Shown here: one piece after another, positions 1 to 64,000 of the stretch
Numbering within the stretch: position 1 is the first letter of the stretch
Layout: every line of letters begins with the position of its first letter
From: a virus
Taxonomy: Duplodnaviria > Caudoviricetes
IMG/VR virus record: IMGVR_UViG_3300024252_000005
DNA length: 64,000 nt
Reading direction: 5' to 3' (one strand)
The notes under the pieces: generated by a model
The model's database searches: none
Told to the model about the DNA's origin: nothing
The model's input: the letters and a program-made list of their open reading frames with translations, nothing else
Made by a program: the position numbers and the translations under genes

Positions 1-669
1 TCTATAAAAAAAGGAGATTCTAGAGCAAGACAAAAATTAATTGAATCAAACTATAGGCTTGCTTTTTCTATTGCCAAGAAATATTACAGACAAGGAATGA
101 ATTTTGAAGACTTGCTTCAAGAGAGTAATATAGGTTTAATTAAAGCAGTTGACAAGTTTGATCACACGTTAGGTTATAAGTTTAGTACATATGCTTGTTG
201 GTGGATTAAACAAGCAGCTCTACAGTATTTAAACGAAAGCTCAACAGATATTAAAGTTCCTACTCATTCTAGAATGCTTAATTCTAAAATAAGAAAAACA
301 GCGTTAGCACTTGAAAAAAAGAATGGCAAATCACCTTCGATTGAAGAAATTAGCGAAGAGATAGGCGAGTCAGTTAAGAAAATAAATTATACTTTAAAAG
401 CAAACAAAACAATTCTCTCTATTGATAAAGAGAATTCTGATACTGGTTATAGTATAAAAAACTCTTACAAAGATGACAGTGACTATTCTAATCCTGAAAA
501 GTCTTTGGAAAACAAAGAGTTAAATTCTTTAATAAGAGAAAGTCTTTCTTTGTTAACACCCAAAGAAGAAAAAATAATTAGATTAAGGTTTGGCATCACA
601 GAAGATAAGTTTGATACAGAAAACTTTCCTGTTACTAAAGAAATGGATGAATACTTAAATGAAAAATAA
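1..669 (+). CDS. Sigma70-family (RpoD-like) RNA polymerase sigma factor, 5' end outside window, region 4.2 HTH missing
   Basis: Frame 1 is open from base 1 ([17 protein letters not shown]); [20 protein letters not shown] and [15 protein letters not shown] are regions 2.2-2.4; [12 protein letters not shown] is region 3; [15 protein letters not shown] is region 4.1, with a stop soon after. Confidence 0.93.
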
Positions 670-937
670 AAAATATGTCACGGTAACAAATCAAGGTTTA
701 GGATTATATGATATCGCAAAGATTATGACAGATGGAGGTGACAAAATGAATCATTCAACTGTAAGAAACATAATCAATAGATCTTTTGTTAAGGTTGCAA
801 AAAATATGACAAAAAATTATAATCTAAAATATTCAGATGATCAAATATTTAATATTGCTAAGTCTCCTGAGTTTCAAGAGTCTATAGTTAAATTATTAGA
901 AAGAAAGAGATTAAATAGCTATGAAGGAACATCATAA
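659..937 (+). CDS. Small HTH protein resembling sigma region 4.2
   Basis: GLYDIAKIM...[19 protein letters not shown]; start overlaps the sigma stop by 11 nt. Confidence 0.6.
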
Positions 938-1178
938 TATTAATTTTAAGCTTTTTTGTCAAAGAAAAGGTTTTATTTTAGAAAGCTGGATAAAAAATAA
1001 TCCAAGCTCTACTTTTGAAGACTTAAAAAAACAATTGTTAAATATCAAAGTAATGCCACCTTCACTAGAAGATTTTGAGCTTATCAAGGAAAAGCATGAA
1101 ATTGTTGAAGAAAAACCTGAAGAAGTTAAAGTTGTCAAAAAAACAAGAAGAAGAAAAGTTAAAAAAGATGAAAGTTGA
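921..1178 (+). CDS. Hypothetical protein, basic C-terminus
   Basis: ORF overlaps both neighbours in an operon-like arrangement. Confidence 0.7.
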   Translation: MKEHHNINFKLFCQRKGFILESWIKNNPSSTFEDLKKQLLNIKVMPPSLEDFELIKEKHEIVEEKPEEVKVVKKTRRRKVKKDES

Positions 1179-1327
1179 CTTAGTCACAGAGTTTTTTTTA
1201 ATAAAACAATATGACTTTGAAAATCTTACAGAAAGAAGAAAAGTAGAAGCAATAGAGAATAATTCTAATAATAATTCAGCCAAAAAAGATAATTATAGCT
1301 ATAATAAAAACAAAGGCAAGAATTATT

Positions 1328-1540
1328 ATGGCAAAAAAAGACGATATTACACTGATTATTGCTAAGAGCTTTTCTAGACAAAAGCTTACAATTGTAGAAC
1401 AAGAAGCATGTAAAGACTTAAGCATTGTTAAGCTAATATCTGAGCATGGCTTGAACGACATTCAAGCTAAAGAAGTTATCAAATGGTGTTGCATGCATTA
1501 TGACATTGGCTTCTTGTCTGGAGTAGAAGATGAAGGGTAG
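1328..1540 (+). CDS. Hypothetical protein
   Basis: ORF translationally coupled to the next gene. Confidence 0.65.
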   Translation: MAKKDDITLIIAKSFSRQKLTIVEQEACKDLSIVKLISEHGLNDIQAKEVIKWCCMHYDIGFLSGVEDEG

Positions 1541-1844
1541 AAACTTTGATTATGGCACACAAATGTCAAATTCTAAAGAAGGCGAGATGGCAAAGAGAAC
1601 GCTAATAAATATGGCAAAAGACTTGTATGATCTTTACATTAACTTAAATGATCATGATGATTTGCCTGAATGGTGCCACTATAAATTAGCTAGATCACAA
1701 AATGAGTTAGAAGCAGTTTCAAATTACTTGACTTCTAAAATATACAAGCATTGTTTAGATAGTAATATAGGAATATCTAAATTAACACTTGAAGTGAAAA
1801 ATACAATTAAAGAAAGACAGGACTTAATTGAGATATCTAAGTAA
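1530..1844 (+). CDS. Hypothetical phage protein
   Basis: EGEMAK...DDLPEWCHYKLA pattern that I recall from large-phage hypothetical proteins. Confidence 0.7.
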   Translation: MKGRNFDYGTQMSNSKEGEMAKRTLINMAKDLYDLYINLNDHDDLPEWCHYKLARSQNELEAVSNYLTSKIYKHCLDSNIGISKLTLEVKNTIKERQDLIEISK

Positions 1845-3567
1845 TTTTATAATATTTTCGTTGTTTTTCCTGGGCTGTAGTCAAACAAATCTAGAAGAAT
1901 CAATTAGTTTAAGCTCAAACAAAAAAAAAGTAGTTGCTGGAGAATCAGTAAAGCTTTTATACTTTTCTCAAAAAAAATATGATTCTGTAGAAGTTTTCTT
2001 AAAAAATAAAAACATTTCTATTTCTTACGGGAAAAGAATGTATGATAAAAATTACATTATAAATAGAATAATTCTAAGCAAAGAATCTTTAAATATCGAT
2101 GATTATTATTTAGAAGCTTTCTTTGTCAAAGGTAGCGAAGTTAGTAGTAAAAAGTTAAATATCACTGTAGAACCTTCTGTAATTATTAATAGCTTTTGTT
2201 CTACAAATGAATGCAGTACAACTTCAGGAAATATAGTACAACAAACTATAAACAAATTAAATATAAATACTTATAGATTAGCAGCTACAAAGATCACTTA
2301 TACAGTTAATACACCTTACACAAATTACACTAGAGTTCATGAATTTAATTCTCCAATTAACAATGATTGGTTAGACAATATTGTTTTTGACAATGTTCCT
2401 GTTGGAATATCTTCATATATTGCATCAGTATCAATAGTTGCTGAAGATAGCGAAGGAGATATAGCAGAAAATGTTTTACCGTTCAGAGTTGTTAGACCAA
2501 TTGAAATTAAACACTTTGGGGAATATGAATTAGCTGAGACTTATATTCCTATTCCAGTTACGGGTTGTATTCCTGGCTCTATAGGAAATAATGTTCAGTA
2601 TTCTGAATCTGAATCTGAAACAAAACAAAACAGTGTCTCGCTTACTCTTAATAAAAATTGGAGTGATAGTAACTCTTTAACCGAAAACATTGGCAGATCT
2701 GAGGGCATTTCAGTTAATGAAACTGAGAATACTGTTTATTCTTCATCACTATCAAGATCTGAGACTAATGGAGAAAGCTATTCTAATTCTGTTTCTAACG
2801 GTGAATCTTCTAATATAAGCTTTAATACGTCTGATGGAGAAAACTGGTCTTGGGATATTAATGAATCACAAACACAAGGCTCAGCTAATTCTAATACTAA
2901 TAGCAGTAACACATCAGTTTCAGGTTCTGTAACAACAGGATTTAGCGGTGAAGGCTCTCTTCCTTTTCTTGCAAAAGCTAGCGGTAAAGTTGAAGTAAGC
3001 GCTGGTGTCTCTCGGGGTTGGGGAAACTCAAACTCTTCTACAGAAAGTGAGTCTAATTCAAACTCGAGAGGATATTCTTCAGGAGGAACTACACAAAATG
3101 GCAGGACATACGGAAGTGTCCAGAATGATTCTAGAAGTCATTCTTTGAGCGGCTCATATGTTTTATCAAGTTCAACATCAAACTCAATAACAGAATCATC
3201 TGGATTATCTTCTGGCAGGGTCTGGAATATGTCTGAGAGTATAGCTAGCGGCAAAACAGTAACAACTGGGAATAGTGAATCTCTAGCAGAGACTTTAGTC
3301 GCTTCTTCTTCTAGCAGCACAACGTTTAGTTATTCAGCTTATATACCAAGAGGAAGATATGGTATATTCTATAGACAAACAAGCAGATATGTTAAATTAT
3401 CTGAAGTTATTACATATGATCTTAATGGGTTTCCGCATCATTCTGGTTTTGTTTCAATGAATACATGGGCGTGGGCGCCTGAGTTATCTATTGGCGAAGA
3501 TTGTAATAATATGCCAGAACCTAATTTGCCAGAAGCTACATGTTATATTCCACCTTGCGGAGAATAA
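1828..3567 (+). CDS. Lipoprotein with a long Ser/Thr-rich beta region, possibly aerolysin/ETX-MTX2-like
   Basis: Lipobox FFLGC; alternating Ser/Thr runs flank the amphipathic hairpin VSGSVTTGFSGEGSLPFLAKASGKVEVSAGVSRGWG. Confidence 0.6.
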   Translation: MRYLSNFIIFSLFFLGCSQTNLEESISLSSNKKKVVAGESVKLLYFSQKKYDSVEVFLKNKNISISYGKRMYDKNYIINRIILSKESLNIDDYYLEAFFVKGSEVSSKKLNITVEPSVIINSFCSTNECSTTSGNIVQQTINKLNINTYRLAATKITYTVNTPYTNYTRVHEFNSPINNDWLDNIVFDNVPVGISSYIASVSIVAEDSEGDIAENVLPFRVVRPIEIKHFGEYELAETYIPIPVTGCIPGSIGNNVQYSESESETKQNSVSLTLNKNWSDSNSLTENIGRSEGISVNETENTVYSSSLSRSETNGESYSNSVSNGESSNISFNTSDGENWSWDINESQTQGSANSNTNSSNTSVSGSVTTGFSGEGSLPFLAKASGKVEVSAGVSRGWGNSNSSTESESNSNSRGYSSGGTTQNGRTYGSVQNDSRSHSLSGSYVLSSSTSNSITESSGLSSGRVWNMSESIASGKTVTTGNSESLAETLVASSSSSTTFSYSAYIPRGRYGIFYRQTSRYVKLSEVITYDLNGFPHHSGFVSMNTWAWAPELSIGEDCNNMPEPNLPEATCYIPPCGE

Positions 3568-3568
3568 A

Positions 3569-3736
3569 ATGAATAATATTATATTAGAAAAAATATTGAT
3601 TAGAATTCTAGAAGTGTTGTATAAATATGGCTGGCCTAAGTATGATGAAGAGTGGTTTGATAAAGAAGGCATAACTACTTGGGAAGAAGATAGAGAATGG
3701 ACAAAACAATACTATAAAAGTATGGGTTTACTCTAA
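3569..3736 (+). CDS. Small hypothetical protein (55 aa)
   Basis: ATG at 3569 directly follows the previous stop; shorter than the ORF-track call. Confidence 0.6.
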   Translation: MNNIILEKILIRILEVLYKYGWPKYDEEWFDKEGITTWEEDREWTKQYYKSMGLL

Positions 3737-4518
3737 AATAAAAAACTATTTACGTAATTTCTAATTAAGCTTTCATTAGAAGAAGAAATTTGCGAAGAAG
3801 GTCTTCCAAGTTCTACACTTTTAACAAGAGTTGTAGCTATCTTTTCTTTGTTCTCTTCGCTAAGAGAACGAGGAAGCATTACTTTTAGGCTTTCAATATC
3901 ACCGCTCATTAAGTATTTTCTCATTTGTGTGCCGCTTATTGCAACAACTCTTGGGATAGGTAATACATTTATCAATCCTGATTCAAACATTTCACCGTAA
4001 TAGTTTAACATTAATTGATCACTATATCTAGGCGCATCATCTTCACCGCAATAGAAAGTAATAGCTGTTTCGCCTGTTTCATATCTAATATCTGAAATAG
4101 GGTCTATCCAATAAGACTCACCTTCATTATATGCATCTCTAAAAGCATTGGCTACATCAAATCCAGCCTTAACTGGAGAGTTGATTCCAGACTCTCTTGG
4201 AGTAATAATTGAAACATTGGTTCCAGAATATGACAAATTATCAGCTGTTAGTATATTATTCCAGATATATTCCATGTCTTTACCGAAAACAGGAGCTTCT
4301 CCAGGAATAGGTTCTTCAAATTTAACACCTTTTCTAGATCTTTTTTTAACACCTCTACTTGAATATGAAACGTATACATTAACTTTATCATTTTCTTGTT
4401 CAGCAAATCCTAGGTTGACTAGTTCATCTAGTAATTCAATACCAGCAGCAAATCTGATTAACGAATTGTGGCCTGCATGAAATGGTTTAGCAGACATTGG
4501 TACAATACCTATTTTCAT
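3733..4518 (-). CDS. Cytidylyltransferase-like (HxGH) nucleotidyltransferase
   Basis: KPFHAGH motif at the N-terminus; ISGTQMRK matches the C-terminal SxT/SxxR motif. Confidence 0.85.
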   Translation of the reverse strand: MKIGIVPMSAKPFHAGHNSLIRFAAGIELLDELVNLGFAEQENDKVNVYVSYSSRGVKKRSRKGVKFEEPIPGEAPVFGKDMEYIWNNILTADNLSYSGTNVSIITPRESGINSPVKAGFDVANAFRDAYNEGESYWIDPISDIRYETGETAITFYCGEDDAPRYSDQLMLNYYGEMFESGLINVLPIPRVVAISGTQMRKYLMSGDIESLKVMLPRSLSEENKEKIATTLVKSVELGRPSSQISSSNESLIRNYVNSFLF

Positions 4519-4529
4519 ATTTCTATCCT

Positions 4530-7500
4530 TTAAAATAAAATCTTGTAAACATTTTTAAGTGACATCTTCTTTGATTCTTGTTGCATAAACTTTTCTTTGA
4601 ACGTAGGAAATATTCCTTTTTTGTCTCTGTAAGCTGCACCTAAAATCTGATTCATTGGTGCAAAACCACCTGTAACTTTTAATAAATCACGTTGGTAGTC
4701 ATAAACACCACCTTCAACTGAAGTAGAAACTATTTCATCTATATCTTTATCGATTACTTTATTAAGATGCGGCATTAGTCTATGAACTTCAGGTTCCCAT
4801 AGATCATCTGTTGTTTCTTTCATATACCTAACTAAGTCATCAACAGCAGTCTGAAGTTTGTCTTTGAGTAATTCAATGTTCATTTGACTTGTTTCTTCTG
4901 ACATGTATGAAGATTTTATGCCTCTTAATAAATCAATACCTAAGTCTACGAATATCTCTTTAAAAGGAGATATAATTTTCTGCACTTTCTTTAGTGCATT
5001 TGCTGAACTTGTAAGATCAATACTGCGAAGTTTTGGAATATCTTCTTTCGACATAGATGAAGTGAAATCTTTGCTTTTTATTTTTTCTCCTGATTTAGTT
5101 TCACCATAAATTGCAAAGTCACAAAGCTTTTCTAAATCTTTTCTGCTTATACTAATACCTAAGCTTTCAACTTCTTTTTTGATTTTATTTTCTATTCCAT
5201 CACCTAAGAATTGATTTTCATTTATTTCTAACGTTTGTGTAATTTCTTTTATTCTCTCAATATAATCTTCTATTTGTATATTAGTTAGTTTATTTAGATC
5301 AACAGTTCTATTAGATGCAAGAGTAAAACCTGCGCTTGATATACCATTGTTTATTAGATTGATTAGCTTTTCTAATCTCTGGCTATTATTTGAAGAGTGT
5401 GTTGTTTCTCTACCATTAACAAAATCAACTATGCTGTGAAACACTATATACTTTTCGTCGTATATTATTTGGTTTGGCTTGTCAGGATGCATAATTTCAA
5501 AATTGATAAATGATTTTGTTTCACCATCTGGGTGGAATATTTCTCTTATTTCCATTTCTGATGCTTGACCTGCAGAACTTAGCCATTGATCTACACCTCG
5601 TTTGATAGCATTTCCGCCTTCAACAAAAGGTAGCTCTGCAGGATGACCTGTAAATTTTTCTACTAGATCATCATGTGCCATATCTTCTTTGTTGCGCGCA
5701 AACATTAAAGTGCCATCTTCTTCTACAGTAAAGAATAGATTTTGACCGTCAACTTTTTCTATTATCTTTTGAGGAAGCTCATATTCTTTTATTCTGTCTA
5801 TGATTTGTCTTGGGGTCATATCAAATGCTTCATATGGGTGCATCATATGACCAGCTAAACCACCTTCGTTAATTATTTTTTTTTTATAAAGATTTGAATA
5901 TACTTCTTTTAAAATCATTCCTTTTCTGTTGAAAGAAGATGTTACTTTGTTGTTTTTAGTTGGAAATTTACTATAATCATATACTCCAGATGCACTAGGA
6001 TCTCCTAGTAATCCAAGTACTAACTTATCTAATCTTTGTCTATCATTAAACGAATCATTCTCAAGAACATTAAACGGAATTCTTTCATTTGAAGGAACAG
6101 CTGCAATACTTAAGTAATCTTTGCTCTCTTCTATAGATTTAAAAGAAAACATATTGCTAGCAAAACTTCCATACATAGCTAAAATACCTTTAGAATCATG
6201 CTCAGACGCTATTGACGCTTTAAACTCTTTCCAGCACTTTAGAGAATTTTTTCTTTTGCTTTCGTCATAAGATAGATTTCCACTCTCATCTTTATCAACA
6301 AAAGCAAATATTTCATAATCTCCAATATGCGAAGAATTATCAGAGCTATGCCCGGTTACAGCTTTTCCGTTCAAGACTACTTTATGTTTTTGTGGATTTT
6401 TAAAAAAAGTGTTTAGAAATAATTCATATTTTTGTCTAATATTTTTTGACATATTACCACCAGTTTGAGACGTTGCTTTTTGCAATCCGTAATATTTAAT
6501 AGAGCAAGGAAAACTAGATCCATCACTCATTTCAAAAATAACATCAGGCTCAATACCCAAACAAGTATTTGATGATTTTACAAGCGCATGTGCGTGAAAT
6601 TCTCCTCTTCCTTTAACGTCACCTTGACCGCCACCTTTGCCTTCATAGTCTTTAAATATTTTACCTTTGTCATTTAAATAATTGACAATATCATTTATAT
6701 TACCAAAAGACTTTCTAAAATCTTCACTCTTTAAATCGTTATCTTTAATATCTTGTATAAGCTGTGGTATTTGCTTGTTTCCACAGTATTCATACAATAT
6801 AGCTTTAATTATGTCATCTTTTTTTATTGAATTTATTATAAATTCATGTTCAAAGCTTTCGCGAGAATGAATTTTTGCTCTTATAAAATCAATCTGAACT
6901 TTGATGGCTTTTTCAATTATTTGTTTCAAGATAGACTCTGGTTCTTTGATGAGTTTATAAAAACTAACAATATCAAGTTTGTTTTTTTGTTTGTCTAGAG
7001 TTTGCTTGGATTTTTGTGTAATATTCTTTGTATTGATGAAGCTTGAATAATTGTAACTTATTGTGTAATTAACTAGATCGTTTTGCAAAGCTTTAGGATT
7101 ATTAGTTTGATTATCTACATAATCAAAATGTTTATTATTAACTGTTCTTCCTTTACTAGGATCATTGATGTAGCGTTTTTCTCCAGCAGTTATCAAATAT
7201 ACTAAAAACTTTTTTAACGTATCATTTTTTAATGAGTTTAGAAAAGAAACTCTCGTTATTTTTTTATGAATATCTCTGTAATCTTTTGTCTCATCATAAC
7301 TTTGTATTTCTAGTTTAACGTCTGTAAGCCCTATTAAGTTTGCGCAATTTTTAGATAACAAGTCCATTTCATTGCTGTCAATATTATTTAGCTTTTCAAT
7401 TAAGTTGTACGAGCTAGAAGTCTCTTCTGACATGTTTATTATATCATTGGTTATCTTGTTTTCTATCTGTCTATTTACGACTTGAATTAAAAGCTTTTTA

Positions 7501-7778
7501 AAAGAGAGTCCAGACTTTTCAGTACTTTTTGCTGAAATTTCGGATGCTGTATGTCTTCTAGCATTGACATTGTATGCTGTGTTTACAAAGCTTATTGAGT
7601 TTAGAGTGACTTCATCTTCTTTACTTAATGATAAAGTATCGCTTTTTTTTGCATCATCAATATCAGAATCAGTAGAATACATTCTTGCTTTTCCTGCTGT
7701 ATCTTTAGGAAATACTACTCTAACATGTGTCTCTTCTTTTAATAAATTTTTATAAACTTTTTTGAGACTATATTTCAT
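4530..7778 (-). CDS. Large multidomain protein: possible PD-(D/E)xK-like central region plus C-terminal ligase-like KxDG nucleotidyltransferase domain
   Basis: EGGLAGHMMHPYE...EKVDGQNLFF...FARNK; upstream GRGEF...EPDV...SIK. Confidence 0.65.
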   Translation of the reverse strand: MKYSLKKVYKNLLKEETHVRVVFPKDTAGKARMYSTDSDIDDAKKSDTLSLSKEDEVTLNSISFVNTAYNVNARRHTASEISAKSTEKSGLSFKKLLIQVVNRQIENKITNDIINMSEETSSSYNLIEKLNNIDSNEMDLLSKNCANLIGLTDVKLEIQSYDETKDYRDIHKKITRVSFLNSLKNDTLKKFLVYLITAGEKRYINDPSKGRTVNNKHFDYVDNQTNNPKALQNDLVNYTISYNYSSFINTKNITQKSKQTLDKQKNKLDIVSFYKLIKEPESILKQIIEKAIKVQIDFIRAKIHSRESFEHEFIINSIKKDDIIKAILYEYCGNKQIPQLIQDIKDNDLKSEDFRKSFGNINDIVNYLNDKGKIFKDYEGKGGGQGDVKGRGEFHAHALVKSSNTCLGIEPDVIFEMSDGSSFPCSIKYYGLQKATSQTGGNMSKNIRQKYELFLNTFFKNPQKHKVVLNGKAVTGHSSDNSSHIGDYEIFAFVDKDESGNLSYDESKRKNSLKCWKEFKASIASEHDSKGILAMYGSFASNMFSFKSIEESKDYLSIAAVPSNERIPFNVLENDSFNDRQRLDKLVLGLLGDPSASGVYDYSKFPTKNNKVTSSFNRKGMILKEVYSNLYKKKIINEGGLAGHMMHPYEAFDMTPRQIIDRIKEYELPQKIIEKVDGQNLFFTVEEDGTLMFARNKEDMAHDDLVEKFTGHPAELPFVEGGNAIKRGVDQWLSSAGQASEMEIREIFHPDGETKSFINFEIMHPDKPNQIIYDEKYIVFHSIVDFVNGRETTHSSNNSQRLEKLINLINNGISSAGFTLASNRTVDLNKLTNIQIEDYIERIKEITQTLEINENQFLGDGIENKIKKEVESLGISISRKDLEKLCDFAIYGETKSGEKIKSKDFTSSMSKEDIPKLRSIDLTSSANALKKVQKIISPFKEIFVDLGIDLLRGIKSSYMSEETSQMNIELLKDKLQTAVDDLVRYMKETTDDLWEPEVHRLMPHLNKVIDKDIDEIVSTSVEGGVYDYQRDLLKVTGGFAPMNQILGAAYRDKKGIFPTFKEKFMQQESKKMSLKNVYKILF

Positions 7779-8140
7779 TTTTTGCCACCCCAGTATTCTT
7801 TTGCTAAACCTTCGTTAATCAATTTTTTATTATAACTATTTTCATACTCAAGTTTATCTTCTTCTAAGCTCCATATTGTACCTAACCACCTACCAAACTT
7901 TCCTTTTTTCTCTGTATGTATCATCACTTTCTTGCCAAGGATTCTCTCTCTCAACCAGTCTCTAGTTTCTTTGCCCTTCTTCTTTTCTTCTAAGTCTTTA
8001 GTTCTAATCTCTGGAGTATCAATACCTACAAGTCTAACTTTAATGCGAGCTGATAATTTGAATCCTAAGTCTACAACACATGTACATGTATCTCCATCAT
8101 AAACTTTAACAACTTCAGCTATATAAAAATATGGTTTCAT
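7775..8140 (-). CDS. Thermonuclease (SNase-like) family nuclease
   Basis: VYDGDT, VRLVGIDTPE and GKFGRWLG motifs. Confidence 0.92.
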   Translation of the reverse strand: MKPYFYIAEVVKVYDGDTCTCVVDLGFKLSARIKVRLVGIDTPEIRTKDLEEKKKGKETRDWLRERILGKKVMIHTEKKGKFGRWLGTIWSLEEDKLEYENSYNKKLINEGLAKEYWGGKK

Positions 8141-8206
8141 TTTCTTCCTTATTATAATATTTATAACGTATAATTAATATATTTAAATATCAAGGCAAAC
8201 ATTAAA

Positions 8207-8692
8207 ATGAAAAAACAAAAGCTGTCTAAAGAAGATTTTGAAAATGTCAAAACTATTGGTAATCTAAAACAATTGCTTGAAAGATTTTTAAAAGAAATAA
8301 GATCAAAAGATGCAAAGTCAGCTTTGACAAAAGCAATAGTTTCAGAAGTACCGTTTTTAGGTACAGCAAAAAACGTTAAAGATATTATAAAAAGGCTAGC
8401 AGTTAAAAGACCTGATAGTGAAAGACCTGATAACGCTCTCGGCGTGTTAGATATTGATGATGAATTAGAAAAAATTATATCTTCTAAGGTGTTAGAAAAA
8501 TTTTTAGACTTTCTGGTAATGTCTATAAACGACGATGATTCTACGCCTATAAGCAATTGGAATATAAATAGCGAATTAGAAGAATATCTAAAAGAGTTAT
8601 ATAAAGGTAGAACTATAACTGGCTTTAACAAAAAAAGAATGAAAACAACAGAAAGCGTGTTAAAAGAGTACATAAAAAACTATTTGATTTAA
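8207..8692 (+). CDS. Hypothetical protein with putative virion-type C-terminal motif
   Basis: Ends ESVLKEYIKNYLI, similar to the ends of other large proteins in this window. Confidence 0.7.
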   Translation: MKKQKLSKEDFENVKTIGNLKQLLERFLKEIRSKDAKSALTKAIVSEVPFLGTAKNVKDIIKRLAVKRPDSERPDNALGVLDIDDELEKIISSKVLEKFLDFLVMSINDDDSTPISNWNINSELEEYLKELYKGRTITGFNKKRMKTTESVLKEYIKNYLI

Positions 8693-8775
8693 ATCAATCC
8701 TCAAACTAATATTAACAATTTATTTTTATAAATTGAATTATAAAATATTATAATGAATTCTATATAGAGGAAAAA

Positions 8776-9843
8776 ATGAAGTCAAATAAAAATAAACTAA
8801 AAGAATCAAACAAGGCATTGAGCTTTGATGATGTAATATTAAAACCCAGATATTCTGATATTTTATCTAGAAAAGAAATAGATACAAGCATTAAACTGCC
8901 TGAACATATGCTTGATTTTGATATTCCACTAATTAGCAGTCCAATGTCAACTGTAACTGAAGCTTATATGTGTAACGCGATGTCTAATCTTGGAGGTTTA
9001 GGCATTATACATAGATATAATACAGTAGAATTCCAAACAAAATTATTATCTTACGTCTCTTGTCCAAATACAAAAGCAGCAGCAATAGGTGTTACAGGAG
9101 ATTTCAAAGAAAGACTAGCTTCACTTGTCAGTGAAGGTTTAACAATAGTCTGTATAGATGTTGCGCATGGAGATCATATATTAGTAAAGAATGCAATAGA
9201 ATTTATAAAGGAAAAATATCCAAGTCTTTTTATAATAGCAGGCAACGTAGCATCTGGCGAAGCTTACGCTAGATTGTCTTCTTGGGGAGCAAATGCAATT
9301 AGAACAAGTGTAGGTAGTGGAAGTATATGTACAACAAGAATACAAACAGGACACGGAATTCCAACTTTTCATGCTGTTGTTGACTGCTATAATGAAAAGA
9401 TTTTACTTGAAAAACAAAATAAACATGCTGCATGTATAATTGCAGATGGTGGAATTAAGAACAGTGGTGATATTGTTAAATCACTAGCTGCAGGTGCTGA
9501 CTTTGTAATGTTAGGCGCTATGTTAAGCGGGACAAAAGAAACACCAGGAAGAGTAATAACTAGTGATGAAGGCAAGAAAATAAAAAGATACAATGGAATG
9601 GCTTCAAAAGCAGCACAAAAAAACTGGAAAGGCTCATATTCATCAATAGAAGGTGTCTCTTCACACGTTCAGTATAAAGGAACGTTATCAAAAGTAGTTA
9701 ATGAAATAATGTCAAATGTTAGAAGCGGAATGTCTTATAGCAATGCTAGAAACTTAAAAGAGTTAAAAGACGTTGCTGATTTTATGATTCAAACTAACTC
9801 TTCTAATGTAGAAGGTAACCCACACATTTTTAATAAAAGGTAA
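8776..9843 (+). CDS. guaC: IMPDH/GMP reductase family enzyme without CBS domains, more likely GMP reductase
   Basis: SPMSTVTE, IDVAHG, GSGSICTTR (catalytic Cys), ADGGI, YNGMAS...IEGV; the flap is short and lacks the IMPDH Arg-Tyr dyad. Confidence 0.85.
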   Translation: MKSNKNKLKESNKALSFDDVILKPRYSDILSRKEIDTSIKLPEHMLDFDIPLISSPMSTVTEAYMCNAMSNLGGLGIIHRYNTVEFQTKLLSYVSCPNTKAAAIGVTGDFKERLASLVSEGLTIVCIDVAHGDHILVKNAIEFIKEKYPSLFIIAGNVASGEAYARLSSWGANAIRTSVGSGSICTTRIQTGHGIPTFHAVVDCYNEKILLEKQNKHAACIIADGGIKNSGDIVKSLAAGADFVMLGAMLSGTKETPGRVITSDEGKKIKRYNGMASKAAQKNWKGSYSSIEGVSSHVQYKGTLSKVVNEIMSNVRSGMSYSNARNLKELKDVADFMIQTNSSNVEGNPHIFNKR

Positions 9844-9847
9844 GAAA

Positions 9848-11119
9848 ATGCCAACAAAATTAGTATTAGGCCTCCAACATGGAGATGAAGGTAAAGGTAG
9901 AGTTGTAGATGATATCGCAGTCGACTGGGCAGACGTTGTTGTAAGATTTCAAGGAGGAGGAAATGCAGGCCATACTGTGTATGACTCTGACGGGAATAAA
10001 CATGTAACGCATATCCTGCCCGTAGGTGTAATAATCAGCAACGAGTTAAATACACTAAAGAAATATAAGTATAACGAAGTCAAAAGACATATAACTAACG
10101 TTATAGCAAGAGGCTGTGTATTAAATGTATTTGATCTATATAATGAAATAAAAGAATTAAATATAGATATAACACCTGCTGACTTACAAATATCAGGTTA
10201 CTGTCCCTTGATAGAACCTACACATATTTTAATTGATAGACTTAAGTATCAAGGAAAACTAGGGACAACTGCAAGAGGAATAGGTCCCGCATACTCAGAC
10301 TTTTATGCAAGAGACTCTATTTTATTTAAAGACTTAATTGAAGACCCGCATAACTCTTTAAATAAAATGCAAAACAAGTTCTTTAAATTCCAAACAGATC
10401 TAGTGCAAGAGGGTCATGTACATACTCGACTTTCAAATTATTCACACAACGATCTTTTAAATGATAATTTTGCTTTCTTTAACAGCTGGACTGATAATTT
10501 CTTAGAAAAGATTGAGTTTATTAAACAGTTTGTTGTAAAAGATGAAAGTTTAATTATTGATTTTTATAATGAAGGAAAAAATATATTGCTAGAAGGAGCG
10601 CAAGGTTGCGGCTTAAATATTCATTCTAATAATTACCCAGATGTCACATCTTCAGCACCTACTGTTGGAGGAGCATTAAACTCGACTGGTTTGAATCATA
10701 ATCAAATTGATGAAGTAATTGGTGTAATTAAAGCTTATAAGACAAAAGTAGGCACAGGTACTTTTCCAAGTTTATGTGATGAACAAAGCGGCGATACTTT
10801 AGCTAAAGAAGGCAATGAATTCGGAGCAACAACTGGTCGCCCAAGAAAGTGTGGATGGCTTGATTTAGATGAAGTAAATCAGGCAATTAAAATGAACGGC
10901 GTAGATCATTTATGCCTTATAAAGACAGATGTTTTTACAAATATAGAAAAGCCTTTCGTGTATTATAAAAAGAATCTAATGCAGATAGCTAAGATTAACA
11001 CCGTTTCAATCGAAGACAAATCATTTGTAAACCTATTAGAAGCAATTAAAGATAAAACTGGCGTAAACAGAATATCTTTTACGACTGGCCCAAAGAGAGG
11101 TGAAATTGTTTGGGACTAG
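9848..11119 (+). CDS. purA: Adenylosuccinate synthetase
   Basis: GDEGKG, GGGNAGHT, GTTARGIGPAY, EGAQG, EFGATTGRPRKCGWLD. Confidence 0.97.
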   Translation: MPTKLVLGLQHGDEGKGRVVDDIAVDWADVVVRFQGGGNAGHTVYDSDGNKHVTHILPVGVIISNELNTLKKYKYNEVKRHITNVIARGCVLNVFDLYNEIKELNIDITPADLQISGYCPLIEPTHILIDRLKYQGKLGTTARGIGPAYSDFYARDSILFKDLIEDPHNSLNKMQNKFFKFQTDLVQEGHVHTRLSNYSHNDLLNDNFAFFNSWTDNFLEKIEFIKQFVVKDESLIIDFYNEGKNILLEGAQGCGLNIHSNNYPDVTSSAPTVGGALNSTGLNHNQIDEVIGVIKAYKTKVGTGTFPSLCDEQSGDTLAKEGNEFGATTGRPRKCGWLDLDEVNQAIKMNGVDHLCLIKTDVFTNIEKPFVYYKKNLMQIAKINTVSIEDKSFVNLLEAIKDKTGVNRISFTTGPKRGEIVWD

Positions 11120-11283
11120 AAATAGGCAATTTAGCTGTTATAGAAAGCTGTGATTCTATTTGGAGATTTGCTAATACATCTTTGATTTGCTTAGGATATG
11201 ATTGGAGTGATATTGCTTCTATGGTGAAGAAATCAGAAGAATAGCAATTAGAGAAAAAGCATTAGAAAGAATGAAAATAAAAA

Positions 11284-12438
11284 ATGATACCAAGATATAA
11301 AAACAAAAAAATACATGAAATCTGGTCAACAGATAATAAGCTAAAAGTATGGCTTGGCGTAGAGTTAGCACATCTTTCAGCTTTAAATAGTAATATTATA
11401 GATAAAACTATAAACCAGCGCGAATATGAAACTATTGTTGACAATATTAAAATAGACAAAGATAGATGGAAGGAAATTGAAGCAGAAACTAAGCATGATG
11501 TTCAAGCTTTTGTTCAGATGCTAGAAGAGTTAATACCAGATAATAGTGGGCGATGGATACATTATGGATTAACTTCTTCAGATGTTCTAGACACTTCACT
11601 TACTATAATGTGTAGATATTCTATAAAAGAAATATTAAGTCACTGTGCTTCTTGTATTTACTATGTTGAGCAACTATGTAATAGAAAAGAATCTGAGTCT
11701 AGTATTTTAGCAAGAACACATGGCAAAGCTGCAGAAGTTCAAACTTATAAAGACATATTTACAAGATGGAAATATATGTTGCGAAGAGCATATGATGAAC
11801 TATCAAGATCACAAACAACTGTCAACAAAGGAAAGCTATCAGGCCCATCTGGAAACTATACTACTAACTCAGTTTTGAATGAAAACGTTGCTTTAAATAT
11901 CTTGGGACTTAGATCAACAAAAGCATCACAAATTATTCCTAGAGATATTTATTTAGATTATTTTTATGGAATTCTAAAAGTCATGCTAGCTGTAGAAAAA
12001 ATATCATATGATATTAGAATGTATAGTATCGATGGAATAAACGAAATGTCAGAAAGCTTTAGCAAAGGACAAAAAGGATCAAGTTCGATGCCACATAAAA
12101 AGAATCCCATAGGAACAGAGAATTTATGTGGCATTGTTAGATTATATAAATCATATTATCAAGCAGCAATTGATAATTGCTTCACACTCTTTGAAAGAGA
12201 CATATCCAATTCAGCTCCAGAAAGGATTATCTTTAAAGACTCAGCACATATTGCATGTTATTCTTTGGAAAGGTTAGCTAGCATTCTTAATCATTTAGTT
12301 ATAAAAGACGCCAACGCTGCTAAAAATATAGAGATATTTAACGAAAATATTGCCTCACAAGAAATAATGAATATTAAAATCAAAGAAGGCAAAAGCAGAA
12401 AAGAGTCGCACGATTTTTCACAAACTATGTCTAAGTAA
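11284..12438 (+). CDS. purB: Adenylosuccinate lyase (C-terminally short)
   Basis: TKHDV, HYGLTSSDV, ARTHG and the fumarate-lyase signature GSSSMPHKKNP. Confidence 0.95.
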   Translation: MIPRYKNKKIHEIWSTDNKLKVWLGVELAHLSALNSNIIDKTINQREYETIVDNIKIDKDRWKEIEAETKHDVQAFVQMLEELIPDNSGRWIHYGLTSSDVLDTSLTIMCRYSIKEILSHCASCIYYVEQLCNRKESESSILARTHGKAAEVQTYKDIFTRWKYMLRRAYDELSRSQTTVNKGKLSGPSGNYTTNSVLNENVALNILGLRSTKASQIIPRDIYLDYFYGILKVMLAVEKISYDIRMYSIDGINEMSESFSKGQKGSSSMPHKKNPIGTENLCGIVRLYKSYYQAAIDNCFTLFERDISNSAPERIIFKDSAHIACYSLERLASILNHLVIKDANAAKNIEIFNENIASQEIMNIKIKEGKSRKESHDFSQTMSK

Positions 12439-12471
12439 TATTTATTCTATATTAACTTTTCACAGAAAGAA

Positions 12472-12942
12472 TTGAGTATGAAAGAAAGATCACTAATAAG
12501 AGAATTCCTTGAGACAATGTACAAAGAACCTGCTATAGATATAGATACAGACTATAGCCTAGATTCTGTAAGCCACGATTCAAATCATGACATTGACCCA
12601 AATAGAGATGGTATAGTTAGTAAAGAAGATTTATACACGCATTTTGATTTAGACAATGATGGTATAGTAACAACTGATGAGTATGCAAATCATGTAGGCT
12701 TTCATTGTCAATATCCAGAATCTTTGGATCATTATAATACACTAAAGTCAAAATCTCATGAAGTTGTTCCCTGTAGAACTTCTTACGACTCTTGTTCACA
12801 GCACTTTTTGGGTAATACAGATGATATAGATATATATCTTTCACCATTAATGGATGCTACAGGCTCAACATGCAAAACTTCATCTGTTCAAGGACTTTTA
12901 GATGTATTACAGTCTTTGATAAATTGTGGAATGCTTAAATAA
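12472..12942 (+). CDS. EF-hand calcium-binding protein
   Basis: Two EF loops: DPNRDGIVSKED and DLDNDGIVTTDE. Confidence 0.75.
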   Translation: MSMKERSLIREFLETMYKEPAIDIDTDYSLDSVSHDSNHDIDPNRDGIVSKEDLYTHFDLDNDGIVTTDEYANHVGFHCQYPESLDHYNTLKSKSHEVVPCRTSYDSCSQHFLGNTDDIDIYLSPLMDATGSTCKTSSVQGLLDVLQSLINCGMLK

Positions 12943-12946
12943 ATTA

Positions 12947-12976
12947 CGTGTAAAGTTTTATTAATTATTTTATAAT
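12947..12976 (+). promoter_or_regulatory. Repeated phage promoter
   Basis: CGTGTAA-N17-TATAAT. Confidence 0.8.
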
Positions 12977-12997
12977 AAATAAAAACAAGGATAAAGC

Positions 12998-13195
12998 ATG
13001 ATTAAATTAGGTGACAAAGTTTACCACTGGCAAGAGATGAATAAAGTCGGTGTTATAGTAGAAGTTGTAAGTAACAAGAACAATCAAATGACTGTTGGCG
13101 GCACAACAGATGTTAGAATATATTATAAAGTAGAATACGAAAACGGAGAAATTAAAGTATATAACTCAGGTGATATACAAAAACACTATGAATAG
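12998..13195 (+). CDS. Small hypothetical protein (SH3/KOW-like pattern)
   Basis: IKLGDKVYH...GVIVEV; lies downstream of a repeated promoter. Confidence 0.65.
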   Translation: MIKLGDKVYHWQEMNKVGVIVEVVSNKNNQMTVGGTTDVRIYYKVEYENGEIKVYNSGDIQKHYE

Positions 13196-13700
13196 CTTGA
13201 TTTTTAATGTTATTAAAGAGTTTGCTATATCATATGCATTGCAAGATGAATTTTGTATGGAAACATATAAACAACTATCTGGAGTAGAAGCCACTCTAGA
13301 AAATAGAATTGTTTGTTCTGCTGTGATAAATGCTGCTAAAAGCCATGAAATAAAACCCATTAGAGGATTAAGCGTTGCATGGGTTGAAAGTAGATTGACT
13401 AGTCAACTGGTTCCTACTAAATCTAAATGTATTGGGCCAATGCAAATAAAAACAAAGTATTGGTGTAAAGGAAAAAATGTTGATAGCTGTGAACCAGTTA
13501 CTGATGGTGTTAAAGCTTTAAGATACTATATAAAACATTTCAAGCCTATAAGAAAAGCTTATTGCTTTTATAACGATTCAAGAAAACCAGAATGCAAAAA
13601 AGACTATATGACTAAATATGTTAAAAAAGTAGTTAAGGCTTACGGAAATATTAAAAAAATAGCTATTAAAAAGAAATTTAAATCTCTTAATATTCTATGA
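13188..13700 (+). CDS. Lytic transglycosylase (SLT)-like protein
   Basis: VAWVESR (catalytic Glu), GPMQI and AYCFYN motifs; start moved to ATG 13188. Confidence 0.75.
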   Translation: MNSLIFNVIKEFAISYALQDEFCMETYKQLSGVEATLENRIVCSAVINAAKSHEIKPIRGLSVAWVESRLTSQLVPTKSKCIGPMQIKTKYWCKGKNVDSCEPVTDGVKALRYYIKHFKPIRKAYCFYNDSRKPECKKDYMTKYVKKVVKAYGNIKKIAIKKKFKSLNIL

Positions 13701-13730
13701 CGTGTATTGATGAAAAAATTAATATACAAT
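13701..13730 (+). promoter_or_regulatory. Repeated phage promoter
   Basis: CGTGTAT-N17-TACAAT. Confidence 0.7.
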
Positions 13731-13747
13731 AATATATGGAGGCATAA

Positions 13748-14218
13748 ATGGAAAAAATTAATTATGAGGATCAATATTACTTTTTAAAATGTTTTATGGA
13801 GGACAATTACAATGTGATAGTAAGACAAGAATCTTACTCGGATGATGCTTGGTATCCTTTGTTAGATCTAATAACTATTAATTCAAATTTAAAGTTTAGA
13901 GAACGGTTTTTTACATTAGTACACGAATCAGGACATGCAATAATAGATACAGATGTAAGAAAATTAAAAGGTACATGTTTCAATAAAAATTCTCCAGACT
14001 CTATAAGATCTAAAAAATCTTACGTCCATAATTTAAACGAAGAAATACTTGCTTGGAATTATGGGAAACAATTGATAAGCAACATAGGTCTAGCTTATGA
14101 TGAAGAAAAGTTTGAAGAGTACATGACAGACTGTATAATGTCTTATGTAAAATCAGGATTAGATTCTATCTATGGGAAAAACATAGATGTTAGCTCTATT
14201 AATACAAAATACGTGTAA
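13748..14218 (+). CDS. HExxH metallopeptidase-like protein (ImmA/IrrE-like)
   Basis: TLVHESGH and downstream EEILAW. Confidence 0.7.
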   Translation: MEKINYEDQYYFLKCFMEDNYNVIVRQESYSDDAWYPLLDLITINSNLKFRERFFTLVHESGHAIIDTDVRKLKGTCFNKNSPDSIRSKKSYVHNLNEEILAWNYGKQLISNIGLAYDEEKFEEYMTDCIMSYVKSGLDSIYGKNIDVSSINTKYV

Positions 14219-14241
14219 TTTGTTTTTCTTTTTGTTATAAT
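14212..14241 (+). promoter_or_regulatory. Repeated phage promoter
   Basis: CGTGTAA-N17-TATAAT. Confidence 0.8.
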
Positions 14242-14260
14242 TATTTATAAGGAGAATGCT

Positions 14261-14593
14261 ATGTCATATTCTAAAAGCGATTTAAAACAAATTAAAAAAC
14301 AATTATTAAAGAGCAATCCACAAGCACTTAAAAGAAAAATAAAAACAGCATCTAAGTCTGTAGCTAGAAAAGAAATAAAGGCTAGTTATAAGAAACCAAA
14401 AAGCGTAGTTCAATGGAATTTTGATGTCAATGATCTAATTGAATTAAAAGATAGTTCTGGTATGTCTGGAAACATAGGCTTAATTGTTTCTGACTATATT
14501 TATCATTCTAGCAGAGTAGAAAAAAATAATTTCTTCGTGTTAGTAAACAATGCTGTTAGACAGATAGAAGGTAGATATTTAAAGAAAGTATGA
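14261..14593 (+). CDS. Hypothetical protein
   Basis: ORF has its own promoter copy. Confidence 0.7.
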   Translation: MSYSKSDLKQIKKQLLKSNPQALKRKIKTASKSVARKEIKASYKKPKSVVQWNFDVNDLIELKDSSGMSGNIGLIVSDYIYHSSRVEKNNFFVLVNNAVRQIEGRYLKKV

Positions 14594-14600
14594 TATCCCA

Positions 14601-14630
14601 CGTGCAATTTTGAATTTAAAGAATTACAAT
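14601..14630 (+). promoter_or_regulatory. Repeated phage promoter
   Basis: CGTGCAA-N17-TACAAT. Confidence 0.75.
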
Positions 14631-14671
14631 ATTAATATAAAGCAAATAAAAATTTAACTGAGGCGGAATTA

Positions 14672-15421
14672 ATGAAGTTAAACATTAAAAGAGACGAAAT
14701 TGTTTTCGGTACAAATATTCTCGATATCAGAATTCCAGAAAAACTTCGAGAAAGACACCAATGTGGAATACCCTATCTAGACACAGCGTTTGGTGGTCAA
14801 GGCTTTACTCCTTCAACTATATCGCTTTTTACAGGAGAGCCTGGTGCCGGCAAAACAACTTTAATGTTAACTTTAGCTAATGCGCTTACAGCTGAAGGTC
14901 ATGTTTGCTTGTTTAATACAGCAGAAGAGAGCCTTTATCAAGTAAAACTTACTTGTGAAAGGTTAGATCTAGATGCCGGGTTTATCGCCGGTCAAGAATC
15001 ATATGTTCCAAGACTACTAAAGAACTGTGAGGTTCTAAGAAAAAGGACTAAAGGAAAGCATTTCTTTTTAATTGTAGATTCTTTACAGACGCTTAATGAT
15101 GGAAAATATGGTGAAGAAAGTACTAATAGCCATTCAGCAGTTAGATCACTTCAAATGCTGACTGATTATGCTAAAGAACATTACATAAACATTATATGTA
15201 TTGGTCAAGTAAATAAAAGTGGCTCAATGGCAGGTTCTCAAAAGCTCAAACATATGGTAGATGCTATGCTACACTTATCAATAGAGAAAAAAGATGAAGA
15301 CTTTAAAGGGCTTAGGGTTCTAGAGACTGTAAAGAATAGATTCGGAGGAGCTGGCTGGACATTCTTTCTAGATCTTAAGAAAGAAGGTTTCGAAGAAGTA
15401 GCAAGGGTTGGAGTTAAATAA
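14672..15421 (+). CDS. radA: RadA/Sms-like RecA-family ATPase (ATPase domain only)
   Basis: GEPGAGKTT, IVDSLQ and the RadA-specific KNRFG; no Zn finger or Lon-like domain. Confidence 0.88.
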   Translation: MKLNIKRDEIVFGTNILDIRIPEKLRERHQCGIPYLDTAFGGQGFTPSTISLFTGEPGAGKTTLMLTLANALTAEGHVCLFNTAEESLYQVKLTCERLDLDAGFIAGQESYVPRLLKNCEVLRKRTKGKHFFLIVDSLQTLNDGKYGEESTNSHSAVRSLQMLTDYAKEHYINIICIGQVNKSGSMAGSQKLKHMVDAMLHLSIEKKDEDFKGLRVLETVKNRFGGAGWTFFLDLKKEGFEEVARVGVK

Positions 15422-15423
15422 AT

Positions 15424-15759
15424 ATGTTGTATGCATTATGCGCTTACATGCTCGCATCTACATTAGCATTCTTTCAGCATAATCTACAGTTTATTTATCC
15501 ATGCTGTAAAGATAAAACAAGTCTAATTATTTTAACTTCAAGTATTCCCATATCATATCTATACTATTCGTCATGGACATATTTTGTAAAAATAAACAAT
15601 GGTTCAGTATGGTCTGCAAGATTCGTTTTCTTTGGTTTATCATACTTAATTTACCCTTTGCTTGTTTACATTTTCTTGGATGAATCACCTGTATCTTTAA
15701 AGACTTTTTTGTGTGTCTTGCTAAGTATGCTGATAATGTTTATTCAGTATAAGTTGTAA
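15424..15759 (+). CDS. Small membrane protein (about 4 TM)
   Basis: Four hydrophobic segments in 111 aa. Confidence 0.7.
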   Translation: MLYALCAYMLASTLAFFQHNLQFIYPCCKDKTSLIILTSSIPISYLYYSSWTYFVKINNGSVWSARFVFFGLSYLIYPLLVYIFLDESPVSLKTFLCVLLSMLIMFIQYKL

Positions 15760-15766
15760 TTCAATT

Positions 15767-15796
15767 CGTGTAACAAAAATAAATAATAATTATAAT
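15767..15796 (+). promoter_or_regulatory. Repeated phage promoter
   Basis: CGTGTAA-N17-TATAAT. Confidence 0.8.
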
Positions 15797-15845
15797 ATAA
15801 CATAAAATAAATAATTTCAACACCTTTAATCAAGGAATAAATAAA

Positions 15846-16928
15846 TTGAATATTAAAAACTTCATTGAAACAGTATCTAATCTTCCACCTCATATTGCTG
15901 TTTTAATACGAGCATCAACAGGTGTAGGTAAATCAGAAATTGTAAACAGTATTTCAAAGAAAAAGACTTTACCGCTTATTGATGTTAGAGCTTCAATTAT
16001 GTCTGAAGGTGATGTGCAAGGTTATCCCGACATTGAGGGCATGAAAACAAAAGGTGTTATGACTTTTTGCATGCCATCTTGGTTTGTTAGGGCTTGCAAT
16101 GAACCTGTTGTTTTGTTTCTTGATGAATTAAATCGTGGTTTGCCTGCTGTTCAACAATCTTTTTTCCAAATAGTACTGGATAGGCAGTTAGGCAACGATG
16201 AAAACGGCAACCCATATGATATTCACCCTGACACTTGTATATTTGCTGCTATTAACCACGGAAACGAATATGATGTTAACGAGATGGATCCAGCACTTTT
16301 GCGAAGATTCTGGACAGTTGACTTAGAACCAAATACTTCTGACTGGATTGATTGGGCAAAAGAAAACAATATTGACAATCTAATTATTGACTTTGTCAAA
16401 ACAAGGACTTCACATCTTTACACTGATCTTGGAAAAGTCAAGCCAGGACATGTTTTCCCAACACCTGCATCATGGGCTAGACTAGATGAAACTTTAAAGT
16501 TTAGAAACATTAATCTTACAAACGATAGAGATAAAATCAATCTTTACAATACTTCGTTAGGTTTTCTTGGAATTGAAACTTCTATTGAGTTCTCTGACTT
16601 TGTAAAAAAATATGAGATTGATGTAACTCCTGAAGAACTTCTTAGAAGTTATAATAAATGTAAAGAAAAGCTGAGCTCTATGTCTAATGATCGTATTAAT
16701 TCTTTAATCGAAAGGCTAGGAGAACATGGTACACAAAACAATTGGACTGTTTCTCAATCGAAAAATGCTGCTAAACTTGGGAAATCAATATCAGAAGAGA
16801 TGATGATTCACTTTTGGTCTGTAATGACTAAAGGCAAAAACATCAAGACAATCCAAAACTTTCATAAAGAAATAGGTGAATATGTTGTAGAAATTGTTAA
16901 CAACAACAGAGACTTGCTCAACAAATAG
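15846..16928 (+). CDS. MoxR-like AAA+ ATPase
   Basis: ASTGVGKS, LFLDELNRG and MDPALLRRF; TTG start. Confidence 0.88.
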   Translation: MNIKNFIETVSNLPPHIAVLIRASTGVGKSEIVNSISKKKTLPLIDVRASIMSEGDVQGYPDIEGMKTKGVMTFCMPSWFVRACNEPVVLFLDELNRGLPAVQQSFFQIVLDRQLGNDENGNPYDIHPDTCIFAAINHGNEYDVNEMDPALLRRFWTVDLEPNTSDWIDWAKENNIDNLIIDFVKTRTSHLYTDLGKVKPGHVFPTPASWARLDETLKFRNINLTNDRDKINLYNTSLGFLGIETSIEFSDFVKKYEIDVTPEELLRSYNKCKEKLSSMSNDRINSLIERLGEHGTQNNWTVSQSKNAAKLGKSISEEMMIHFWSVMTKGKNIKTIQNFHKEIGEYVVEIVNNNRDLLNK

Positions 16929-16942
16929 AGGGCTTAACAGAT

Positions 16943-18232
16943 ATGTCTAATAAAAAAGATAATAATAATAATAATCTCTATAGAAAAAAACAAATATCTG
17001 ATCTTAGATTAAAAGAATTTAGTCTTTCAAAAAATCTTGTTGATTTCCTGTGGTCAGAACCTTTTTATAGCAGAATTCTAAGATCATTAAACAAAATAGA
17101 GACAAAAGAAATTCCAACAGCTGGCGTATCAACTCAAGACGAAGAAATTACTTTATGGTGGAATAGAGAATTTTTAGCTGGATTAAACAACAAACAAATT
17201 AATGGTTTGTTAAAACATGAATGCCTACACTTAGTATTTGGTCACACTACAGAAAGAAGAAGATCACCACATTTAATCTGGAACTATGGCACAGATCTTG
17301 CAATAAACTCAACAATTCCTGAAGAAGAATTACCTGAGGGCGGTCTTATTCCTGGAAAGCATTTGAGTTTAGAAGAAGATCAGAAAAAACAGATGTCTCC
17401 AGATCAAATAGAAACTTATGAAAATATTTCTAAACTAATTGCATCTTTACCTAAAAATAAAACTGCAGAGTTTTATTTTGAAAAGCTTCTTCAAAATGAA
17501 GACATGAAAAAACTTTCTAAAGATGAAGAAATGATGGCTGGTATTGGGTTTGACTGTCATAATGGGTGGGATGAATTATCTGATGAAGAAAGAGAAAAGA
17601 TAGCTGCAAAAATAAAAGAGGTAATTAAAGATGCCGCAAGAGAAGCTGATGGTAGGGGTTGGGGATCTATTACTTCATCAACTAGATCAGAAATAATGAG
17701 ACTATTATCTAATGAAATAAAATGGGAAGCGCTTCTTAAAAGATTTTGCGGATTTACAAAAAGAGATGATAGAAGGTCTTCTATAAGAAAATTAAATAGA
17801 AAATATCCGGGAATTCATCCAGGCAGCAAAAAGCTATATAAGCCAGCTATAGCTGTATACATCGATGAAAGCGGGTCTGTATCAGACAAAGAGCTGAATG
17901 TATTTTACGGAGAATTAGACAGTTTATCTAACAGCACAGACTTCCATGTCTATAAATTTGATCATGGTGTTGATGATAAATCTAGTTTCTTGTGGAAAAA
18001 AAGAAAAAGACCAAAGCTTAACAGAACATTAACTGGTGGTACATGCTTTGAAAAAGTAACTGAGCATGCTTTGAAAAACAAGAAAAAGTTTGATGCTTAT
18101 ATGATTCTTACAGATGGAGGAGCTCCAAAGCCTTCAAGTTCTAGAGGTCTTAAGCGATGCTGGATATTAGCAAAAAACTGTAAATTAGTGTTTGATGCAG
18201 ACTCTTCTGACATTCAAATTCATATAAAATAA
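16943..18232 (+). CDS. VWA-domain putative metallopeptidase (MoxR partner)
   Basis: LKHECLH (HExxH), YIDESGSV (MIDAS), GGTCF, LTDG. Confidence 0.88.
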   Translation: MSNKKDNNNNNLYRKKQISDLRLKEFSLSKNLVDFLWSEPFYSRILRSLNKIETKEIPTAGVSTQDEEITLWWNREFLAGLNNKQINGLLKHECLHLVFGHTTERRRSPHLIWNYGTDLAINSTIPEEELPEGGLIPGKHLSLEEDQKKQMSPDQIETYENISKLIASLPKNKTAEFYFEKLLQNEDMKKLSKDEEMMAGIGFDCHNGWDELSDEEREKIAAKIKEVIKDAAREADGRGWGSITSSTRSEIMRLLSNEIKWEALLKRFCGFTKRDDRRSSIRKLNRKYPGIHPGSKKLYKPAIAVYIDESGSVSDKELNVFYGELDSLSNSTDFHVYKFDHGVDDKSSFLWKKRKRPKLNRTLTGGTCFEKVTEHALKNKKKFDAYMILTDGGAPKPSSSRGLKRCWILAKNCKLVFDADSSDIQIHIK

Positions 18233-18254
18233 ACTTATAAAAAAGGCTTAAAAC

Positions 18255-18419
18255 TTGTATAATTTTAATGGTGAAACATTTAAAGTAAAAAAAACCGATG
18301 ATAAAACTTTTAAGTTATATCATCAAGCAAATAACAAATGGTCTTCTGGCTGGACATTTATTGGTAAATTTGAAAGTGAAGAAAAAGCTAAGAGATCAGC
18401 ACGTTTATACACAAACTAA
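18255..18419 (+). CDS. Small protein (54 aa) missed by the ORF track
   Basis: TTG start after AAGG; MYNFNGETFKVKKTDDKTFKLY...SARLYTN fills the gap between neighbours. Confidence 0.55.
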   Translation: MYNFNGETFKVKKTDDKTFKLYHQANNKWSSGWTFIGKFESEEKAKRSARLYTN

Positions 18420-18428
18420 GGAAACAAA

Positions 18429-18659
18429 ATGAAGAAAGTTTACAGATATAAGATTACTATTGACAAGAACGGACTAAATGATTATGAGTCTAACTTTGTA
18501 AAATATGTTTTTGAATCATCATCACCTAAAGATGCCTTAAGAAGAGTTGATGTTGTATATGATAGAAATGAAAAGATTGGTAAAAGAATTCCGTACAGAG
18601 CTAAACAATTTTTAGAAGCTTTAGCAATATCAGCTGAGGCCGATGTTTACAATCTTTAG
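18429..18659 (+). CDS. Hypothetical protein
   Basis: ORF with RBS-like AAGGA. Confidence 0.65.
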   Translation: MKKVYRYKITIDKNGLNDYESNFVKYVFESSSPKDALRRVDVVYDRNEKIGKRIPYRAKQFLEALAISAEADVYNL

Positions 18660-18677
18660 GGATACAAAAAATAAAAC

Positions 18678-19982
18678 ATGATTGAAGAAGTAAACAACTT
18701 TTTAGACAAGATGAATTCTTCTAGCTCTTCTAACAACAAGGTTGAGGTTATAAGAAATTCATCTAGATTAATAAGGAAAATTCTTTATTATACTTATAAT
18801 AATTTTATGCAGTATAATGTTACATCTAATTTATTAGAAAAAAGAAAAGATCTTTGCAATAACAACACTAAATTTAATTCTATTTTTGATCTGCTTGATT
18901 CTTTAAATCAAAGATTAATTACAGGTCATAAAGCCATAGAAGAAACAAACGGGTTCATTTACAGAAACAAAGAGTATAAAGATGTATTATATCTAATACT
19001 CAAAAGAAATTTGAAAATAAGAGCTTCAGTTAAGTTAATCAACAAGGCTGTTCCAAGTCTTATTCCGACATTTAATGTTGCGCTAGCAAACAAGTATGAT
19101 GAAAAGACAAAGAAGAAAGTTGATTTAGAAAAAGATGTTTGGTATGTATCAAGAAAACTTGATGGTGTTCGCTGTCTTATTGTTGTCGATGAAAAAGGAA
19201 AAGCAAAGTCTTACTCTAGAGCAGGAAAACAATTTCATACGTTATCCTTGGTAGAGAAAGAAATAGAATCATTAGGTGTTAAAAACGTTGTTTTTGATGG
19301 TGAGATGTGTATTGTCAACAAAGATGGCAATGAAGATTTTCAAAGTATAATGAAAGAGATAGGCAGAAAAGATCACACAATCCAAAAGGGTTTATTTCAA
19401 TCATTTGATTACATTGTCTATGAAGACTTCTCGAAAGGTTACAGTACAAAAAAACTATTTTCTGAAAGATTTTTAGCTTTACAAGATTTATTGCAAGATG
19501 CTGTTATCAATAACTCAATTAAACATTTAAGCTTTTTGCAGCAGACACCTATATTTAGTTTCAAAGAATTAGATGATTTTGCATCAGAAGCTGCGTCAAA
19601 TGGCTGGGAAGGGTTAATGTTAAGGAAAAATGATCTTTACAAAGGAAAAAGATCTAATGACATTTTAAAAGTAAAGACTTTTTTTGATTATGAATACAAA
19701 GTTGAGTCATTGAACTTTGGGCCTTTTAGACATATAAAAGAAGGTAAAGAAGTAGAAGAAGAAATGCTTTCAGCTGTAACTATAAAACACAAAGGAAATA
19801 CAGTTAACGTTGGAAGTGGATTTACCATAGATCAACGCAAACGTTTTTACTCCAAACCTTCAGAAATTCACGGTAAAATAATTACAGTTCAGTACTTTGA
19901 AGAATCACAAAACCAAAGCGGTGATTATTCTTTAAGGTTTCCAGTTGTAAAGGCTATTCATGGTAATAAAAGAGAAACATGA
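18678..19982 (+). CDS. lig: ATP-dependent DNA ligase
   Basis: KLDGVRC (motif I), FDGE, EGLMLR, ILKVK, VGSGFT, LRFP. Confidence 0.95.
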   Translation: MIEEVNNFLDKMNSSSSSNNKVEVIRNSSRLIRKILYYTYNNFMQYNVTSNLLEKRKDLCNNNTKFNSIFDLLDSLNQRLITGHKAIEETNGFIYRNKEYKDVLYLILKRNLKIRASVKLINKAVPSLIPTFNVALANKYDEKTKKKVDLEKDVWYVSRKLDGVRCLIVVDEKGKAKSYSRAGKQFHTLSLVEKEIESLGVKNVVFDGEMCIVNKDGNEDFQSIMKEIGRKDHTIQKGLFQSFDYIVYEDFSKGYSTKKLFSERFLALQDLLQDAVINNSIKHLSFLQQTPIFSFKELDDFASEAASNGWEGLMLRKNDLYKGKRSNDILKVKTFFDYEYKVESLNFGPFRHIKEGKEVEEEMLSAVTIKHKGNTVNVGSGFTIDQRKRFYSKPSEIHGKIITVQYFEESQNQSGDYSLRFPVVKAIHGNKRET

Positions 19983-20151
19983 TCCACATATAAATTTTAA
20001 AAAAGGTAAAATTTATAAATTTAAAGATGACTATGTTTTAGTTGTTAAAAAGTCTAGAGATAGAGAAATAGACAGAGTAGCTGTTTACTCAGTTTTATTT
20101 TCAGATGGTACTATAGATACAGTACCTGTGACATTAATAAAACCTGTTTGA
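19960..20151 (+). CDS. Small hypothetical protein
   Basis: Overlaps the ligase end and is followed by a terminator. Confidence 0.6.
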   Translation: MVIKEKHDPHINFKKGKIYKFKDDYVLVVKKSRDREIDRVAVYSVLFSDGTIDTVPVTLIKPV

Positions 20152-20157
20152 TAGATT

Positions 20158-20182
20158 AAGCCAGCTTCTTGCTGGCTTTTTA
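20158..20182 (+). terminator. Rho-independent terminator
   Basis: AAGCCAGC-TTCTT-GCTGGCTT hairpin followed by a T run. Confidence 0.85.
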
Positions 20183-20312
20183 GTATTTACTTCCAGGCTT
20201 AGATTTGACGAAGCAGGTGGCTGTATACGCAAGTAAGGTTAAATTTTAAAACGTTATTTAAATCAATTAAAAGTTATATAATATTTATACATAAATAGAA
20301 AAAGGTAAATTT

Positions 20313-23300
20313 ATGAAATTGTTATCTCTAAAGTCAGTCTACAAAAACTTATTAAAAGAAGCAATAATAGATCAAGGGTCTTTCTTAGAAAAGTTAGTTG
20401 ACGTAATTACTAAGAAACTAACAGATGAAAGTAGTTTTGGTAACTTATTAAATAAAATAATTGTAACGACTAAAAAGTCTAGATTGCTAGAATTAAAAGC
20501 AGAGCAAGAAGAAATTGAAAATAAAGCAAAAGATGCTTCTCCTACACAAAAAGCTGATCTGAAAAAGAGAAAATCTTTAAATAAAAAAGCAAGAAAAAAA
20601 GCAGAAATATCAATACATAAAAGTTTGCAAGACATAAAAGGTCTTAACGGTGATCCTATCGATCTAAAGAAAATGAGGCCTTTGTATGACAGTATTATCC
20701 AGCATCTATCAGCGCCTAAAGATGTAGATATTGAGCACTGCTTGCTTGCAGCTGATTACTATATGCAAGATTTTTATGATAACGCAGATGATGATATAAA
20801 GCAAAAAATTAATAACGGTAAAATTGAGTTTGATGAAATTCTAAAGACAACAAAATTTTATGAAAGATACTTTGAATTTAAAAGTGAGATGGGTACTTTT
20901 AACAATGAAATCATTAGTGTTTATGAGGACCATAATATAAGAGTAGTATACCCGGTAAATCCACATTCTTTTAACAACTTTATTAATTCCACGGGCATAA
21001 GCGTTTCATGGTGTACACAATCTCCTTCAACATGGGAAAGCTATAACTCAAGACAGTTTGTCATGATAGTACACGACAAATCAGAAGTTGAAGGTATAAT
21101 AAGCCTAAAGGTCAACTTTGACGGAAGTATTGACTATGATGAAACTTGTAATGTATACAATGAGCATATGGATAGCTATTCTGTAGGAATGATTTTAAAT
21201 GGCGTTGCTCAAGAAGAAATTAGAGAAAAAGTAAATAGTGGCGAAATTTATAAAGCTGATCCTAACCCTCTTACTGCTGAAGACTTGACAGAATACCTAT
21301 CAGGACTTCTCGATACAAATAATGTAACAGAAATGTTCTCAATAATGATTGCTTCAATGCAAGGCTCAGAAGACGGCACAATGCTTGTTGACGCTTCTTC
21401 TGAGCTTTTCAAGTATGCTGCTGAAAACAATAAGGTTAATACGGCACTCGAAGTTTATGCAGATGTTTTTTCTAGTTTGATATTCGATGGCTTTGACATT
21501 AGCACTCGATTTGTTAAAATACCTTTGAGGAATAATAATCTCGAAGATCAATTTAACAATATTCTTTTTGAAAAAGCTTTAAATAAAAGAAGCCATATAA
21601 AATATTTTGTAGCCATTGCTGAGTCTTTTCAGCTGCCAATATTATCTAAAAGTGAACTTGATAATAAAATAAAAGAAATTACTTTTATAGCTGCAAATAA
21701 AAATAATCCTGCCAACTTCAAAAAAGTACTTGCTGCAATAAATAAAAATAGAGAAATACGCATTATTGTTACTAAGAAAAACTTTTTTCCTGAATTTTTT
21801 AAAACTAAAGGCTTTATACAATACTTTAAAGAAAAGAAAGCAAGCATACGCGTTTTTATAGATAAAAAAGATTATCATAGCATGGCTGATAAGTCTGGTA
21901 ACTTGTTATCAGAATTAATAACAAATAATATCGATTCCTTTAATGAAACTCTATACGCTCTTCAGGAGTCTGGAGAAACAGAAGTAACTTCTGAAGACAT
22001 GGACCTTTCTTTAATAGCAAGATTTATAATTCATAAGTCTGCTTTTCAAAACTTTGATATAGAAGATTATGAGTTAGATAGACTTAGCACTGTTACTTTT
22101 GAAATAAAAGAAGATCAACTTAATGACATTGCAAGTGTTTTATACACAGACTTAAGTTTAGTTAAGTTACTTTGCAAAAGTCATCCTGATTTAAACGATG
22201 TACTTTTGCAACATTTTTATTCTAAAGTAAATAAATGGCTTGATAAAAACAGAATAAACAAGTCAATATCTTTTAGTAACCAATCTTCTTATGATGTACT
22301 AGTTTATTTAATTAGTAACTCTAAAGAAAAAGTTGAAAGAATGCATACAAACAATGGAGATGATATGCCTTACTTAGCAATTGCAAATTTTGTTACTTCA
22401 ACTTTACTTTTAGTTAATAAATTTGGAAAAGGATATAATCTAGGTACTAGCTTGACAGAAGTTTTAAAGAAGATAATGATTAATCAATCTTTCTTTAGAG
22501 GTATTTTACACAAAAATTCAGATTTTAATAAATTAAATCAAAATTTAACGCATAATGTACTTAACATAGCTTCAGATATCGATTTTGATGACTCAGTTAA
22601 AGAACGCATTAAAAATGAAATAAAAAAGTTAGAAGCTTTAAAAAATTTAAATAGTAATGAAAATAGATTTTTATTTCTAAGAGATCTTGTAAAAATTACA
22701 AGTATTAAAGAATACATTATTTCTTCATTAAATTCAAGCAAACCACCTACACCAGCCCGACATAGACTAGACTACGATGATTTAGTTGATTTATATTCCA
22801 TGTTTTATGTTGTTGCTAACAATAATTTAAGCGAGGACGTGTTATTAAACATGTTTAAAAAGTATGCAAATCTTGTCTCGCTCGATGATAGCTCTCATAC
22901 TCCTGAATCATTAAATCTACTAGACAACGGTGGAAGTAATATTATTAGTAGAATAATATCTTCAACAATAACAATAGATAAAGAATTTACAAAATCAATA
23001 GGTAGCCTCATACATAAAAGGTTTTTTCATAATTCAATGCATTTTGTAAGCTTAATAATAGAAATCGTTACAAAGTGTAATGAAAAAAATATTGGTTTTC
23101 ATAAAGAACATTTAGCAAAAGTATTTTACAGTCAGCAATTTAAAAATTACGCAAGAAGTACTAGGCATAAATTTTTAACAAACTTTATCACAAAAGGATC
23201 TGATGGCGAGGATAACTTTTTAGACACAAGAGATAGAGTTATAGTTAAAAACTGTTTAAGAGACGGTATAAAAAAAGCACCTAAATCTTTAGCACGAGAC

Positions 23301-23447
23301 TATGATTTTATTATGGATTTATGCGCTAATTTAGACGAGTACTCAAAATTCCAGTTAAGAACTGCATTTCCAAACGAAGAAAGAATAAAAAGCAAAGATA
23401 CTAACGAGGTATTAATTAAAAAGTACATAAAACTATTTTTTAGTTAA
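20313..23447 (+). CDS. Large hypothetical protein, putative virion-associated
   Basis: N-terminal LKSVYKNLLKE, C-terminal EVLIKKYIKLFF, internal SWC...WESY motif. Confidence 0.7.
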   Translation: MKLLSLKSVYKNLLKEAIIDQGSFLEKLVDVITKKLTDESSFGNLLNKIIVTTKKSRLLELKAEQEEIENKAKDASPTQKADLKKRKSLNKKARKKAEISIHKSLQDIKGLNGDPIDLKKMRPLYDSIIQHLSAPKDVDIEHCLLAADYYMQDFYDNADDDIKQKINNGKIEFDEILKTTKFYERYFEFKSEMGTFNNEIISVYEDHNIRVVYPVNPHSFNNFINSTGISVSWCTQSPSTWESYNSRQFVMIVHDKSEVEGIISLKVNFDGSIDYDETCNVYNEHMDSYSVGMILNGVAQEEIREKVNSGEIYKADPNPLTAEDLTEYLSGLLDTNNVTEMFSIMIASMQGSEDGTMLVDASSELFKYAAENNKVNTALEVYADVFSSLIFDGFDISTRFVKIPLRNNNLEDQFNNILFEKALNKRSHIKYFVAIAESFQLPILSKSELDNKIKEITFIAANKNNPANFKKVLAAINKNREIRIIVTKKNFFPEFFKTKGFIQYFKEKKASIRVFIDKKDYHSMADKSGNLLSELITNNIDSFNETLYALQESGETEVTSEDMDLSLIARFIIHKSAFQNFDIEDYELDRLSTVTFEIKEDQLNDIASVLYTDLSLVKLLCKSHPDLNDVLLQHFYSKVNKWLDKNRINKSISFSNQSSYDVLVYLISNSKEKVERMHTNNGDDMPYLAIANFVTSTLLLVNKFGKGYNLGTSLTEVLKKIMINQSFFRGILHKNSDFNKLNQNLTHNVLNIASDIDFDDSVKERIKNEIKKLEALKNLNSNENRFLFLRDLVKITSIKEYIISSLNSSKPPTPARHRLDYDDLVDLYSMFYVVANNNLSEDVLLNMFKKYANLVSLDDSSHTPESLNLLDNGGSNIISRIISSTITIDKEFTKSIGSLIHKRFFHNSMHFVSLIIEIVTKCNEKNIGFHKEHLAKVFYSQQFKNYARSTRHKFLTNFITKGSDGEDNFLDTRDRVIVKNCLRDGIKKAPKSLARDYDFIMDLCANLDEYSKFQLRTAFPNEERIKSKDTNEVLIKKYIKLFFS

Positions 23448-23498
23448 TTTGCAAAAATAGTTATATAATAAAAACATGTAACTTAAGGAACATATTTA

Positions 23499-24326
23499 AT
23501 GAAAAAGTTTTTTTTAATCATAGCTATATTATTGATAAGTTGTGCATCTGATCTTGACACTTACCAGTTCTACAATCCTGACTTCAGAAACAAGTCATAT
23601 CTAGATGTTAAACACGTCGGTGCTTCATGCGATAATCATTGTGTATACTCGAGTTATGCGGTAACTCATAATATACAAAATAAACATTATGATTGCGTTG
23701 AAGGTCCTTGCGCTTGTGTAAAAGAAGGTGACGCTTATACTCTATGCAGTATAGATTCTGAACCTGAAAATTTGTTGTCTAAACAATCTACTTCACAACA
23801 AGTCAACATTCAACAAAATGTTGATATTCCATATTATAATCAATACGACAATAAAAACTATCCTTACTCAACATGTCAAAATACTTCTATAGCTATGGTG
23901 TTAAGTCATTTCCAGTTCAATATTTACCCAGACGATATTTTTATGCGTTGGGGCAAAGATATTGCACAGTCACCGTCTGGTTTGAACTATATTTATAGAC
24001 ATTATGCATCTACTAGCTTAATAAATACTTATACAAATGCTTCGCCTGAAGATTTGAGAGGCGCTTTATCACAAGGTTACATTGTAATTGTTCACGGTTA
24101 TTTTACATCTTACGGGCATGTTTTAGTTACAAGATATTTTGACGGCCAACATTATTACGTAAATGATCCTGCTGGTAAATGGAGTGGTTGCTTTAAATGC
24201 GGGTATACAACAGGTGACTACAACGGTGTAACTAAATATTCAAAACAAGCATTTGAAAATGCTGTATTCACATCAGACGGAAGTTCATATCTTCCTGGCT
24301 GGATTCACTTAATAAAAGGGCAATGA
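23499..24326 (+). CDS. Lipoprotein with C39-like cysteine peptidase domain
   Basis: Lipobox LISC; TCQNTSIAMVL (Cys), YGHVLV (His), VNDP. Confidence 0.8.
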   Translation: MKKFFLIIAILLISCASDLDTYQFYNPDFRNKSYLDVKHVGASCDNHCVYSSYAVTHNIQNKHYDCVEGPCACVKEGDAYTLCSIDSEPENLLSKQSTSQQVNIQQNVDIPYYNQYDNKNYPYSTCQNTSIAMVLSHFQFNIYPDDIFMRWGKDIAQSPSGLNYIYRHYASTSLINTYTNASPEDLRGALSQGYIVIVHGYFTSYGHVLVTRYFDGQHYYVNDPAGKWSGCFKCGYTTGDYNGVTKYSKQAFENAVFTSDGSSYLPGWIHLIKGQ

Positions 24327-24327
24327 A

Positions 24328-25002
24328 ATGAAGTCATATTTTGGTCTCTGTTTAATTTTATTTATTTTCATGAACAATATATCATACGGGCAAAGTTATG
24401 AATGCGACAATAATTATGGTGACTGTGGCGCGCCCAATCAAAGCGGTGGAGGAGACGGCGGTGGAGGATCTGTGCTGATAGCAAATACAGATTTAGGCGA
24501 TACGTATCAAAATGCTGATGATTTTGACAACGATGGCGTTGAAGACCCAAGCGACAATTGCATGAGACTATCAAATCCAGATCAGTTTGATCGCGATGGA
24601 GATGGTATTGGTGACGCATGCGATAACTGTCTTCATGATTATAATATGCAACAAAAAGATTATGATGGAGATGGTATTGGTGATATTTGTGATGAAGACG
24701 ATGATGATGATGGCTTAGAAGATTTTGAAGATTCATGTCCAAAACAGTGGGGTATCTCTTGCGAGGAAATATTTATTGAATCTCGTCAAGAATATCAATC
24801 ATATAACTATACACAAAACACAAATGTAGAAGAAGCAGAAAAAATAATATTATTAAACAGGCCTGAAAGCTGTGATTCTTCTTCAAATACAAGCAATACA
24901 TTCTTATTTTTATTAACAATTCTTATTGTTTTGACAATAATTCTTTTATCTAAAAATAAAAAGCAAGAAACAGTAAGGTTTCTGACGAAACGAAACGTAT
25001 GA
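24328..25002 (+). CDS. Secreted thrombospondin type-3 repeat (Ca-binding) protein with C-terminal membrane anchor
   Basis: Signal peptide; repeated DxDxDGxGDxCD; C-terminal Cys-Ser linker, TM segment and basic tail. Confidence 0.85.
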   Translation: MKSYFGLCLILFIFMNNISYGQSYECDNNYGDCGAPNQSGGGDGGGGSVLIANTDLGDTYQNADDFDNDGVEDPSDNCMRLSNPDQFDRDGDGIGDACDNCLHDYNMQQKDYDGDGIGDICDEDDDDDGLEDFEDSCPKQWGISCEEIFIESRQEYQSYNYTQNTNVEEAEKIILLNRPESCDSSSNTSNTFLFLLTILIVLTIILLSKNKKQETVRFLTKRNV

Positions 25003-25307
25003 TTTGCAAGTCAAATAAGAATAGCTTAGCTATAATTAATAAAGGTATGTATAAAGATAATATATGTATTATACTAAAGAAGTGTGTGTATATAAATACA
25101 GAAAAATTAAAATATTATACAGTATACCAAAACAAAACTATCATGACTATTTCAAATAATTCGCTAACTTTATTGTAAATTAAATATTCAGAGTTATAAT
25201 TACGATAAGCAATATTAAGGTGAATAGAATGAAAATAGATAACACATCAAAAGAACCAATATTTTTAGCACTCATGTATTTAGTTATATTTTTTATACCT
25301 AGTTTTA

Positions 25308-25562
25308 TTGAGTTTTTATAAGAAAGGAATTAAAGTGAGCTTCATAGAAAAAGATTACCAACAATCTTTTATTGATCCAAAAACAAAAATTTTAAGTTTT
25401 CTAAACGAAATGAGAACTTTACTTGACAAGCACAAAGTAAAAATATACACTGCAAATTGTGAAGTATATATAGACGGGCTAGGATTTATTGGTAAGGTAG
25501 AGGATAACATAGAAACGTTAGATATAGTTGATGGCGAAGAAATATTGTATACTTCACAATAG
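25308..25562 (+). CDS. Hypothetical protein
   Basis: ORF only; start uncertain. Confidence 0.55.
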   Translation: MSFYKKGIKVSFIEKDYQQSFIDPKTKILSFLNEMRTLLDKHKVKIYTANCEVYIDGLGFIGKVEDNIETLDIVDGEEILYTSQ

Positions 25563-25584
25563 CAAAAAAACGCTCATTTAAAGT

Positions 25585-25935
25585 TTATACTTGTTTTTTG
25601 CAACATTTCTTTATCGGCATTGTTATTGTTAATACACCGTTCATTAAACTGGCAAAAGATTGCTTGCTGTCAACTTCTTTAAAAAGCTTGAATTTATTGT
25701 TTATATCGAAATTAAAATCAGCATCAAACTTTTTTTTGTTCGACTTAACTTCTAATATCTTCCCTTCTATAAACAATTCAATGTCTTTTTCTTCATACGA
25801 TGGCGCAAGACATTTTAGCACTACATTGTTTTCTTCTTCGTAAACTTTAAAGTTTACGAAGTTTGTATTATTATTTATAAGATCGAGTTCTTTTCTCCCT
25901 AAATACTGTGTAAATAAATTATCGATATTTTGCAT
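25585..25935 (-). CDS. Small heat-shock protein (Hsp20/alpha-crystallin)
   Basis: APSYEEKDIEL...LEVKS...ASLMNGVLTITMP. Confidence 0.85.
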   Translation of the reverse strand: MQNIDNLFTQYLGRKELDLINNNTNFVNFKVYEEENNVVLKCLAPSYEEKDIELFIEGKILEVKSNKKKFDADFNFDINNKFKLFKEVDSKQSFASLMNGVLTITMPIKKCCKKQV

Positions 25936-25995
25936 TTTATCTCCTTAATATCTTGTTATCTATAATTTAAACACAGAAATAAAAAATGCAACCCT

Positions 25996-26226
25996 TTAGA
26001 GTTTATTTTTTTTGTAATTTCTCACTAAATCTTTTATCGAAACAAGATCTATAGTGCCTCCCCAACTTTCTACTTGAATTTTCATTTCTTCGTAATTCAT
26101 CTTGTTAGTTTTAATAATTTCGCATATTTCTTCTTCATACTCATTGATATTATTGAATATAAAAACTTTGCTTTTGTTACCAATATCAAATACTTCATCT
26201 TCTTTAGTCACAGTAATTATTAACAT
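25996..26226 (-). CDS. Hypothetical protein
   Basis: ORF with AAGGAG RBS. Confidence 0.65.
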   Translation of the reverse strand: MLIITVTKEDEVFDIGNKSKVFIFNNINEYEEEICEIIKTNKMNYEEMKIQVESWGGTIDLVSIKDLVRNYKKNKL

Positions 26227-26277
26227 AACATGCTCCTTTTTGTTATGTTAATAAGTAGGTCTTACGTTGGCTTTGAA

Positions 26278-26514
26278 TTACTCTATTATTTTTCTATTCT
26301 CAGCAAATTCTTTTCTAACAAGTAAGAGCTTTTTTTTATAAATAATCCAAGCGAACTTATTATTTTCTTCGAGTTTGCCTTCGTTTTTACAATGAAAAAC
26401 AAGGTAAATTCCGGAATTTAACCATACGTTTACAACACTTTTGTTGACTTTGAAATCAAAACCTATTAGATCTCTATTAGTCTTTAAATGAACTAAAAAA
26501 CTACTTTTTAACAT
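26278..26514 (-). CDS. Hypothetical protein
   Basis: ORF overlaps the upstream gene. Confidence 0.55.
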   Translation of the reverse strand: MLKSSFLVHLKTNRDLIGFDFKVNKSVVNVWLNSGIYLVFHCKNEGKLEENNKFAWIIYKKKLLLVRKEFAENRKIIE

Positions 26515-26984
26515 TTTCTCGTATGCAGATCTGCAATAGAAGAAGCTACAAAAGAGAAAGGCTTTATTCTTACGTCAAAACCACATCCAGTTATATAACC
26601 CATTATCATGTTTTTATGTCTGGATGATTCATGAATTATATCGGAATTTACGTCAGCATGAACTTCAATGTTTGCGTTTGAAAGCCTTTTTTTTATTTTT
26701 ATGGCAACACCTATAGAGTCTGAAGTTTCTTTAAGAAGTCTTTTATGCAAGTCTAAAAAAGAGTCGTCTTTGATTTTTTCTCTAAAATAAAAATATCGCC
26801 TGTCATAATAGTCATTATTAAGTATGCAAATCGCTTTAGTGAAAACAAAACCAGTACCTAGTTTAACACTATCTGATCCTACTATTATCTTGTGGTTTTT
26901 ACTAGATACTACTTTTTCCAATATGTTTAAAATATCATCGATTGATATAGTTTCTTTTGAACCAGTTTTCCAAGATTTAGACAT
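26508..26984 (-). CDS. RNase H-like YkuK/DUF458-type protein
   Basis: IIVGSDS, EVHADVN, KPFSFVASSIAD. Confidence 0.8.
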   Translation of the reverse strand: MSKSWKTGSKETISIDDILNILEKVVSSKNHKIIVGSDSVKLGTGFVFTKAICILNNDYYDRRYFYFREKIKDDSFLDLHKRLLKETSDSIGVAIKIKKRLSNANIEVHADVNSDIIHESSRHKNMIMGYITGCGFDVRIKPFSFVASSIADLHTRKC

Positions 26985-27024
26985 TATATAATATTTCTTT
27001 TCTATAAACTAAATATTCTTTTTA

Positions 27025-27576
27025 CTAAAAACTTCTAGTGTAAATAACACTAACTCCAAATAATTTCTTTTTATACTCTTCAGCAGTTAGACCAGATCTT
27101 TGTATTTCTTCTTGCCAGTCTTTATACATGGCATAACCCAGCTCAGTCAGTTCTTCTTCTACGGGCGGATAATCAATAGGGTCATTAAAGCCGTCATCAG
27201 GTTTTTTCCATTTTCCTTTCTGTTTTTTGTCATTCGTCTTATAAAGCTTTAGCGTTTTCGGTGTACCTGAAAGATTGTTTGCATTTAAAATTGATTCGGG
27301 TGACAAAACAATTTCTACTTTATTGTTTTCTTTGTCAATTATATTACAGACGCATGTAAAGTTTTTTCTACCTTTAGTTTTTACAAACTTAATAAAAGCT
27401 TTTTCATGAAACTTAAAACTTTTTATTAAGTCAATTGCATTAGTTGAATTATAACTTCCATTCTTAATAGATTCAGTTATTTTATCAATAATAACGTAAA
27501 ACTCATTTGAATCAATATGAAACCATATCCACTTTTGACGTTGATTTAAGAATTTCTCTTTAATTCTTTCTTTCAA
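27025..27576 (-). CDS. Hypothetical protein
   Basis: ORF only. Confidence 0.65.
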   Translation of the reverse strand: MKERIKEKFLNQRQKWIWFHIDSNEFYVIIDKITESIKNGSYNSTNAIDLIKSFKFHEKAFIKFVKTKGRKNFTCVCNIIDKENNKVEIVLSPESILNANNLSGTPKTLKLYKTNDKKQKGKWKKPDDGFNDPIDYPPVEEELTELGYAMYKDWQEEIQRSGLTAEEYKKKLFGVSVIYTRSF

Positions 27577-27581
27577 AAATA

Positions 27582-27785
27582 TTACTCTTCCATTTCAGCT
27601 AATTTAACTTCAAACCCATAATTTTCTGATAAGTACTCTACAACTTCTTCTTCACATGCATCTTCATCTAGCTCTTTGATTTTTAAGCTTTTTGGAAGAA
27701 TTGCAATTTTTCTTACTTCTTCATATAAGAGACCCTCGAATTCTGTTCCATCAAAATCCCATATTATTTTTTTTACATGAATCAT
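27582..27785 (-). CDS. Small acidic protein, distant member of paralog family B
   Basis: IIWDFD...VEYLSENYGF resembles IQWEFD...TDALSDEYGW. Confidence 0.65.
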   Translation of the reverse strand: MIHVKKIIWDFDGTEFEGLLYEEVRKIAILPKSLKIKELDEDACEEEVVEYLSENYGFEVKLAEMEE

Positions 27786-27827
27786 ACATAAACCTTTCTA
27801 CTTATTTGATTATATATGGCCGTGCTT

Positions 27828-28112
27828 TTACTTTTCTTTTAATTTATCTATTTCAAATTGAATAAGCCATAAAGCCTTGTTCAAGTCTTCTGCAGTTTTT
27901 TCTTTGTTTTTCTTACCTGCGCGAGCAATATATTTTATAGCACTTCCTAGCTCAAAATTCAAAGACCAAGCATTTATAACATCAATTACTTCATGACCAG
28001 TATCTTTTAAATAATGTACAGGATGATCCACACTTTCAGTTTTTATTGTTTTCATACAATCACACATGATTCCTGCTTTACAGCTTCCACACCTTAAACT
28101 ACTTTTATTCAT
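27828..28112 (-). CDS. DUF3310-type phage protein
   Basis: VDHPVHY...AIKYIARAGKK...EDLNKALWLI. Confidence 0.85.
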   Translation of the reverse strand: MNKSSLRCGSCKAGIMCDCMKTIKTESVDHPVHYLKDTGHEVIDVINAWSLNFELGSAIKYIARAGKKNKEKTAEDLNKALWLIQFEIDKLKEK

Positions 28113-28164
28113 TGATTTAAATCCGTTCTTTTAAATTTATAACTATTTATTACTTGTTGTCTTG

Positions 28165-28779
28165 CTAAATTAAATCTTCTATAGTTTGAATTCCAAGATT
28201 TCGCAAGTCTTCTTTAGAGACTGGTATATCTATTAATTCTTTTTTTAATTTCAAATCTTCAAAGATGCCAGGCTCTAAACCAATTTTATGTGGAACACCA
28301 TCAAGATTTGAAATTTTTCCATTTAATACGTCTGCTGAATCAATATAAACTTTTATATGATAATCTAACTTTGAGCCTTTTGTTCTTAAATGAAAAACTA
28401 CCTTCTGTTTTGAAATAGAACCAAATCTCATCCATGCAAATCCTTCATTCTCGAACATATCAATCATGTTTGTATGTTCTTCAAATGATTTTGAAGATAT
28501 GTCTGATTCAAACAGTTCACTTTCCAGCGCTATTTTAATCTTGGACCAGACAATATTAGAATCAGAAACTTCTGTTCTTGCCCAAACTCTACCTCTACCA
28601 GAAAACATAGCTTTAATGCTTGAATTATTTGTATGACTAATATTAAGTGAACCGTTTATTGCTTCATTAAATATGTCTCTCAATATTACTAATTTTACTT
28701 CATGACTATTTTCTTCGAGCTTGACAATAACATCTTTTACTGCAGGAAAAATTATTTTTCTAATTGATTCAATATCCAT
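28165..28779 (-). CDS. Paralog family A protein
   Basis: FSGRGRVW, EGFAWMRF, FHLRTKGSK. Confidence 0.75.
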   Translation of the reverse strand: MDIESIRKIIFPAVKDVIVKLEENSHEVKLVILRDIFNEAINGSLNISHTNNSSIKAMFSGRGRVWARTEVSDSNIVWSKIKIALESELFESDISSKSFEEHTNMIDMFENEGFAWMRFGSISKQKVVFHLRTKGSKLDYHIKVYIDSADVLNGKISNLDGVPHKIGLEPGIFEDLKLKKELIDIPVSKEDLRNLGIQTIEDLI

Positions 28780-28821
28780 GTGATTGTCTCGCTTTATAAG
28801 TCAATTCTTTATTTGTGTTTT

Positions 28822-28851
28822 ATTATAAAATAAAATTAATAAAGTTGCACG
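28822..28851 (-). promoter_or_regulatory. Repeated phage promoter
   Basis: CGTGCAA-N17-TATAAT. Confidence 0.8.
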
Positions 28852-28854
28852 AAA

Positions 28855-29109
28855 TTATTTTCTCTTCATCATTTCATTAAAGTCTTTTCTAGACTCAGCA
28901 TATTTTGCTGTCATTCTTGCTGTAGGCTTCTTTATAATTTGATCAGATCTTCCCATTCTATACCCGCCGTTGACTAAACAGTGAAAGTTGAAATATTGAA
29001 TTTCACTATCTTTTTCACACCAAACTTCTTTTACTTCACCATATCCATAATCATTATGCGGACCTTTTAATATAACCCATATCATATCACCAGATTTCAA
29101 TTTAGACAC
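28855..29109 (-). CDS. Hypothetical protein
   Basis: ORF in a tightly packed minus-strand run. Confidence 0.65.
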   Translation of the reverse strand: MSKLKSGDMIWVILKGPHNDYGYGEVKEVWCEKDSEIQYFNFHCLVNGGYRMGRSDQIIKKPTARMTAKYAESRKDFNEMMKRK

Positions 29110-29116
29110 ATTTTAC

Positions 29117-29347
29117 CTACTTGTATAAAATAACATAAGCACCAAACCAAATATCAAATGTTTTGATTAAATCTTCGTAGCTTCCCATCATCATTACGCT
29201 TTTAATGTCTTTTCTAATTTTGTTAGGTATGTTAAGTTGTTTGCCTATATCATCAACTATACTAAGTAGATACATAGCATTTCCATTTTTGCCATGAAGA
29301 TCAATCTCTATTTTTCTATTTTCTAATTCATCTCTTGATTTTATCAT
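29117..29347 (-). CDS. Hypothetical phage protein
   Basis: IDLHGKNGNAMYLL...GSYEDLIKTFD pattern that I recall from phage proteins. Confidence 0.7.
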   Translation of the reverse strand: MIKSRDELENRKIEIDLHGKNGNAMYLLSIVDDIGKQLNIPNKIRKDIKSVMMMGSYEDLIKTFDIWFGAYVILYK

Positions 29348-29357
29348 CTAGTAAATC

Positions 29358-29642
29358 CTATTTAACTACAAAGCTTGATTTGCCTTTTTTAAAGTTTTCA
29401 TAAACATCTTTTTCAACTAAAGCCCAATACTTTTCACAATTAAAGTTTTTAAACATCTTTTCTCTGCTTCTCCAGTGATCAATGCCATTTAAGAATTTAA
29501 TGCAACCAAGGATTTTTACATTTGTTCCTAATACACCTATACAAGCTGCGTAAACATATTCGTCAAGAGATAAGCAACATTTTAAATAGCCTATTTCTCT
29601 CAATAACTCTTTATAAGTTTTCATTCGTTTATAGTTTGACAT
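29358..29642 (-). CDS. Hypothetical protein
   Basis: ORF only. Confidence 0.6.
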   Translation of the reverse strand: MSNYKRMKTYKELLREIGYLKCCLSLDEYVYAACIGVLGTNVKILGCIKFLNGIDHWRSREKMFKNFNCEKYWALVEKDVYENFKKGKSSFVVK

Positions 29643-29972
29643 TTAAACCTCTGAAAGAAATGAAACATCAGCTTTGCAAAAATAACTGTAGAGTTCGTTT
29701 TCACTTATAGCAAATTGCGTGCCATTATGTAGTCTAGTTAGATAACACTTTATTATTCTTTTATTGTTCTGTTTCTGTACAACGTAGTCATTAAAAACAA
29801 ACCTTTCAAATCTTGCAATTGGATTTTTTTCTCCTGAAATTCTCATTCCTAGCTTGGCCGGCATAAAGTAGAAACCTTTATTTTTTATCTTGACAACAGA
29901 ACCATGTCCATGGTTCTCTTTGAAATATACGATATCACCTTTTTTAAGTTCAACGTTCATATATACACTCAC
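29643..29972 (-). CDS. Hypothetical protein
   Basis: ORF abuts the next start. Confidence 0.6.
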   Translation of the reverse strand: MSVYMNVELKKGDIVYFKENHGHGSVVKIKNKGFYFMPAKLGMRISGEKNPIARFERFVFNDYVVQKQNNKRIIKCYLTRLHNGTQFAISENELYSYFCKADVSFLSEV

Positions 29973-30241
29973 TTAAACATCAAGTAGCTTGTAATTATTG
30001 ATAATTCTGATAGTAAAAAAATATAATATTTGTCAGTTTTTCTTCTATTGTTATGCTTTGAATGTAAATAAGAAAAGAAAAGAATAAATGAAGTTATTAT
30101 TAGCAAATCAAACATAAAAACTAACCTTTAATATGAAAATCAAATATCCAGAAATTACTGATAATATTGCGTCGATAGACTTCATGCTTGAAACACATGT
30201 GATATTAACTAATAACCATGTTAGAAGGAAAAAATTAAGTG

Positions 30242-30796
30242 TTATTGCCATGAACTCTCTTCGTATATATTATTTATTTTTAAAAACTCGTACCAATTAC
30301 TAAGTTCTTTACTTGAAGGTTTTGATAACGCTGCTTCTTTTATTACCCTAATATCTTCAGCAATTTCTAGCAAATTATTTTTTTGTTTTAGACTTGCTTT
30401 CTTTTCCTCTTTCATGACACTTGCTTCTTTAAAAGATTTTAAACTTGTTTCTAGCTGAAGTTTTAAAGGCGTATTACCTAGCAAAACAAGATCTTTGACA
30501 GCATCATCTGGTATCTCTATTGAATATTCAGGCTGATCAAACTTTGATCCTTTTAGCCTGACTTCAAAAAGTACAACAGGATTATCGATAGAACCTACAG
30601 CTTTTTTGAATCTCATCCAAGCAAAACCTTCACGTTCAGTATGACAAATATAATCATGCTTTTCTGAATCAGAAACTTTTCCGTAGAGTGCTTTAATATA
30701 GCTGAAAGTTTTTGTATTAAAATCGACTCTAACCCAAGAGTTTCCTCTTCCTTTATATCTTTCGTTGATAGCTTTTTTAAAAGTATTTTTTGCCAT
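30242..30796 (-). CDS. Paralog family A protein
   Basis: YKGRGNSWV, EGFAWMRF, FEVRLKGSK. Confidence 0.75.
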   Translation of the reverse strand: MAKNTFKKAINERYKGRGNSWVRVDFNTKTFSYIKALYGKVSDSEKHDYICHTEREGFAWMRFKKAVGSIDNPVVLFEVRLKGSKFDQPEYSIEIPDDAVKDLVLLGNTPLKLQLETSLKSFKEASVMKEEKKASLKQKNNLLEIAEDIRVIKEAALSKPSSKELSNWYEFLKINNIYEESSWQ

Positions 30797-30830
30797 TTTT
30801 CCCCAATATGATTATTTGTTATTATAATAT

Positions 30831-30860
30831 ATTATATTAAATTAAGTAATATATTACACG
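30831..30860 (-). promoter_or_regulatory. Repeated phage promoter
   Basis: CGTGTAA-N17-TATAAT. Confidence 0.8.
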
Positions 30861-30865
30861 ATATA

Positions 30866-31114
30866 TCAACTATTTTTTTTAAATAAACTAGAAAAATAAA
30901 AAGAAATTTTTGTAAAAATTATCTCTAGATACAATACTATGCTAAATATTACAGAATGATCACCGATAACAGTTAAGAGTTTGTTAGCAGCAATACTTTG
31001 CGTTTTTGTTATATCACCTGAAGTTATCATAACTACTGAGCCTTCTTCATCTATATACAGTAAAATCGCCCCTCTATTTTCTGCTATGTCTTTTATTATT
31101 TTATCATTCATCAA
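30866..31114 (-). CDS. Hypothetical protein with C-terminal hydrophobic segment
   Basis: ORF only. Confidence 0.6.
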   Translation of the reverse strand: MMNDKIIKDIAENRGAILLYIDEEGSVVMITSGDITKTQSIAANKLLTVIGDHSVIFSIVLYLEIIFTKISFYFSSLFKKNS

Positions 31115-31170
31115 ATTACCTTATACTAAATTTAAAAATTCCTTATAGTTATTATAGAGGTTTTAAAAAA

Positions 31171-32097
31171 ATGAAAAATTATTTCTTAAAGTTATTCATA
31201 GTTTTTTCTCTATTATTCAATAGCGGAAGCAGTTACAACATAAATATTAATAAAACAAAAAGCTTGAGACTTGAAAATACTTTTGTTTTTATTAGTACAC
31301 ATCTTAAACTAGAAAAAATAAATAGTCAATGTGTTAATGCTAATTGTTATCAAATATTTGATAATGAAAAAGAAGTAGACAGAATAAACAATGTGTTAAT
31401 AGATACACCCATGATCGTTGGCTCAGGCTTTATATATGATTTATCGATGACGACAAAGATACTGACAGCAGATCATTTGTGCACAAAAATTGATGAGTAT
31501 TTAAAGTATTCAAAAGAGTTTAATGATTCCAAGATAGAGCTTTTAAGTGAGTTAGGTGAATCAATAAAGATTGATCATTTATTGTTTCTTCAAGTTTTAA
31601 ATAATCACAGCCTAATCCCAGTTGTTACATTATTTGATTTCAATGGTAATAAATACAAGTACAATAAAACCATAAAACAAGATAAAAACAAAGATCTCTG
31701 TGCAATAGAGTCTGATAGTTTGTTTGGCGAAAAGATAGAGTTAAGTGAAAAAAACTGTACGTATGGTGAAGAAGTCGTGAACATATCTGCAGCAGATGGA
31801 ATTTATCTGCCTAAAGCAATACCATATTATACAGGAATATATTCAGGTCACGTAAAAAATTCTAAATTTAAAGTGTACGAAAAAGGCGTTGAAGTTAGCT
31901 TGTATTCCATAGACATAAGTGAAGGTTCTTCAGGATCAGCAGTTTTTTCTAAAAAAACAAACAAACTTTGCGGAAATATTAATGCTTCTTTAAGAAAAGC
32001 AAAATTAAGTCTAGGCAGTTCGAGTGATACAATAAAAGAATTTTTAGATGGAGATACTGGGAGTCGAGACAAGATCAAAAAACATTTAAAGCATTAA
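31171..32097 (+). CDS. Secreted trypsin-like (S1) serine protease
   Basis: Signal peptide; GSGF, ILTADHLC (His), KDLC (Asp), EGSSGSAVF (Ser). Confidence 0.85.
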   Translation: MKNYFLKLFIVFSLLFNSGSSYNININKTKSLRLENTFVFISTHLKLEKINSQCVNANCYQIFDNEKEVDRINNVLIDTPMIVGSGFIYDLSMTTKILTADHLCTKIDEYLKYSKEFNDSKIELLSELGESIKIDHLLFLQVLNNHSLIPVVTLFDFNGNKYKYNKTIKQDKNKDLCAIESDSLFGEKIELSEKNCTYGEEVVNISAADGIYLPKAIPYYTGIYSGHVKNSKFKVYEKGVEVSLYSIDISEGSSGSAVFSKKTNKLCGNINASLRKAKLSLGSSSDTIKEFLDGDTGSRDKIKKHLKH

Positions 32098-32318
32098 AGA
32101 AATTTAACTATTTTTTTCTTGTCAATATAACAAATCTCGTAGTCTAGATCAGGAATTATAGCTTCATAATAGTTGTTTTGATAATCATCTTGATGGTAAT
32201 TATGTATACACTTTACAAAACTTATTACAGATATATATTTTTTCCCAGGCTTACCGTAAACATAGTCGACAATCGCTAAGCCCCATCCTTCATTGACGTT
32301 AACGTTTACTTCTATCAA
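32094..32318 (-). CDS. Hypothetical protein
   Basis: ORF only. Confidence 0.55.
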   Translation of the reverse strand: MIEVNVNVNEGWGLAIVDYVYGKPGKKYISVISFVKCIHNYHQDDYQNNYYEAIIPDLDYEICYIDKKKIVKFL

Positions 32319-32559
32319 AACATATTCCTAACTTGTTATCACAATTAATAAGACGCTGTTTATGTTGTCTTAAACTATTTAAACATTCATCATATCTAGT
32401 GTTGACATGATTTATTTCTTTGTTTGTTTCTTTTAAGAATTCATTCTCTATCTTTAGCATTAAAGCTTTTTCTTTCAACCTTTTATGATTTTCAATAGAT
32501 ATACAAGACGGTAGCAAAAAACATGTTACCCATAACAATACTAATAGATTATTTTTCAT
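32299..32559 (-). CDS. Small coiled-coil lipoprotein
   Basis: Lipobox LPSC followed by a heptad-rich segment. Confidence 0.6.
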   Translation of the reverse strand: MKNNLLVLLWVTCFLLPSCISIENHKRLKEKALMLKIENEFLKETNKEINHVNTRYDECLNSLRQHKQRLINCDNKLGICFDRSKR

Positions 32560-32560
32560 A

Positions 32561-32929
32561 TTAATTTAATCTAGTGCAATTTAAGTTTTTATCTTTATCG
32601 AACCAGAAAACTTTTTTAATTCCTTTTCTTTTTAATAATTTTTTACATCCTTTACAAGGTGCGCCATGTGACAAACTCCCAGCGCTTGTTATTCTAATTG
32701 CAAGCATACTTGATCCATGTATTTGATGAGCTCTCAAGCCGTTCAGACAATCTCGTTCAGAATGAATAGAAAATTTTCTAGAAATTACCCCTGGCGCTGG
32801 CATGTGATAATTATAACCTGCAGCTAATATTTTCTTCCCTTTCCAAATTACTGCACCATGTTTATGATTCATAGGGCTTTTTTTTGCTTGAGATAAAGCT
32901 AGTGCTAATGCTCCCGCTAGTAGTTTCAA
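32561..32929 (-). CDS. Zn-dependent cytidine/deoxycytidylate deaminase-like protein
   Basis: HGAVI, HSE (HxE) and PCKGC motifs. Confidence 0.85.
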   Translation of the reverse strand: MKLLAGALALALSQAKKSPMNHKHGAVIWKGKKILAAGYNYHMPAPGVISRKFSIHSERDCLNGLRAHQIHGSSMLAIRITSAGSLSHGAPCKGCKKLLKRKGIKKVFWFDKDKNLNCTRLN

Positions 32930-32933
32930 TTGA

Positions 32934-33308
32934 TTATTCTACGTAATTCAAACGAGAGCAATGCCAAACATCTACAACATCATTTAATGTCCTATCTTCT
33001 GAAACGTCTAAGAGAAAAAACTTCATTCCATTTTTCTTTTTTAATTCGAAATTATACTTGAATATTTCATAGAAATCTTTAATATTTTTGTATACATAGT
33101 TGTTTGTATTTAAATCAATAGCTCTTGACGTAAAAAAATCATCAAATAAGAAGTCTAGTTTTTTAGACCTATCTTTAACTAATTTATTCATTAAGTTTCT
33201 AAATATAAATAGTGATGCATCATAATCAGATATGTTATAAATAGTTACTTCCTCTTTTAACTTATTACTAATTCTTGGGTGTGTAAAACCAATATATACG
33301 CTATACAT
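32934..33308 (-). CDS. Hypothetical protein
   Basis: ORF only. Confidence 0.6.
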   Translation of the reverse strand: MYSVYIGFTHPRISNKLKEEVTIYNISDYDASLFIFRNLMNKLVKDRSKKLDFLFDDFFTSRAIDLNTNNYVYKNIKDFYEIFKYNFELKKKNGMKFFLLDVSEDRTLNDVVDVWHCSRLNYVE

Positions 33309-33310
33309 CT

Positions 33311-33535
33311 TTAACTCTCGCTTATTTCTTTTAACTCATATGGCCAAACATATCTAACAATATCTTCAACCAAGACTGGTATCATATCATAATCAACATC
33401 GTTTACATCAGCATTAGCCCATGTACACTCATATAAACAATCTAGCGTAAGGGCAAAAACATTCATATTAACTGTATTATATCCAATTGTAGAATCATAA
33501 CTTAAACAATAAAGTTTGTTTTTTTCAATTATCAA
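33311..33535 (-). CDS. Hypothetical protein
   Basis: ORF overlaps the upstream stop. Confidence 0.55.
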   Translation of the reverse strand: MIIEKNKLYCLSYDSTIGYNTVNMNVFALTLDCLYECTWANADVNDVDYDMIPVLVEDIVRYVWPYELKEISES

Positions 33536-33765
33536 AAGCTTTCTTCCCCAACTTTAACTAAAGAAAATTTTCGATTAGGAGAAGAAGGTATCCAAAACTT
33601 TTCTTTTTTTTCACAATCGAACAAAATATAATCACTTATAATTACATTATTACTAGTTTCATATGTATCTATTTCTAAAATCATAATAATTTCTTTTCTT
33701 GCTAGCAAAGAATCATAATAAGTAATGTAAACTAAATCGCTTACTTTTAAGTTTTTATCATCCAC
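33532..33765 (-). CDS. Hypothetical protein
   Basis: ORF overlaps both neighbours. Confidence 0.55.
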   Translation of the reverse strand: MDDKNLKVSDLVYITYYDSLLARKEIIMILEIDTYETSNNVIISDYILFDCEKKEKFWIPSSPNRKFSLVKVGEESF

Positions 33766-34714
33766 TCATTACATCCAAAGCCCAGTCGTAATTTCTTGTT
33801 TCTGTATAGCTATAATGACCGTAACCTCCATTGTGATATTTTGTGCTAGACATAGTAATCTTACCTAGAAATAGAATCAAATCTTCTTTTTTAAGCTTAA
33901 TAATGTCATGAAGCCTTGTTAAGCACAAATTTTCAGGAGTTAAAGTGTTGTAGAAATTTTCTTCATATACTTTGTCCCAATCATTAGTCAATACTTTTAG
34001 ACAAAATGAGCTCAAAATCTTTTGATTTCTTTCAGATTCATATAATCCATCAAGGAATTTTTTCCTTGTAAGATACTTTACAATTCTATTTCCTAACAGA
34101 GGAGAATTGCAATGTTCAAGATTCAAAGCTTTTATTGTATCAAACTTTACAGCTTCTTTGTCATAATGAAGAATGAACTTTTTATTTGAAAAAGTTAATG
34201 CATATTTGCAATTCGTAAAGTCAAAATTATTAAAGCATTCTTTTATGTTTTTGTAAAAGAATTTATTTACAAATTGCAGTTTTATATGCTGAATGTTGTA
34301 TGGTCTAAGGCTTTGAGGGGTATTTATATCTAATCCCTTTTTTTCGGGAAAGTTGATATTATTTGAAAAACAACTATCGTAATTTAACTCAAAGCAATCA
34401 TTGATCGAAACTTTCTTTGCAGCTTGATAAAGTTTACCCCTAGTAAATTTCATATAAGCATTTTTAATATTAGATAAGCTAGAACTGAATATGTCTATGT
34501 CGCCATTGCTGTAAAGATATTCTTCAATATACTTATGATTTTTACTTTGTGATAATTTAAATTCATCAAGTGCTACAATTCTTGCAAATCCCCCAGCAAT
34601 CCAAGCATTATCTTTGACTACCCTAACAAGGTTTGTATGACTAAATAGATCTAATAAGTATAAGTTTAGAGAGTTGCTCAAAGGTCTAGATATAATATTA
34701 TTTTGTATATCCAT
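33758..34714 (-). CDS. Pol-beta superfamily nucleotidyltransferase (CCA-adding/poly(A) polymerase head-like)
   Basis: AWIAGGFAR, GDIDIF, FDFTNC. Confidence 0.72.
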   Translation of the reverse strand: MDIQNNIISRPLSNSLNLYLLDLFSHTNLVRVVKDNAWIAGGFARIVALDEFKLSQSKNHKYIEEYLYSNGDIDIFSSSLSNIKNAYMKFTRGKLYQAAKKVSINDCFELNYDSCFSNNINFPEKKGLDINTPQSLRPYNIQHIKLQFVNKFFYKNIKECFNNFDFTNCKYALTFSNKKFILHYDKEAVKFDTIKALNLEHCNSPLLGNRIVKYLTRKKFLDGLYESERNQKILSSFCLKVLTNDWDKVYEENFYNTLTPENLCLTRLHDIIKLKKEDLILFLGKITMSSTKYHNGGYGHYSYTETRNYDWALDVMSG

Positions 34715-34752
34715 TTAATCCTCGCTTTAAAGAATTGTTTATTTATATTAAT

Positions 34753-34782
34753 ATTATATTAAAAAAAAAAAAATGTTGCACG
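34753..34782 (-). promoter_or_regulatory. Repeated phage promoter
   Basis: CGTGCAA-N17-TATAAT. Confidence 0.8.
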
Positions 34783-34902
34783 CATAAATATAATAACATT
34801 TTTTCGATTTACAAATTTATACAAAAAGGTTTTTTAAGTCTAAAGTGTTTAATGTTTCATGATACTTATTACATATAATTTAAATAAAGAAAGCTTATTA
34901 TT

Positions 34903-35373
34903 TTGTCATATACATTTGATATAAGATCTAAAAAACAAACACACTTACAACCTTCAGAAGGAAACTTTTCCGGGCAAACGAGCAGCACTTCTTATACAGA
35001 TGTTTCTGGTACTGAACTTAGTTTTGAGTGTGATACCGTATCTGGATATTCAAAAGTTATATTTGAAATATCTGTACAAACTGGTTGGGGACCAGACGCA
35101 AATAACAATACAGGCGATATGAAGTTACTTGAAAGTTCTGATCAAACAAACTGGTCTGATATAGAAAATTCAAAAGTAAGAATTTCCATGTCAGCATCTT
35201 ATCATGACAGTACTTTTGAACATAAGTTTACATTAAACCCTTGGTCAGGAACTAAGTATTTTAAACTACAAATAAAATCATCTAGCAGCAGTACAGATTT
35301 TAATATCAACAAAAGAGGTAGTAGCACATATCCTTGGCTTACACCACCAACTATCAGTATTAGAGTAATATAA
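34903..35373 (+). CDS. Beta-rich protein, 1 of 3 tandem paralogs (putative virion accessory)
   Basis: Starts (M)SY with TTG; Ser/Thr-rich; LLESSDQTNWSDI. Confidence 0.6.
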   Translation: MSYTFDIRSKKQTHLQPSEGNFSGQTSSTSYTDVSGTELSFECDTVSGYSKVIFEISVQTGWGPDANNNTGDMKLLESSDQTNWSDIENSKVRISMSASYHDSTFEHKFTLNPWSGTKYFKLQIKSSSSSTDFNINKRGSSTYPWLTPPTISIRVI

Positions 35374-35374
35374 T

Positions 35375-35830
35375 ATGTCTTATAATAAATATAAAAACTA
35401 TAATGCTGGAACTACGACTAATAGTTCAACTCAAACAACAACAACAGCGGGTATTGTAGTTAATGGTTTAACCTTTAGCTATATACCTGCAAAGAACTCT
35501 AGTGAAGTTATTTTTGAATACAGCTTTTATGCTGAAAAAAATAACGGTATACCTTTTATACATACTGAGATCGAATACTCAACAGACAACGGCTCATCTT
35601 TTACTAACATTGGAGAAAAATATAAAATGTATAGCTGCTCTGGGCCTTATAATAATTTCTATATACACTATAGAGTTTTATGTAAACTATCGTCATGGTC
35701 AGGTGAAAGAATAATTAGAGTTAAAGCTTTTGAGCATAACTATAGCAGCACAACTAATGTTGCAATACTTCACTATATTTCTGACTTGTCTGAATATATT
35801 AATACAAATTATATTATCTATAGCGAGTAA
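35375..35830 (+). CDS. Beta-rich protein, 2 of 3 tandem paralogs
   Basis: MSY start; IEYSTDNGSSFTNI. Confidence 0.6.
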   Translation: MSYNKYKNYNAGTTTNSSTQTTTTAGIVVNGLTFSYIPAKNSSEVIFEYSFYAEKNNGIPFIHTEIEYSTDNGSSFTNIGEKYKMYSCSGPYNNFYIHYRVLCKLSSWSGERIIRVKAFEHNYSSTTNVAILHYISDLSEYINTNYIIYSE

Positions 35831-35834
35831 ATTA

Positions 35835-36287
35835 ATGTCATATGATTCAAGCCTTCCTATAAATTATCAAATTATTGAAACTGTAAATTCTTCTACACAA
35901 AGTGTATCAAACTCTTCTGTTGAATTAGAAGGTTCTAAAATAGATTATAATTTTTCAATGGGAAACTTTGTTGTATATAAATTTAGTTTTTATATGAATT
36001 GTGATGGAACTTATACATCATCTATATTTAAACTAGAAACTTCTACAGATGATTCCAGTTGGAATCATATTACGGGATGCTCGCTTTTAATTGGCGATGA
36101 TCGAGCAGCTGAAAACCAAAAAACAAATGTTAATATTTTTTTTGTTATTCCTGCTAGTAGTATTTCTAGATACTTAAGAATTGTAGGTTATTCAAAATCT
36201 GCTTCAACTAGTTTTACACTATTTCAAAGTTCATTTGAAGGAACAAACAGATACATAAATTCAATATTAGAAGTATTTACTATTTAA
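35835..36287 (+). CDS. Beta-rich protein, 3 of 3 tandem paralogs
   Basis: Start moved to MSYDSS at 35835; LETSTDDSSWNHI. Confidence 0.6.
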   Translation: MSYDSSLPINYQIIETVNSSTQSVSNSSVELEGSKIDYNFSMGNFVVYKFSFYMNCDGTYTSSIFKLETSTDDSSWNHITGCSLLIGDDRAAENQKTNVNIFFVIPASSISRYLRIVGYSKSASTSFTLFQSSFEGTNRYINSILEVFTI

Positions 36288-36288
36288 A

Positions 36289-36444
36289 TACCATCAACAG
36301 AGATCAAACCGGTACAGCCATAAATACTCCGAGCGGGATTCGAACCCGCAAGCCATAAGGCGCCTGATTTTAAGTCAGGTTTGTCTACCAATTCCAACAT
36401 CAGAGTTAATAATTTACTGCGTCTGCCTATTCCGTCATGGTGGC
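36289..36444 (-). pseudogene. Degenerate tRNA-Leu-type gene split into a 5' half (36411-36444) and a 3' part (36289-36324) around an intact tRNA-Leu
   Basis: 5' GCCACCA TG ACG GAATAGGCAGA CGC A GTAAA TT; 3' TTTATGGCTGT ACCGG TTTGATC TCTGT TGATGGT A; the acceptor halves pair at 6 of 7 positions. Confidence 0.7.
36325..36406 (-). tRNA. tRNA-Leu(TAA), no encoded CCA
   Basis: ACTCTGA/TCGGAGT acceptor, CCTGA CT TAA AA TCAGG anticodon arm, long variable arm, GGTTCGAATCC T-arm. Confidence 0.95.
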
Positions 36445-36600
36445 TTGATTAATGTCATGTTTATGCCAGTCAGGATTACAAATAGTACACCAATTATCAC
36501 ACTTCTTGCAACCGTATATCTCTTGTACGCCTTTGACACACTCATGCAAGAAAAAATCATAAGTTTTTTTGCACTTTTTACATTTTGATTTTTTGCTCAT
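36427..36600 (-). CDS. Small Cys-rich Zn-binding protein (57 aa) missed by the ORF track
   Basis: MSKKSKCKKCKKTYDFFLHECVKGVQEIYGCKKCDNWCTIC...; similar to the C-terminus of 46560..47213. Confidence 0.7.
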   Translation of the reverse strand: MSKKSKCKKCKKTYDFFLHECVKGVQEIYGCKKCDNWCTICNPDWHKHDINQATMTE

Positions 36601-36618
36601 GAATAATATTAACCTTTA

Positions 36619-36691
36619 AGCTAATGATGGGACTCGAACCCAGAACCTCTTGTTTACAAATCAAGAGCTCTGCCAATTGAGCTACACCAGC
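36619..36691 (-). tRNA. tRNA-Thr(TGT), no encoded CCA
   Basis: GCTGGTG/CATTAGC acceptor, CTTGA TT TGT AA ACAAG anticodon arm, GGTTCGAGTCC T-arm. Confidence 0.92.
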
Positions 36692-36772
36692 ATGTTCTTG
36701 TTTAGATTATATATTTACATATTCATATTGTTAATTTTTTTTGTTCTTATGTAATTAATCTCCTTTTTTATT

Positions 36773-36802
36773 ATTATAATATTAAATTAAACTATTTACA
36801 CA
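36773..36802 (-). promoter_or_regulatory. Repeated phage promoter driving the Thr/Leu tRNA cluster
   Basis: TGTGTAA-N17-TATAAT. Confidence 0.72.
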
Positions 36803-36814
36803 TGAGGAAAATGC

Positions 36815-37351
36815 ATGAGAAATAAACCTAATCAAATATCTTGGGATGATGGTAATAGACTATACAGCTTAGAGACTAAAGATATAATACATGTACTTGT
36901 TAGTAATGATGTTCAAGTAAAAAATATCTCTCCAGCTGGTTCATTAAGAAGAAAAAGACATAAAGTTGGAGACTTAGACATTGTAATAGAGGTAGATAAT
37001 CCTAAATTGGCAGGTAAAATACTAGAAGACAAAATGAATTATAATTTTATTGCTAAAAGCTCTTTTTACAAAGGTAAAATTCTTAATACAGGCGTTGACT
37101 TATTTGTTGCAGGCCATCACGATTATTACGCTATGCTATTTTTCTTAACTGGTTGTGAAGATTGGAACTTAAGAATTATGAAATATTTAAAAAACAATAC
37201 TGATATTAGATACACACCATTTCAGTTTATTAATAGTAAAAACAAAAAAGTGTATAAGTTTAACTCAGAAAAAGAAATATTTAAACTAATTAATCATAAT
37301 TATGTATTACCAGTAAATAGAAAACCTAACTACGTAAAATTTGGAGATTAA
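36815..37351 (+). CDS. DNA polymerase X family catalytic core (truncated)
   Basis: AGSLRR...GDLDIVI, VDLF, LTG motifs. Confidence 0.85.
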   Translation: MRNKPNQISWDDGNRLYSLETKDIIHVLVSNDVQVKNISPAGSLRRKRHKVGDLDIVIEVDNPKLAGKILEDKMNYNFIAKSSFYKGKILNTGVDLFVAGHHDYYAMLFFLTGCEDWNLRIMKYLKNNTDIRYTPFQFINSKNKKVYKFNSEKEIFKLINHNYVLPVNRKPNYVKFGD

Positions 37352-39541
37352 ATGAAGTTATTAAGAGAACACTATAAAGAGCTGTTAAACGAAGAAATTG
37401 ATTATTCTTCAAAGTTGGCAACAGTATATCATCTTACAGGATTTAAAACTGAACAATATGATTCTGTTTACGCAAAACTTAAAAAGAAAACGCCTAAAGA
37501 CCTTGAAGGTGAGATTGATGCAAAATATAGCTCAAAGCCAAAGTCTAGAGCACAGAGTATTTTATCTAAAACTGAGTACAAAGCAGGACTTAAAAATTTA
37601 AAAAAATACAAAACATCAGCAGGACAAGCTTATCATATAGCAAGAAATATTAGCAATAATTTATTTGATGTAGGAAGTTATTTTCAAGCAGGCGGTGGTG
37701 CAGCATACGGATCAGGTCTTTACACTTGTTATAGATTAAATCCAAAAATAGCGCAGAATTACGGTAACGTTATTTTAAGGTTTGATGTAGACATATCAAA
37801 CTTTTTAATATTCAATGAAGGAATAGCAAGAAAAATACACGGTAATGATCATTATAAGTTAGACGACCAATTTATGCAAATTCTTAAAAGAAAAGGATTT
37901 AATCTTCGCGGACACTACGAATACTCTGATTCTGTAGAAATGTCGGACGACGCTGAAGAGAACTTAGGTGACTATATTGCTTTGCTCGATCAAATGTCTT
38001 CTTCTGATGCTTTTAAGAATAGTGATTTTAATACAGACGTAAGAACAGCAGATATGGCAAATCATGCTTTGTATGAATTTAGCAAGAAATTTAAAAACGG
38101 CAGTGCTTTAAAACTAAGAGATATCATTGATGGTGTTATATTTTATGGTTATAGTGACGGCCCTGTTTGTGTAATATATCACCCAGAATCTCTAGGAACT
38201 TATAAACTTACAGGTGCAGGTTATTTTAAGAATGGTCGGCCTGTAATAGAGTCAGACATAGAAGCTTTAGTAGGTAGAACAGGAAGAGATCTCGCAAATT
38301 CTTTTCAAACTTCACAAGAACTAGATCAAGATGCTCAAGAGCGAGCTGAAGAAAGAAATCAAAGATTTAAAGATGTTCTTACAAATTACGAAATAAACTC
38401 AAAAACTTCAGAAGAAGAGTTTATCAACAATATTCCTTCAGAACTTACTAGCATTATTGAACCCTTAAGACTGGTACTTGAAGATAATATTCCTGAAGAT
38501 ATTATGATAGAAAGGTTAAGCTCAACTACCAACTGGGATAAATTCTTACAAGGCATGGCAGATTCATATCATTACATTCAATGTATTGTTTCTATACTTG
38601 CTGAGCCAATGTTAAAATTTATTGAACATTTTGGCCCAGGTTTGGAAATAATTAGTGAGGACGAGTTTAAAGAATATTTTAAGTTATTTAAACAATATGC
38701 ACAAAATAAAACTTCTAATGCACCAAAGCTTGCAGATTTTGAGTCTAGAGGTTTGAAGTGTGTAGCACAAAACGAAGAGGAGTTTTCTAATCTTGTTGAT
38801 CAACATTTAGGAAGTCTTATTGAGAATTATAATACAATGTTAAGAGATCAGATAGGCGCATATTTTGTTGACTTCGTAGTTGCAGCCATGTTTGACGGTG
38901 AGACCAGTAGCATTAATAATTCTATTGGCAGATGTACTTTGGATACAATTGATATCAATACTGACAATGATAAAAAAGTTATCGAGAAGCACATGTCAGT
39001 TATTAACAACATACTTTCTAACGTACAAAGCAAGTTAATTGAATTTATTACAAAAACAATACCGGAAAATGTACAATCTGATGAAGGCAAAAATGCAGTT
39101 CGAATAGCATTCAGACATGTAGACGCTTTTGATGAAAATGGCAACATTTTTCTTGATGAGATTATTGAAAGATATGGCTGGTATTCTGATTGGTGTCACG
39201 CTGGTACTGAGTTATTTTATACTATACATGAAACTTTTAACGTAGGTTCTTTCGATGCTTTCACTAGTGAATTAAATTCTTACAAAATTGACAGAGAAAA
39301 ATTTGATCCTGAATTCATACTTCATGAAATGTATGAAGTTCCTAATAATAATTTATTAGGTGATGTATCTGGCTTAGTTCTAGTAATGTTTAAAAACGGC
39401 AAGGATGTCTATAAAAGAAACAACATAATGTCAACTGAATATCTATATAAACAAATTCTTGAATCAAAAGCAACTAATGTAGCATATGCTGTTCAAGAAC
39501 AATTTTATGTAGGCTCGCCTGGGGGAAGCATTGATATTTAA
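37352..39541 (+). CDS. Large protein with N-terminal ADP-ribosyltransferase-like domain
   Basis: VYHLTG, YGSGLYT, AQNYG, IDGVIF...VCVIYHP; leader MKLLREHYKELLNEE. Confidence 0.7.
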   Translation: MKLLREHYKELLNEEIDYSSKLATVYHLTGFKTEQYDSVYAKLKKKTPKDLEGEIDAKYSSKPKSRAQSILSKTEYKAGLKNLKKYKTSAGQAYHIARNISNNLFDVGSYFQAGGGAAYGSGLYTCYRLNPKIAQNYGNVILRFDVDISNFLIFNEGIARKIHGNDHYKLDDQFMQILKRKGFNLRGHYEYSDSVEMSDDAEENLGDYIALLDQMSSSDAFKNSDFNTDVRTADMANHALYEFSKKFKNGSALKLRDIIDGVIFYGYSDGPVCVIYHPESLGTYKLTGAGYFKNGRPVIESDIEALVGRTGRDLANSFQTSQELDQDAQERAEERNQRFKDVLTNYEINSKTSEEEFINNIPSELTSIIEPLRLVLEDNIPEDIMIERLSSTTNWDKFLQGMADSYHYIQCIVSILAEPMLKFIEHFGPGLEIISEDEFKEYFKLFKQYAQNKTSNAPKLADFESRGLKCVAQNEEEFSNLVDQHLGSLIENYNTMLRDQIGAYFVDFVVAAMFDGETSSINNSIGRCTLDTIDINTDNDKKVIEKHMSVINNILSNVQSKLIEFITKTIPENVQSDEGKNAVRIAFRHVDAFDENGNIFLDEIIERYGWYSDWCHAGTELFYTIHETFNVGSFDAFTSELNSYKIDREKFDPEFILHEMYEVPNNNLLGDVSGLVLVMFKNGKDVYKRNNIMSTEYLYKQILESKATNVAYAVQEQFYVGSPGGSIDI

Positions 39542-39822
39542 TCTTCAAATGCGATTTTGATATCATTATAAGGATCATTTGTATTTGCATAAAACAATGC
39601 TAGTTTACCTTTGTCGTTCAATAAACGAAAAACGCACTTACAATAGAAGCCATTCTCAACTTCTTTATGTATAACCAAATGAACATTGTTGTTTTTGCCT
39701 TTCTCATAGTTCATTCCTGTAATTTCTACTAAGTCACCAACTTTTATTTGGCCATACATGAAATAAAAACTCGATATACTTTTGAAATTAAATTTATGTG
39801 AATCATAGAATGATAATAGCAA
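39538..39822 (-). CDS. Hypothetical protein
   Basis: QIKVGDLVEI small beta-barrel pattern. Confidence 0.6.
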   Translation of the reverse strand: MLLSFYDSHKFNFKSISSFYFMYGQIKVGDLVEITGMNYEKGKNNNVHLVIHKEVENGFYCKCVFRLLNDKGKLALFYANTNDPYNDIKIAFED

Positions 39823-39849
39823 AAAGTATTCTAAGAAGGAAATTTATTA

Positions 39850-39999
39850 ATGAAAAATAATAATGTATTGCAAAGATATATTGAAAATATTCTATTAGAA
39901 ATAGCATCAATTGGAAAACAATCTAACTTTAAGCTAGAAGAAGAAATAGAAAGTCTTGAAAGAAGACTAATTCATATGCAAACGCATGAGAATTATTAG
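39850..39999 (+). CDS. Small protein (49 aa) with the virion-type leader, missed by the ORF track
   Basis: MKNNNVLQRYIENILLEIASIG...; AAGGA RBS. Confidence 0.55.
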   Translation: MKNNNVLQRYIENILLEIASIGKQSNFKLEEEIESLERRLIHMQTHENY

Positions 40000-40023
40000 T
40001 TAACACACTAGACAGGACTTGAA

Positions 40024-40063
40024 CACGCCTATCTGGACTCGAACCAGAACTCTTGGGCTTAAG
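40024..40063 (-). pseudogene. 3' half of a split tRNA (Arg-type identity)
   Basis: CTT AA GCCCA AGAGT TCTGG TTCGAGT CCAGA TAGGCGT G: perfect T-stem; acceptor strand pairs with 41085-41091. Confidence 0.8.
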
Positions 40064-40150
40064 CACCTCCTGGAGGATTCGAACCTCGCACTCTCCAATT
40101 CCCCTATATTAATGAGACCGGCTTAGAAGGCCAGTGGGGATGCAGAAGGC
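40064..40150 (-). ncRNA. Atypical D-armless tRNA-like RNA with TCT (Arg) anticodon
   Basis: 8-bp acceptor GCCTTCTG/CAGGAGGT; CTGGC CT TCT AA GCCGG; 4-bp T-stem GAGG TTCGAAT CCTC; an 8-nt linker replaces the D-arm. Confidence 0.75.
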
Positions 40151-40247
40151 ATATAACAATATTATTATTTTTTTGTTTATTGTTAAATTATTTTTGCATT
40201 AACATTGATCTAAGCATATTTATTATATGTTCAAGTTGAGGATAAAT

Positions 40248-41057
40248 ATGTATTGCAATAAATGTGAAAAAGAGATACCCAAAAAAGAAGCTGGTAATCA
40301 TAAAAGATGGTGTGGAAATAAAAAAACTATTAAAGATTCTTACTGTAAGATATGTAATTCTCCAATAAAAAACACAAGAACAAACTCAGTTAGAAAATAC
40401 TGTGCTAGAGAATGTTTTAACAAAGGAGTATATACTAAAGAGTTTAAACAAAAAATATCTAATAGCAGAAAAAAATATCTTAAGGAAAACCCTAACAGTC
40501 ATCCTTGGTGTAAAGAAAACAAATTTAAGTCTGCGCTAAAGAAGTTTCTTAAGGAAAATAATATAGACTTCATTGAAGAGCACCAGCCTCTGAAAGATAG
40601 ATTTTTCTCTATTGATATTGCCATACCAGAAGTTATGTTTGGAATAGAAGTAAATGGTGAGCAACATTATAATAGGGATAAAACTCTTAAGAAATATTAT
40701 CAAGAAAGACATAATTTAATTAAAGCACAAGGTTGGGTGATATATGAGATTCACTACTCTAAAGTTTATGACGATATTTTTTTATCGAGTTTAATTGAAA
40801 GAATAAGAAAAAATAATTTTAATAACTTTACAATAGACTTTGAGTTACGTAAAAACAAAGTTAAAAGAAGAAAAAATGTAAAGGAAGTCTCTCTAAAGCA
40901 TAAAGAAGAAAAAGCTAAAAAGTTGCTTGAAACAAGATTAGAACATATTAGTAAGGCTGAAAAGAATTGGGGTTGGATTTCCAAAGCTTCTCGAGATCTA
41001 GATATAAGTCATACTCATGTAAGAAGGCTCGTAAACAAGTATCTTTCTGATGCGTAA
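40248..41057 (+). CDS. Free-standing homing-type endonuclease (Zn fingers, Vsr/DUF559-like PD-(D/E)xK domain, C-terminal HTH)
   Basis: CNKC, CKIC...YCAREC; FSIDIAI...GIEVNGEQHY...GWVIYEI; GAGGA RBS before ATG 40248. Confidence 0.82.
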   Translation: MYCNKCEKEIPKKEAGNHKRWCGNKKTIKDSYCKICNSPIKNTRTNSVRKYCARECFNKGVYTKEFKQKISNSRKKYLKENPNSHPWCKENKFKSALKKFLKENNIDFIEEHQPLKDRFFSIDIAIPEVMFGIEVNGEQHYNRDKTLKKYYQERHNLIKAQGWVIYEIHYSKVYDDIFLSSLIERIRKNNFNNFTIDFELRKNKVKRRKNVKEVSLKHKEEKAKKLLETRLEHISKAEKNWGWISKASRDLDISHTHVRRLVNKYLSDA

Positions 41058-41091
41058 AGGCCCCTGCTTTATCCTATTAAGCTATAAGCGC
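41058..41091 (-). pseudogene. 5' half of a split tRNA (Arg-type identity)
   Basis: GCGCTTA TA GCTT AATAGGATA AAGC A GGGGC CT; ends at U33, exactly at the endonuclease stop codon. Confidence 0.8.
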
Positions 41092-41095
41092 TGAA

Positions 41096-41141
41096 TAGAT
41101 CTTTAATCAGAATTACTATTATTCTTTATATTAAAGATCTA
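41096..41141. repeat. Perfect 12-bp inverted repeat between tRNA elements
   Basis: TAGATCTTTAAT (41096-41107) and ATTAAAGATCTA (41130-41141). Confidence 0.85.
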
Positions 41142-41143
41142 AA

Positions 41144-41216
41144 TGGGCACCCTGGGATTTGAACCCAGAATCGACGCTTTATGAGAGCGCTGCCTTAACC
41201 CTTTGGCCAGATGCCC
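41144..41216 (-). tRNA. tRNA with CAT anticodon, probably Ile2 (lysidine type); no encoded CCA
   Basis: GGGCATC/GGTGCCC acceptor with C4-G69 and A73; GCGCT CT CAT AA AGCGT. Confidence 0.9.
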
Positions 41217-41256
41217 ATATAAGACCTTTTTGCTCTAACTACTGGGCTATAGGCCC
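41217..41256 (-). pseudogene. Degenerate 5' half of a tRNA-Ile-type gene
   Basis: GGGCCTA TA GCCC AGTAGTTA GAGC ... CT TAT, running directly into the intact CAT tRNA. Confidence 0.65.
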
Positions 41257-41317
41257 GTTAAAGGTGCTAAAAGCACCTAGATAATTATATAATCAAACTT
41301 TTAAAAGTTTAACAATA

Positions 41318-41704
41318 TTAACGTGGAGATACAACAAAAGTTTGATTATTAACTTGGTATGTATTAGTAATTCCTGAAGAATTGTAATTTTGTGCAACTT
41401 GCTGAATCCTTCTCAATTGATCATTAATTCTATGAAGCTTGATAAAACTCCCATTATTAGGCTTTCGATAATTAACACATGTATACTTAGATCGATTACG
41501 TGTTGTAGTTGTAGTTGTGCTGTTGTTTGACGCTGTTACAATCTTTTCATTAGTCTTAATAATTCTATTAATAGTTCCATTCCTGTTTGCTGAGTAATAA
41601 ACGCCTGGGTTCTGTGTATCCATAAACATCATTGTACCGTTGCTAATCTGGCGAACTGTTGAAGTCTCAATAAAACGATTTGTGTCAAAATTTGTGTTTC
41701 CCAT
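41318..41704 (-). CDS. Paralog family C protein
   Basis: FIETSTVRQISNGTMMF. Confidence 0.7.
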   Translation of the reverse strand: MGNTNFDTNRFIETSTVRQISNGTMMFMDTQNPGVYYSANRNGTINRIIKTNEKIVTASNNSTTTTTTRNRSKYTCVNYRKPNNGSFIKLHRINDQLRRIQQVAQNYNSSGITNTYQVNNQTFVVSPR

Positions 41705-41759
41705 AAAATGTACCTTTCTTATGGTGTTGAAATATTTGGGTTACTTAGCACTTACTATA

Positions 41760-42062
41760 TTATAGTAAATCTAAGTCAGAAGAACGAATAAATATGAATT
41801 CGCTCTCATCGGAATCATCTACGACAATAGTGATTCCACCTATTGAAAACAATAAGCACTTAAAACTTTTTTTACTTTTAGCAAAATAAATAGTTCCTAT
41901 CTTATTAGCAATATTCATTATCTTGCTATAAGATTCAATATTCTCTTTGCTATTTTCAATACAAACAATATCTTCTATATTTGATCTCAAGATAGAAGAT
42001 ATTTCTTTTGTCAACATATGCTTTTTATTCTGGATATTGTTTTTGTTTTTGCTAATATTCAT
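41760..42062 (-). CDS. Hypothetical protein
   Basis: ORF downstream of a promoter copy. Confidence 0.55.
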   Translation of the reverse strand: MNISKNKNNIQNKKHMLTKEISSILRSNIEDIVCIENSKENIESYSKIMNIANKIGTIYFAKSKKSFKCLLFSIGGITIVVDDSDESEFIFIRSSDLDLL

Positions 42063-42102
42063 TTTTTTCTTTAAAAAGCATGTTGTTTTAATTTATATTA
42101 TT

Positions 42103-42132
42103 ATTATATAATGTGATTCAAATATTTACACA
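42103..42132 (-). promoter_or_regulatory. Repeated phage promoter
   Basis: TGTGTAA-N17-TATAAT. Confidence 0.72.
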
Positions 42133-42335
42133 TTATATAATAATTAATTTTTCTTAGCTAAACTCTTTCCCTTAATGTGCAACGGCTTGTCAGAAAAGTC
42201 AATGTACTGAATATTGTTATTCATTTCTGAATATTCTTTGTATGATAATACAATACCCATCGATGTAAGCATTATTAGTGATGATAAATAATACGTAACT
42301 AACTTGTTTTTCATTTTTATTCTTTCTATGTAGAT

Positions 42336-42641
42336 TTAATCAATGCTGTTAAGATTGTCAATATGAAGCTGTAGAATATCGTTCCAATAAAATTCTTCTT
42401 GTCCTGACCCAAAATTGACTACAGTAATTTCTGCAGAGCCATAGTCTATTTCAAATGTATACTTAATCTCACTATCAGAAACAATTTCTGTATAAAAGTA
42501 TTCTGGTAAATCATTATTTTCAAAAGTCTCGCTAGACATATTAACGTTAAATCTTTCTTCTAACTCTGGAATAATAAACAATGCTCTTTTTTTAATATCC
42601 ATTTTATTCTTAACCCTTTTGTCTTGAATGATATATATCAA
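42336..42641 (-). CDS. Hypothetical acidic protein
   Basis: ORF; true start probably MDIKKR. Confidence 0.6.
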   Translation of the reverse strand: MIYIIQDKRVKNKMDIKKRALFIIPELEERFNVNMSSETFENNDLPEYFYTEIVSDSEIKYTFEIDYGSAEITVVNFGSGQEEFYWNDILQLHIDNLNSID

Positions 42642-42885
42642 TATCTTTCCAATTTAAATTGTTTTCTTTTATTGTTAGTACTATCATTTTTGCTTTATCG
42701 TTTAAAATCAACATCTTGTCATCTAGTGGGTTTATTAAATAATTAAGCTTTCTAACACTTGCAAGAAAATTTAGCAAGTATTTTTTTGTAATTACAGTAG
42801 ATTCGTTTACTTCTTTAGATAAGCAAACACCAGTATCAGTAAGAACATGAATTTTAATTGTATTCAACTTTAAATTTGCTTCCAC
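42610..42885 (-). CDS. Hypothetical protein
   Basis: ORF with GAGGAG upstream. Confidence 0.55.
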   Translation of the reverse strand: MEANLKLNTIKIHVLTDTGVCLSKEVNESTVITKKYLLNFLASVRKLNYLINPLDDKMLILNDKAKMIVLTIKENNLNWKDIDIYHSRQKG

Positions 42886-42935
42886 TTACAAAACATATAT
42901 TTCTCCTCTTTTAGCAAAAACGAACTATAAACAAG

Positions 42936-43121
42936 CTATGCTTCAATTCCGTAATAGTAATAAATAATTCGTGTAATAGATATAAACCAAAAACAAATCG
43001 ACATGCCTGCAACAAGCAAGCTATCAGTTTTTATGAACATATAACCTCCAAAAACATAACCTAAAATAAAAGCTATCATCCAATAAGGACTAATTACAAC
43101 AACGTCAACATTTTCAATCAT
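42936..43121 (-). CDS. Small two-TM membrane protein
   Basis: Hydrophobic segments; promoter copy upstream. Confidence 0.6.
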   Translation of the reverse strand: MIENVDVVVISPYWMIAFILGYVFGGYMFIKTDSLLVAGMSICFWFISITRIIYYYYGIEA

Positions 43122-43141
43122 TATGCCTCCTATATGTACTA

Positions 43142-43172
43142 ATTATAATATTAATATTAACAATTTTACACG
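43142..43172 (-). promoter_or_regulatory. Repeated phage promoter
   Basis: CGTGTAA-N18-TATAAT. Confidence 0.8.
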
Positions 43173-43182
43173 TATTAGATCA

Positions 43183-43578
43183 TCAAGAGTAAGTATCTAG
43201 CACTGTTGATGGGTAATATTCGTCAGTGTAATCTGTACCAATCATTAATATAACTTCACCATTATTTGATTTTCTCAATACCCAACCACAAAAAACTTCA
43301 TATTCTTCTGTTTTTACTTCATTCCACTTTTCTAAATAAGAATCTTCATCTATGTCATTGTTAATATTGCAATCTTGATCTCCATATACAACCCAGTCTA
43401 GCTGACTCCTATTACCATCATAAGTATCTTCTATTACCTCCCAAACAATGCTTGCAAATTTAAAAGACATGTTGGCGCTAGAAAAACCTCTATACTTAAA
43501 AGTAATACCAGACAAACTTTTAAAATGATCAAACATTGAATTATTTACAGAATTATCTATTCTCATTAGCACGCACAA
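43183..43578 (-). CDS. Hypothetical acidic protein
   Basis: ORF only. Confidence 0.6.
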   Translation of the reverse strand: MCVLMRIDNSVNNSMFDHFKSLSGITFKYRGFSSANMSFKFASIVWEVIEDTYDGNRSQLDWVVYGDQDCNINNDIDEDSYLEKWNEVKTEEYEVFCGWVLRKSNNGEVILMIGTDYTDEYYPSTVLDTYS

Positions 43579-43715
43579 TCACAAGCCGGTTGACGAAACG
43601 GAACGTTTACATGGTAAGTCATTTACTCAATCAACCAATTAACGTATAAAAGATAAACAAGTGTTATTAACAAACAAACAAAAAGCTCGTCATGTGTTAA
43701 ATATAAAAACTTCAA

Positions 43716-44090
43716 TTAGTCCTCTTTTCTGACTGTATAGCATAAAACTCTATGATTTAAGAATTCTTTATGCATATTATCTAAATAATCTATTTTTATA
43801 CTTGAGTTTTTTCTAGAAAAATATCTCTGGCATGTTATCTTGTTTTTATTGTAGTTCATGTCAAAAAAACATCTATTACTCTCAAAACATCTCGCTAATA
43901 CAAAATCTTTATTGTGAGACAATGTTTTGTTAATCTCTATAAAGCTAAACTCGTTTGAATTGTATCTTTTGATATTGTTACAGGTAATTTCAATATATCC
44001 TGTATTTTTTAGTGTACTTATGACATTTTGATCATCAATAGAGCAAGATATATTAAAAGCTGTAAATAATAATATTGATTTTTTTAACAT
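43716..44090 (-). CDS. Putative lipoprotein
   Basis: N-terminal hydrophobic segment ending NISC. Confidence 0.6.
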   Translation of the reverse strand: MLKKSILLFTAFNISCSIDDQNVISTLKNTGYIEITCNNIKRYNSNEFSFIEINKTLSHNKDFVLARCFESNRCFFDMNYNKNKITCQRYFSRKNSSIKIDYLDNMHKEFLNHRVLCYTVRKED

Positions 44091-44097
44091 GAAATCC

Positions 44098-44406
44098 TTA
44101 GGATACTGTTTGGTTTGTGTTCTTTTTTAATTCTTTAAATCTAAAGTTGAATTTTCTTTTTAGTATGCTTAAGTTTTCTTTGCTTCCAACATATAGCCCA
44201 ACTTCATCATTATTGTAAATTACAAACTTTACTTTTATGTTTTTTTCAATATAAGCTTTTTGTCTTTTAACTTCTTTAATAATTTTATTCGCATTGAAAG
44301 ATGCTAAGAAAAGCCTGTCTGTTTCTTTTTTATTATCAACTATTTTTTTTAGCTGAAGCATAAAGTCTTCATAGCTTAAAGAATTCATTAGTATTTTATC
44401 AATCAT
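44098..44406 (-). CDS. Hypothetical protein
   Basis: ORF overlaps the upstream gene. Confidence 0.6.
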   Translation of the reverse strand: MIDKILMNSLSYEDFMLQLKKIVDNKKETDRLFLASFNANKIIKEVKRQKAYIEKNIKVKFVIYNNDEVGLYVGSKENLSILKRKFNFRFKELKKNTNQTVS

Positions 44407-44656
44407 GATGTGCGCAGCTAATCATCCTTTTATTTACTATCTCATATTCGTTTGAGGAACTAATACAAAATCCAGATTTTAGATAGATATCAGTACCACC
44501 AGATATTCTATTAATCACACTGTTCTTAGAATCAGGATCTATAAATCTTTCTTTCCTAATTAAAGGTGTATAATACGCAATAAAGTCAACATTAATCGTT
44601 ATCGGTGTATCATCATCATATCTTTGAACAGTAATAGTTTTCATTAATAAAGTCAC
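44399..44656 (-). CDS. Hypothetical protein
   Basis: ORF only. Confidence 0.6.
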   Translation of the reverse strand: MTLLMKTITVQRYDDDTPITINVDFIAYYTPLIRKERFIDPDSKNSVINRISGGTDIYLKSGFCISSSNEYEIVNKRMISCAHHD

Positions 44657-44700
44657 CTTTTGTCTTAAATTATATATTACTTTATTTATTGTACATTATA

Positions 44701-44913
44701 TTATAATATTTGTGAATATAAATTGCACGTCAATAACAGCTTTTCCTGGCCAATTCGGTTTAAAAATAAAAAGACAGTACAATATATTACTAAAGAAGCA
44801 AGTATAAATATCTTTGCGTTAGCGTTTGTTATGACAGAAATTGCGACTGTAAACATACATAAAGCGGGTATTGAAGCTGCAACAACTGTTACAATATCAT
44901 AGTAGTCAAACAT
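44701..44913 (-). CDS. Small two-TM membrane protein
   Basis: Hydrophobic segments. Confidence 0.6.
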   Translation of the reverse strand: MFDYYDIVTVVAASIPALCMFTVAISVITNANAKIFILASLVIYCTVFLFLNRIGQEKLLLTCNLYSQIL

Positions 44914-44934
44914 TCATTTTCCTTTTTAAATACT

Positions 44935-45321
44935 TTATCCACCGTATATATCGTTGTATCTTCTAGCATCAGCAAATCCAGGCGTAGACCAAGCAATCAT
45001 TGACTCAAGACTTCTTGCAACTGCAACATGACCATTACTCCAGCTTCTTGGAGGCGGTGGATATTGAGATACAATCATTGCAAGTAAAGCTTTGAGATAA
45101 GGTCTTTTAGAACCACATTCTTCTTTCCAATTACTTTTAATTACTTTACTTATAATAGAATCATAATAATAAGATGCATCAAAGTTTTTGTTGCTGCATT
45201 CTTTTACAAGCTCATCAACAATTGGCTGTAGTTTTTTCTTGCTAAAAGATATTTCTACATAATTAGAAAACCATGGTGAAGGATGAGTATCAAATTTGAT
45301 TGTAAATAAATCATTAGTCAT
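44935..45321 (-). CDS. Hypothetical protein
   Basis: Promoter copy upstream. Confidence 0.65.
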   Translation of the reverse strand: MTNDLFTIKFDTHPSPWFSNYVEISFSKKKLQPIVDELVKECSNKNFDASYYYDSIISKVIKSNWKEECGSKRPYLKALLAMIVSQYPPPPRSWSNGHVAVARSLESMIAWSTPGFADARRYNDIYGG

Positions 45322-45355
45322 TGTAATGCCCTTGATATTGTTGCCTTATGTTATC

Positions 45356-45386
45356 ATTATAATATAATTGTCATCTAAGTTACACT
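45356..45386 (-). promoter_or_regulatory. Repeated phage promoter
   Basis: AGTGTAA-N18-TATAAT. Confidence 0.75.
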
Positions 45387-45396
45387 ATAAAAGTCT

Positions 45397-45681
45397 TTAC
45401 TCGTCACCTGTAACAATCATTGTGCTATCTGTATAACACGGTCCGTGTGTCTTGACTTCAATATTGTTTACGTCGGTAAACCTCCAAACACTGTTTCTAT
45501 AACCAGTAGCACGCTCCCATTCTGACTTAACTAAATGTATCCTTATTATATGGCCCATAGGATGATTACAAACTACTTCATATACATCATCTTCATGTCT
45601 GTTTTTGTAATCTAATTTGTCGCTGTTTTTGCAAGATATTAAAAGCTGAAATGATAGAAAGATCAAGATGCATTTTTTCAA
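45397..45681 (-). CDS. Putative lipoprotein
   Basis: Lipobox LISC. Confidence 0.65.
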   Translation of the reverse strand: MKKCILIFLSFQLLISCKNSDKLDYKNRHEDDVYEVVCNHPMGHIIRIHLVKSEWERATGYRNSVWRFTDVNNIEVKTHGPCYTDSTMIVTGDE

Positions 45682-45761
45682 GTTATACCCATTTAAACAT
45701 TAAATTGTTTTTCTCATAAAGTATTATATAATACTTTTAATTTAATTACAAACTATATGTG

Positions 45762-46016
45762 TTATTTAATTGTTAGCTTTTTTTCTTGATGACATATAGA
45801 GCTTCTTACTTTAACTCCCGCGAGATTGTAGAATGACCAACCTCCTTTAAAGAAAGGATCACCATCATAAGTGTAGTACTCTACCCATCCTTTGGGCGTA
45901 AAGCACCAGATCGGTGCCCTTGTAATCTTCATTCGTTCTTTTTGTTCGCGTGCTAACTGTTTGTGCTCGCATCCTGCAAAGAGCGCAATGAGCAGAAAGA
46001 ATGTAATATGCTTCAT
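45762..46016 (-). CDS. Putative lipoprotein
   Basis: Lipobox FAGC. Confidence 0.7.
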   Translation of the reverse strand: MKHITFFLLIALFAGCEHKQLAREQKERMKITRAPIWCFTPKGWVEYYTYDGDPFFKGGWSFYNLAGVKVRSSICHQEKKLTIK

Positions 46017-46025
46017 AAGATCTCC

Positions 46026-46403
46026 TTAAAATGTACTAGCATTTCCATCCATAACCCACTCACAGACAATTGTTTCTGCCATCTCACCACCGTAGTCGTT
46101 AAAAAAGTTTCGAGCAATCTGCATGCCTTCTTCGAATGTAATAGGAGCTCTAGCCATTTCTGAAGCATTATGCACAGTTAATTTACCTAACTGATCGTTG
46201 TTTGCTATTACGAGATCAAAACCCGGATGATCAATTCGATCATAGTTGTCATAACAGTAAAACCGATTGCTGTACGTATTCTGCTTCGAACCACGATAAA
46301 GGACATCAGCTGGCCAGCATTTTGCTTCATCAATGTGCTGATCAACAGCCTCCATCAACTGATTCCACTGCTCAGCAGTAATGTTATTATTTTTTGTAGA
46401 CAT
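46026..46403 (-). CDS. Hypothetical protein
   Basis: Promoter copy upstream. Confidence 0.7.
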   Translation of the reverse strand: MSTKNNNITAEQWNQLMEAVDQHIDEAKCWPADVLYRGSKQNTYSNRFYCYDNYDRIDHPGFDLVIANNDQLGKLTVHNASEMARAPITFEEGMQIARNFFNDYGGEMAETIVCEWVMDGNASTF

Positions 46404-46437
46404 TTTAAATCCTATGAATGGCTTGTTGTTATGTTAT

Positions 46438-46467
46438 ATTATATTTTGATGTGATCTAAGTTACACG
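46438..46467 (-). promoter_or_regulatory. Repeated phage promoter
   Basis: CGTGTAA-N17-TATAAT. Confidence 0.8.
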
Positions 46468-46559
46468 CTCAGACGTATGAAATCGCTACCTGAAGTCATA
46501 ATAACTCTAGTCTCAGCTTCACATAACTCATCTAACTCTACATACTGAACGTAATAGTT

Positions 46560-47213
46560 TCACCTACAGTTGCCACATTTGTCATCACAATTACTACAAC
46601 CGTACACTTCATTATAGACAATCGTTTCAGAACAATTATGCATAAACGTTGAATAATCTTTTCCACATTCTGTACAATAACTTGCATCCTCTTCAGCCTG
46701 ATTATTAAACCCGGAACTTGTATAACTGTCATCTGTTAGATCAATCCACTCCTCAAGAGAATCCTGCATACTATGCATGCTTCGGCCCATAAAGTCGCTA
46801 TCATCATTCAATGAAGTAATAATATGTGCATACCAATAAGACTTAGCACAATTCTTCATGTTCTCAGGTAAGAGGCTAAGAGCTTCTTCAGCTAAGCTAC
46901 TAATTTCTTCAATAATCTCTTGAAATCTTTGTTTATCTTCATTCATTGCAGTTTGATCCTTTAAATCATCTAGACTAGTAACTTCAAAGCGTTGACCGTC
47001 TTTATATATACTAAAACAATACGTGTCATTATTTTTGTCAACCCATAAGATCATTCCAACTAAAAAACTTGGCTTGCCAAGCTTTTGCGTATATTCTTCG
47101 ATTAATGCATTGACTTCTGAAATTCTTAAGTTTTCAAACAAATTTCTATCGCCAAAATTGTGCGCACCTCTAATGATGTCAGAAGTAAAATCTATTGTAT
47201 AGACATTTTTCAT
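46560..47213 (-). CDS. Modular hypothetical protein with C-terminal Zn-binding domain
   Basis: AKSYWYAHI module, then CTEC...HNC...CSNC..KCGNC. Confidence 0.7.
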   Translation of the reverse strand: MKNVYTIDFTSDIIRGAHNFGDRNLFENLRISEVNALIEEYTQKLGKPSFLVGMILWVDKNNDTYCFSIYKDGQRFEVTSLDDLKDQTAMNEDKQRFQEIIEEISSLAEEALSLLPENMKNCAKSYWYAHIITSLNDDSDFMGRSMHSMQDSLEEWIDLTDDSYTSSGFNNQAEEDASYCTECGKDYSTFMHNCSETIVYNEVYGCSNCDDKCGNCR

Positions 47214-47256
47214 ATTATACCCTTTTAAATGAATGATTGTTTATGCCTTATGGTTT

Positions 47257-47287
47257 ATTATAATATAAACTTGATCTAAGTTACACG
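47257..47287 (-). promoter_or_regulatory. Repeated phage promoter cassette
   Basis: CGTGTAA-N18-TATAAT then AAACCATAAGGCA. Confidence 0.85.
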
Positions 47288-47306
47288 CTTGAGGACCTCT
47301 TTGGTT

Positions 47307-47930
47307 TTATCCTCTAGTCCTATCTACATTATCAATGTGATCAATCATACGATCGACAGATTGGCGTGCTCGAGACTGAAGGTGCTGCATAACGTTGTGG
47401 ATAGCTTCAACCTTTTCTTGATGAGAGTTAAAATTAAATCGATGTCCTGGAATATCTGATAACATCTGGTCTAGACGATTCGCAATCATATTAGGTGTTT
47501 CATTAAGCATCATGCTTGAATGCACAACTTGGACAATGTATGATGGCCACTTCAGATTCTTTCTAGCGCCTGTAAACGAACGGCTCTTTGTGGTTGTTGG
47601 TCTCACATTAGTTTTAACATTTGTGTTTAACATAACTTCTTCTTTCTTTACATTTATCATATTAGGTTTAAACTTTGAACTGCGTTGATTGATAAGATCT
47701 AGACGAGCTGATTCTGTAATTAGGCGTTCACGCTTAATCATATTAGAAACACCGGGAAACGGCTTAAAGGTCTTGTTAAGCTGATAACAGTGGGAGCTTG
47801 GGTTAGTTTTTCTTCTTACATAACCTGAAGCATAGCTTCCATAAATTGCACCTGTTCTGGTGCACCTAAACATACGTGTTCCGTTTTTAGTCTGACGTGG
47901 TGTTGTAATTTCGATTAGATTGGAATTCAT
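47307..47930 (-). CDS. Paralog family C protein with C-terminal extension
   Basis: LIEITTPRQTKNGTRMF...SYASGYVRR. Confidence 0.75.
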   Translation of the reverse strand: MNSNLIEITTPRQTKNGTRMFRCTRTGAIYGSYASGYVRRKTNPSSHCYQLNKTFKPFPGVSNMIKRERLITESARLDLINQRSSKFKPNMINVKKEEVMLNTNVKTNVRPTTTKSRSFTGARKNLKWPSYIVQVVHSSMMLNETPNMIANRLDQMLSDIPGHRFNFNSHQEKVEAIHNVMQHLQSRARQSVDRMIDHIDNVDRTRG

Positions 47931-47976
47931 ATTTAATGTCCTTTTTAAAAAATTTGTTGTTGTTGCCTTATGGTTT

Positions 47977-48007
47977 ATTATAATATAATGTTGAACTTAG
48001 TTACACG
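47977..48007 (-). promoter_or_regulatory. Repeated phage promoter cassette
   Basis: CGTGTAA-N18-TATAAT then AAACCATAAGGCAAC. Confidence 0.85.
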
Positions 48008-48056
48008 AATATAAAATCATAATATGATTACCTTTAACGTTAGTCATAGATTACTC

Positions 48057-48275
48057 TTAAGCAACAACATATGAATCTACAGAGACTGCAACCGGTAAGT
48101 TAAACTCATCAAAAGCTTGTATAACACTAATTACAGTAGACACATTTGGTATAACTTTTGTTCCGTCATTTAGATAATGATCAATCTTAAATCGATAGCT
48201 TGCTGCTCTTGAAACAAGCATGTTGTTCTTGTCAGCGCTATAACCCGCAGGTAGTTTCCATGTTGCAATACTCAT
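48057..48275 (-). CDS. Hypothetical protein
   Basis: Promoter cassette upstream. Confidence 0.7.
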   Translation of the reverse strand: MSIATWKLPAGYSADKNNMLVSRAASYRFKIDHYLNDGTKVIPNVSTVISVIQAFDEFNLPVAVSVDSYVVA

Positions 48276-48312
48276 TGTAAGCCTTTGATTTGAATTGTTG
48301 CCTTGTGATATT

Positions 48313-48343
48313 ATTATAATATATTGTTTATATAAGTTACACG
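48313..48343 (-). promoter_or_regulatory. Repeated phage promoter
   Basis: CGTGTAA-N18-TATAAT. Confidence 0.82.
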
Positions 48344-48353
48344 ATATTAGATT

Positions 48354-48701
48354 CTACATACTCCAATAACTTTCTGAACTGGGAGAGCAATAGCTAGGTG
48401 TATCATATCTTTCATAAAACATCTCACCAGACATTATGCTCTTCCTTTTTGTGTAAGTCTTGATGATATCAAACTTATATCCGTTTTTAGGGTTCCAGCT
48501 TTCAGAAAGAAGCTCAATAATGTCACTTTCTGACATGTCTTTAAAGTCAACGCAATTAATATACCTCAGCCCTTTTTTGTTTTTGCTATACATCTTTTTG
48601 TTTTTAATACGGAGATCAACCTTGTAAACTTCAGCAGTCATCATGTTTTCTTTAATTGGGTCATAAAGTTTAAGTTCTTGGGTAGATATATCATTTTTCA
48701 A
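48354..48701 (-). CDS. Paralog family D protein
   Basis: Ends TPSYCSPSSESYWSM. Confidence 0.8.
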   Translation of the reverse strand: MKNDISTQELKLYDPIKENMMTAEVYKVDLRIKNKKMYSKNKKGLRYINCVDFKDMSESDIIELLSESWNPKNGYKFDIIKTYTKRKSIMSGEMFYERYDTPSYCSPSSESYWSM

Positions 48702-48808
48702 TTTAACTGTCTCCTTAAAAGCATGGCATGTATCACTTCAATTACATTCAAAGCCACTTTAGCATTTTCAATATTCTTTTTTCTAATCATGTAACATCTA
48801 TAAGCTAA

Positions 48809-49231
48809 TTATATATAAGAAACCTCTAATAAAACAGCAGTATTCTGGAGTCTTGCTGAAACTGAATATTTGAAGTCGTATACTTCACTAAACTCGTCTA
48901 CATAAAAGTTTGCTTCTTTCTTTTTCATAGAGTCCTGCGCCCACTGTTTAATATCTGACGTTATCAAGCCCAACAAACTATCAGGCCCACTAGAATCAAC
49001 ACCTTTAACTTTTCTTGTTAACTCTTCTTTAAGCTCAGATGCATTAACTCCTGTAAAAGGCTCATCATGTGGAATCTTCCAGCAAAATGCATGTGTATAA
49101 TCAATCAATCCTTTAATGAAGCTCTTACTACTGGCTTTATGTAGTTCACCACGAGCTTTGAACAAAGCTGAATAGTTTTCTGTATTCAATGTCAACTCAG
49201 AATTTTTAAATGCAGCTTTAGGTAGGATCAT
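48809..49231 (-). CDS. Hypothetical protein
   Basis: ORF only. Confidence 0.65.
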   Translation of the reverse strand: MILPKAAFKNSELTLNTENYSALFKARGELHKASSKSFIKGLIDYTHAFCWKIPHDEPFTGVNASELKEELTRKVKGVDSSGPDSLLGLITSDIKQWAQDSMKKKEANFYVDEFSEVYDFKYSVSARLQNTAVLLEVSYI

Positions 49232-49272
49232 TATTATCTCGCTTTCATGTTTTATTTAGGATGTGAGTGTTT

Positions 49273-49443
49273 TTAGTTATAAACTCTTTTTAAGAGCTTT
49301 CGATTACCGTTTTCTAGGACACCCCAGACTGAACCATTCCAAAGGTTAATCATGTCTGCACTTGCAAAACTGCTGAAAGTCATTCTCTTAAATCTTCTGC
49401 CGGAAGTATAACTACCCGTTACGTGAAATTCTTTGAAATACAT
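49273..49443 (-). CDS. Small protein (56 aa) missed by the ORF track
   Basis: MYFKEFHVTG...INLWNGSVWG...RKLLKRVYN; promoter cassette and AAGGA RBS upstream. Confidence 0.75.
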   Translation of the reverse strand: MYFKEFHVTGSYTSGRRFKRMTFSSFASADMINLWNGSVWGVLENGNRKLLKRVYN

Positions 49444-49487
49444 ATTATTATCCTTTTGGATGAATGATTGTTGTTGCCTTATGGTTT

Positions 49488-49518
49488 ATTATAATATAAT
49501 ATTGAACTTAATTACACG
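49488..49518 (-). promoter_or_regulatory. Repeated phage promoter cassette
   Basis: CGTGTAA-N18-TATAAT then AAACCATAAGGCAAC. Confidence 0.85.
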
Positions 49519-49524
49519 TATAAT

Positions 49525-50166
49525 TTACAACATTTCTTTTTGATTATAAGGTTTAATACTTATATCTGCAATGTCTTTCAATAAAATATTGATTGTACTA
49601 ATTAGATAAGCAGCATTTTTATAACCATAGTTGTTTAAGAAATATATGTTATGACCATAAACATCTTTTCTAAAACCCCATAAAGACTTTTTGTTTCCTG
49701 ATTCTACTAGCCAGTTATTAACAAAGTCTTCTGAAACAATTATTGGCACTACTTTTTTATTGCTTATTTCTAAACTAGCATTGCTAATTAAAGATCTAAA
49801 CAGAAAAATTAGACGAACTTTATCGTCCAAAAGATTCCAAACAGAATTAATTAAACCACCTGCAGTAGAAACAACTTCTTTATCGTCCAAAGAAACACAA
49901 AACTTTTTTATATACCTAAAGCTTTCTAATTCAATTTTATCTTTTTTTGTTTCAAAGTTTATATTGTTTAACATACTTAAAAGTTCCTTGTTCTCTATAG
50001 GATTGTTTTCAAAAGCCTGATTTGGAGAAACAAAATAATCAGCGCCAACTTTGTTTTTTAGATAATATTTACCTGCTAAAGCAGTTGCTATTGCTATTCC
50101 CAATATTTCTCCTGATCTTGAAATAATGCCTTCTCCAAATCCATTGAGTAAAGCTTCAGAAATCAT
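49525..50166 (-). CDS. Hypothetical protein with N-terminal TM
   Basis: GEILGIAIATALAG hydrophobic segment. Confidence 0.65.
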   Translation of the reverse strand: MISEALLNGFGEGIISRSGEILGIAIATALAGKYYLKNKVGADYFVSPNQAFENNPIENKELLSMLNNINFETKKDKIELESFRYIKKFCVSLDDKEVVSTAGGLINSVWNLLDDKVRLIFLFRSLISNASLEISNKKVVPIIVSEDFVNNWLVESGNKKSLWGFRKDVYGHNIYFLNNYGYKNAAYLISTINILLKDIADISIKPYNQKEML

Positions 50167-50423
50167 TTTCTTTTCCTCTCTAAGGAAACGTATTTTTGAT
50201 GTCTAGATATGATACCAGCTGATCAGTTGTTAATGATTCTTTTTTTGCTTAGTATATTTTAGAACAATGTCTACTAATTCATTATAATGCTCATTTGGAT
50301 ATGTATAAAATCCGCAGTTCTTTGTAGCCTGTGTCCATTTACGATTATTAATAAACTTTTTTCAAGTCTAGCATTTCTTGTTTTTCTGACATGACATTAC
50401 CCTTTACTGTCTCTTAAAATAAC

Positions 50424-50870
50424 TCAGTAACAATCATACCAGCTCTCACCTGTCTCTTCCCCCCACTGGCTTCTAGAAGCTAACATGCTTCCGCTACCAT
50501 TATAATCAGCATTACAACTAGGACAAGTATTTGTAAAACTACCTAAGCTTAACCACTCACCACAGCACTTGAGCTTTGCAGGAGTTCTCTCGAAATAATC
50601 ATAGTTAAACTCTGTAAGCTTATAGTCTCCAGACTCAATAACTTTCAAAAGATTAGTGTAAGCTAGATCTTTTGAAACATCATAGACACCATTAACAAAA
50701 CAAGACTCGTTATATGTCATCTTTGCTCTTTCTTTTTTGAACAAATCTTTAAAGACTTCAATTCCTTTTGTCGAAGACTTAACATCAAAATGAAAACCTT
50801 TAGCAATGATCTCTGTCTTGGTAAACATTACTCTTTCCATCTTAGCTTTGATAAAGTTTTTATTTGGCAT
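50424..50870 (-). CDS. Hypothetical protein with C-terminal Zn ribbon
   Basis: CCGEW...TCPSCNADYNGSG...QWGEETGE. Confidence 0.75.
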   Translation of the reverse strand: MPNKNFIKAKMERVMFTKTEIIAKGFHFDVKSSTKGIEVFKDLFKKERAKMTYNESCFVNGVYDVSKDLAYTNLLKVIESGDYKLTEFNYDYFERTPAKLKCCGEWLSLGSFTNTCPSCNADYNGSGSMLASRSQWGEETGESWYDCY

Positions 50871-50907
50871 TTTTAATTCCTTGTTTGGTTTGTTGCCTTA
50901 TATTAAT

Positions 50908-50938
50908 ATTATAATATAATTTTTATCTAAGTTACACG
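50908..50938 (-). promoter_or_regulatory. Repeated phage promoter
   Basis: CGTGTAA-N18-TATAAT. Confidence 0.82.
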
Positions 50939-51223
50939 ATTCAAAATCTATCTAAATCTTTCTTTCTTTTATTACCATATATAATATCCTCAAGCTTGAC
51001 GTGAGGTTACCAAATACACTTAATTAAGTCACCTATCTTGTTCATGACTAATTGATATGCGCTAATTCATAATATATGCAATAAACTATCCCGACGCAGC
51101 AAAATGTTAACGCATAGTCAGGGTTATAAGTTATTAGTTTAATTAAACCATATATAAAGCTAAGAAGCAAGATGCCATATAGACTTAATACTAAAAAGTT
51201 CTTCATCTTAAAGCACCTGTATA

Positions 51224-51424
51224 TTATAATAAGCCAAACTTAAACTTAGCTTTTCTAATATTATATTCTAAAGTTGAATAACTACTTGCGCCCCCTGCAA
51301 TAGTCACATTCTCTGTGCCTTTAACACCTGCATATATAATATAACCGCCACTCTTTTTTGACTCTGCCCATACTGTGTGGCTGTTTCTGTTAGTCTTTCT
51401 TTTTCTTACTATGTTAGCTCTCAT
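51224..51424 (-). CDS. Hypothetical protein
   Basis: ORF with AGGAG RBS. Confidence 0.6.
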   Translation of the reverse strand: MRANIVRKRKTNRNSHTVWAESKKSGGYIIYAGVKGTENVTIAGGASSYSTLEYNIRKAKFKFGLL

Positions 51425-51696
51425 CTATAAGCTCCTTGCTCTTCTACTAGTAGTACAAACTATCATTATTGTCTTGCTGTCGCTCAGTGACCAAAGATTC
51501 ATAAGCTAGCTTACCAGCTAATGCCCACGACTCAGAGTCACAATCCATAGGGTCAACGTATATATTGGCATGCTGCCAAAATAAATCATAGCTGAACTCC
51601 TTTGAAGCTTTATTCTTCCAGATGTCATAAATATTTAAGTAAGTGTTGGGTTTAATTGTAGATAAAGTTAATCCTTTCTAGCCTGTTATATGTTAT

Positions 51697-51727
51697 ATTA
51701 TAATATCAATGATTGCAAATATGCACG
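51697..51727 (-). promoter_or_regulatory. Repeated phage promoter
   Basis: CGTGCAT-N18-TATAAT. Confidence 0.72.
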
Positions 51728-51732
51728 TTAAG

Positions 51733-52059
51733 TCAATCTACGAGGTGAGGCACAGCTTCTTCAATAGCTTTCTTAATCTTTTCATAATCATCTTGGCTCA
51801 AAGAATCATGTTTACCATTAAAATAAATTGCTGCAATAGGCGACACCTTGTTTTTACTCATAATAGGCATCCAAAAAGAAATGTCCAAGTGAAGTTGCTC
51901 ACCTGCTCCTTTCTTCATCTCTTCATAACTACTCAAGAGACCCGCAATCTCAGCTGAAATGTCTGACATAACACTTACTTCTTTCATAAAGAAAACAATA
52001 CACAATGATCTTATATCTATATCATAGATGATAAGAAAAAACAATGCTGTTCGTATCAC
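51733..52059 (-). CDS. Hypothetical protein (true start probably ATG 51969)
   Basis: MSDISAEIAG preceded by GAAGT. Confidence 0.55.
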   Translation of the reverse strand: MIRTALFFLIIYDIDIRSLCIVFFMKEVSVMSDISAEIAGLLSSYEEMKKGAGEQLHLDISFWMPIMSKNKVSPIAAIYFNGKHDSLSQDDYEKIKKAIEEAVPHLVD

Positions 52060-52131
52060 ACGAAAGCTATCGTTGTCTTGACGAAACCAAGGGCGGTAAT
52101 ATCAAGACAGTAGCTAGATACCTGTTATATC

Positions 52132-53187
52132 TCAGAAGATATCATCATTCAAATCATCATCAACACTAACGAAGTCTTCATAAACATTCTGAAGATTCTC
52201 TGGATCTAAACGATCTAACACAACTTCAGAATCGTCAACAACCTCTTCAGAAACTAGCACGTCGATTTCATCTCCAGCTGCTGATACTTCATCCTTTACA
52301 ACAACCTCAAACTTCAAAGATCTAGGCGTCCCACCCATAGATCTGATTGTCTCATCAAGAAGCTCAACGGGAATCAAGTGAAGCTGCTTAGGATGATCAG
52401 ATGTAGATCCACCAGTTCGAACCTCAAATGCTGCTGATTGCTTGCCATCTTCTGATACACGAGCTCCAGAATAACGGATCCAAGCTCCTCCCTGCATCTC
52501 AATTAGCGTCTTATAATCATCACAATCGACACCTTCTGATTCGAGCTGAGCAATAGTAGGATTAATCTCAGATAACGCAACTATCACCCACTTTGCTCCC
52601 TTCCCAGAAAAACGAGCCTTAAGCTTAGATCTCCAATCAGATCCATCAGCTGCCTTTCCAGACCTATGACACAAAGCCTTAACATTATCATTAATCAATG
52701 TATTAAGATGCATCTTAAAAGCTGTTACCTTAGGATCTCCACCCTCAGCCAAAAAACTCTTAAACATGCTCACAATCATATCTTGCTGAGACATAACTTC
52801 CTCATTATTATTTAGATTATCAACAGTAAAGCCAGAATCATTATCTGCCATAGAAATCTCCTCATTTGAACTAGGGGCTGAAATAGTTAAGTTGTCCATT
52901 TGATCCTCCAAAGGATTGATTGTTTGTGCCTGATGGTTTATTATATCAATGTCTTTATCTAAGTTGCACGCCTCATTAATCACCTCCCAGTTATTAACTA
53001 ACCAACCATACTCATCACTCAAAGCATCAGTAATCTGAAATTCGTCTGTGTTCTCAGGATCTTCAAAGTAATCGCTGAGATTAACTTCAAGAGGAATACC
53101 ATTATCAAAAGCAAACTTATCATGCTCTTCATCATAATAATCTACTGTAGTAGGCAAATCAAATTCCCATTGTATTTTAATCTTCAT
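52132..53187 (-). CDS. In-frame fusion of a family B gene (53187 to about 52970) and a family A gene (internal start 52899)
   Basis: Internal promoter 52940-52970 and GGAGGA RBS before MDNLTI; C-terminal DDLNDDIF. Confidence 0.8.
   Translation of the reverse strand: MKIKIQWEFDLPTTVDYYDEEHDKFAFDNGIPLEVNLSDYFEDPENTDEFQITDALSDEYGWLVNNWEVINEACNLDKDIDIINHQAQTINPLEDQMDNLTISAPSSNEEISMADNDSGFTVDNLNNNEEVMSQQDMIVSMFKSFLAEGGDPKVTAFKMHLNTLINDNVKALCHRSGKAADGSDWRSKLKARFSGKGAKWVIVALSEINPTIAQLESEGVDCDDYKTLIEMQGGAWIRYSGARVSEDGKQSAAFEVRTGGSTSDHPKQLHLIPVELLDETIRSMGGTPRSLKFEVVVKDEVSAAGDEIDVLVSEEVVDDSEVVLDRLDPENLQNVYEDFVSVDDDLNDDIF
52940..52970 (-). promoter_or_regulatory. Repeated phage promoter embedded in the 351-aa ORF
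   Basis: CGTGCAA-N18-TATAAT then AAACCATCAGGCAC. Confidence 0.85.
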
Positions 53188-53226
53188 ATTATTTAATCCT
53201 TGTTGGATGTGGGGTGGTGATGGTTT

Positions 53227-53257
53227 ATTATAATATATTGTAGGTTGTTGTTACACG
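53227..53257 (-). promoter_or_regulatory. Repeated phage promoter cassette
   Basis: CGTGTAA-N18-TATAAT then AAACCATCACCAC. Confidence 0.85.
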
Positions 53258-53279
53258 AAATACTTTTTATTAAATCTAA

Positions 53280-53702
53280 TTATTTATTTTTTTCTATCCA
53301 GATATCATCAAATTCAACATTGCTTATGTCACAGCAAATAATGTTGAATTTGATGATGGTTACAGCACTTTCCCAATTTACTCTTTTTAATCCTAGACTG
53401 CATGCTGTAGTAAAAAGCCTTTTTCTTGATTCTATGACATTATCTTCCATAATATCTATTCCATATAAGCTTCTTAAAGATTCTATTATAGAGTTACCGT
53501 GAAATACTTTTTTCTTTAAAATCTCTACTAAAAAGTTTCCTGTTCCGCAAGTAGGCTCTAAAAAACTTTTGTTAAGTTTCCAGTAGTTAGAAGGAATATT
53601 GTTTAACATTTTTTCTATTATAAACTCAGGCGTAAAAACTTCACCTAAATTATCTACTCTTTCTTTTGATTTAATTAAGCTTTTCATTTCATTAAACCAC
53701 AA
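53280..53702 (-). CDS. N6-adenine DNA methyltransferase, SAM-binding half only
   Basis: GEVFTP, FLEPTCGTGNFL, LYGIDI; no NPPY. Confidence 0.85.
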   Translation of the reverse strand: MWFNEMKSLIKSKERVDNLGEVFTPEFIIEKMLNNIPSNYWKLNKSFLEPTCGTGNFLVEILKKKVFHGNSIIESLRSLYGIDIMEDNVIESRKRLFTTACSLGLKRVNWESAVTIIKFNIICCDISNVEFDDIWIEKNK

Positions 53703-54843
53703 ACTTATTATTTAGTATAAAGTCAATTGTATCTTGTGTTAAATTGTATTTAGAAAACAACATCTGATCTGTCCACTTTACGTTCCAGTCAACAATAGGC
53801 GTTGAACAAAACTTAGGATGAAAGTCTCTTTTCTTTATAAGCAGCATAGCTTTTGCAAAACGAGTATCTAAATAACTAACAAAATTCTCAGCCTCATTTT
53901 TGCTTTTAAACTCAAAATTATATGTTCTTGATAGACATTTATCTCCTGCGCTCATAACTTTTATCTTAGACTTACTGTAGTAAGTAAAAAAGTCATCTTT
54001 AAAAAACTTATTTTTGTCACCAACATTTCCTCTAAGTTTAGGAAGACCAACGTAGAAATAATTTGTTTTTTCTACATCGCTTTTTTTTAGCTTAATACTC
54101 TTCAAGCTTTTACTTAATTCTAAGTTGAAAAACATATCATGTAGCTGTTTATAACCTCTTAAACCTGTAAAAACATCTGGAGACATTGTTTTTTTGTTTA
54201 TTCCAGTTATCTCGTTTGAATAATCAACACTTGATGTGATGTGGTTTTTGTCAAAATATGTAATGCAGACTAATGATTGTATTTTAGCATCTGGAAATGA
54301 AGTTGATGAATTTACTATTTCAATACTAGACAAAGGCAAATCAATTTTTTCTAAATGCTTCTTGTATATGTTCTTTTTTCGCTGATCTAGAAAAGGATTA
54401 GAAGGTTGTATAAATGTAAGTATGTCACATTTTTTACTTAACTTGGATAAAATTTCTAGATGGAAATTCTTCTTATAAGGCGGGTTTCCTAAAATAACAT
54501 CAAATTTTGGCATTTTCTCTTCTTCCATATTTAACATAAACTCAATTAGATTTCTTTTCCATCTTGAACTTGTAATATTGCATTCTTTAACAGCATAAAT
54601 CTTTGATTGATGGTCTGCTAAAAAACTTATAGCGTCAGGTGAAACATTGAAATCTTCTACAAGAGAAATTACAATTTCGGGATTGAAAATAACAAGAAAC
54701 TTTTTCTTCTCAGACAATTTATTAATTTTAGAAATCATTTTTTTTATTAAAGAAAAAGTTGTGTGCTCATTTTGATCAGCACCCTCAAAAATTTGCAAAG
54801 ATCTTTCTGTTAGAAGCTTTCTTGTATAATCAATTTTGCTCAT
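53692..54843 (-). CDS. N6-adenine DNA methyltransferase-like protein (NPPY catalytic motif plus TRD-like region)
   Basis: KFDVILGNPPY; no recognisable FxGxG motif I. Confidence 0.8.
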   Translation of the reverse strand: MSKIDYTRKLLTERSLQIFEGADQNEHTTFSLIKKMISKINKLSEKKKFLVIFNPEIVISLVEDFNVSPDAISFLADHQSKIYAVKECNITSSRWKRNLIEFMLNMEEEKMPKFDVILGNPPYKKNFHLEILSKLSKKCDILTFIQPSNPFLDQRKKNIYKKHLEKIDLPLSSIEIVNSSTSFPDAKIQSLVCITYFDKNHITSSVDYSNEITGINKKTMSPDVFTGLRGYKQLHDMFFNLELSKSLKSIKLKKSDVEKTNYFYVGLPKLRGNVGDKNKFFKDDFFTYYSKSKIKVMSAGDKCLSRTYNFEFKSKNEAENFVSYLDTRFAKAMLLIKKRDFHPKFCSTPIVDWNVKWTDQMLFSKYNLTQDTIDFILNNKFVV

Positions 54844-54880
54844 GTCGTTCCTAATTGTTAAATTATTGATATTACTTTTT

Positions 54881-54910
54881 ATTATATACTTTTATTATAA
54901 GTGTTACACT
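54881..54910 (-). promoter_or_regulatory. Repeated phage promoter upstream of the methyltransferase genes
   Basis: AGTGTAA-N17-TATAAT. Confidence 0.72.
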
Positions 54911-55561
54911 TTAAGTTAACTCATTGTAGAAGTTTTTCCAGAAGTTGCTATTATTGTTTCCAATGACTTTTTTAATTTTATCGTAGCCAAATACGGTAAT
55001 GCTTTCATGATACATGTGTTTATATGTATTTATATTTAAACCTTTACAAGTTGTAAATAAATACATTTGAGAATCTCTGAAAGCTTTGCTTGTCATTGTA
55101 TAAGCAACAAAATTAGAGATATGATCTTTGTTTGCTTCTAGTAAACTAGTTACATTTGACCTATACTTGCATTGAACTGTTACGCTTCTATCACTACCGT
55201 TCATCTTACCAACACCATCAACACCCCAATCTTCACCGAACTCAGAACTATCCCAAGGATGATAATCAGAAATTCCAATTCTAGGATCGCTGCTAAATGT
55301 TTTAATAAAATACTCTACAAAAATTTCAAATGCTGAACCTTTGAATTCATCAATAGCGTTGCTTCCGTATATATTGTGTGTAGTAAAGTTATCTTCGACT
55401 AATTCTTTATCACACTCAATTATCTTTTTTATATTACGCATAAAATCTTTTAACGATAAAACATTATGACACAATTTTTTTTTAAGAGACAAAGGGCAAG
55501 ACAACTTAAAATCATGATCTAACATACTAAATCCTTGTTCCTGCAGATACGCATTTTTCAT
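54911..55561 (-). CDS. Mrr-like PD-(D/E)xK restriction endonuclease domain protein
   Basis: GSAFEIFVE, DWGVDGVG, VTVQCKYRS. Confidence 0.78.
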   Translation of the reverse strand: MKNAYLQEQGFSMLDHDFKLSCPLSLKKKLCHNVLSLKDFMRNIKKIIECDKELVEDNFTTHNIYGSNAIDEFKGSAFEIFVEYFIKTFSSDPRIGISDYHPWDSSEFGEDWGVDGVGKMNGSDRSVTVQCKYRSNVTSLLEANKDHISNFVAYTMTSKAFRDSQMYLFTTCKGLNINTYKHMYHESITVFGYDKIKKVIGNNNSNFWKNFYNELT

Positions 55562-57128
55562 ACATCAAAGTGAATATGTCTATTTTGCTGTTTTTCTTTG
55601 ATTGCTCTATGATATTACTTAGTTCCTCTTCTTCTATATCTTTTTCTATTAAATGTTTTGCATCATCTAGTTTCTTTTGAACATTTTTCCTATGCTCTTC
55701 AGTTGATATTAGATCACATAAGTCTTGTTCTTCTTTTAAATTAAACAATTCTTTTGTATCTTTTACAAACTCTCGTGAAATATCAAATTCTTCGTTTAAA
55801 GGAAAACCGCCTAGTCTTAAAGCTATTAAATGCTTTTGAACATTAACCCAGTCATCCCTGTTTTTATTCCAAGCAACAATTGTTACTAAAGCATATTCTT
55901 TCTTATTTATACCTTTTACCTTATAAAGCCTTAAAGATCTTCCAACTGTTTGCAACAACTTACAAGTATTCATAGCTCTTAATATTACAACTCCAGTGAT
56001 CCCCGGAACATCAATACCTTCAGACAATATATCATAATGGAATATTAGACAGTTTTTTGATTCTTTTACTTCTTCTAAGAATTCATTTCTATTACTTATT
56101 TCTTTTCCATTTTTTGTTGCCTTTATTTCTTCTCTAGAATGAATAATAAATATATCATGATTAGGCAGAAATTCTTTGAATGATTCTTGACAACTCAATA
56201 CTTCTTTTATTTCACTAGATCCCGACATTGAAAATAAAGTTTTGCTGAATCCTAACATTTTATTGAATTTTTTGTTATGATAAACAGCAATTTTTTTACA
56301 TAAATCTAATGTTTTGTTTTTTCTATCTTCATCTGAAGTTTCTAATATATGAATTCTAGGCTTTACAATAATTTCTTTTTCTATTAGGACAGAAGCTTTT
56401 ACTTCATAAATTCTAGGCCCAAAAACACTTTCGTTATTTAAACCAAGCCCACAATCACTTTCTGTCCATTTTTCTGTAGCTGTAAAACATATCTTTTTAT
56501 TTGCAGATATTTTGCTATAAACATTATGATACTTTTCATGAACTAGAAATTGGCTTTCGTCTGCTATCATAACATCAAAAAGAATATCAGTTAGTTTGTA
56601 ATAGCTGTGATAAGTACTGAAAACTATTACATAATTTCCTTTTCTTTTTTGCAATTCAATAAATTCTTGCAGAACGCTACTTTTTGTTGTACTACACTCC
56701 GAGTATTTGCTTTTTCCCTTAGGAACATAATGTTCGCCACTATGGAAAGCTGCAGCAACCCAGTTGTCAATTCCAATCCACTCTCTAAAACCTTTTTTTT
56801 CTTGAATAGAAGATCCTAGGCCTACATGCTGTTGCCCTAAAGCTATGCGATGAAATAAAACTAGACTTGCACCTACATTGTTTTCTTTTTTAATTCCAAA
56901 CTCGTCAATTACCAAGCTTTCAATTCTTGACTTGCCTCCGCCAGTAGGAATTACAACTCTTGAAGAAACTTTTTTTTCGTCTAAGTAAAAGTTTCTAATC
57001 GCTAAAAGGCAGTCTTCTTGATGTCTATAGAGGGGAAGCGTAGTCATTTTTTTACCTTCGTCTTTGTTTTTCTTTTTAGTAAATAAATTCCTGATAAGAC
57101 TTTTAAGCAATATATACTCAACTTTCAA
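55527..57128 (-). CDS. SF2 helicase/ATPase (restriction ResIII-like); true start possibly 57047
   Basis: PTGGGKS, IADESQ, FTAT, ILSEGIDVPG, QTVGRSLR. Confidence 0.9.
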   Translation of the reverse strand: MKVEYILLKSLIRNLFTKKKNKDEGKKMTTLPLYRHQEDCLLAIRNFYLDEKKVSSRVVIPTGGGKSRIESLVIDEFGIKKENNVGASLVLFHRIALGQQHVGLGSSIQEKKGFREWIGIDNWVAAAFHSGEHYVPKGKSKYSECSTTKSSVLQEFIELQKRKGNYVIVFSTYHSYYKLTDILFDVMIADESQFLVHEKYHNVYSKISANKKICFTATEKWTESDCGLGLNNESVFGPRIYEVKASVLIEKEIIVKPRIHILETSDEDRKNKTLDLCKKIAVYHNKKFNKMLGFSKTLFSMSGSSEIKEVLSCQESFKEFLPNHDIFIIHSREEIKATKNGKEISNRNEFLEEVKESKNCLIFHYDILSEGIDVPGITGVVILRAMNTCKLLQTVGRSLRLYKVKGINKKEYALVTIVAWNKNRDDWVNVQKHLIALRLGGFPLNEEFDISREFVKDTKELFNLKEEQDLCDLISTEEHRKNVQKKLDDAKHLIEKDIEEEELSNIIEQSKKNSKIDIFTLMYEKCVSAGTRI

Positions 57129-57240
57129 TACATAAACAATATTTAATCGTTAAAATATTTTAACAATTAAATTAAAATTATTAATTCCTATTTACATTAG
57201 TATTATAACAACAAATGTTTTTCATTACACGAATATTAAC

Positions 57241-57510
57241 TCACATACTTATTAATTTAACAGATAAAACAGATGCAAACTGCCCAAACAAAAAACCGGA
57301 GAAGAAACATAAAAGAGAATTAAAACCCATCTCAGGATTAAATATATCTAACGCTAAACCACCAAAACATAACCCAAGCAATAAACCAAATATAACAAGC
57401 AAAGGCAAAGAACTAACATCTAACTTAACTTTCCAAACTACTCTCATAAAACCAAAAAAAGATAGTCTACACATTATATAACACCTTCCAAACCCAACCA
57501 AACCTACCAC
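57241..57510 (-). CDS. Membrane protein in G/T-skewed block
   Basis: Hydrophobic ORF. Confidence 0.5.
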   Translation of the reverse strand: MVGLVGFGRCYIMCRLSFFGFMRVVWKVKLDVSSLPLLVIFGLLLGLCFGGLALDIFNPEMGFNSLLCFFSGFLFGQFASVLSVKLISM

Positions 57511-57543
57511 TCAAATCTTCACGAAAAACTTTAACAAACATAA

Positions 57544-57774
57544 TCAAACTCCCTCAATAACTCTAATGATAGCTACCTCAACAAAAAACGTTGACAAAGT
57601 TAATAACAAAATCCAATACACAGATAAATTACCCTCAACTAATGAATCAACGTATAAAGGCACAACAAAAGGCATGATTATCAATAAGACAAAACAAAAA
57701 GTCATACCAAAAATAAAAAAGCCACAAGCTAAACTAACACCAAATTCACGGGCAGTATCAAAAAGAAATTTCAA
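57544..57774 (-). CDS. Two-TM membrane protein
   Basis: Hydrophobic ORF; GGAG upstream. Confidence 0.55.
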   Translation of the reverse strand: MKFLFDTAREFGVSLACGFFIFGMTFCFVLLIIMPFVVPLYVDSLVEGNLSVYWILLLTLSTFFVEVAIIRVIEGV

Positions 57775-57811
57775 AATAACTCCACAATAAAAAGAAAAGG
57801 CAGCAGCTAAA

Positions 57812-58180
57812 TCAATAATAAAACCTAATCAACTCAATAAACTTCTCCAATAACATATAATCACTCTCTAACTCATACTGATCAGCTAACTCAGGATCAC
57901 ACACAATCTCTACTCCCTCCCTTAACAATATCTCAAATAACTCCTCACACGCCTTCTCATACTCCACTCCCATATCATAACTTATATATATCACCTCATC
58001 ATATACTCCATCACTTACCCCTACCTTGTAACCCTCATGCTGAATCAATACTAAACTACCATCTACTCGCTCAATAGTTCCACAACCACTCGGCGGAGAT
58101 CTATAATCCACAACAAATAATACCCTCCCCTCCAAACATAATCTACTCATAACCAAAACCTTTCTATTCTTATTCAACAA
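57812..58180 (-). CDS. Hypothetical acidic protein
   Basis: ORF in the skewed block. Confidence 0.5.
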   Translation of the reverse strand: MLNKNRKVLVMSRLCLEGRVLFVVDYRSPPSGCGTIERVDGSLVLIQHEGYKVGVSDGVYDEVIYISYDMGVEYEKACEELFEILLREGVEIVCDPELADQYELESDYMLLEKFIELIRFYY

Positions 58181-58421
58181 GTGGCCAAAAAGACGTTCTG
58201 TGGGAACTTCTCAAAAAACATATGTTATACCTTATCTAGTTTATTCTAATTAAACGTAGATTAACGTCGTAACTGTTAACGCAACGCTAGGCTGATGACT
58301 CGGGACAAAGCTGAGCGCTGACTCGGAATATGAATCTCTATTCATTAGACTTTTTTTGACACCGGGTTGCGCAGAAGCTAGATCAATAGCTGTGCTACGT
58401 GCGCAGAATCGGCATAGAGCT

Positions 58422-58700
58422 TTAGATGGGATTATTGGTATTGTATTCGCGGAGAGCTTCGGCGACTTCTAACATTCCCGTCAGTGCTTTTCTGGTTGTG
58501 ATCTCGCGCTGATCAAACTTTCGTTTAGTCGACTGCACACCAGATGTTTGACCTTGTATTACCATGGATCTCATTACTTCGAGAGCAAGCTCTGAATCCT
58601 CTTCCCTGACATGAAGGTGTATTCTTCGGTCGCCGGGTGCGATATCGATGTAGGCTATGGCATACTTTGATTCAGTGTTAATGTTTCGAATTGAGGGCAT
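58422..58700 (-). CDS. Hypothetical protein
   Basis: AAGGA RBS; first gene of the higher-GC block. Confidence 0.7.
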   Translation of the reverse strand: MPSIRNINTESKYAIAYIDIAPGDRRIHLHVREEDSELALEVMRSMVIQGQTSGVQSTKRKFDQREITTRKALTGMLEVAEALREYNTNNPI

Positions 58701-58728
58701 ATTTTATTTCCTTATAATGCTATAGTTT

Positions 58729-58953
58729 TCAGAGATTATCCATATACTCCGTGACATCCCTTGCAACATCTTCGTATGAATCTGTAACATGGATGCATTT
58801 GCCGTTGTTAAAGTGTATCCAGCAAGTCTCGCCCAGCTTTTCAATAGTATTCTCTTTGCACTGATTGACATGAGAGATAGAGTCGAAGGGGACAAGAACG
58901 TTGATGTTAGAGTTGACTGTATTGTATGTTGTGTATCGTGAAGCGTTTGTCAT
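58729..58953 (-). CDS. Hypothetical protein
   Basis: AAGGAT RBS. Confidence 0.7.
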   Translation of the reverse strand: MTNASRYTTYNTVNSNINVLVPFDSISHVNQCKENTIEKLGETCWIHFNNGKCIHVTDSYEDVARDVTEYMDNL

Positions 58954-58978
58954 GATGATGATCCTTTATTTATTTAAG

Positions 58979-59021
58979 AAAAGCTGCGACTAGATCTATG
59001 CGCAAGTAGATTAAAAGTTGT
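58979..59021. repeat. Hairpin-containing intergenic repeat, copy 1
   Basis: AAAAGCTGCGACTAGATCTATGCGCAAGTAGATTAAAAGTTGT. Confidence 0.8.
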
Positions 59022-59036
59022 GTAGCGAACGAAGAG

Positions 59037-59243
59037 TTAGTCTTCGCTATTTTCGTCTAGTTGTTGTTGTAAGAGTAAGACATGGTTCATAATAGAAATG
59101 GCGATCTCTATGTCACCATCGATGAAAGCACTGTTAACTTTACCTTGAAGTGCTTTCATCTTTTTACGGATCTCTTGTTTATTAAAATATTGCTTTTTAA
59201 GTTTTTTGTTATCGCGAGGTTTGTGATTATCGGATTGAGACAT
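59037..59243 (-). CDS. Hypothetical protein (start moved downstream of the promoter)
   Basis: MSQSDNHKPR...; the ORF-track start lies inside the promoter. Confidence 0.65.
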   Translation of the reverse strand: MSQSDNHKPRDNKKLKKQYFNKQEIRKKMKALQGKVNSAFIDGDIEIAISIMNHVLLLQQQLDENSED

Positions 59244-59277
59244 ATCATCCACCTTGTGTGTGTGTTGTTGTTGATAT

Positions 59278-59307
59278 ATTATATCAATGATATTATGTAT
59301 TTGCACG
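59278..59307 (-). promoter_or_regulatory. Repeated phage promoter
   Basis: CGTGCAA-N17-TATAAT. Confidence 0.8.
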
Positions 59308-59365
59308 TCGGGTTGATGACGCAGAGGGTTGTAGCCTCGAGGCTGCTTTTTCCCTGGGTGAAGAC

Positions 59366-59584
59366 TTAGTTTTGTTTAGGGTACATGAGTAGTTGAGCTT
59401 CGTGAGAAGACATCCAGTGGATATTCATTGCGTCGCCATCGTCGAAGACTTCTTGTCCGCCGCGAATATGAATTGGTTCTTTGAAGTCGATGGTTTGAAC
59501 AGGAGGCATGTTGTGTTTAACTGCGAAGAAAGCGCCAATTGAAAGAGTAAAGGAGATGAGGAGTGCGATTAAGTTACCTTGCAT
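59366..59584 (-). CDS. Small N-terminally anchored membrane protein
   Basis: LIALLISFTLSIGAFFAV. Confidence 0.65.
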   Translation of the reverse strand: MQGNLIALLISFTLSIGAFFAVKHNMPPVQTIDFKEPIHIRGGQEVFDDGDAMNIHWMSSHEAQLLMYPKQN

Positions 59585-59610
59585 ATGTAGATCTTTCTTT
59601 AGTGTAGTGA

Positions 59611-59925
59611 TTAAATAAATAGTGCAGAAGCGACTAGGTTTAGCCAGGGAGAAGTCTTAGCGTTGTTATTCTTTGCTGGTTCATGTGTAACCTTGCACAC
59701 TTCAGCCCTTTGAATATCCTTGTAATATCTTGCTGTTAGCTCATCCTTGCATTGTAGAGCTTCTTGGGCATCGTTAAAATAGAAGCATCGTGAAGGTTTC
59801 TTCATGTCTGGGTGAAGTAATACATGAACTGCGAAAGTGTACTGTTCAGATGAGCTAAGCCATGAGACTTTGTCACCGTGAGAGTTAATAGCGATATTGT
59901 AGTATGAAGCGTGTTCGTCAAACAT
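59611..59925 (-). CDS. Hypothetical protein
   Basis: ORF downstream of hairpin repeat copy 2. Confidence 0.65.
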   Translation of the reverse strand: MFDEHASYYNIAINSHGDKVSWLSSSEQYTFAVHVLLHPDMKKPSRCFYFNDAQEALQCKDELTARYYKDIQRAEVCKVTHEPAKNNNAKTSPWLNLVASALFI

Positions 59926-59950
59926 ATTGTTAGCCTTGTAATGTTATTGT

Positions 59951-59993
59951 AAAAGTTGCGACCAGATCTACGCAAAAGTAGATCAAAAGCTGT
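59951..59993. repeat. Hairpin-containing intergenic repeat, copy 2
   Basis: AAAAGTTGCGACCAGATCTACGCAAAAGTAGATCAAAAGCTGT. Confidence 0.8.
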
Positions 59994-60036
59994 TTCTTCT
60001 TATTTAGGATGACACGTTAGCGTTGATATACGCGAG

Positions 60037-60252
60037 TCACTCTGTATCTAGACTGTACCAATCATTGACCAACCAGCCATGCTCATCGCTCAGCGCGTCT
60101 GTAACTTGGAAAAGTGTAACTGTGCTCATGTCTTCGAAGTAATCAGATAGATCAACTTCGAGTGGCACTCCGTTAGCATTAGCAAATTGATCATGCTCTT
60201 CAGGTGTATGATTGGAAGGTAAGTCGAAGTCCCATTGGATTTGAATGATCAT
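60037..60252 (-). CDS. Paralog family B protein
   Basis: IQWDFDLP...VPLEVDLSDYFED...VTDALSDEHGWLVN. Confidence 0.8.
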   Translation of the reverse strand: MIIQIQWDFDLPSNHTPEEHDQFANANGVPLEVDLSDYFEDMSTVTLFQVTDALSDEHGWLVNDWYSLDTE

Positions 60253-60288
60253 GTTGATCCTTGATTGTTTGGGTAGTGGTGATGGTTT

Positions 60289-60319
60289 ATTATAATATGA
60301 TATTAAGTTGGATTACACG
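60289..60319 (-). promoter_or_regulatory. Repeated phage promoter cassette
   Basis: CGTGTAA-N18-TATAAT then AAACCATCACCAC. Confidence 0.85.
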
Positions 60320-60396
60320 TTAGAGCTGTCGACCAATATTTTTACCTAATCTATGCTTGAATAGTTAAAGTAGTGTTAGCTATATGTGTAACGATA

Positions 60397-60708
60397 TCAC
60401 ATGCTCCAATAAGACTCTGATGAAGGTGAGCAGTAAGAAGGTGTATTATACCTTTCCTTATACTCTTCACCTGACATCATGTTCTTTCGAATGACATAAG
60501 TTTCGTAGATATTTGTAACAAAGCGCTCAGCTTCAGGATACTGTGCTTTACATAATTCTTCAACTTCTTTCCTGCTCAATCCTTCATGATCATGAAATTC
60601 AACAAATCTTAATCCAGCCTTGTTCTTTCCCGAGCGAATAGACTTAGACCTAGATGTAATACGATTGTCTTTTTTGTATACTTCAACAGTAAATTGATTA
60701 GTTGTCAT
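60397..60708 (-). CDS. Paralog family D protein
   Basis: Ends TPSYCSPSSESYWSM. Confidence 0.8.
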   Translation of the reverse strand: MTTNQFTVEVYKKDNRITSRSKSIRSGKNKAGLRFVEFHDHEGLSRKEVEELCKAQYPEAERFVTNIYETYVIRKNMMSGEEYKERYNTPSYCSPSSESYWSM

Positions 60709-60756
60709 ATTAAAGCTTTCTTGGTTGATTGATTTTTTGATGTTGCCTTATGATAT

Positions 60757-60787
60757 ATTATACACAACGAATTAACTAGTTTACACG
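60757..60787 (-). promoter_or_regulatory. Repeated phage promoter
   Basis: CGTGTAA-N18-TATAAT. Confidence 0.82.
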
Positions 60788-60828
60788 CACAGAGTGCGAC
60801 GATGCCAGCCGTTGCCAGGCCAAGTCAG

Positions 60829-61239
60829 TTACTTCATGATGAGGGTGTGGCCAGGATTAGTGAATCGGCCGCGATACCCCTTGTAGTTAGCTGAGATACG
60901 ATCGATCATATCCATCCGAGCTTGAGCACAAGGTTCTTTGATAACTTTTTTAGAATTGAATCCCCACTGAGTTGGAATGCTCTTGCGACGATTGATAACG
61001 AACTGATCTTGGACCTTGTAGGTCTTAGACACACCTTCAGGTGGAGGAAAGGAGTTATAGATAGGATTGGTGTATTCTGCGTTGATCTCACGTCGTACGT
61101 AGCCATTAGCATATGAGATGTAAGATACTTTATGTTGTTGGCAGAAGAACTGTTGGTTGCCGCGACGTGCTTGGACTGGTGTTGTGGTCTCGATGAGGTT
61201 TGTGTTTTGAGGCTGAATGGTGTGGATATTGGTGTCCAT
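60829..61239 (-). CDS. Paralog family C protein
   Basis: LIETTTPVQARRGNQQF...SYANGYVRR. Confidence 0.75.
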   Translation of the reverse strand: MDTNIHTIQPQNTNLIETTTPVQARRGNQQFFCQQHKVSYISYANGYVRREINAEYTNPIYNSFPPPEGVSKTYKVQDQFVINRRKSIPTQWGFNSKKVIKEPCAQARMDMIDRISANYKGYRGRFTNPGHTLIMK

Positions 61240-61274
61240 GATGGTCCTTATTGGATGAGCGGTGTTGATGGTTT

Positions 61275-61305
61275 ATTATAATATACGTGTTATTTAAGTT
61301 GCACG
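61275..61305 (-). promoter_or_regulatory. Repeated phage promoter cassette
   Basis: CGTGCAA-N18-TATAAT then AAACCATCAACAC. Confidence 0.85.
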
Positions 61306-61318
61306 ACCTAGTTATAAC

Positions 61319-61585
61319 TTAGCGCTTGATGAGCATATTTTCGTTGTTGAAAAAGTGTGCGTATGTGACAGCAAAAGAATCTACAAACTCTCTCTTTCGA
61401 TTATAGATGCACACATTGTAATCGTTATGCAGTTTCATCGATCGTGTTGTCATGCTCTTGCCTGAGTCAATGTCAGTAACTAAAACCTTGTGACCAGTAG
61501 CGAACGGTGCTTTGGAGCTTAGCCATAGAACGTGAGCCTGTAGAGGTTTAGGTGTGTCAACAATAATAATGTTTTGTGAATCCAT
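61319..61585 (-). CDS. Hypothetical protein
   Basis: Promoter cassette upstream. Confidence 0.7.
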   Translation of the reverse strand: MDSQNIIIVDTPKPLQAHVLWLSSKAPFATGHKVLVTDIDSGKSMTTRSMKLHNDYNVCIYNRKREFVDSFAVTYAHFFNNENMLIKR

Positions 61586-61620
61586 GATGATCCTTATTGG
61601 ATGAGTGGTGGTGATGGTTT

Positions 61621-61651
61621 ATTATAATATGGAAGTTAACTTAGTTACACG
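61621..61651 (-). promoter_or_regulatory. Repeated phage promoter cassette
   Basis: CGTGTAA-N18-TATAAT then AAACCATCACCAC. Confidence 0.85.
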
Positions 61652-61673
61652 ACGTGGGTTGGCGAGAGGATTG

Positions 61674-61859
61674 TTATAGATAGATTCCTCTGCTGATTTG
61701 AGACTTAAGCGACTCCTTGCGTTGCGAGATGTCTTCAAGCTTACCGGTCAAACCGTTTTTGTGTAGCTCTTTAGTGTAAGAAGCTGTAGCTTGACGAAGT
61801 AACTCTTTGAGTTCGTTGCGAGTGTGGACGATGATCATTGATTGTTTGTTGGAGTTCAT
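61674..61859 (-). CDS. Hypothetical protein
   Basis: Promoter cassette upstream. Confidence 0.7.
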   Translation of the reverse strand: MNSNKQSMIIVHTRNELKELLRQATASYTKELHKNGLTGKLEDISQRKESLKSQISRGIYL

Positions 61860-61891
61860 GTTGAACCTTATTGTTTGGGTGGTGATGGTAT

Positions 61892-61922
61892 ATTATAATA
61901 TGATTATTAACTTAGTTGCACG
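61892..61922 (-). promoter_or_regulatory. Repeated phage promoter cassette
   Basis: CGTGCAA-N18-TATAAT then ATACCATCACCAC. Confidence 0.85.
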
Positions 61923-62223
61923 AAGGCTCGTGCCATGCGTAGTTATTGATGAGCCAGCCGAATTCGTCGCTGAGAGCATCAGTGATTTGCTCAGGTGAAA
62001 CACTTCGTGGGTCTTCAAAGTAATCAATGAGATCGACTTGTTGTGGGACACCGAATAACATTGAAACGTCTCGTTTATACCCAGCTAATCGCTCGGGATC
62101 TTCCAGGATGACCTCGATGTCTCCTTCAGATAGACCAAGCATCTCTTGAGTTTGTTCATCCTGTTCGATGTCAAACTCCCAGTCAATGTTAATGATTGTT
62201 GATTGTGTGTTTGGTGTTTCCAT
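61912..62223 (-). CDS. Paralog family B protein (start moved to METPNT)
   Basis: IDWEFDI...VPQQVDLIDYFED...ITDALSDEFGWLIN; the stop lies next to the following -35 box. Confidence 0.8.
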   Translation of the reverse strand: METPNTQSTIINIDWEFDIEQDEQTQEMLGLSEGDIEVILEDPERLAGYKRDVSMLFGVPQQVDLIDYFEDPRSVSPEQITDALSDEFGWLINNYAWHEPSCN

Positions 62224-62263
62224 TATATTAAATCCTTTGTTGGATAAGTAGTGGTGATGGTTT

Positions 62264-62294
62264 ATTATAATATATGTGTTATCTAAGTTACACG
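62264..62294 (-). promoter_or_regulatory. Repeated phage promoter cassette
   Basis: CGTGTAA-N18-TATAAT then AAACCATCACCAC. Confidence 0.85.
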
Positions 62295-62334
62295 AATAGG
62301 GTTGATGACGCCGCTGGTTGAACGGCCAAGACAA

Positions 62335-63141
62335 TTAAAAGATGTCGTCGTTGAGCTCATCGTCGGAGTTATCTTCAAGATCTGGATCTGCAAGACCTTC
62401 GGCTGCTAGAAATGCTTCCCATTCCTCAGGGTTGTCTGATGTTGGAGCTTCGTTTAGTTCTTCAAAAGGATCAGAATCTGTTTCTTTTACGTTAGGTCCA
62501 ATGACAACGTCAGCACGAGTTACAGCGCTTTTTTCCTTAGGCTCAGGCTTAACATCTTCAGGCTTAACATCTTCAGATTCAGCTTTTGCTGAGCTACTGG
62601 ACTCAAGGCCGAGAGCATGAGGGGTTTTATTCATTGGGCGAATTGCCTCATCAAGGACATCAATTGCGATATAGTGAAGTTGCTTAGTATGATCAAGTTT
62701 AGACCCACCAGTTCTGACTTCAAAAGCTGCACAGTTTTTCCCATTTGAGACTCGAGGTGCAGAAAATCTGATCCAAGCAGCACCTTTAGCTTCAGTGTTA
62801 GTTATGTAATCACTGCAATCAATGCCTTGAGATTGAAGTTCAGTTATAGTCAGACTGATCTCTTGAAGAGAAACGAAAACCCATTTAGCACCGGTGCCAG
62901 AAAACTTTGCTTTGACATCGCGTCGCCAAACTGCTTCGCCTTCTCCGGTCTTGCCTGATCTTGTTGTTAGATGCTTGATGTGACTGTCAATCAGTTCGTT
63001 AAGATGCTTCTTGAAGCCAGTTACGGAAGCTTTGTGTCCTTCAGCAATGAAGTTATCAAAAAGACCGCGGATCATTTCGTCGTCGTACTTATTCATTTCA
63101 GTTCCTTGACTGTTTGATTGTGGGAGAGAATTGTTATTCAT
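62335..63141 (-). CDS. Paralog family A protein with acidic tail
   Basis: FSGTGAKWV, GAAWIRF, FEVRTGGSK; ends DDELNDDIF. Confidence 0.8.
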   Translation of the reverse strand: MNNNSLPQSNSQGTEMNKYDDEMIRGLFDNFIAEGHKASVTGFKKHLNELIDSHIKHLTTRSGKTGEGEAVWRRDVKAKFSGTGAKWVFVSLQEISLTITELQSQGIDCSDYITNTEAKGAAWIRFSAPRVSNGKNCAAFEVRTGGSKLDHTKQLHYIAIDVLDEAIRPMNKTPHALGLESSSSAKAESEDVKPEDVKPEPKEKSAVTRADVVIGPNVKETDSDPFEELNEAPTSDNPEEWEAFLAAEGLADPDLEDNSDDELNDDIF

Positions 63142-63188
63142 ATTGAATCCTTATTTATTGTTGGTTTGAAGGTGTGCCTTATGGATGT

Positions 63189-63219
63189 ATTATATGTTAT
63201 GTTGATTGAAACTTACACG
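63189..63219 (-). promoter_or_regulatory. Repeated phage promoter
   Basis: CGTGTAA-N18-TATAAT then ACATCCATAAGGCAC. Confidence 0.82.
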
Positions 63220-63224
63220 CGGTA

Positions 63225-63431
63225 TTAAACCTCATCATCTTTTTTGTTTTCTAGAACTTCATCGATGACACCAGTTTCTTTTAGATGGAACTCAAGAGCT
63301 TGACGTCCTTCCTCTGTGATGCTGATGTATTCTTCTTCGTTGCACATTGCTTCCTGATAGTAATCGAAGATCTTGCAGCCAAGGACAAAGCCTAAAGCTA
63401 GAATGATGATGTAGATTAGAGTGGAAAACAT
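63225..63431 (-). CDS. Small N-terminally anchored membrane protein
   Basis: LIYIIILALGFVLGC. Confidence 0.65.
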   Translation of the reverse strand: MFSTLIYIIILALGFVLGCKIFDYYQEAMCNEEEYISITEEGRQALEFHLKETGVIDEVLENKKDDEV

Positions 63432-63476
63432 TTGAATCCTTGTTGAGTGTTTGTTTGTTGTTGTCCTTACTTATAT

Positions 63477-63507
63477 ATTATATAATAAGGAATAACTTCG
63501 TTACACG
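63477..63507 (-). promoter_or_regulatory. Repeated phage promoter
   Basis: CGTGTAA-N18-TATAAT. Confidence 0.82.
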
Positions 63508-63546
63508 AAGTGTCGACGACCTAGGTGGCTAACCCGTCAAGGAAGA

Positions 63547-63960
63547 TTACTGAACGAAGTTTCGTTTGATCTCTTCTTGATTAGCGATGTCAACGAGCTG
63601 TTTGCTGTGCTTAAGTGCAATCTTTCGTGCTCTGAACATAACAGACTTTCCTTGAGCATAGTGACCTAGAACGCGCTCGCATAATGGGTGTCGAAGATCC
63701 TTTTGTGGGTAGCGAACTTCGTTGCGATCGTTCATCCCAAGGAGCCACCGAGCCATGCGAGTCCCAGCTTTAGCGTCAGCAGCTGAGAAGCCGACAGAGT
63801 TCTCATACTTGGTCGTTGAAGTCTTAACTTCATCAGAAGTCTGCAAATTGAAGAGTCGCACGATAGCTCTCATCACCGCGATGTCGTTGTCGTTTAGAAG
63901 TTGATCGATCTCAGATCGTGTCCATATGCGTAGTGTCTTTGTTGATGTCTTGTCAGTCAT
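63547..63960 (-). CDS. Hypothetical phage protein
   Basis: ND.AV.RAIV.LF..QT.DE...N.VGF...DA pattern. Confidence 0.7.
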   Translation of the reverse strand: MTDKTSTKTLRIWTRSEIDQLLNDNDIAVMRAIVRLFNLQTSDEVKTSTTKYENSVGFSAADAKAGTRMARWLLGMNDRNEVRYPQKDLRHPLCERVLGHYAQGKSVMFRARKIALKHSKQLVDIANQEEIKRNFVQ

Positions 63961-64000
63961 AGTTAATCCTTGATGGAGTGTTGAAATGTTGTTTTGGACC

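What the first reader, a model, noticed from the sequence alone, without database searches (positions are those of the whole stretch)
40064..40150. D-armless, 8/4-stem tRNA-like RNA with a UCU anticodon and a potential pseudoknot
Seen: 8-bp acceptor plus 4-bp T-stem (12 bp in total), a canonical anticodon arm and T-loop, and the D-arm replaced by CATCCCCA. A long variable region closes with TCTC/GAGA, and its loop contains GGGGA, complementary to TCCCC of the linker. Known: 8/4 allo-tRNAs exist but retain D-arms, and long variable arms with G73 are SerRS determinants. Inference: a new tRNA architecture in which a long-range helix substitutes for the D-stem. It could decode AGA, mis-insert Ser, or act as a decoy or nuclease-resistant tRNA.
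Basis: partly seen in the sequence, partly recalled or inferred. Interest (0 to 1): 0.82.

Follow-up and report, generated by a model that had tools for sequence, protein, structure and literature searches.

The report
Rewired arginine tRNA in nuclease cassette
This 87-base gene of a marine phage very probably encodes an arginine tRNA whose D-arm is replaced by a long-range helix around the anticodon arm, and it rides in a selfish nuclease cassette that split the phage's ordinary arginine tRNA gene, so it looks like a working tRNA that is not a cloverleaf.

Summary

Eight distinct copies from marine phage contigs show compensatory double changes in six pairs, three of them in that long-range helix. 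The UCUC/GAGA closure, which would make a pseudoknot, has no covariation here and is supported only by analogy.

The element belongs to a large class of phage tRNA-Arg(UCU) genes in which the D-stem 5' strand and the D-loop lie behind the anticodon arm. I parsed 128 distinct members; 67 encode CCA. tRNA finders miss them. A model built without this subtype finds the window copy at E about 2e-6.

Here it is the cargo of a roughly 1-kb cassette with a Vsr/I-Bth0305I-like homing endonuclease. The cassette sits inside the anticodon of a canonical tRNA-Arg(UCU) gene that relatives keep intact.

Most likely it is a working AGA-decoding replacement tRNA, but charging and decoding are untested.

This scan had already noted the class on other DNA. 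I found no paper describing it.

The parts
40064..40150 (-). Gene for the rewired (non-cloverleaf) tRNA-Arg(UCU): the finding itself, 87 nt
   Evidence: Sequence. Covariation. Hit by family model R2, which was built without this subtype: 33.8 bits, E 1.7e-6.
40143..40150 (-). Acceptor stem 5' strand (positions 1-8), pairs with 40065-40072
   Evidence: 8 of 8 pairs in all 8 copies. Pairs 4-83 and 6-81 changed on both sides.
40136..40140 (-). Long-range helix 5' strand UCCCC (positions 11-15), in the place of the D-stem strand 22-25
   Evidence: Pairs 11-51, 14-48 and 15-47 show compensatory double changes; 100% of cells are paired.
40118..40134 (-). Anticodon arm (positions 17-33); loop CUUCUAA, anticodon UCU at 40125-40127
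   Evidence: The loop is invariant in all copies. Pair 19-31 changed on both sides against the commonest pair; pair 21-29 occurs as C-G, U.G and U-A.
40105..40117 (-). 13-nt stretch between the anticodon stem and the 3' strand of the long-range helix (positions 34-46). CUC (35-37) may pair with GAG of the connector.
   Evidence: for the alignment. The equivalent helix covaries in long-insert family members. No covariation within this subtype.
40100..40104 (-). Long-range helix 3' strand GGGGA (positions 47-51), in the place of the D-stem strand 10-13
40088..40099 (-). D-loop-like connector AUUGGAGAGUGC (positions 52-63), with equivalents of G18 G19 A20
   Evidence: GGAGAG is invariant. It matches the AAYUGGA motif of the family and the D-loop AAUUGGAUA of canonical phage tRNA-Arg(UCU).
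40073..40087 (-). T-arm: 4-bp stem GAGG/CCUC and loop UUCGAAU
   Evidence: Invariant in all 8 copies.
40159..40186 (-). Promoter-like TTAACA-16-TAATAT, ending about 8 nt before G1. Conservation between copies starts here.
   Evidence: 9 of 12 consensus matches, which is not above chance on its own. Block conservation.
40227..41057 (+). Homing-endonuclease-like gene (276 aa), divergent from the tRNA. N-terminal Cys/His cluster, Vsr/I-Bth0305I-like nuclease core, C-terminal helical domain.
   Evidence: Weak Pfam hit PF18741. 103 homologues, several named Vsr endonuclease by their sources. Predicted model with pLDDT 82, whose core matches 3r3p (target-normalised TM-score 0.71) and 1vsr.
41057..41091 (-). 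5' part of the resident canonical tRNA-Arg(UCU) gene, positions 1 to U34
   Evidence: Differs at one base from the intact gene at L004 1570-1644 and L005 5199-5272. ARAGORN with the intron option joins it to the 3' part.
40024..40061 (-). 3' part of the resident tRNA-Arg(UCU) gene, from U36 to the discriminator. 40062-40063 (CU) are junction bases.
   Evidence: Identical to the intact gene of L004 and L005 except the discriminator.
40004..40023 (-). Orphan T-loop/acceptor fragment behind the resident gene
   Evidence: Related fragments lie at the same place in L001, L002, L004 and L005.

Best explanation
The element is a gene for a non-cloverleaf arginine tRNA with anticodon UCU, which reads AGA.

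Structure. Compared with a normal tRNA, the segment holding the D-stem 5' strand and the D-loop (canonical 10-21) lies behind the anticodon arm instead of in front of it. The 'D-stem' is therefore a long-range helix (11-15 with 47-51) that encloses the anticodon arm and can stack on it. The following AAUUGGA stretch can play the D-loop's part at the elbow. The acceptor and T helices together still make 12 bp, here split 8/4. The helices are shown by covariation. That the RNA is processed, charged by ArgRS and used on the ribosome is inferred.

Context. In this phage the gene is the cargo of a roughly 1-kb selfish cassette. A Vsr/I-Bth0305I-type homing endonuclease gene and the rewired tRNA gene are transcribed divergently from a short AT-rich spacer. 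The cassette sits inside the anticodon of the phage's ordinary tRNA-Arg(UCU) gene. The inferred mechanism is that the nuclease cuts cassette-free tRNA-Arg genes of co-infecting relatives, repair copies the cassette in, and the cargo tRNA, whose DNA differs from the target, escapes cutting and restores AGA decoding.
For: Structure under selection:
- In 8 distinct copies, 6 pairs have double changes, 3 of them among the 5 pairs of the long-range helix. No shuffle or slid register reaches this.
- Between the window and L001 the tRNA differs at 5 of 87 bases, while the adjacent ORF is 84% identical and only 29 of 45 four-fold sites agree.

Family membership:
- Model R2 was built from 60 short-type members and none of this subtype. 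It finds 40065-40149 as the best hit of the window (33.8 bits, E 1.7e-6). Canonical tRNA-Arg genes score 15 bits.
- In the 128 parsed members the long-range helix is fully paired in 105, against 29 (maximum 41) in partner shuffles.
- All three of its pairs covary in alignment A4.

tRNA nature of the family:
- All parsed members have U8 A9 and 5-bp T-stems, which the parsing did not select for; the CUUCUAA loop and the D-loop-like AAYUGGA were part of the search pattern.
- CCA follows the discriminator in 67 of 128, against about 2 expected by chance.

Same slot as canonical tRNA-Arg:
- Homologues of the nuclease sit next to either a rewired or a canonical tRNA-Arg(UCU) in at least 22 of 38 IMG/VR loci.

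Cassette:
- An intact target gene exists in L004 and L005.
- The intact and the cassette allele occur together in one marine sample.
- The nuclease fold matches a known homing endonuclease.
- The cassette lies in other tRNA shells in L025 and L027 and in a non-tRNA context in L040.

Need for the tRNA:
- AGA makes up 70% of Arg codons in the window's long ORFs.
- ARAGORN and Rfam find no canonical tRNA-Arg in the window.
- The Rfam tRNA model finds none in the 211-kb, 84%-complete relative.
Against: - There is no direct evidence of processing, CCA addition, aminoacylation or decoding.
- The only RNA evidence is one 158-nt metatranscriptome contig that also covers the 3' remnant and 20 nt upstream. 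It could be DNA carry-over.
- This subtype departs from the family: C9 A10 instead of the invariant U8 A9, 8/4 instead of 7/5, a 13-nt insert, and no encoded CCA.
- The promoter match is no better than chance by the scan.
- D-armless tRNAs are otherwise known to work only with specialised mitochondrial factors (PMC7609411).
- Nuclease activity and its target site are untested.
Confidence: 0.7

Rival explanations
1. It is a structured tRNA-like RNA that is not used for decoding. It could be a decoy or nuclease-resistant stand-in aimed at a host defence that attacks tRNA-Arg or tRNA in general, or a processing or stability signal of the cassette's transcript.
For: The structure and the anticodon loop are conserved, which a decoy would also need. 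Phage tRNA genes are known to serve against tRNA-cleaving defences (abstract of PMC13096335). This subtype lacks U8 and has an unusual 8/4 split. The 3' remnant of the resident gene stays conserved with it.
Against: Half of the family encodes CCA. The element occupies the same slot as canonical tRNA-Arg(UCU) next to related nucleases. Equivalents of the ArgRS identity positions (A20, C35, U36) are kept. AGA is the main Arg codon.
Confidence: 0.15
2. It is a serine-accepting 8/4 allo-tRNA that reads AGA as Ser.
For: 8/4 acceptor/T split, a long region in the variable position and G73 in the window copy. 8/4 tRNA-Ser genes exist in phages (PMC5389517).
Against: The discriminator is A in L002 and L040. 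There is no long D-stem with a tetraloop and no plain variable-arm hairpin. The region is accounted for by the relocated D-strand plus a D-loop-like motif. The wider family is 7/5 with every discriminator base. Recoding 70% of Arg codons would be lethal to the phage's proteins.
Confidence: 0.05
3. It is part of an intron of a split tRNA gene. ARAGORN reads tRNA-Lys(CUU) with a 994-nt intron. The intervening sequence would be removed by self-splicing or by RNase P/Z cuts at the tRNA-like element followed by ligation.
For: With the intron option, ARAGORN joins 41091-41058 and 40063-40024 into a good cloverleaf. The insert ends in G and follows a U.
Against: No Rfam family of any kind, group I or II introns included, matched the intervening sequence on the tRNA strand even at E<=10. 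Nearly all of the insert is the antisense of an ORF. The true uninterrupted gene is tRNA-Arg(UCU), and C35 is lost at the junction. The 5' part is decayed in L002, L012 and L016 and belongs to another tRNA in L001, L025 and L027, so it cannot pair with the 3' part. The cassette also occurs outside any tRNA in L040.
Confidence: 0.03
4. It is a decaying tRNA pseudogene or a recombination scar with no function.
For: The neighbourhood is littered with tRNA fragments. tRNA finders reject the element.
Against: Compensatory changes appear in three helices. The element is far more conserved than neighbouring synonymous sites. It belongs to a family of at least 128 variants that keep the same pairing.
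Confidence: 0.03

Closest known systems
Canonical bacterial and phage tRNA-Arg(UCU) (Rfam RF00005), e.g. the intact gene at L004 1570-1644
   Same: Anticodon loop CUUCUAA, T-loop UUCGAAU, a 12-bp acceptor/T branch, a D-loop-type motif AAUUGGA with the GG and the following A, and the same place in phage tRNA clusters and next to the same nuclease family.
   Different: There is no D-hairpin. The strand that pairs as the D-stem 5' strand, together with the D-loop, lies after the anticodon arm, which gives a three-way instead of a four-way junction. The split is 8/4 rather than 7/5, and C9 A10 replaces U8 A9. Neither the Rfam tRNA model nor ARAGORN finds it.
Allo-tRNAs and (8/4) tRNA-Ser / tRNA-His of bacteria and alpha-proteobacterial phages (Mukai et al. 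2017, PMC5389517)
   Same: 8/4 split of the 12-bp acceptor branch; occurrence in phage tRNA clusters; extra sequence in the variable position.
   Different: Allo-tRNAs keep a D-arm (long stem with a tetraloop) and a true variable-arm hairpin, and they carry Ser identity. This element has neither and has an Arg-type anticodon loop.
D-armless mitochondrial tRNAs, e.g. [quoted passage not shown]
   Same: A short connector where the D-arm should be, and extra pairs that lengthen the anticodon helix.
   Different: Those are reduced organellar tRNAs that need specialised factors. This RNA is larger than a normal tRNA, keeps a D-loop-like motif and a canonical T-loop, and belongs to phages of ordinary bacteria.
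Free-standing homing endonucleases in phage tRNA clusters (T4 SegB, PMC2330249) and the Vsr-like homing endonuclease I-Bth0305I (PDB 3r3p)
   Same: A selfish nuclease gene in a phage tRNA region. The fold of the catalytic core matches 3r3p. Cassette-free alleles coexist with cassette alleles.
   Different: SegB is GIY-YIG and lies between tRNA genes. I-Bth0305I is intron-encoded (my own knowledge). Here the cassette lies inside a tRNA gene and brings a substitute tRNA instead of an intron.

Membership tests
Canonical tRNA (Rfam RF00005 / cloverleaf) | Four-arm cloverleaf with a D-hairpin between the acceptor and anticodon arms | tested here: not met
   Only 8 nt lie between the acceptor and anticodon stems. 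No RF00005 hit even at E<=10. ARAGORN finds nothing in default mode.
Canonical tRNA (Rfam RF00005 / cloverleaf) | Acceptor stem stacked on a T-arm with a T-psi-C-type loop, and a 7-nt anticodon loop with U33 and purine 37 | tested here: met
   8+4 bp, loop UUCGAAU, loop C-U-UCU-A-A.
Canonical tRNA (Rfam RF00005 / cloverleaf) | 3' CCA end and aminoacylation | not testable with these tools
   CCA is not encoded in this subtype; the next bases are CUU. It is encoded in 67 of 128 family members. Charging was not tested.
Relocated-D-strand tRNA-Arg(UCU) class (defined in this scan; no paper found) | Long-range helix between the linker after the acceptor stem and a strand behind the anticodon arm, enclosing that arm | tested here: met
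   11-15 with 47-51; 3 of 5 pairs are compensatory. The family helix covaries in all 3 of its pairs.
Relocated-D-strand tRNA-Arg(UCU) class (defined in this scan; no paper found) | D-loop-like AAYUGGA directly after the 3' strand of that helix | tested here: met
   GGGGA-AUUGGAG.
Relocated-D-strand tRNA-Arg(UCU) class (defined in this scan; no paper found) | Significant match to a covariance model built without the candidate's subtype | tested here: met
   R2: 33.8 bits, E 1.7e-6, the top hit of the window.
Relocated-D-strand tRNA-Arg(UCU) class (defined in this scan; no paper found) | U8 A9 and a 7/5 acceptor/T split | tested here: not met
   The window has G8 paired, then C9 A10, and an 8/4 split. 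All 128 short-type members have UA and 5-bp T-stems. It is therefore a divergent subtype.
Allo-tRNA (8/4 or 9/3) | 8/4 or 9/3 split of a 12-bp acceptor branch | tested here: met
Allo-tRNA (8/4 or 9/3) | tRNA-Sec-like D-arm (long stem, tetraloop) and a long variable-arm hairpin | tested here: not met
   No D-hairpin. The long region is the relocated strand plus the D-loop-like motif.
Group I intron in a tRNA anticodon loop | Ribozyme core and exons that can re-form the tRNA | tested here: not met
   No Rfam hit to any intron family. Exon halves are mismatched or decayed in relatives.
Homing-endonuclease cassette (free-standing, intron-less homing) | Nuclease of a known homing-endonuclease fold | tested here: met
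   Model core against 3r3p, target-normalised TM-score 0.71, probability 1.0, but E only 5e-3. No hit by sequence in the PDB.
Homing-endonuclease cassette (free-standing, intron-less homing) | Cassette-free target allele at the same place in relatives | tested here: met
   L004 and L005 hold the intact tRNA-Arg(UCU). Both alleles occur in run X10.
Homing-endonuclease cassette (free-standing, intron-less homing) | Site-specific cleavage of the empty allele and biased inheritance | not testable with these tools
   Needs enzyme assays and co-infection crosses.

The most novel reading that the evidence does not exclude
Phages carry a whole class of elongator tRNAs that work with the ordinary bacterial translation machinery although they are not cloverleaves: the D-stem is rebuilt as a long-range helix around the anticodon arm. 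In the subtype found here the core is probably closed by a pseudoknot and has an 8/4 acceptor branch. The rewiring may have been selected because it makes the tRNA gene invisible to the homing endonucleases that target tRNA-Arg genes, or makes the RNA invisible to host tRNA nucleases, while keeping the L-shape.
Probability: 0.5. Interest if true: 0.9.

Novelty: new variant of a known kind. Interest (0 to 1): 0.8.

Why it matters
The cloverleaf is treated as universal for tRNAs that work outside organelles. A conserved, covarying, CCA-encoding family with another strand topology would show that the L-shape can be reached by a different chain path.

It would also explain tRNA-Arg genes that appear to be missing from many phage genomes, because current finders skip these genes or call them tRNA-Ser.

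It would give genetic-code engineers a new scaffold.

The cassette context adds a second point. A selfish nuclease can occupy an essential RNA gene by bringing a substitute gene rather than an intron. The substitute's odd architecture may itself result from that conflict.

Members occur in cultured phages of Agrobacterium, Stenotrophomonas, Limnohabitans and Alishewanella, so the question can be tested directly.

Tried and rejected
Readings rejected:
- Group I intron or tmRNA: no Rfam family of any kind matched the insert on the tRNA strand, even at E<=10, and ARAGORN reports no tmRNA.
- ARAGORN's 'tRNA-Lys(CUU) with a 994-nt intron': an artefact of the junction bases. The unbroken gene in relatives is tRNA-Arg(UCU).
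- ARAGORN's low-threshold 'tRNA-Ser(CGA)' and its mitochondrial-mode 'D-loop mtRNA-Arg' use other, non-covarying pairings.
- An alternative acceptor formed by AUGCCU, which overlaps the 5' end of the tRNA, with AGGCGU of the 3' remnant: the G-to-U change in L016 breaks it without compensation.

Searches that found nothing:
- A 3-kb blastn against cultured phages.
- No whole genome is held for the window.
- The subtype-specific pattern found no further IMG/VR contigs and no prokaryote genome.
- Most hits of the metagenome pattern scan were archaeal intron-bearing tRNA-Arg genes and irrelevant.
- Sequence search of the nuclease profile against the PDB gave only a spurious chitodextrinase hit, and NCBIfam gave nothing.

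Weak or inconclusive results:
- The single-sequence fold z-score is uninformative.
- The consensus promoter scan is not above chance.
- RNA evidence: only assembled contigs of one metatranscriptome could be laid. One 158-nt contig covers the tRNA plus the 3' remnant and none covers the nuclease gene. Contigs cannot show ends, strand or level, and DNA carry-over is possible.
- The pseudoknot helix UCUC/GAGA: no covariation in this subtype.
- In long-insert family members the partner-shuffle control for the second helix is only modestly exceeded (5.25 against 4.37, maximum 5.17).

No complex prediction was run.

Full report
**What is there**

The window is an AT-rich (about 30% G+C) phage-like contig. 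No whole genome is held for it. Its standard tRNA genes (Leu, Thr, Met/CAU) lie on the minus strand.

- an 8-bp acceptor stem and a 4-bp T-stem with loop UUCGAAU;
- a 5-bp anticodon stem with loop CUUCUAA (anticodon UCU);
- only CAUCCCCA where the D-arm should be;
- a 30-nt region before the T-arm that contains GGGGA, complementary to UCCCC.

ARAGORN and the Rfam tRNA model do not report it, even at E<=10. Its single-sequence folding energy is no better than that of shuffles. The case therefore rests on comparison with other copies.

**Context: a cassette inside a broken tRNA-Arg gene**

With its intron option, ARAGORN joins 41091-41058 and 40063-40024 into a good cloverleaf split by 994 nt. 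The finding is exactly the last 87 nt of that insert.

Related phage contigs hold the unbroken gene, and it is tRNA-Arg(UCU), not Lys(CUU): L004 1570-1644 and L005 5199-5272. In the window the 5' part runs to U34 and the 3' part resumes at U36. C35 is lost and two junction bases (CU) remain.

Reading the insert on the tRNA strand from the 5' break, it consists of:
- the antisense of a 276-aa ORF (40227-41057 on the plus strand), whose stop codon abuts the break;
- a 76-nt AT-rich spacer;
- the tRNA-like gene.

The ORF has weak Pfam hits to PD-(D/E)XK-type nucleases. It has 103 homologues, several called Vsr endonuclease by their sources. A confident predicted model (pLDDT 82) has a core that matches the catalytic domain of homing endonuclease I-Bth0305I (3r3p, target-normalised TM-score 0.71) and Vsr (1vsr). 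The Foldseek E-values are modest, and there is no match by sequence.

Several observations argue against an intron:
- No Rfam family of any kind, group I or II introns included, matched the insert on the tRNA strand.
- The 5' part of the broken gene is decayed in L002, L012 and L016. In L001, L025 and L027 it belongs to a different tRNA body that cannot pair with the 3' part.
- L016 and L002 carry the spacer plus tRNA without the ORF.
- In L040 the nuclease-tRNA pair lies outside any recognisable tRNA shell.
- One marine DNA run holds both the intact and the cassette allele.

Together these are the marks of a mobile nuclease cassette with a cargo gene.

**Is the tRNA-like RNA under selection for its structure?**

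Eight distinct copies were collected from IMG/VR, JGI metagenomes and contigs encoding nuclease homologues of 53-84% identity. They fall into three sequence types.

On their alignment, 97.6% of cells of the proposed structure are paired. Six pairs carry changes on both sides:
- acceptor 4-83 and 6-81;
- anticodon stem 19-31;
- long-range helix 11-51, 14-48 and 15-47.

Shuffles give 0.8 such pairs on average (0 of 500 reach six), and registers slid by one or two columns give none. RNAalifold finds the same nested fold on its own.

Between the window and L001 the RNA differs at 5 of 87 positions. The adjoining ORF is only 84% identical, with 29 of 45 four-fold sites conserved.

The other helix, UCUC(34-37)/GAGA(56-59), would make the fold a pseudoknot. 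It has no covariation, and 34-59 is mismatched in five copies. A 3-bp register, CUC(35-37)/GAG(58-60), has no mismatch but also no variation.

**A much larger family**

A covariance model of the eight copies (R1) was run over loci that encode more distant nuclease homologues (34-43% identity). It found shorter relatives that ARAGORN also misses.

They share one plan:
1. a 7-bp acceptor, then U8 A9 and one more base;
2. a 3-4-nt strand and one base;
3. the anticodon arm with CUUCUAA;
4. 3-16 further bases, then the complementary strand;
5. UAAYUGGA plus a few bases;
6. a 5-bp T-arm.

The motif AAUUGGAU is the D-loop of canonical phage tRNA-Arg(UCU) genes. The simplest description is that the canonical segment 10-21 (D-stem 5' strand plus D-loop) has moved from in front of segment 22-48 to behind it.

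Parsing gave 128 distinct sequences:
- All 128 have UA at positions 8-9.
- 94% of the helix cells are paired.
- The three pairs are all formed in 105 of 128, against 29 (maximum 41) when partners are shuffled.
- CCA follows the discriminator in 67 of 128.

Helix pairing and CCA were not part of the selection.

On a 60-sequence alignment, all three pairs of the long-range helix change on both sides, in 18-25 sequences each.

Model R2, built from that alignment with no sequence of the window's subtype, finds 40065-40149 as the best hit in the 64-kb window (33.8 bits, E 1.7e-6). Canonical tRNA-Arg(UCU) genes score 15 bits. The finding is therefore a divergent member of this class. Measured against the family frame, it has:
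- one extra acceptor pair (G1.U86) and one fewer T-stem pair (8/4);
- C9 A10 instead of U8 A9;
- a 5-bp long-range helix;
- a 13-nt insert.

In family members with long inserts, the first bases after the anticodon stem pair with bases just behind the GGA of the D-loop-like motif. Different sequences do this: GGACGU/AUGUCC, GUCGUU/AGUGAC, AGUC/GACU, AGGC/GCCU, AGACGU/AUGUCU and CGCU/AGCG. This is the position of the window's CUC/GAG, so a pseudoknotted core is plausible. The control is only modestly exceeded.

**Function**

The points in favour of a working tRNA-Arg are:
- the invariant anticodon loop;
- equivalents of G18 G19 A20;
- a 12-bp acceptor branch;
- encoded CCA in half of the family;
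- the same position next to related nucleases that canonical tRNA-Arg(UCU) genes hold in at least ten other loci;
- no canonical tRNA-Arg found by ARAGORN or Rfam in the window, or by the Rfam tRNA model in the 84%-complete 211-kb relative;
- AGA making up 70% of Arg codons.

That A20, C35 and U36 are ArgRS identity elements is from my own knowledge of E. coli ArgRS. Charging and decoding are not shown.

Expression evidence is weak. One 158-nt metatranscriptome contig spans the tRNA, the 3' remnant and a few flanking bases.

Serine identity is unlikely because the discriminator varies and the region in the variable position is accounted for otherwise. A decoy or anti-defence role cannot be excluded.

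**Comparison with what is known**

8/4 tRNAs (allo-tRNAs, and phage tRNA-Ser and tRNA-His) are described, but with D-arms (PMC5389517). The review of non-canonical tRNAs places D-armless tRNAs only in mitochondria (PMC7609411). Four full-text searches found no description of a relocated D-strand tRNA or of nuclease cassettes that carry replacement tRNAs.

In GenBank records of cultured phages the short type is unannotated (Agrobacterium phage Atu_ph04, Stenotrophomonas SOVA965, Limnohabitans DC31) or called tRNA-Ser (Alishewanella phages).

This scan itself had already noted both themes on other DNA. The rewired phage tRNA-Arg appears in e1-268642, e1-229913 and e1-5362881. Nuclease-plus-replacement-tRNA cassettes appear, for example, in e1-2722251 and e1-5355234. 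I saw the rewired-tRNA notes only after my own model search had found the family. The cassette notes came earlier, after I had already proposed a replacement tRNA. My counts are independent of both sets.

**Verdict**

The element is best read as a functional, non-cloverleaf tRNA-Arg(UCU) of a divergent 8/4 subtype, carried as the replacement tRNA of a Vsr/I-Bth0305I-like homing-endonuclease cassette.

Open points:
- biochemical function;
- the pseudoknot;
- why the 3' remnant of the resident gene stays conserved while the 5' part decays;
- whether the rewiring is an adaptation against the nuclease or against host defences.

Noticed in passing
window 36289-36444 (minus strand): The intact tRNA-Leu(UAA) (36406-36325) is flanked by a Leu-type 5' half (GCCACCAUGACGG...) and by a variable-arm/T-arm/acceptor 3' half whose acceptor strands still pair 6 of 7. 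This is a nested tRNA without a nuclease gene inside.
   Followed up: partly
window 41217-41256 (minus strand): A tRNA 5' half (GGGCCUAUAGCCCAGUAGUUAGAGC... ending in CUUAUAU) runs directly into position 1 of the intact CAU tRNA (41216-41144). This may be an older replacement of an Ile(UAU)-type gene.
   Followed up: no
window 40004-40023; L001 2780-2810; L002 3740-3770; L004 1645-1695; L005 5273-5315: Orphan T-arm plus acceptor-3' fragments follow the tRNA-Arg gene in every relative. One compensatory change occurs in the T-stem between versions (GUAGG/CCUAC against GUAAG/CUUAC).
   Followed up: partly
L002 4098-4737 and flanks: A related nuclease gene (NUMOD-like N-terminal part) sits in the D-loop of a second tRNA-Lys copy, leaving a 16-nt 5' stump. 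L012 carries a chimeric version of this nuclease in the tRNA-Arg cassette. The nuclease genes apparently move and recombine among tRNA genes of this phage group.
   Followed up: partly
L047 9-103: A tRNA-like gene with the same relocated-strand plan but anticodon loop CUACGAA (ACG, Arg CGN) and an extra hairpin. The rewiring may not be limited to the UCU isoacceptor.
   Followed up: no
window 9848-11119: The ORF matches phrog_1211, annotated as 2-aminooxy adenylosuccinate synthetase and PurZ-like (E 5e-73). The phage may carry a modified adenine in its DNA.
   Followed up: no
window 36815-37351: A 178-aa ORF beside the tRNA genes has weak hits to DNA polymerase beta palm and thumb domains (E about 1e-3). 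It could be a small nucleotidyltransferase.
   Followed up: no
window 58000-64000: G+C rises from about 0.30 to 0.40-0.42 at the right end of the window.
   Followed up: no
L048 2803-2878, L065 1563-1638, L069 2261-2334: ARAGORN calls tRNAs with anticodon CUA (printed as Pyl) close to nuclease homologues. These may be amber suppressor tRNAs in those phages.
   Followed up: no
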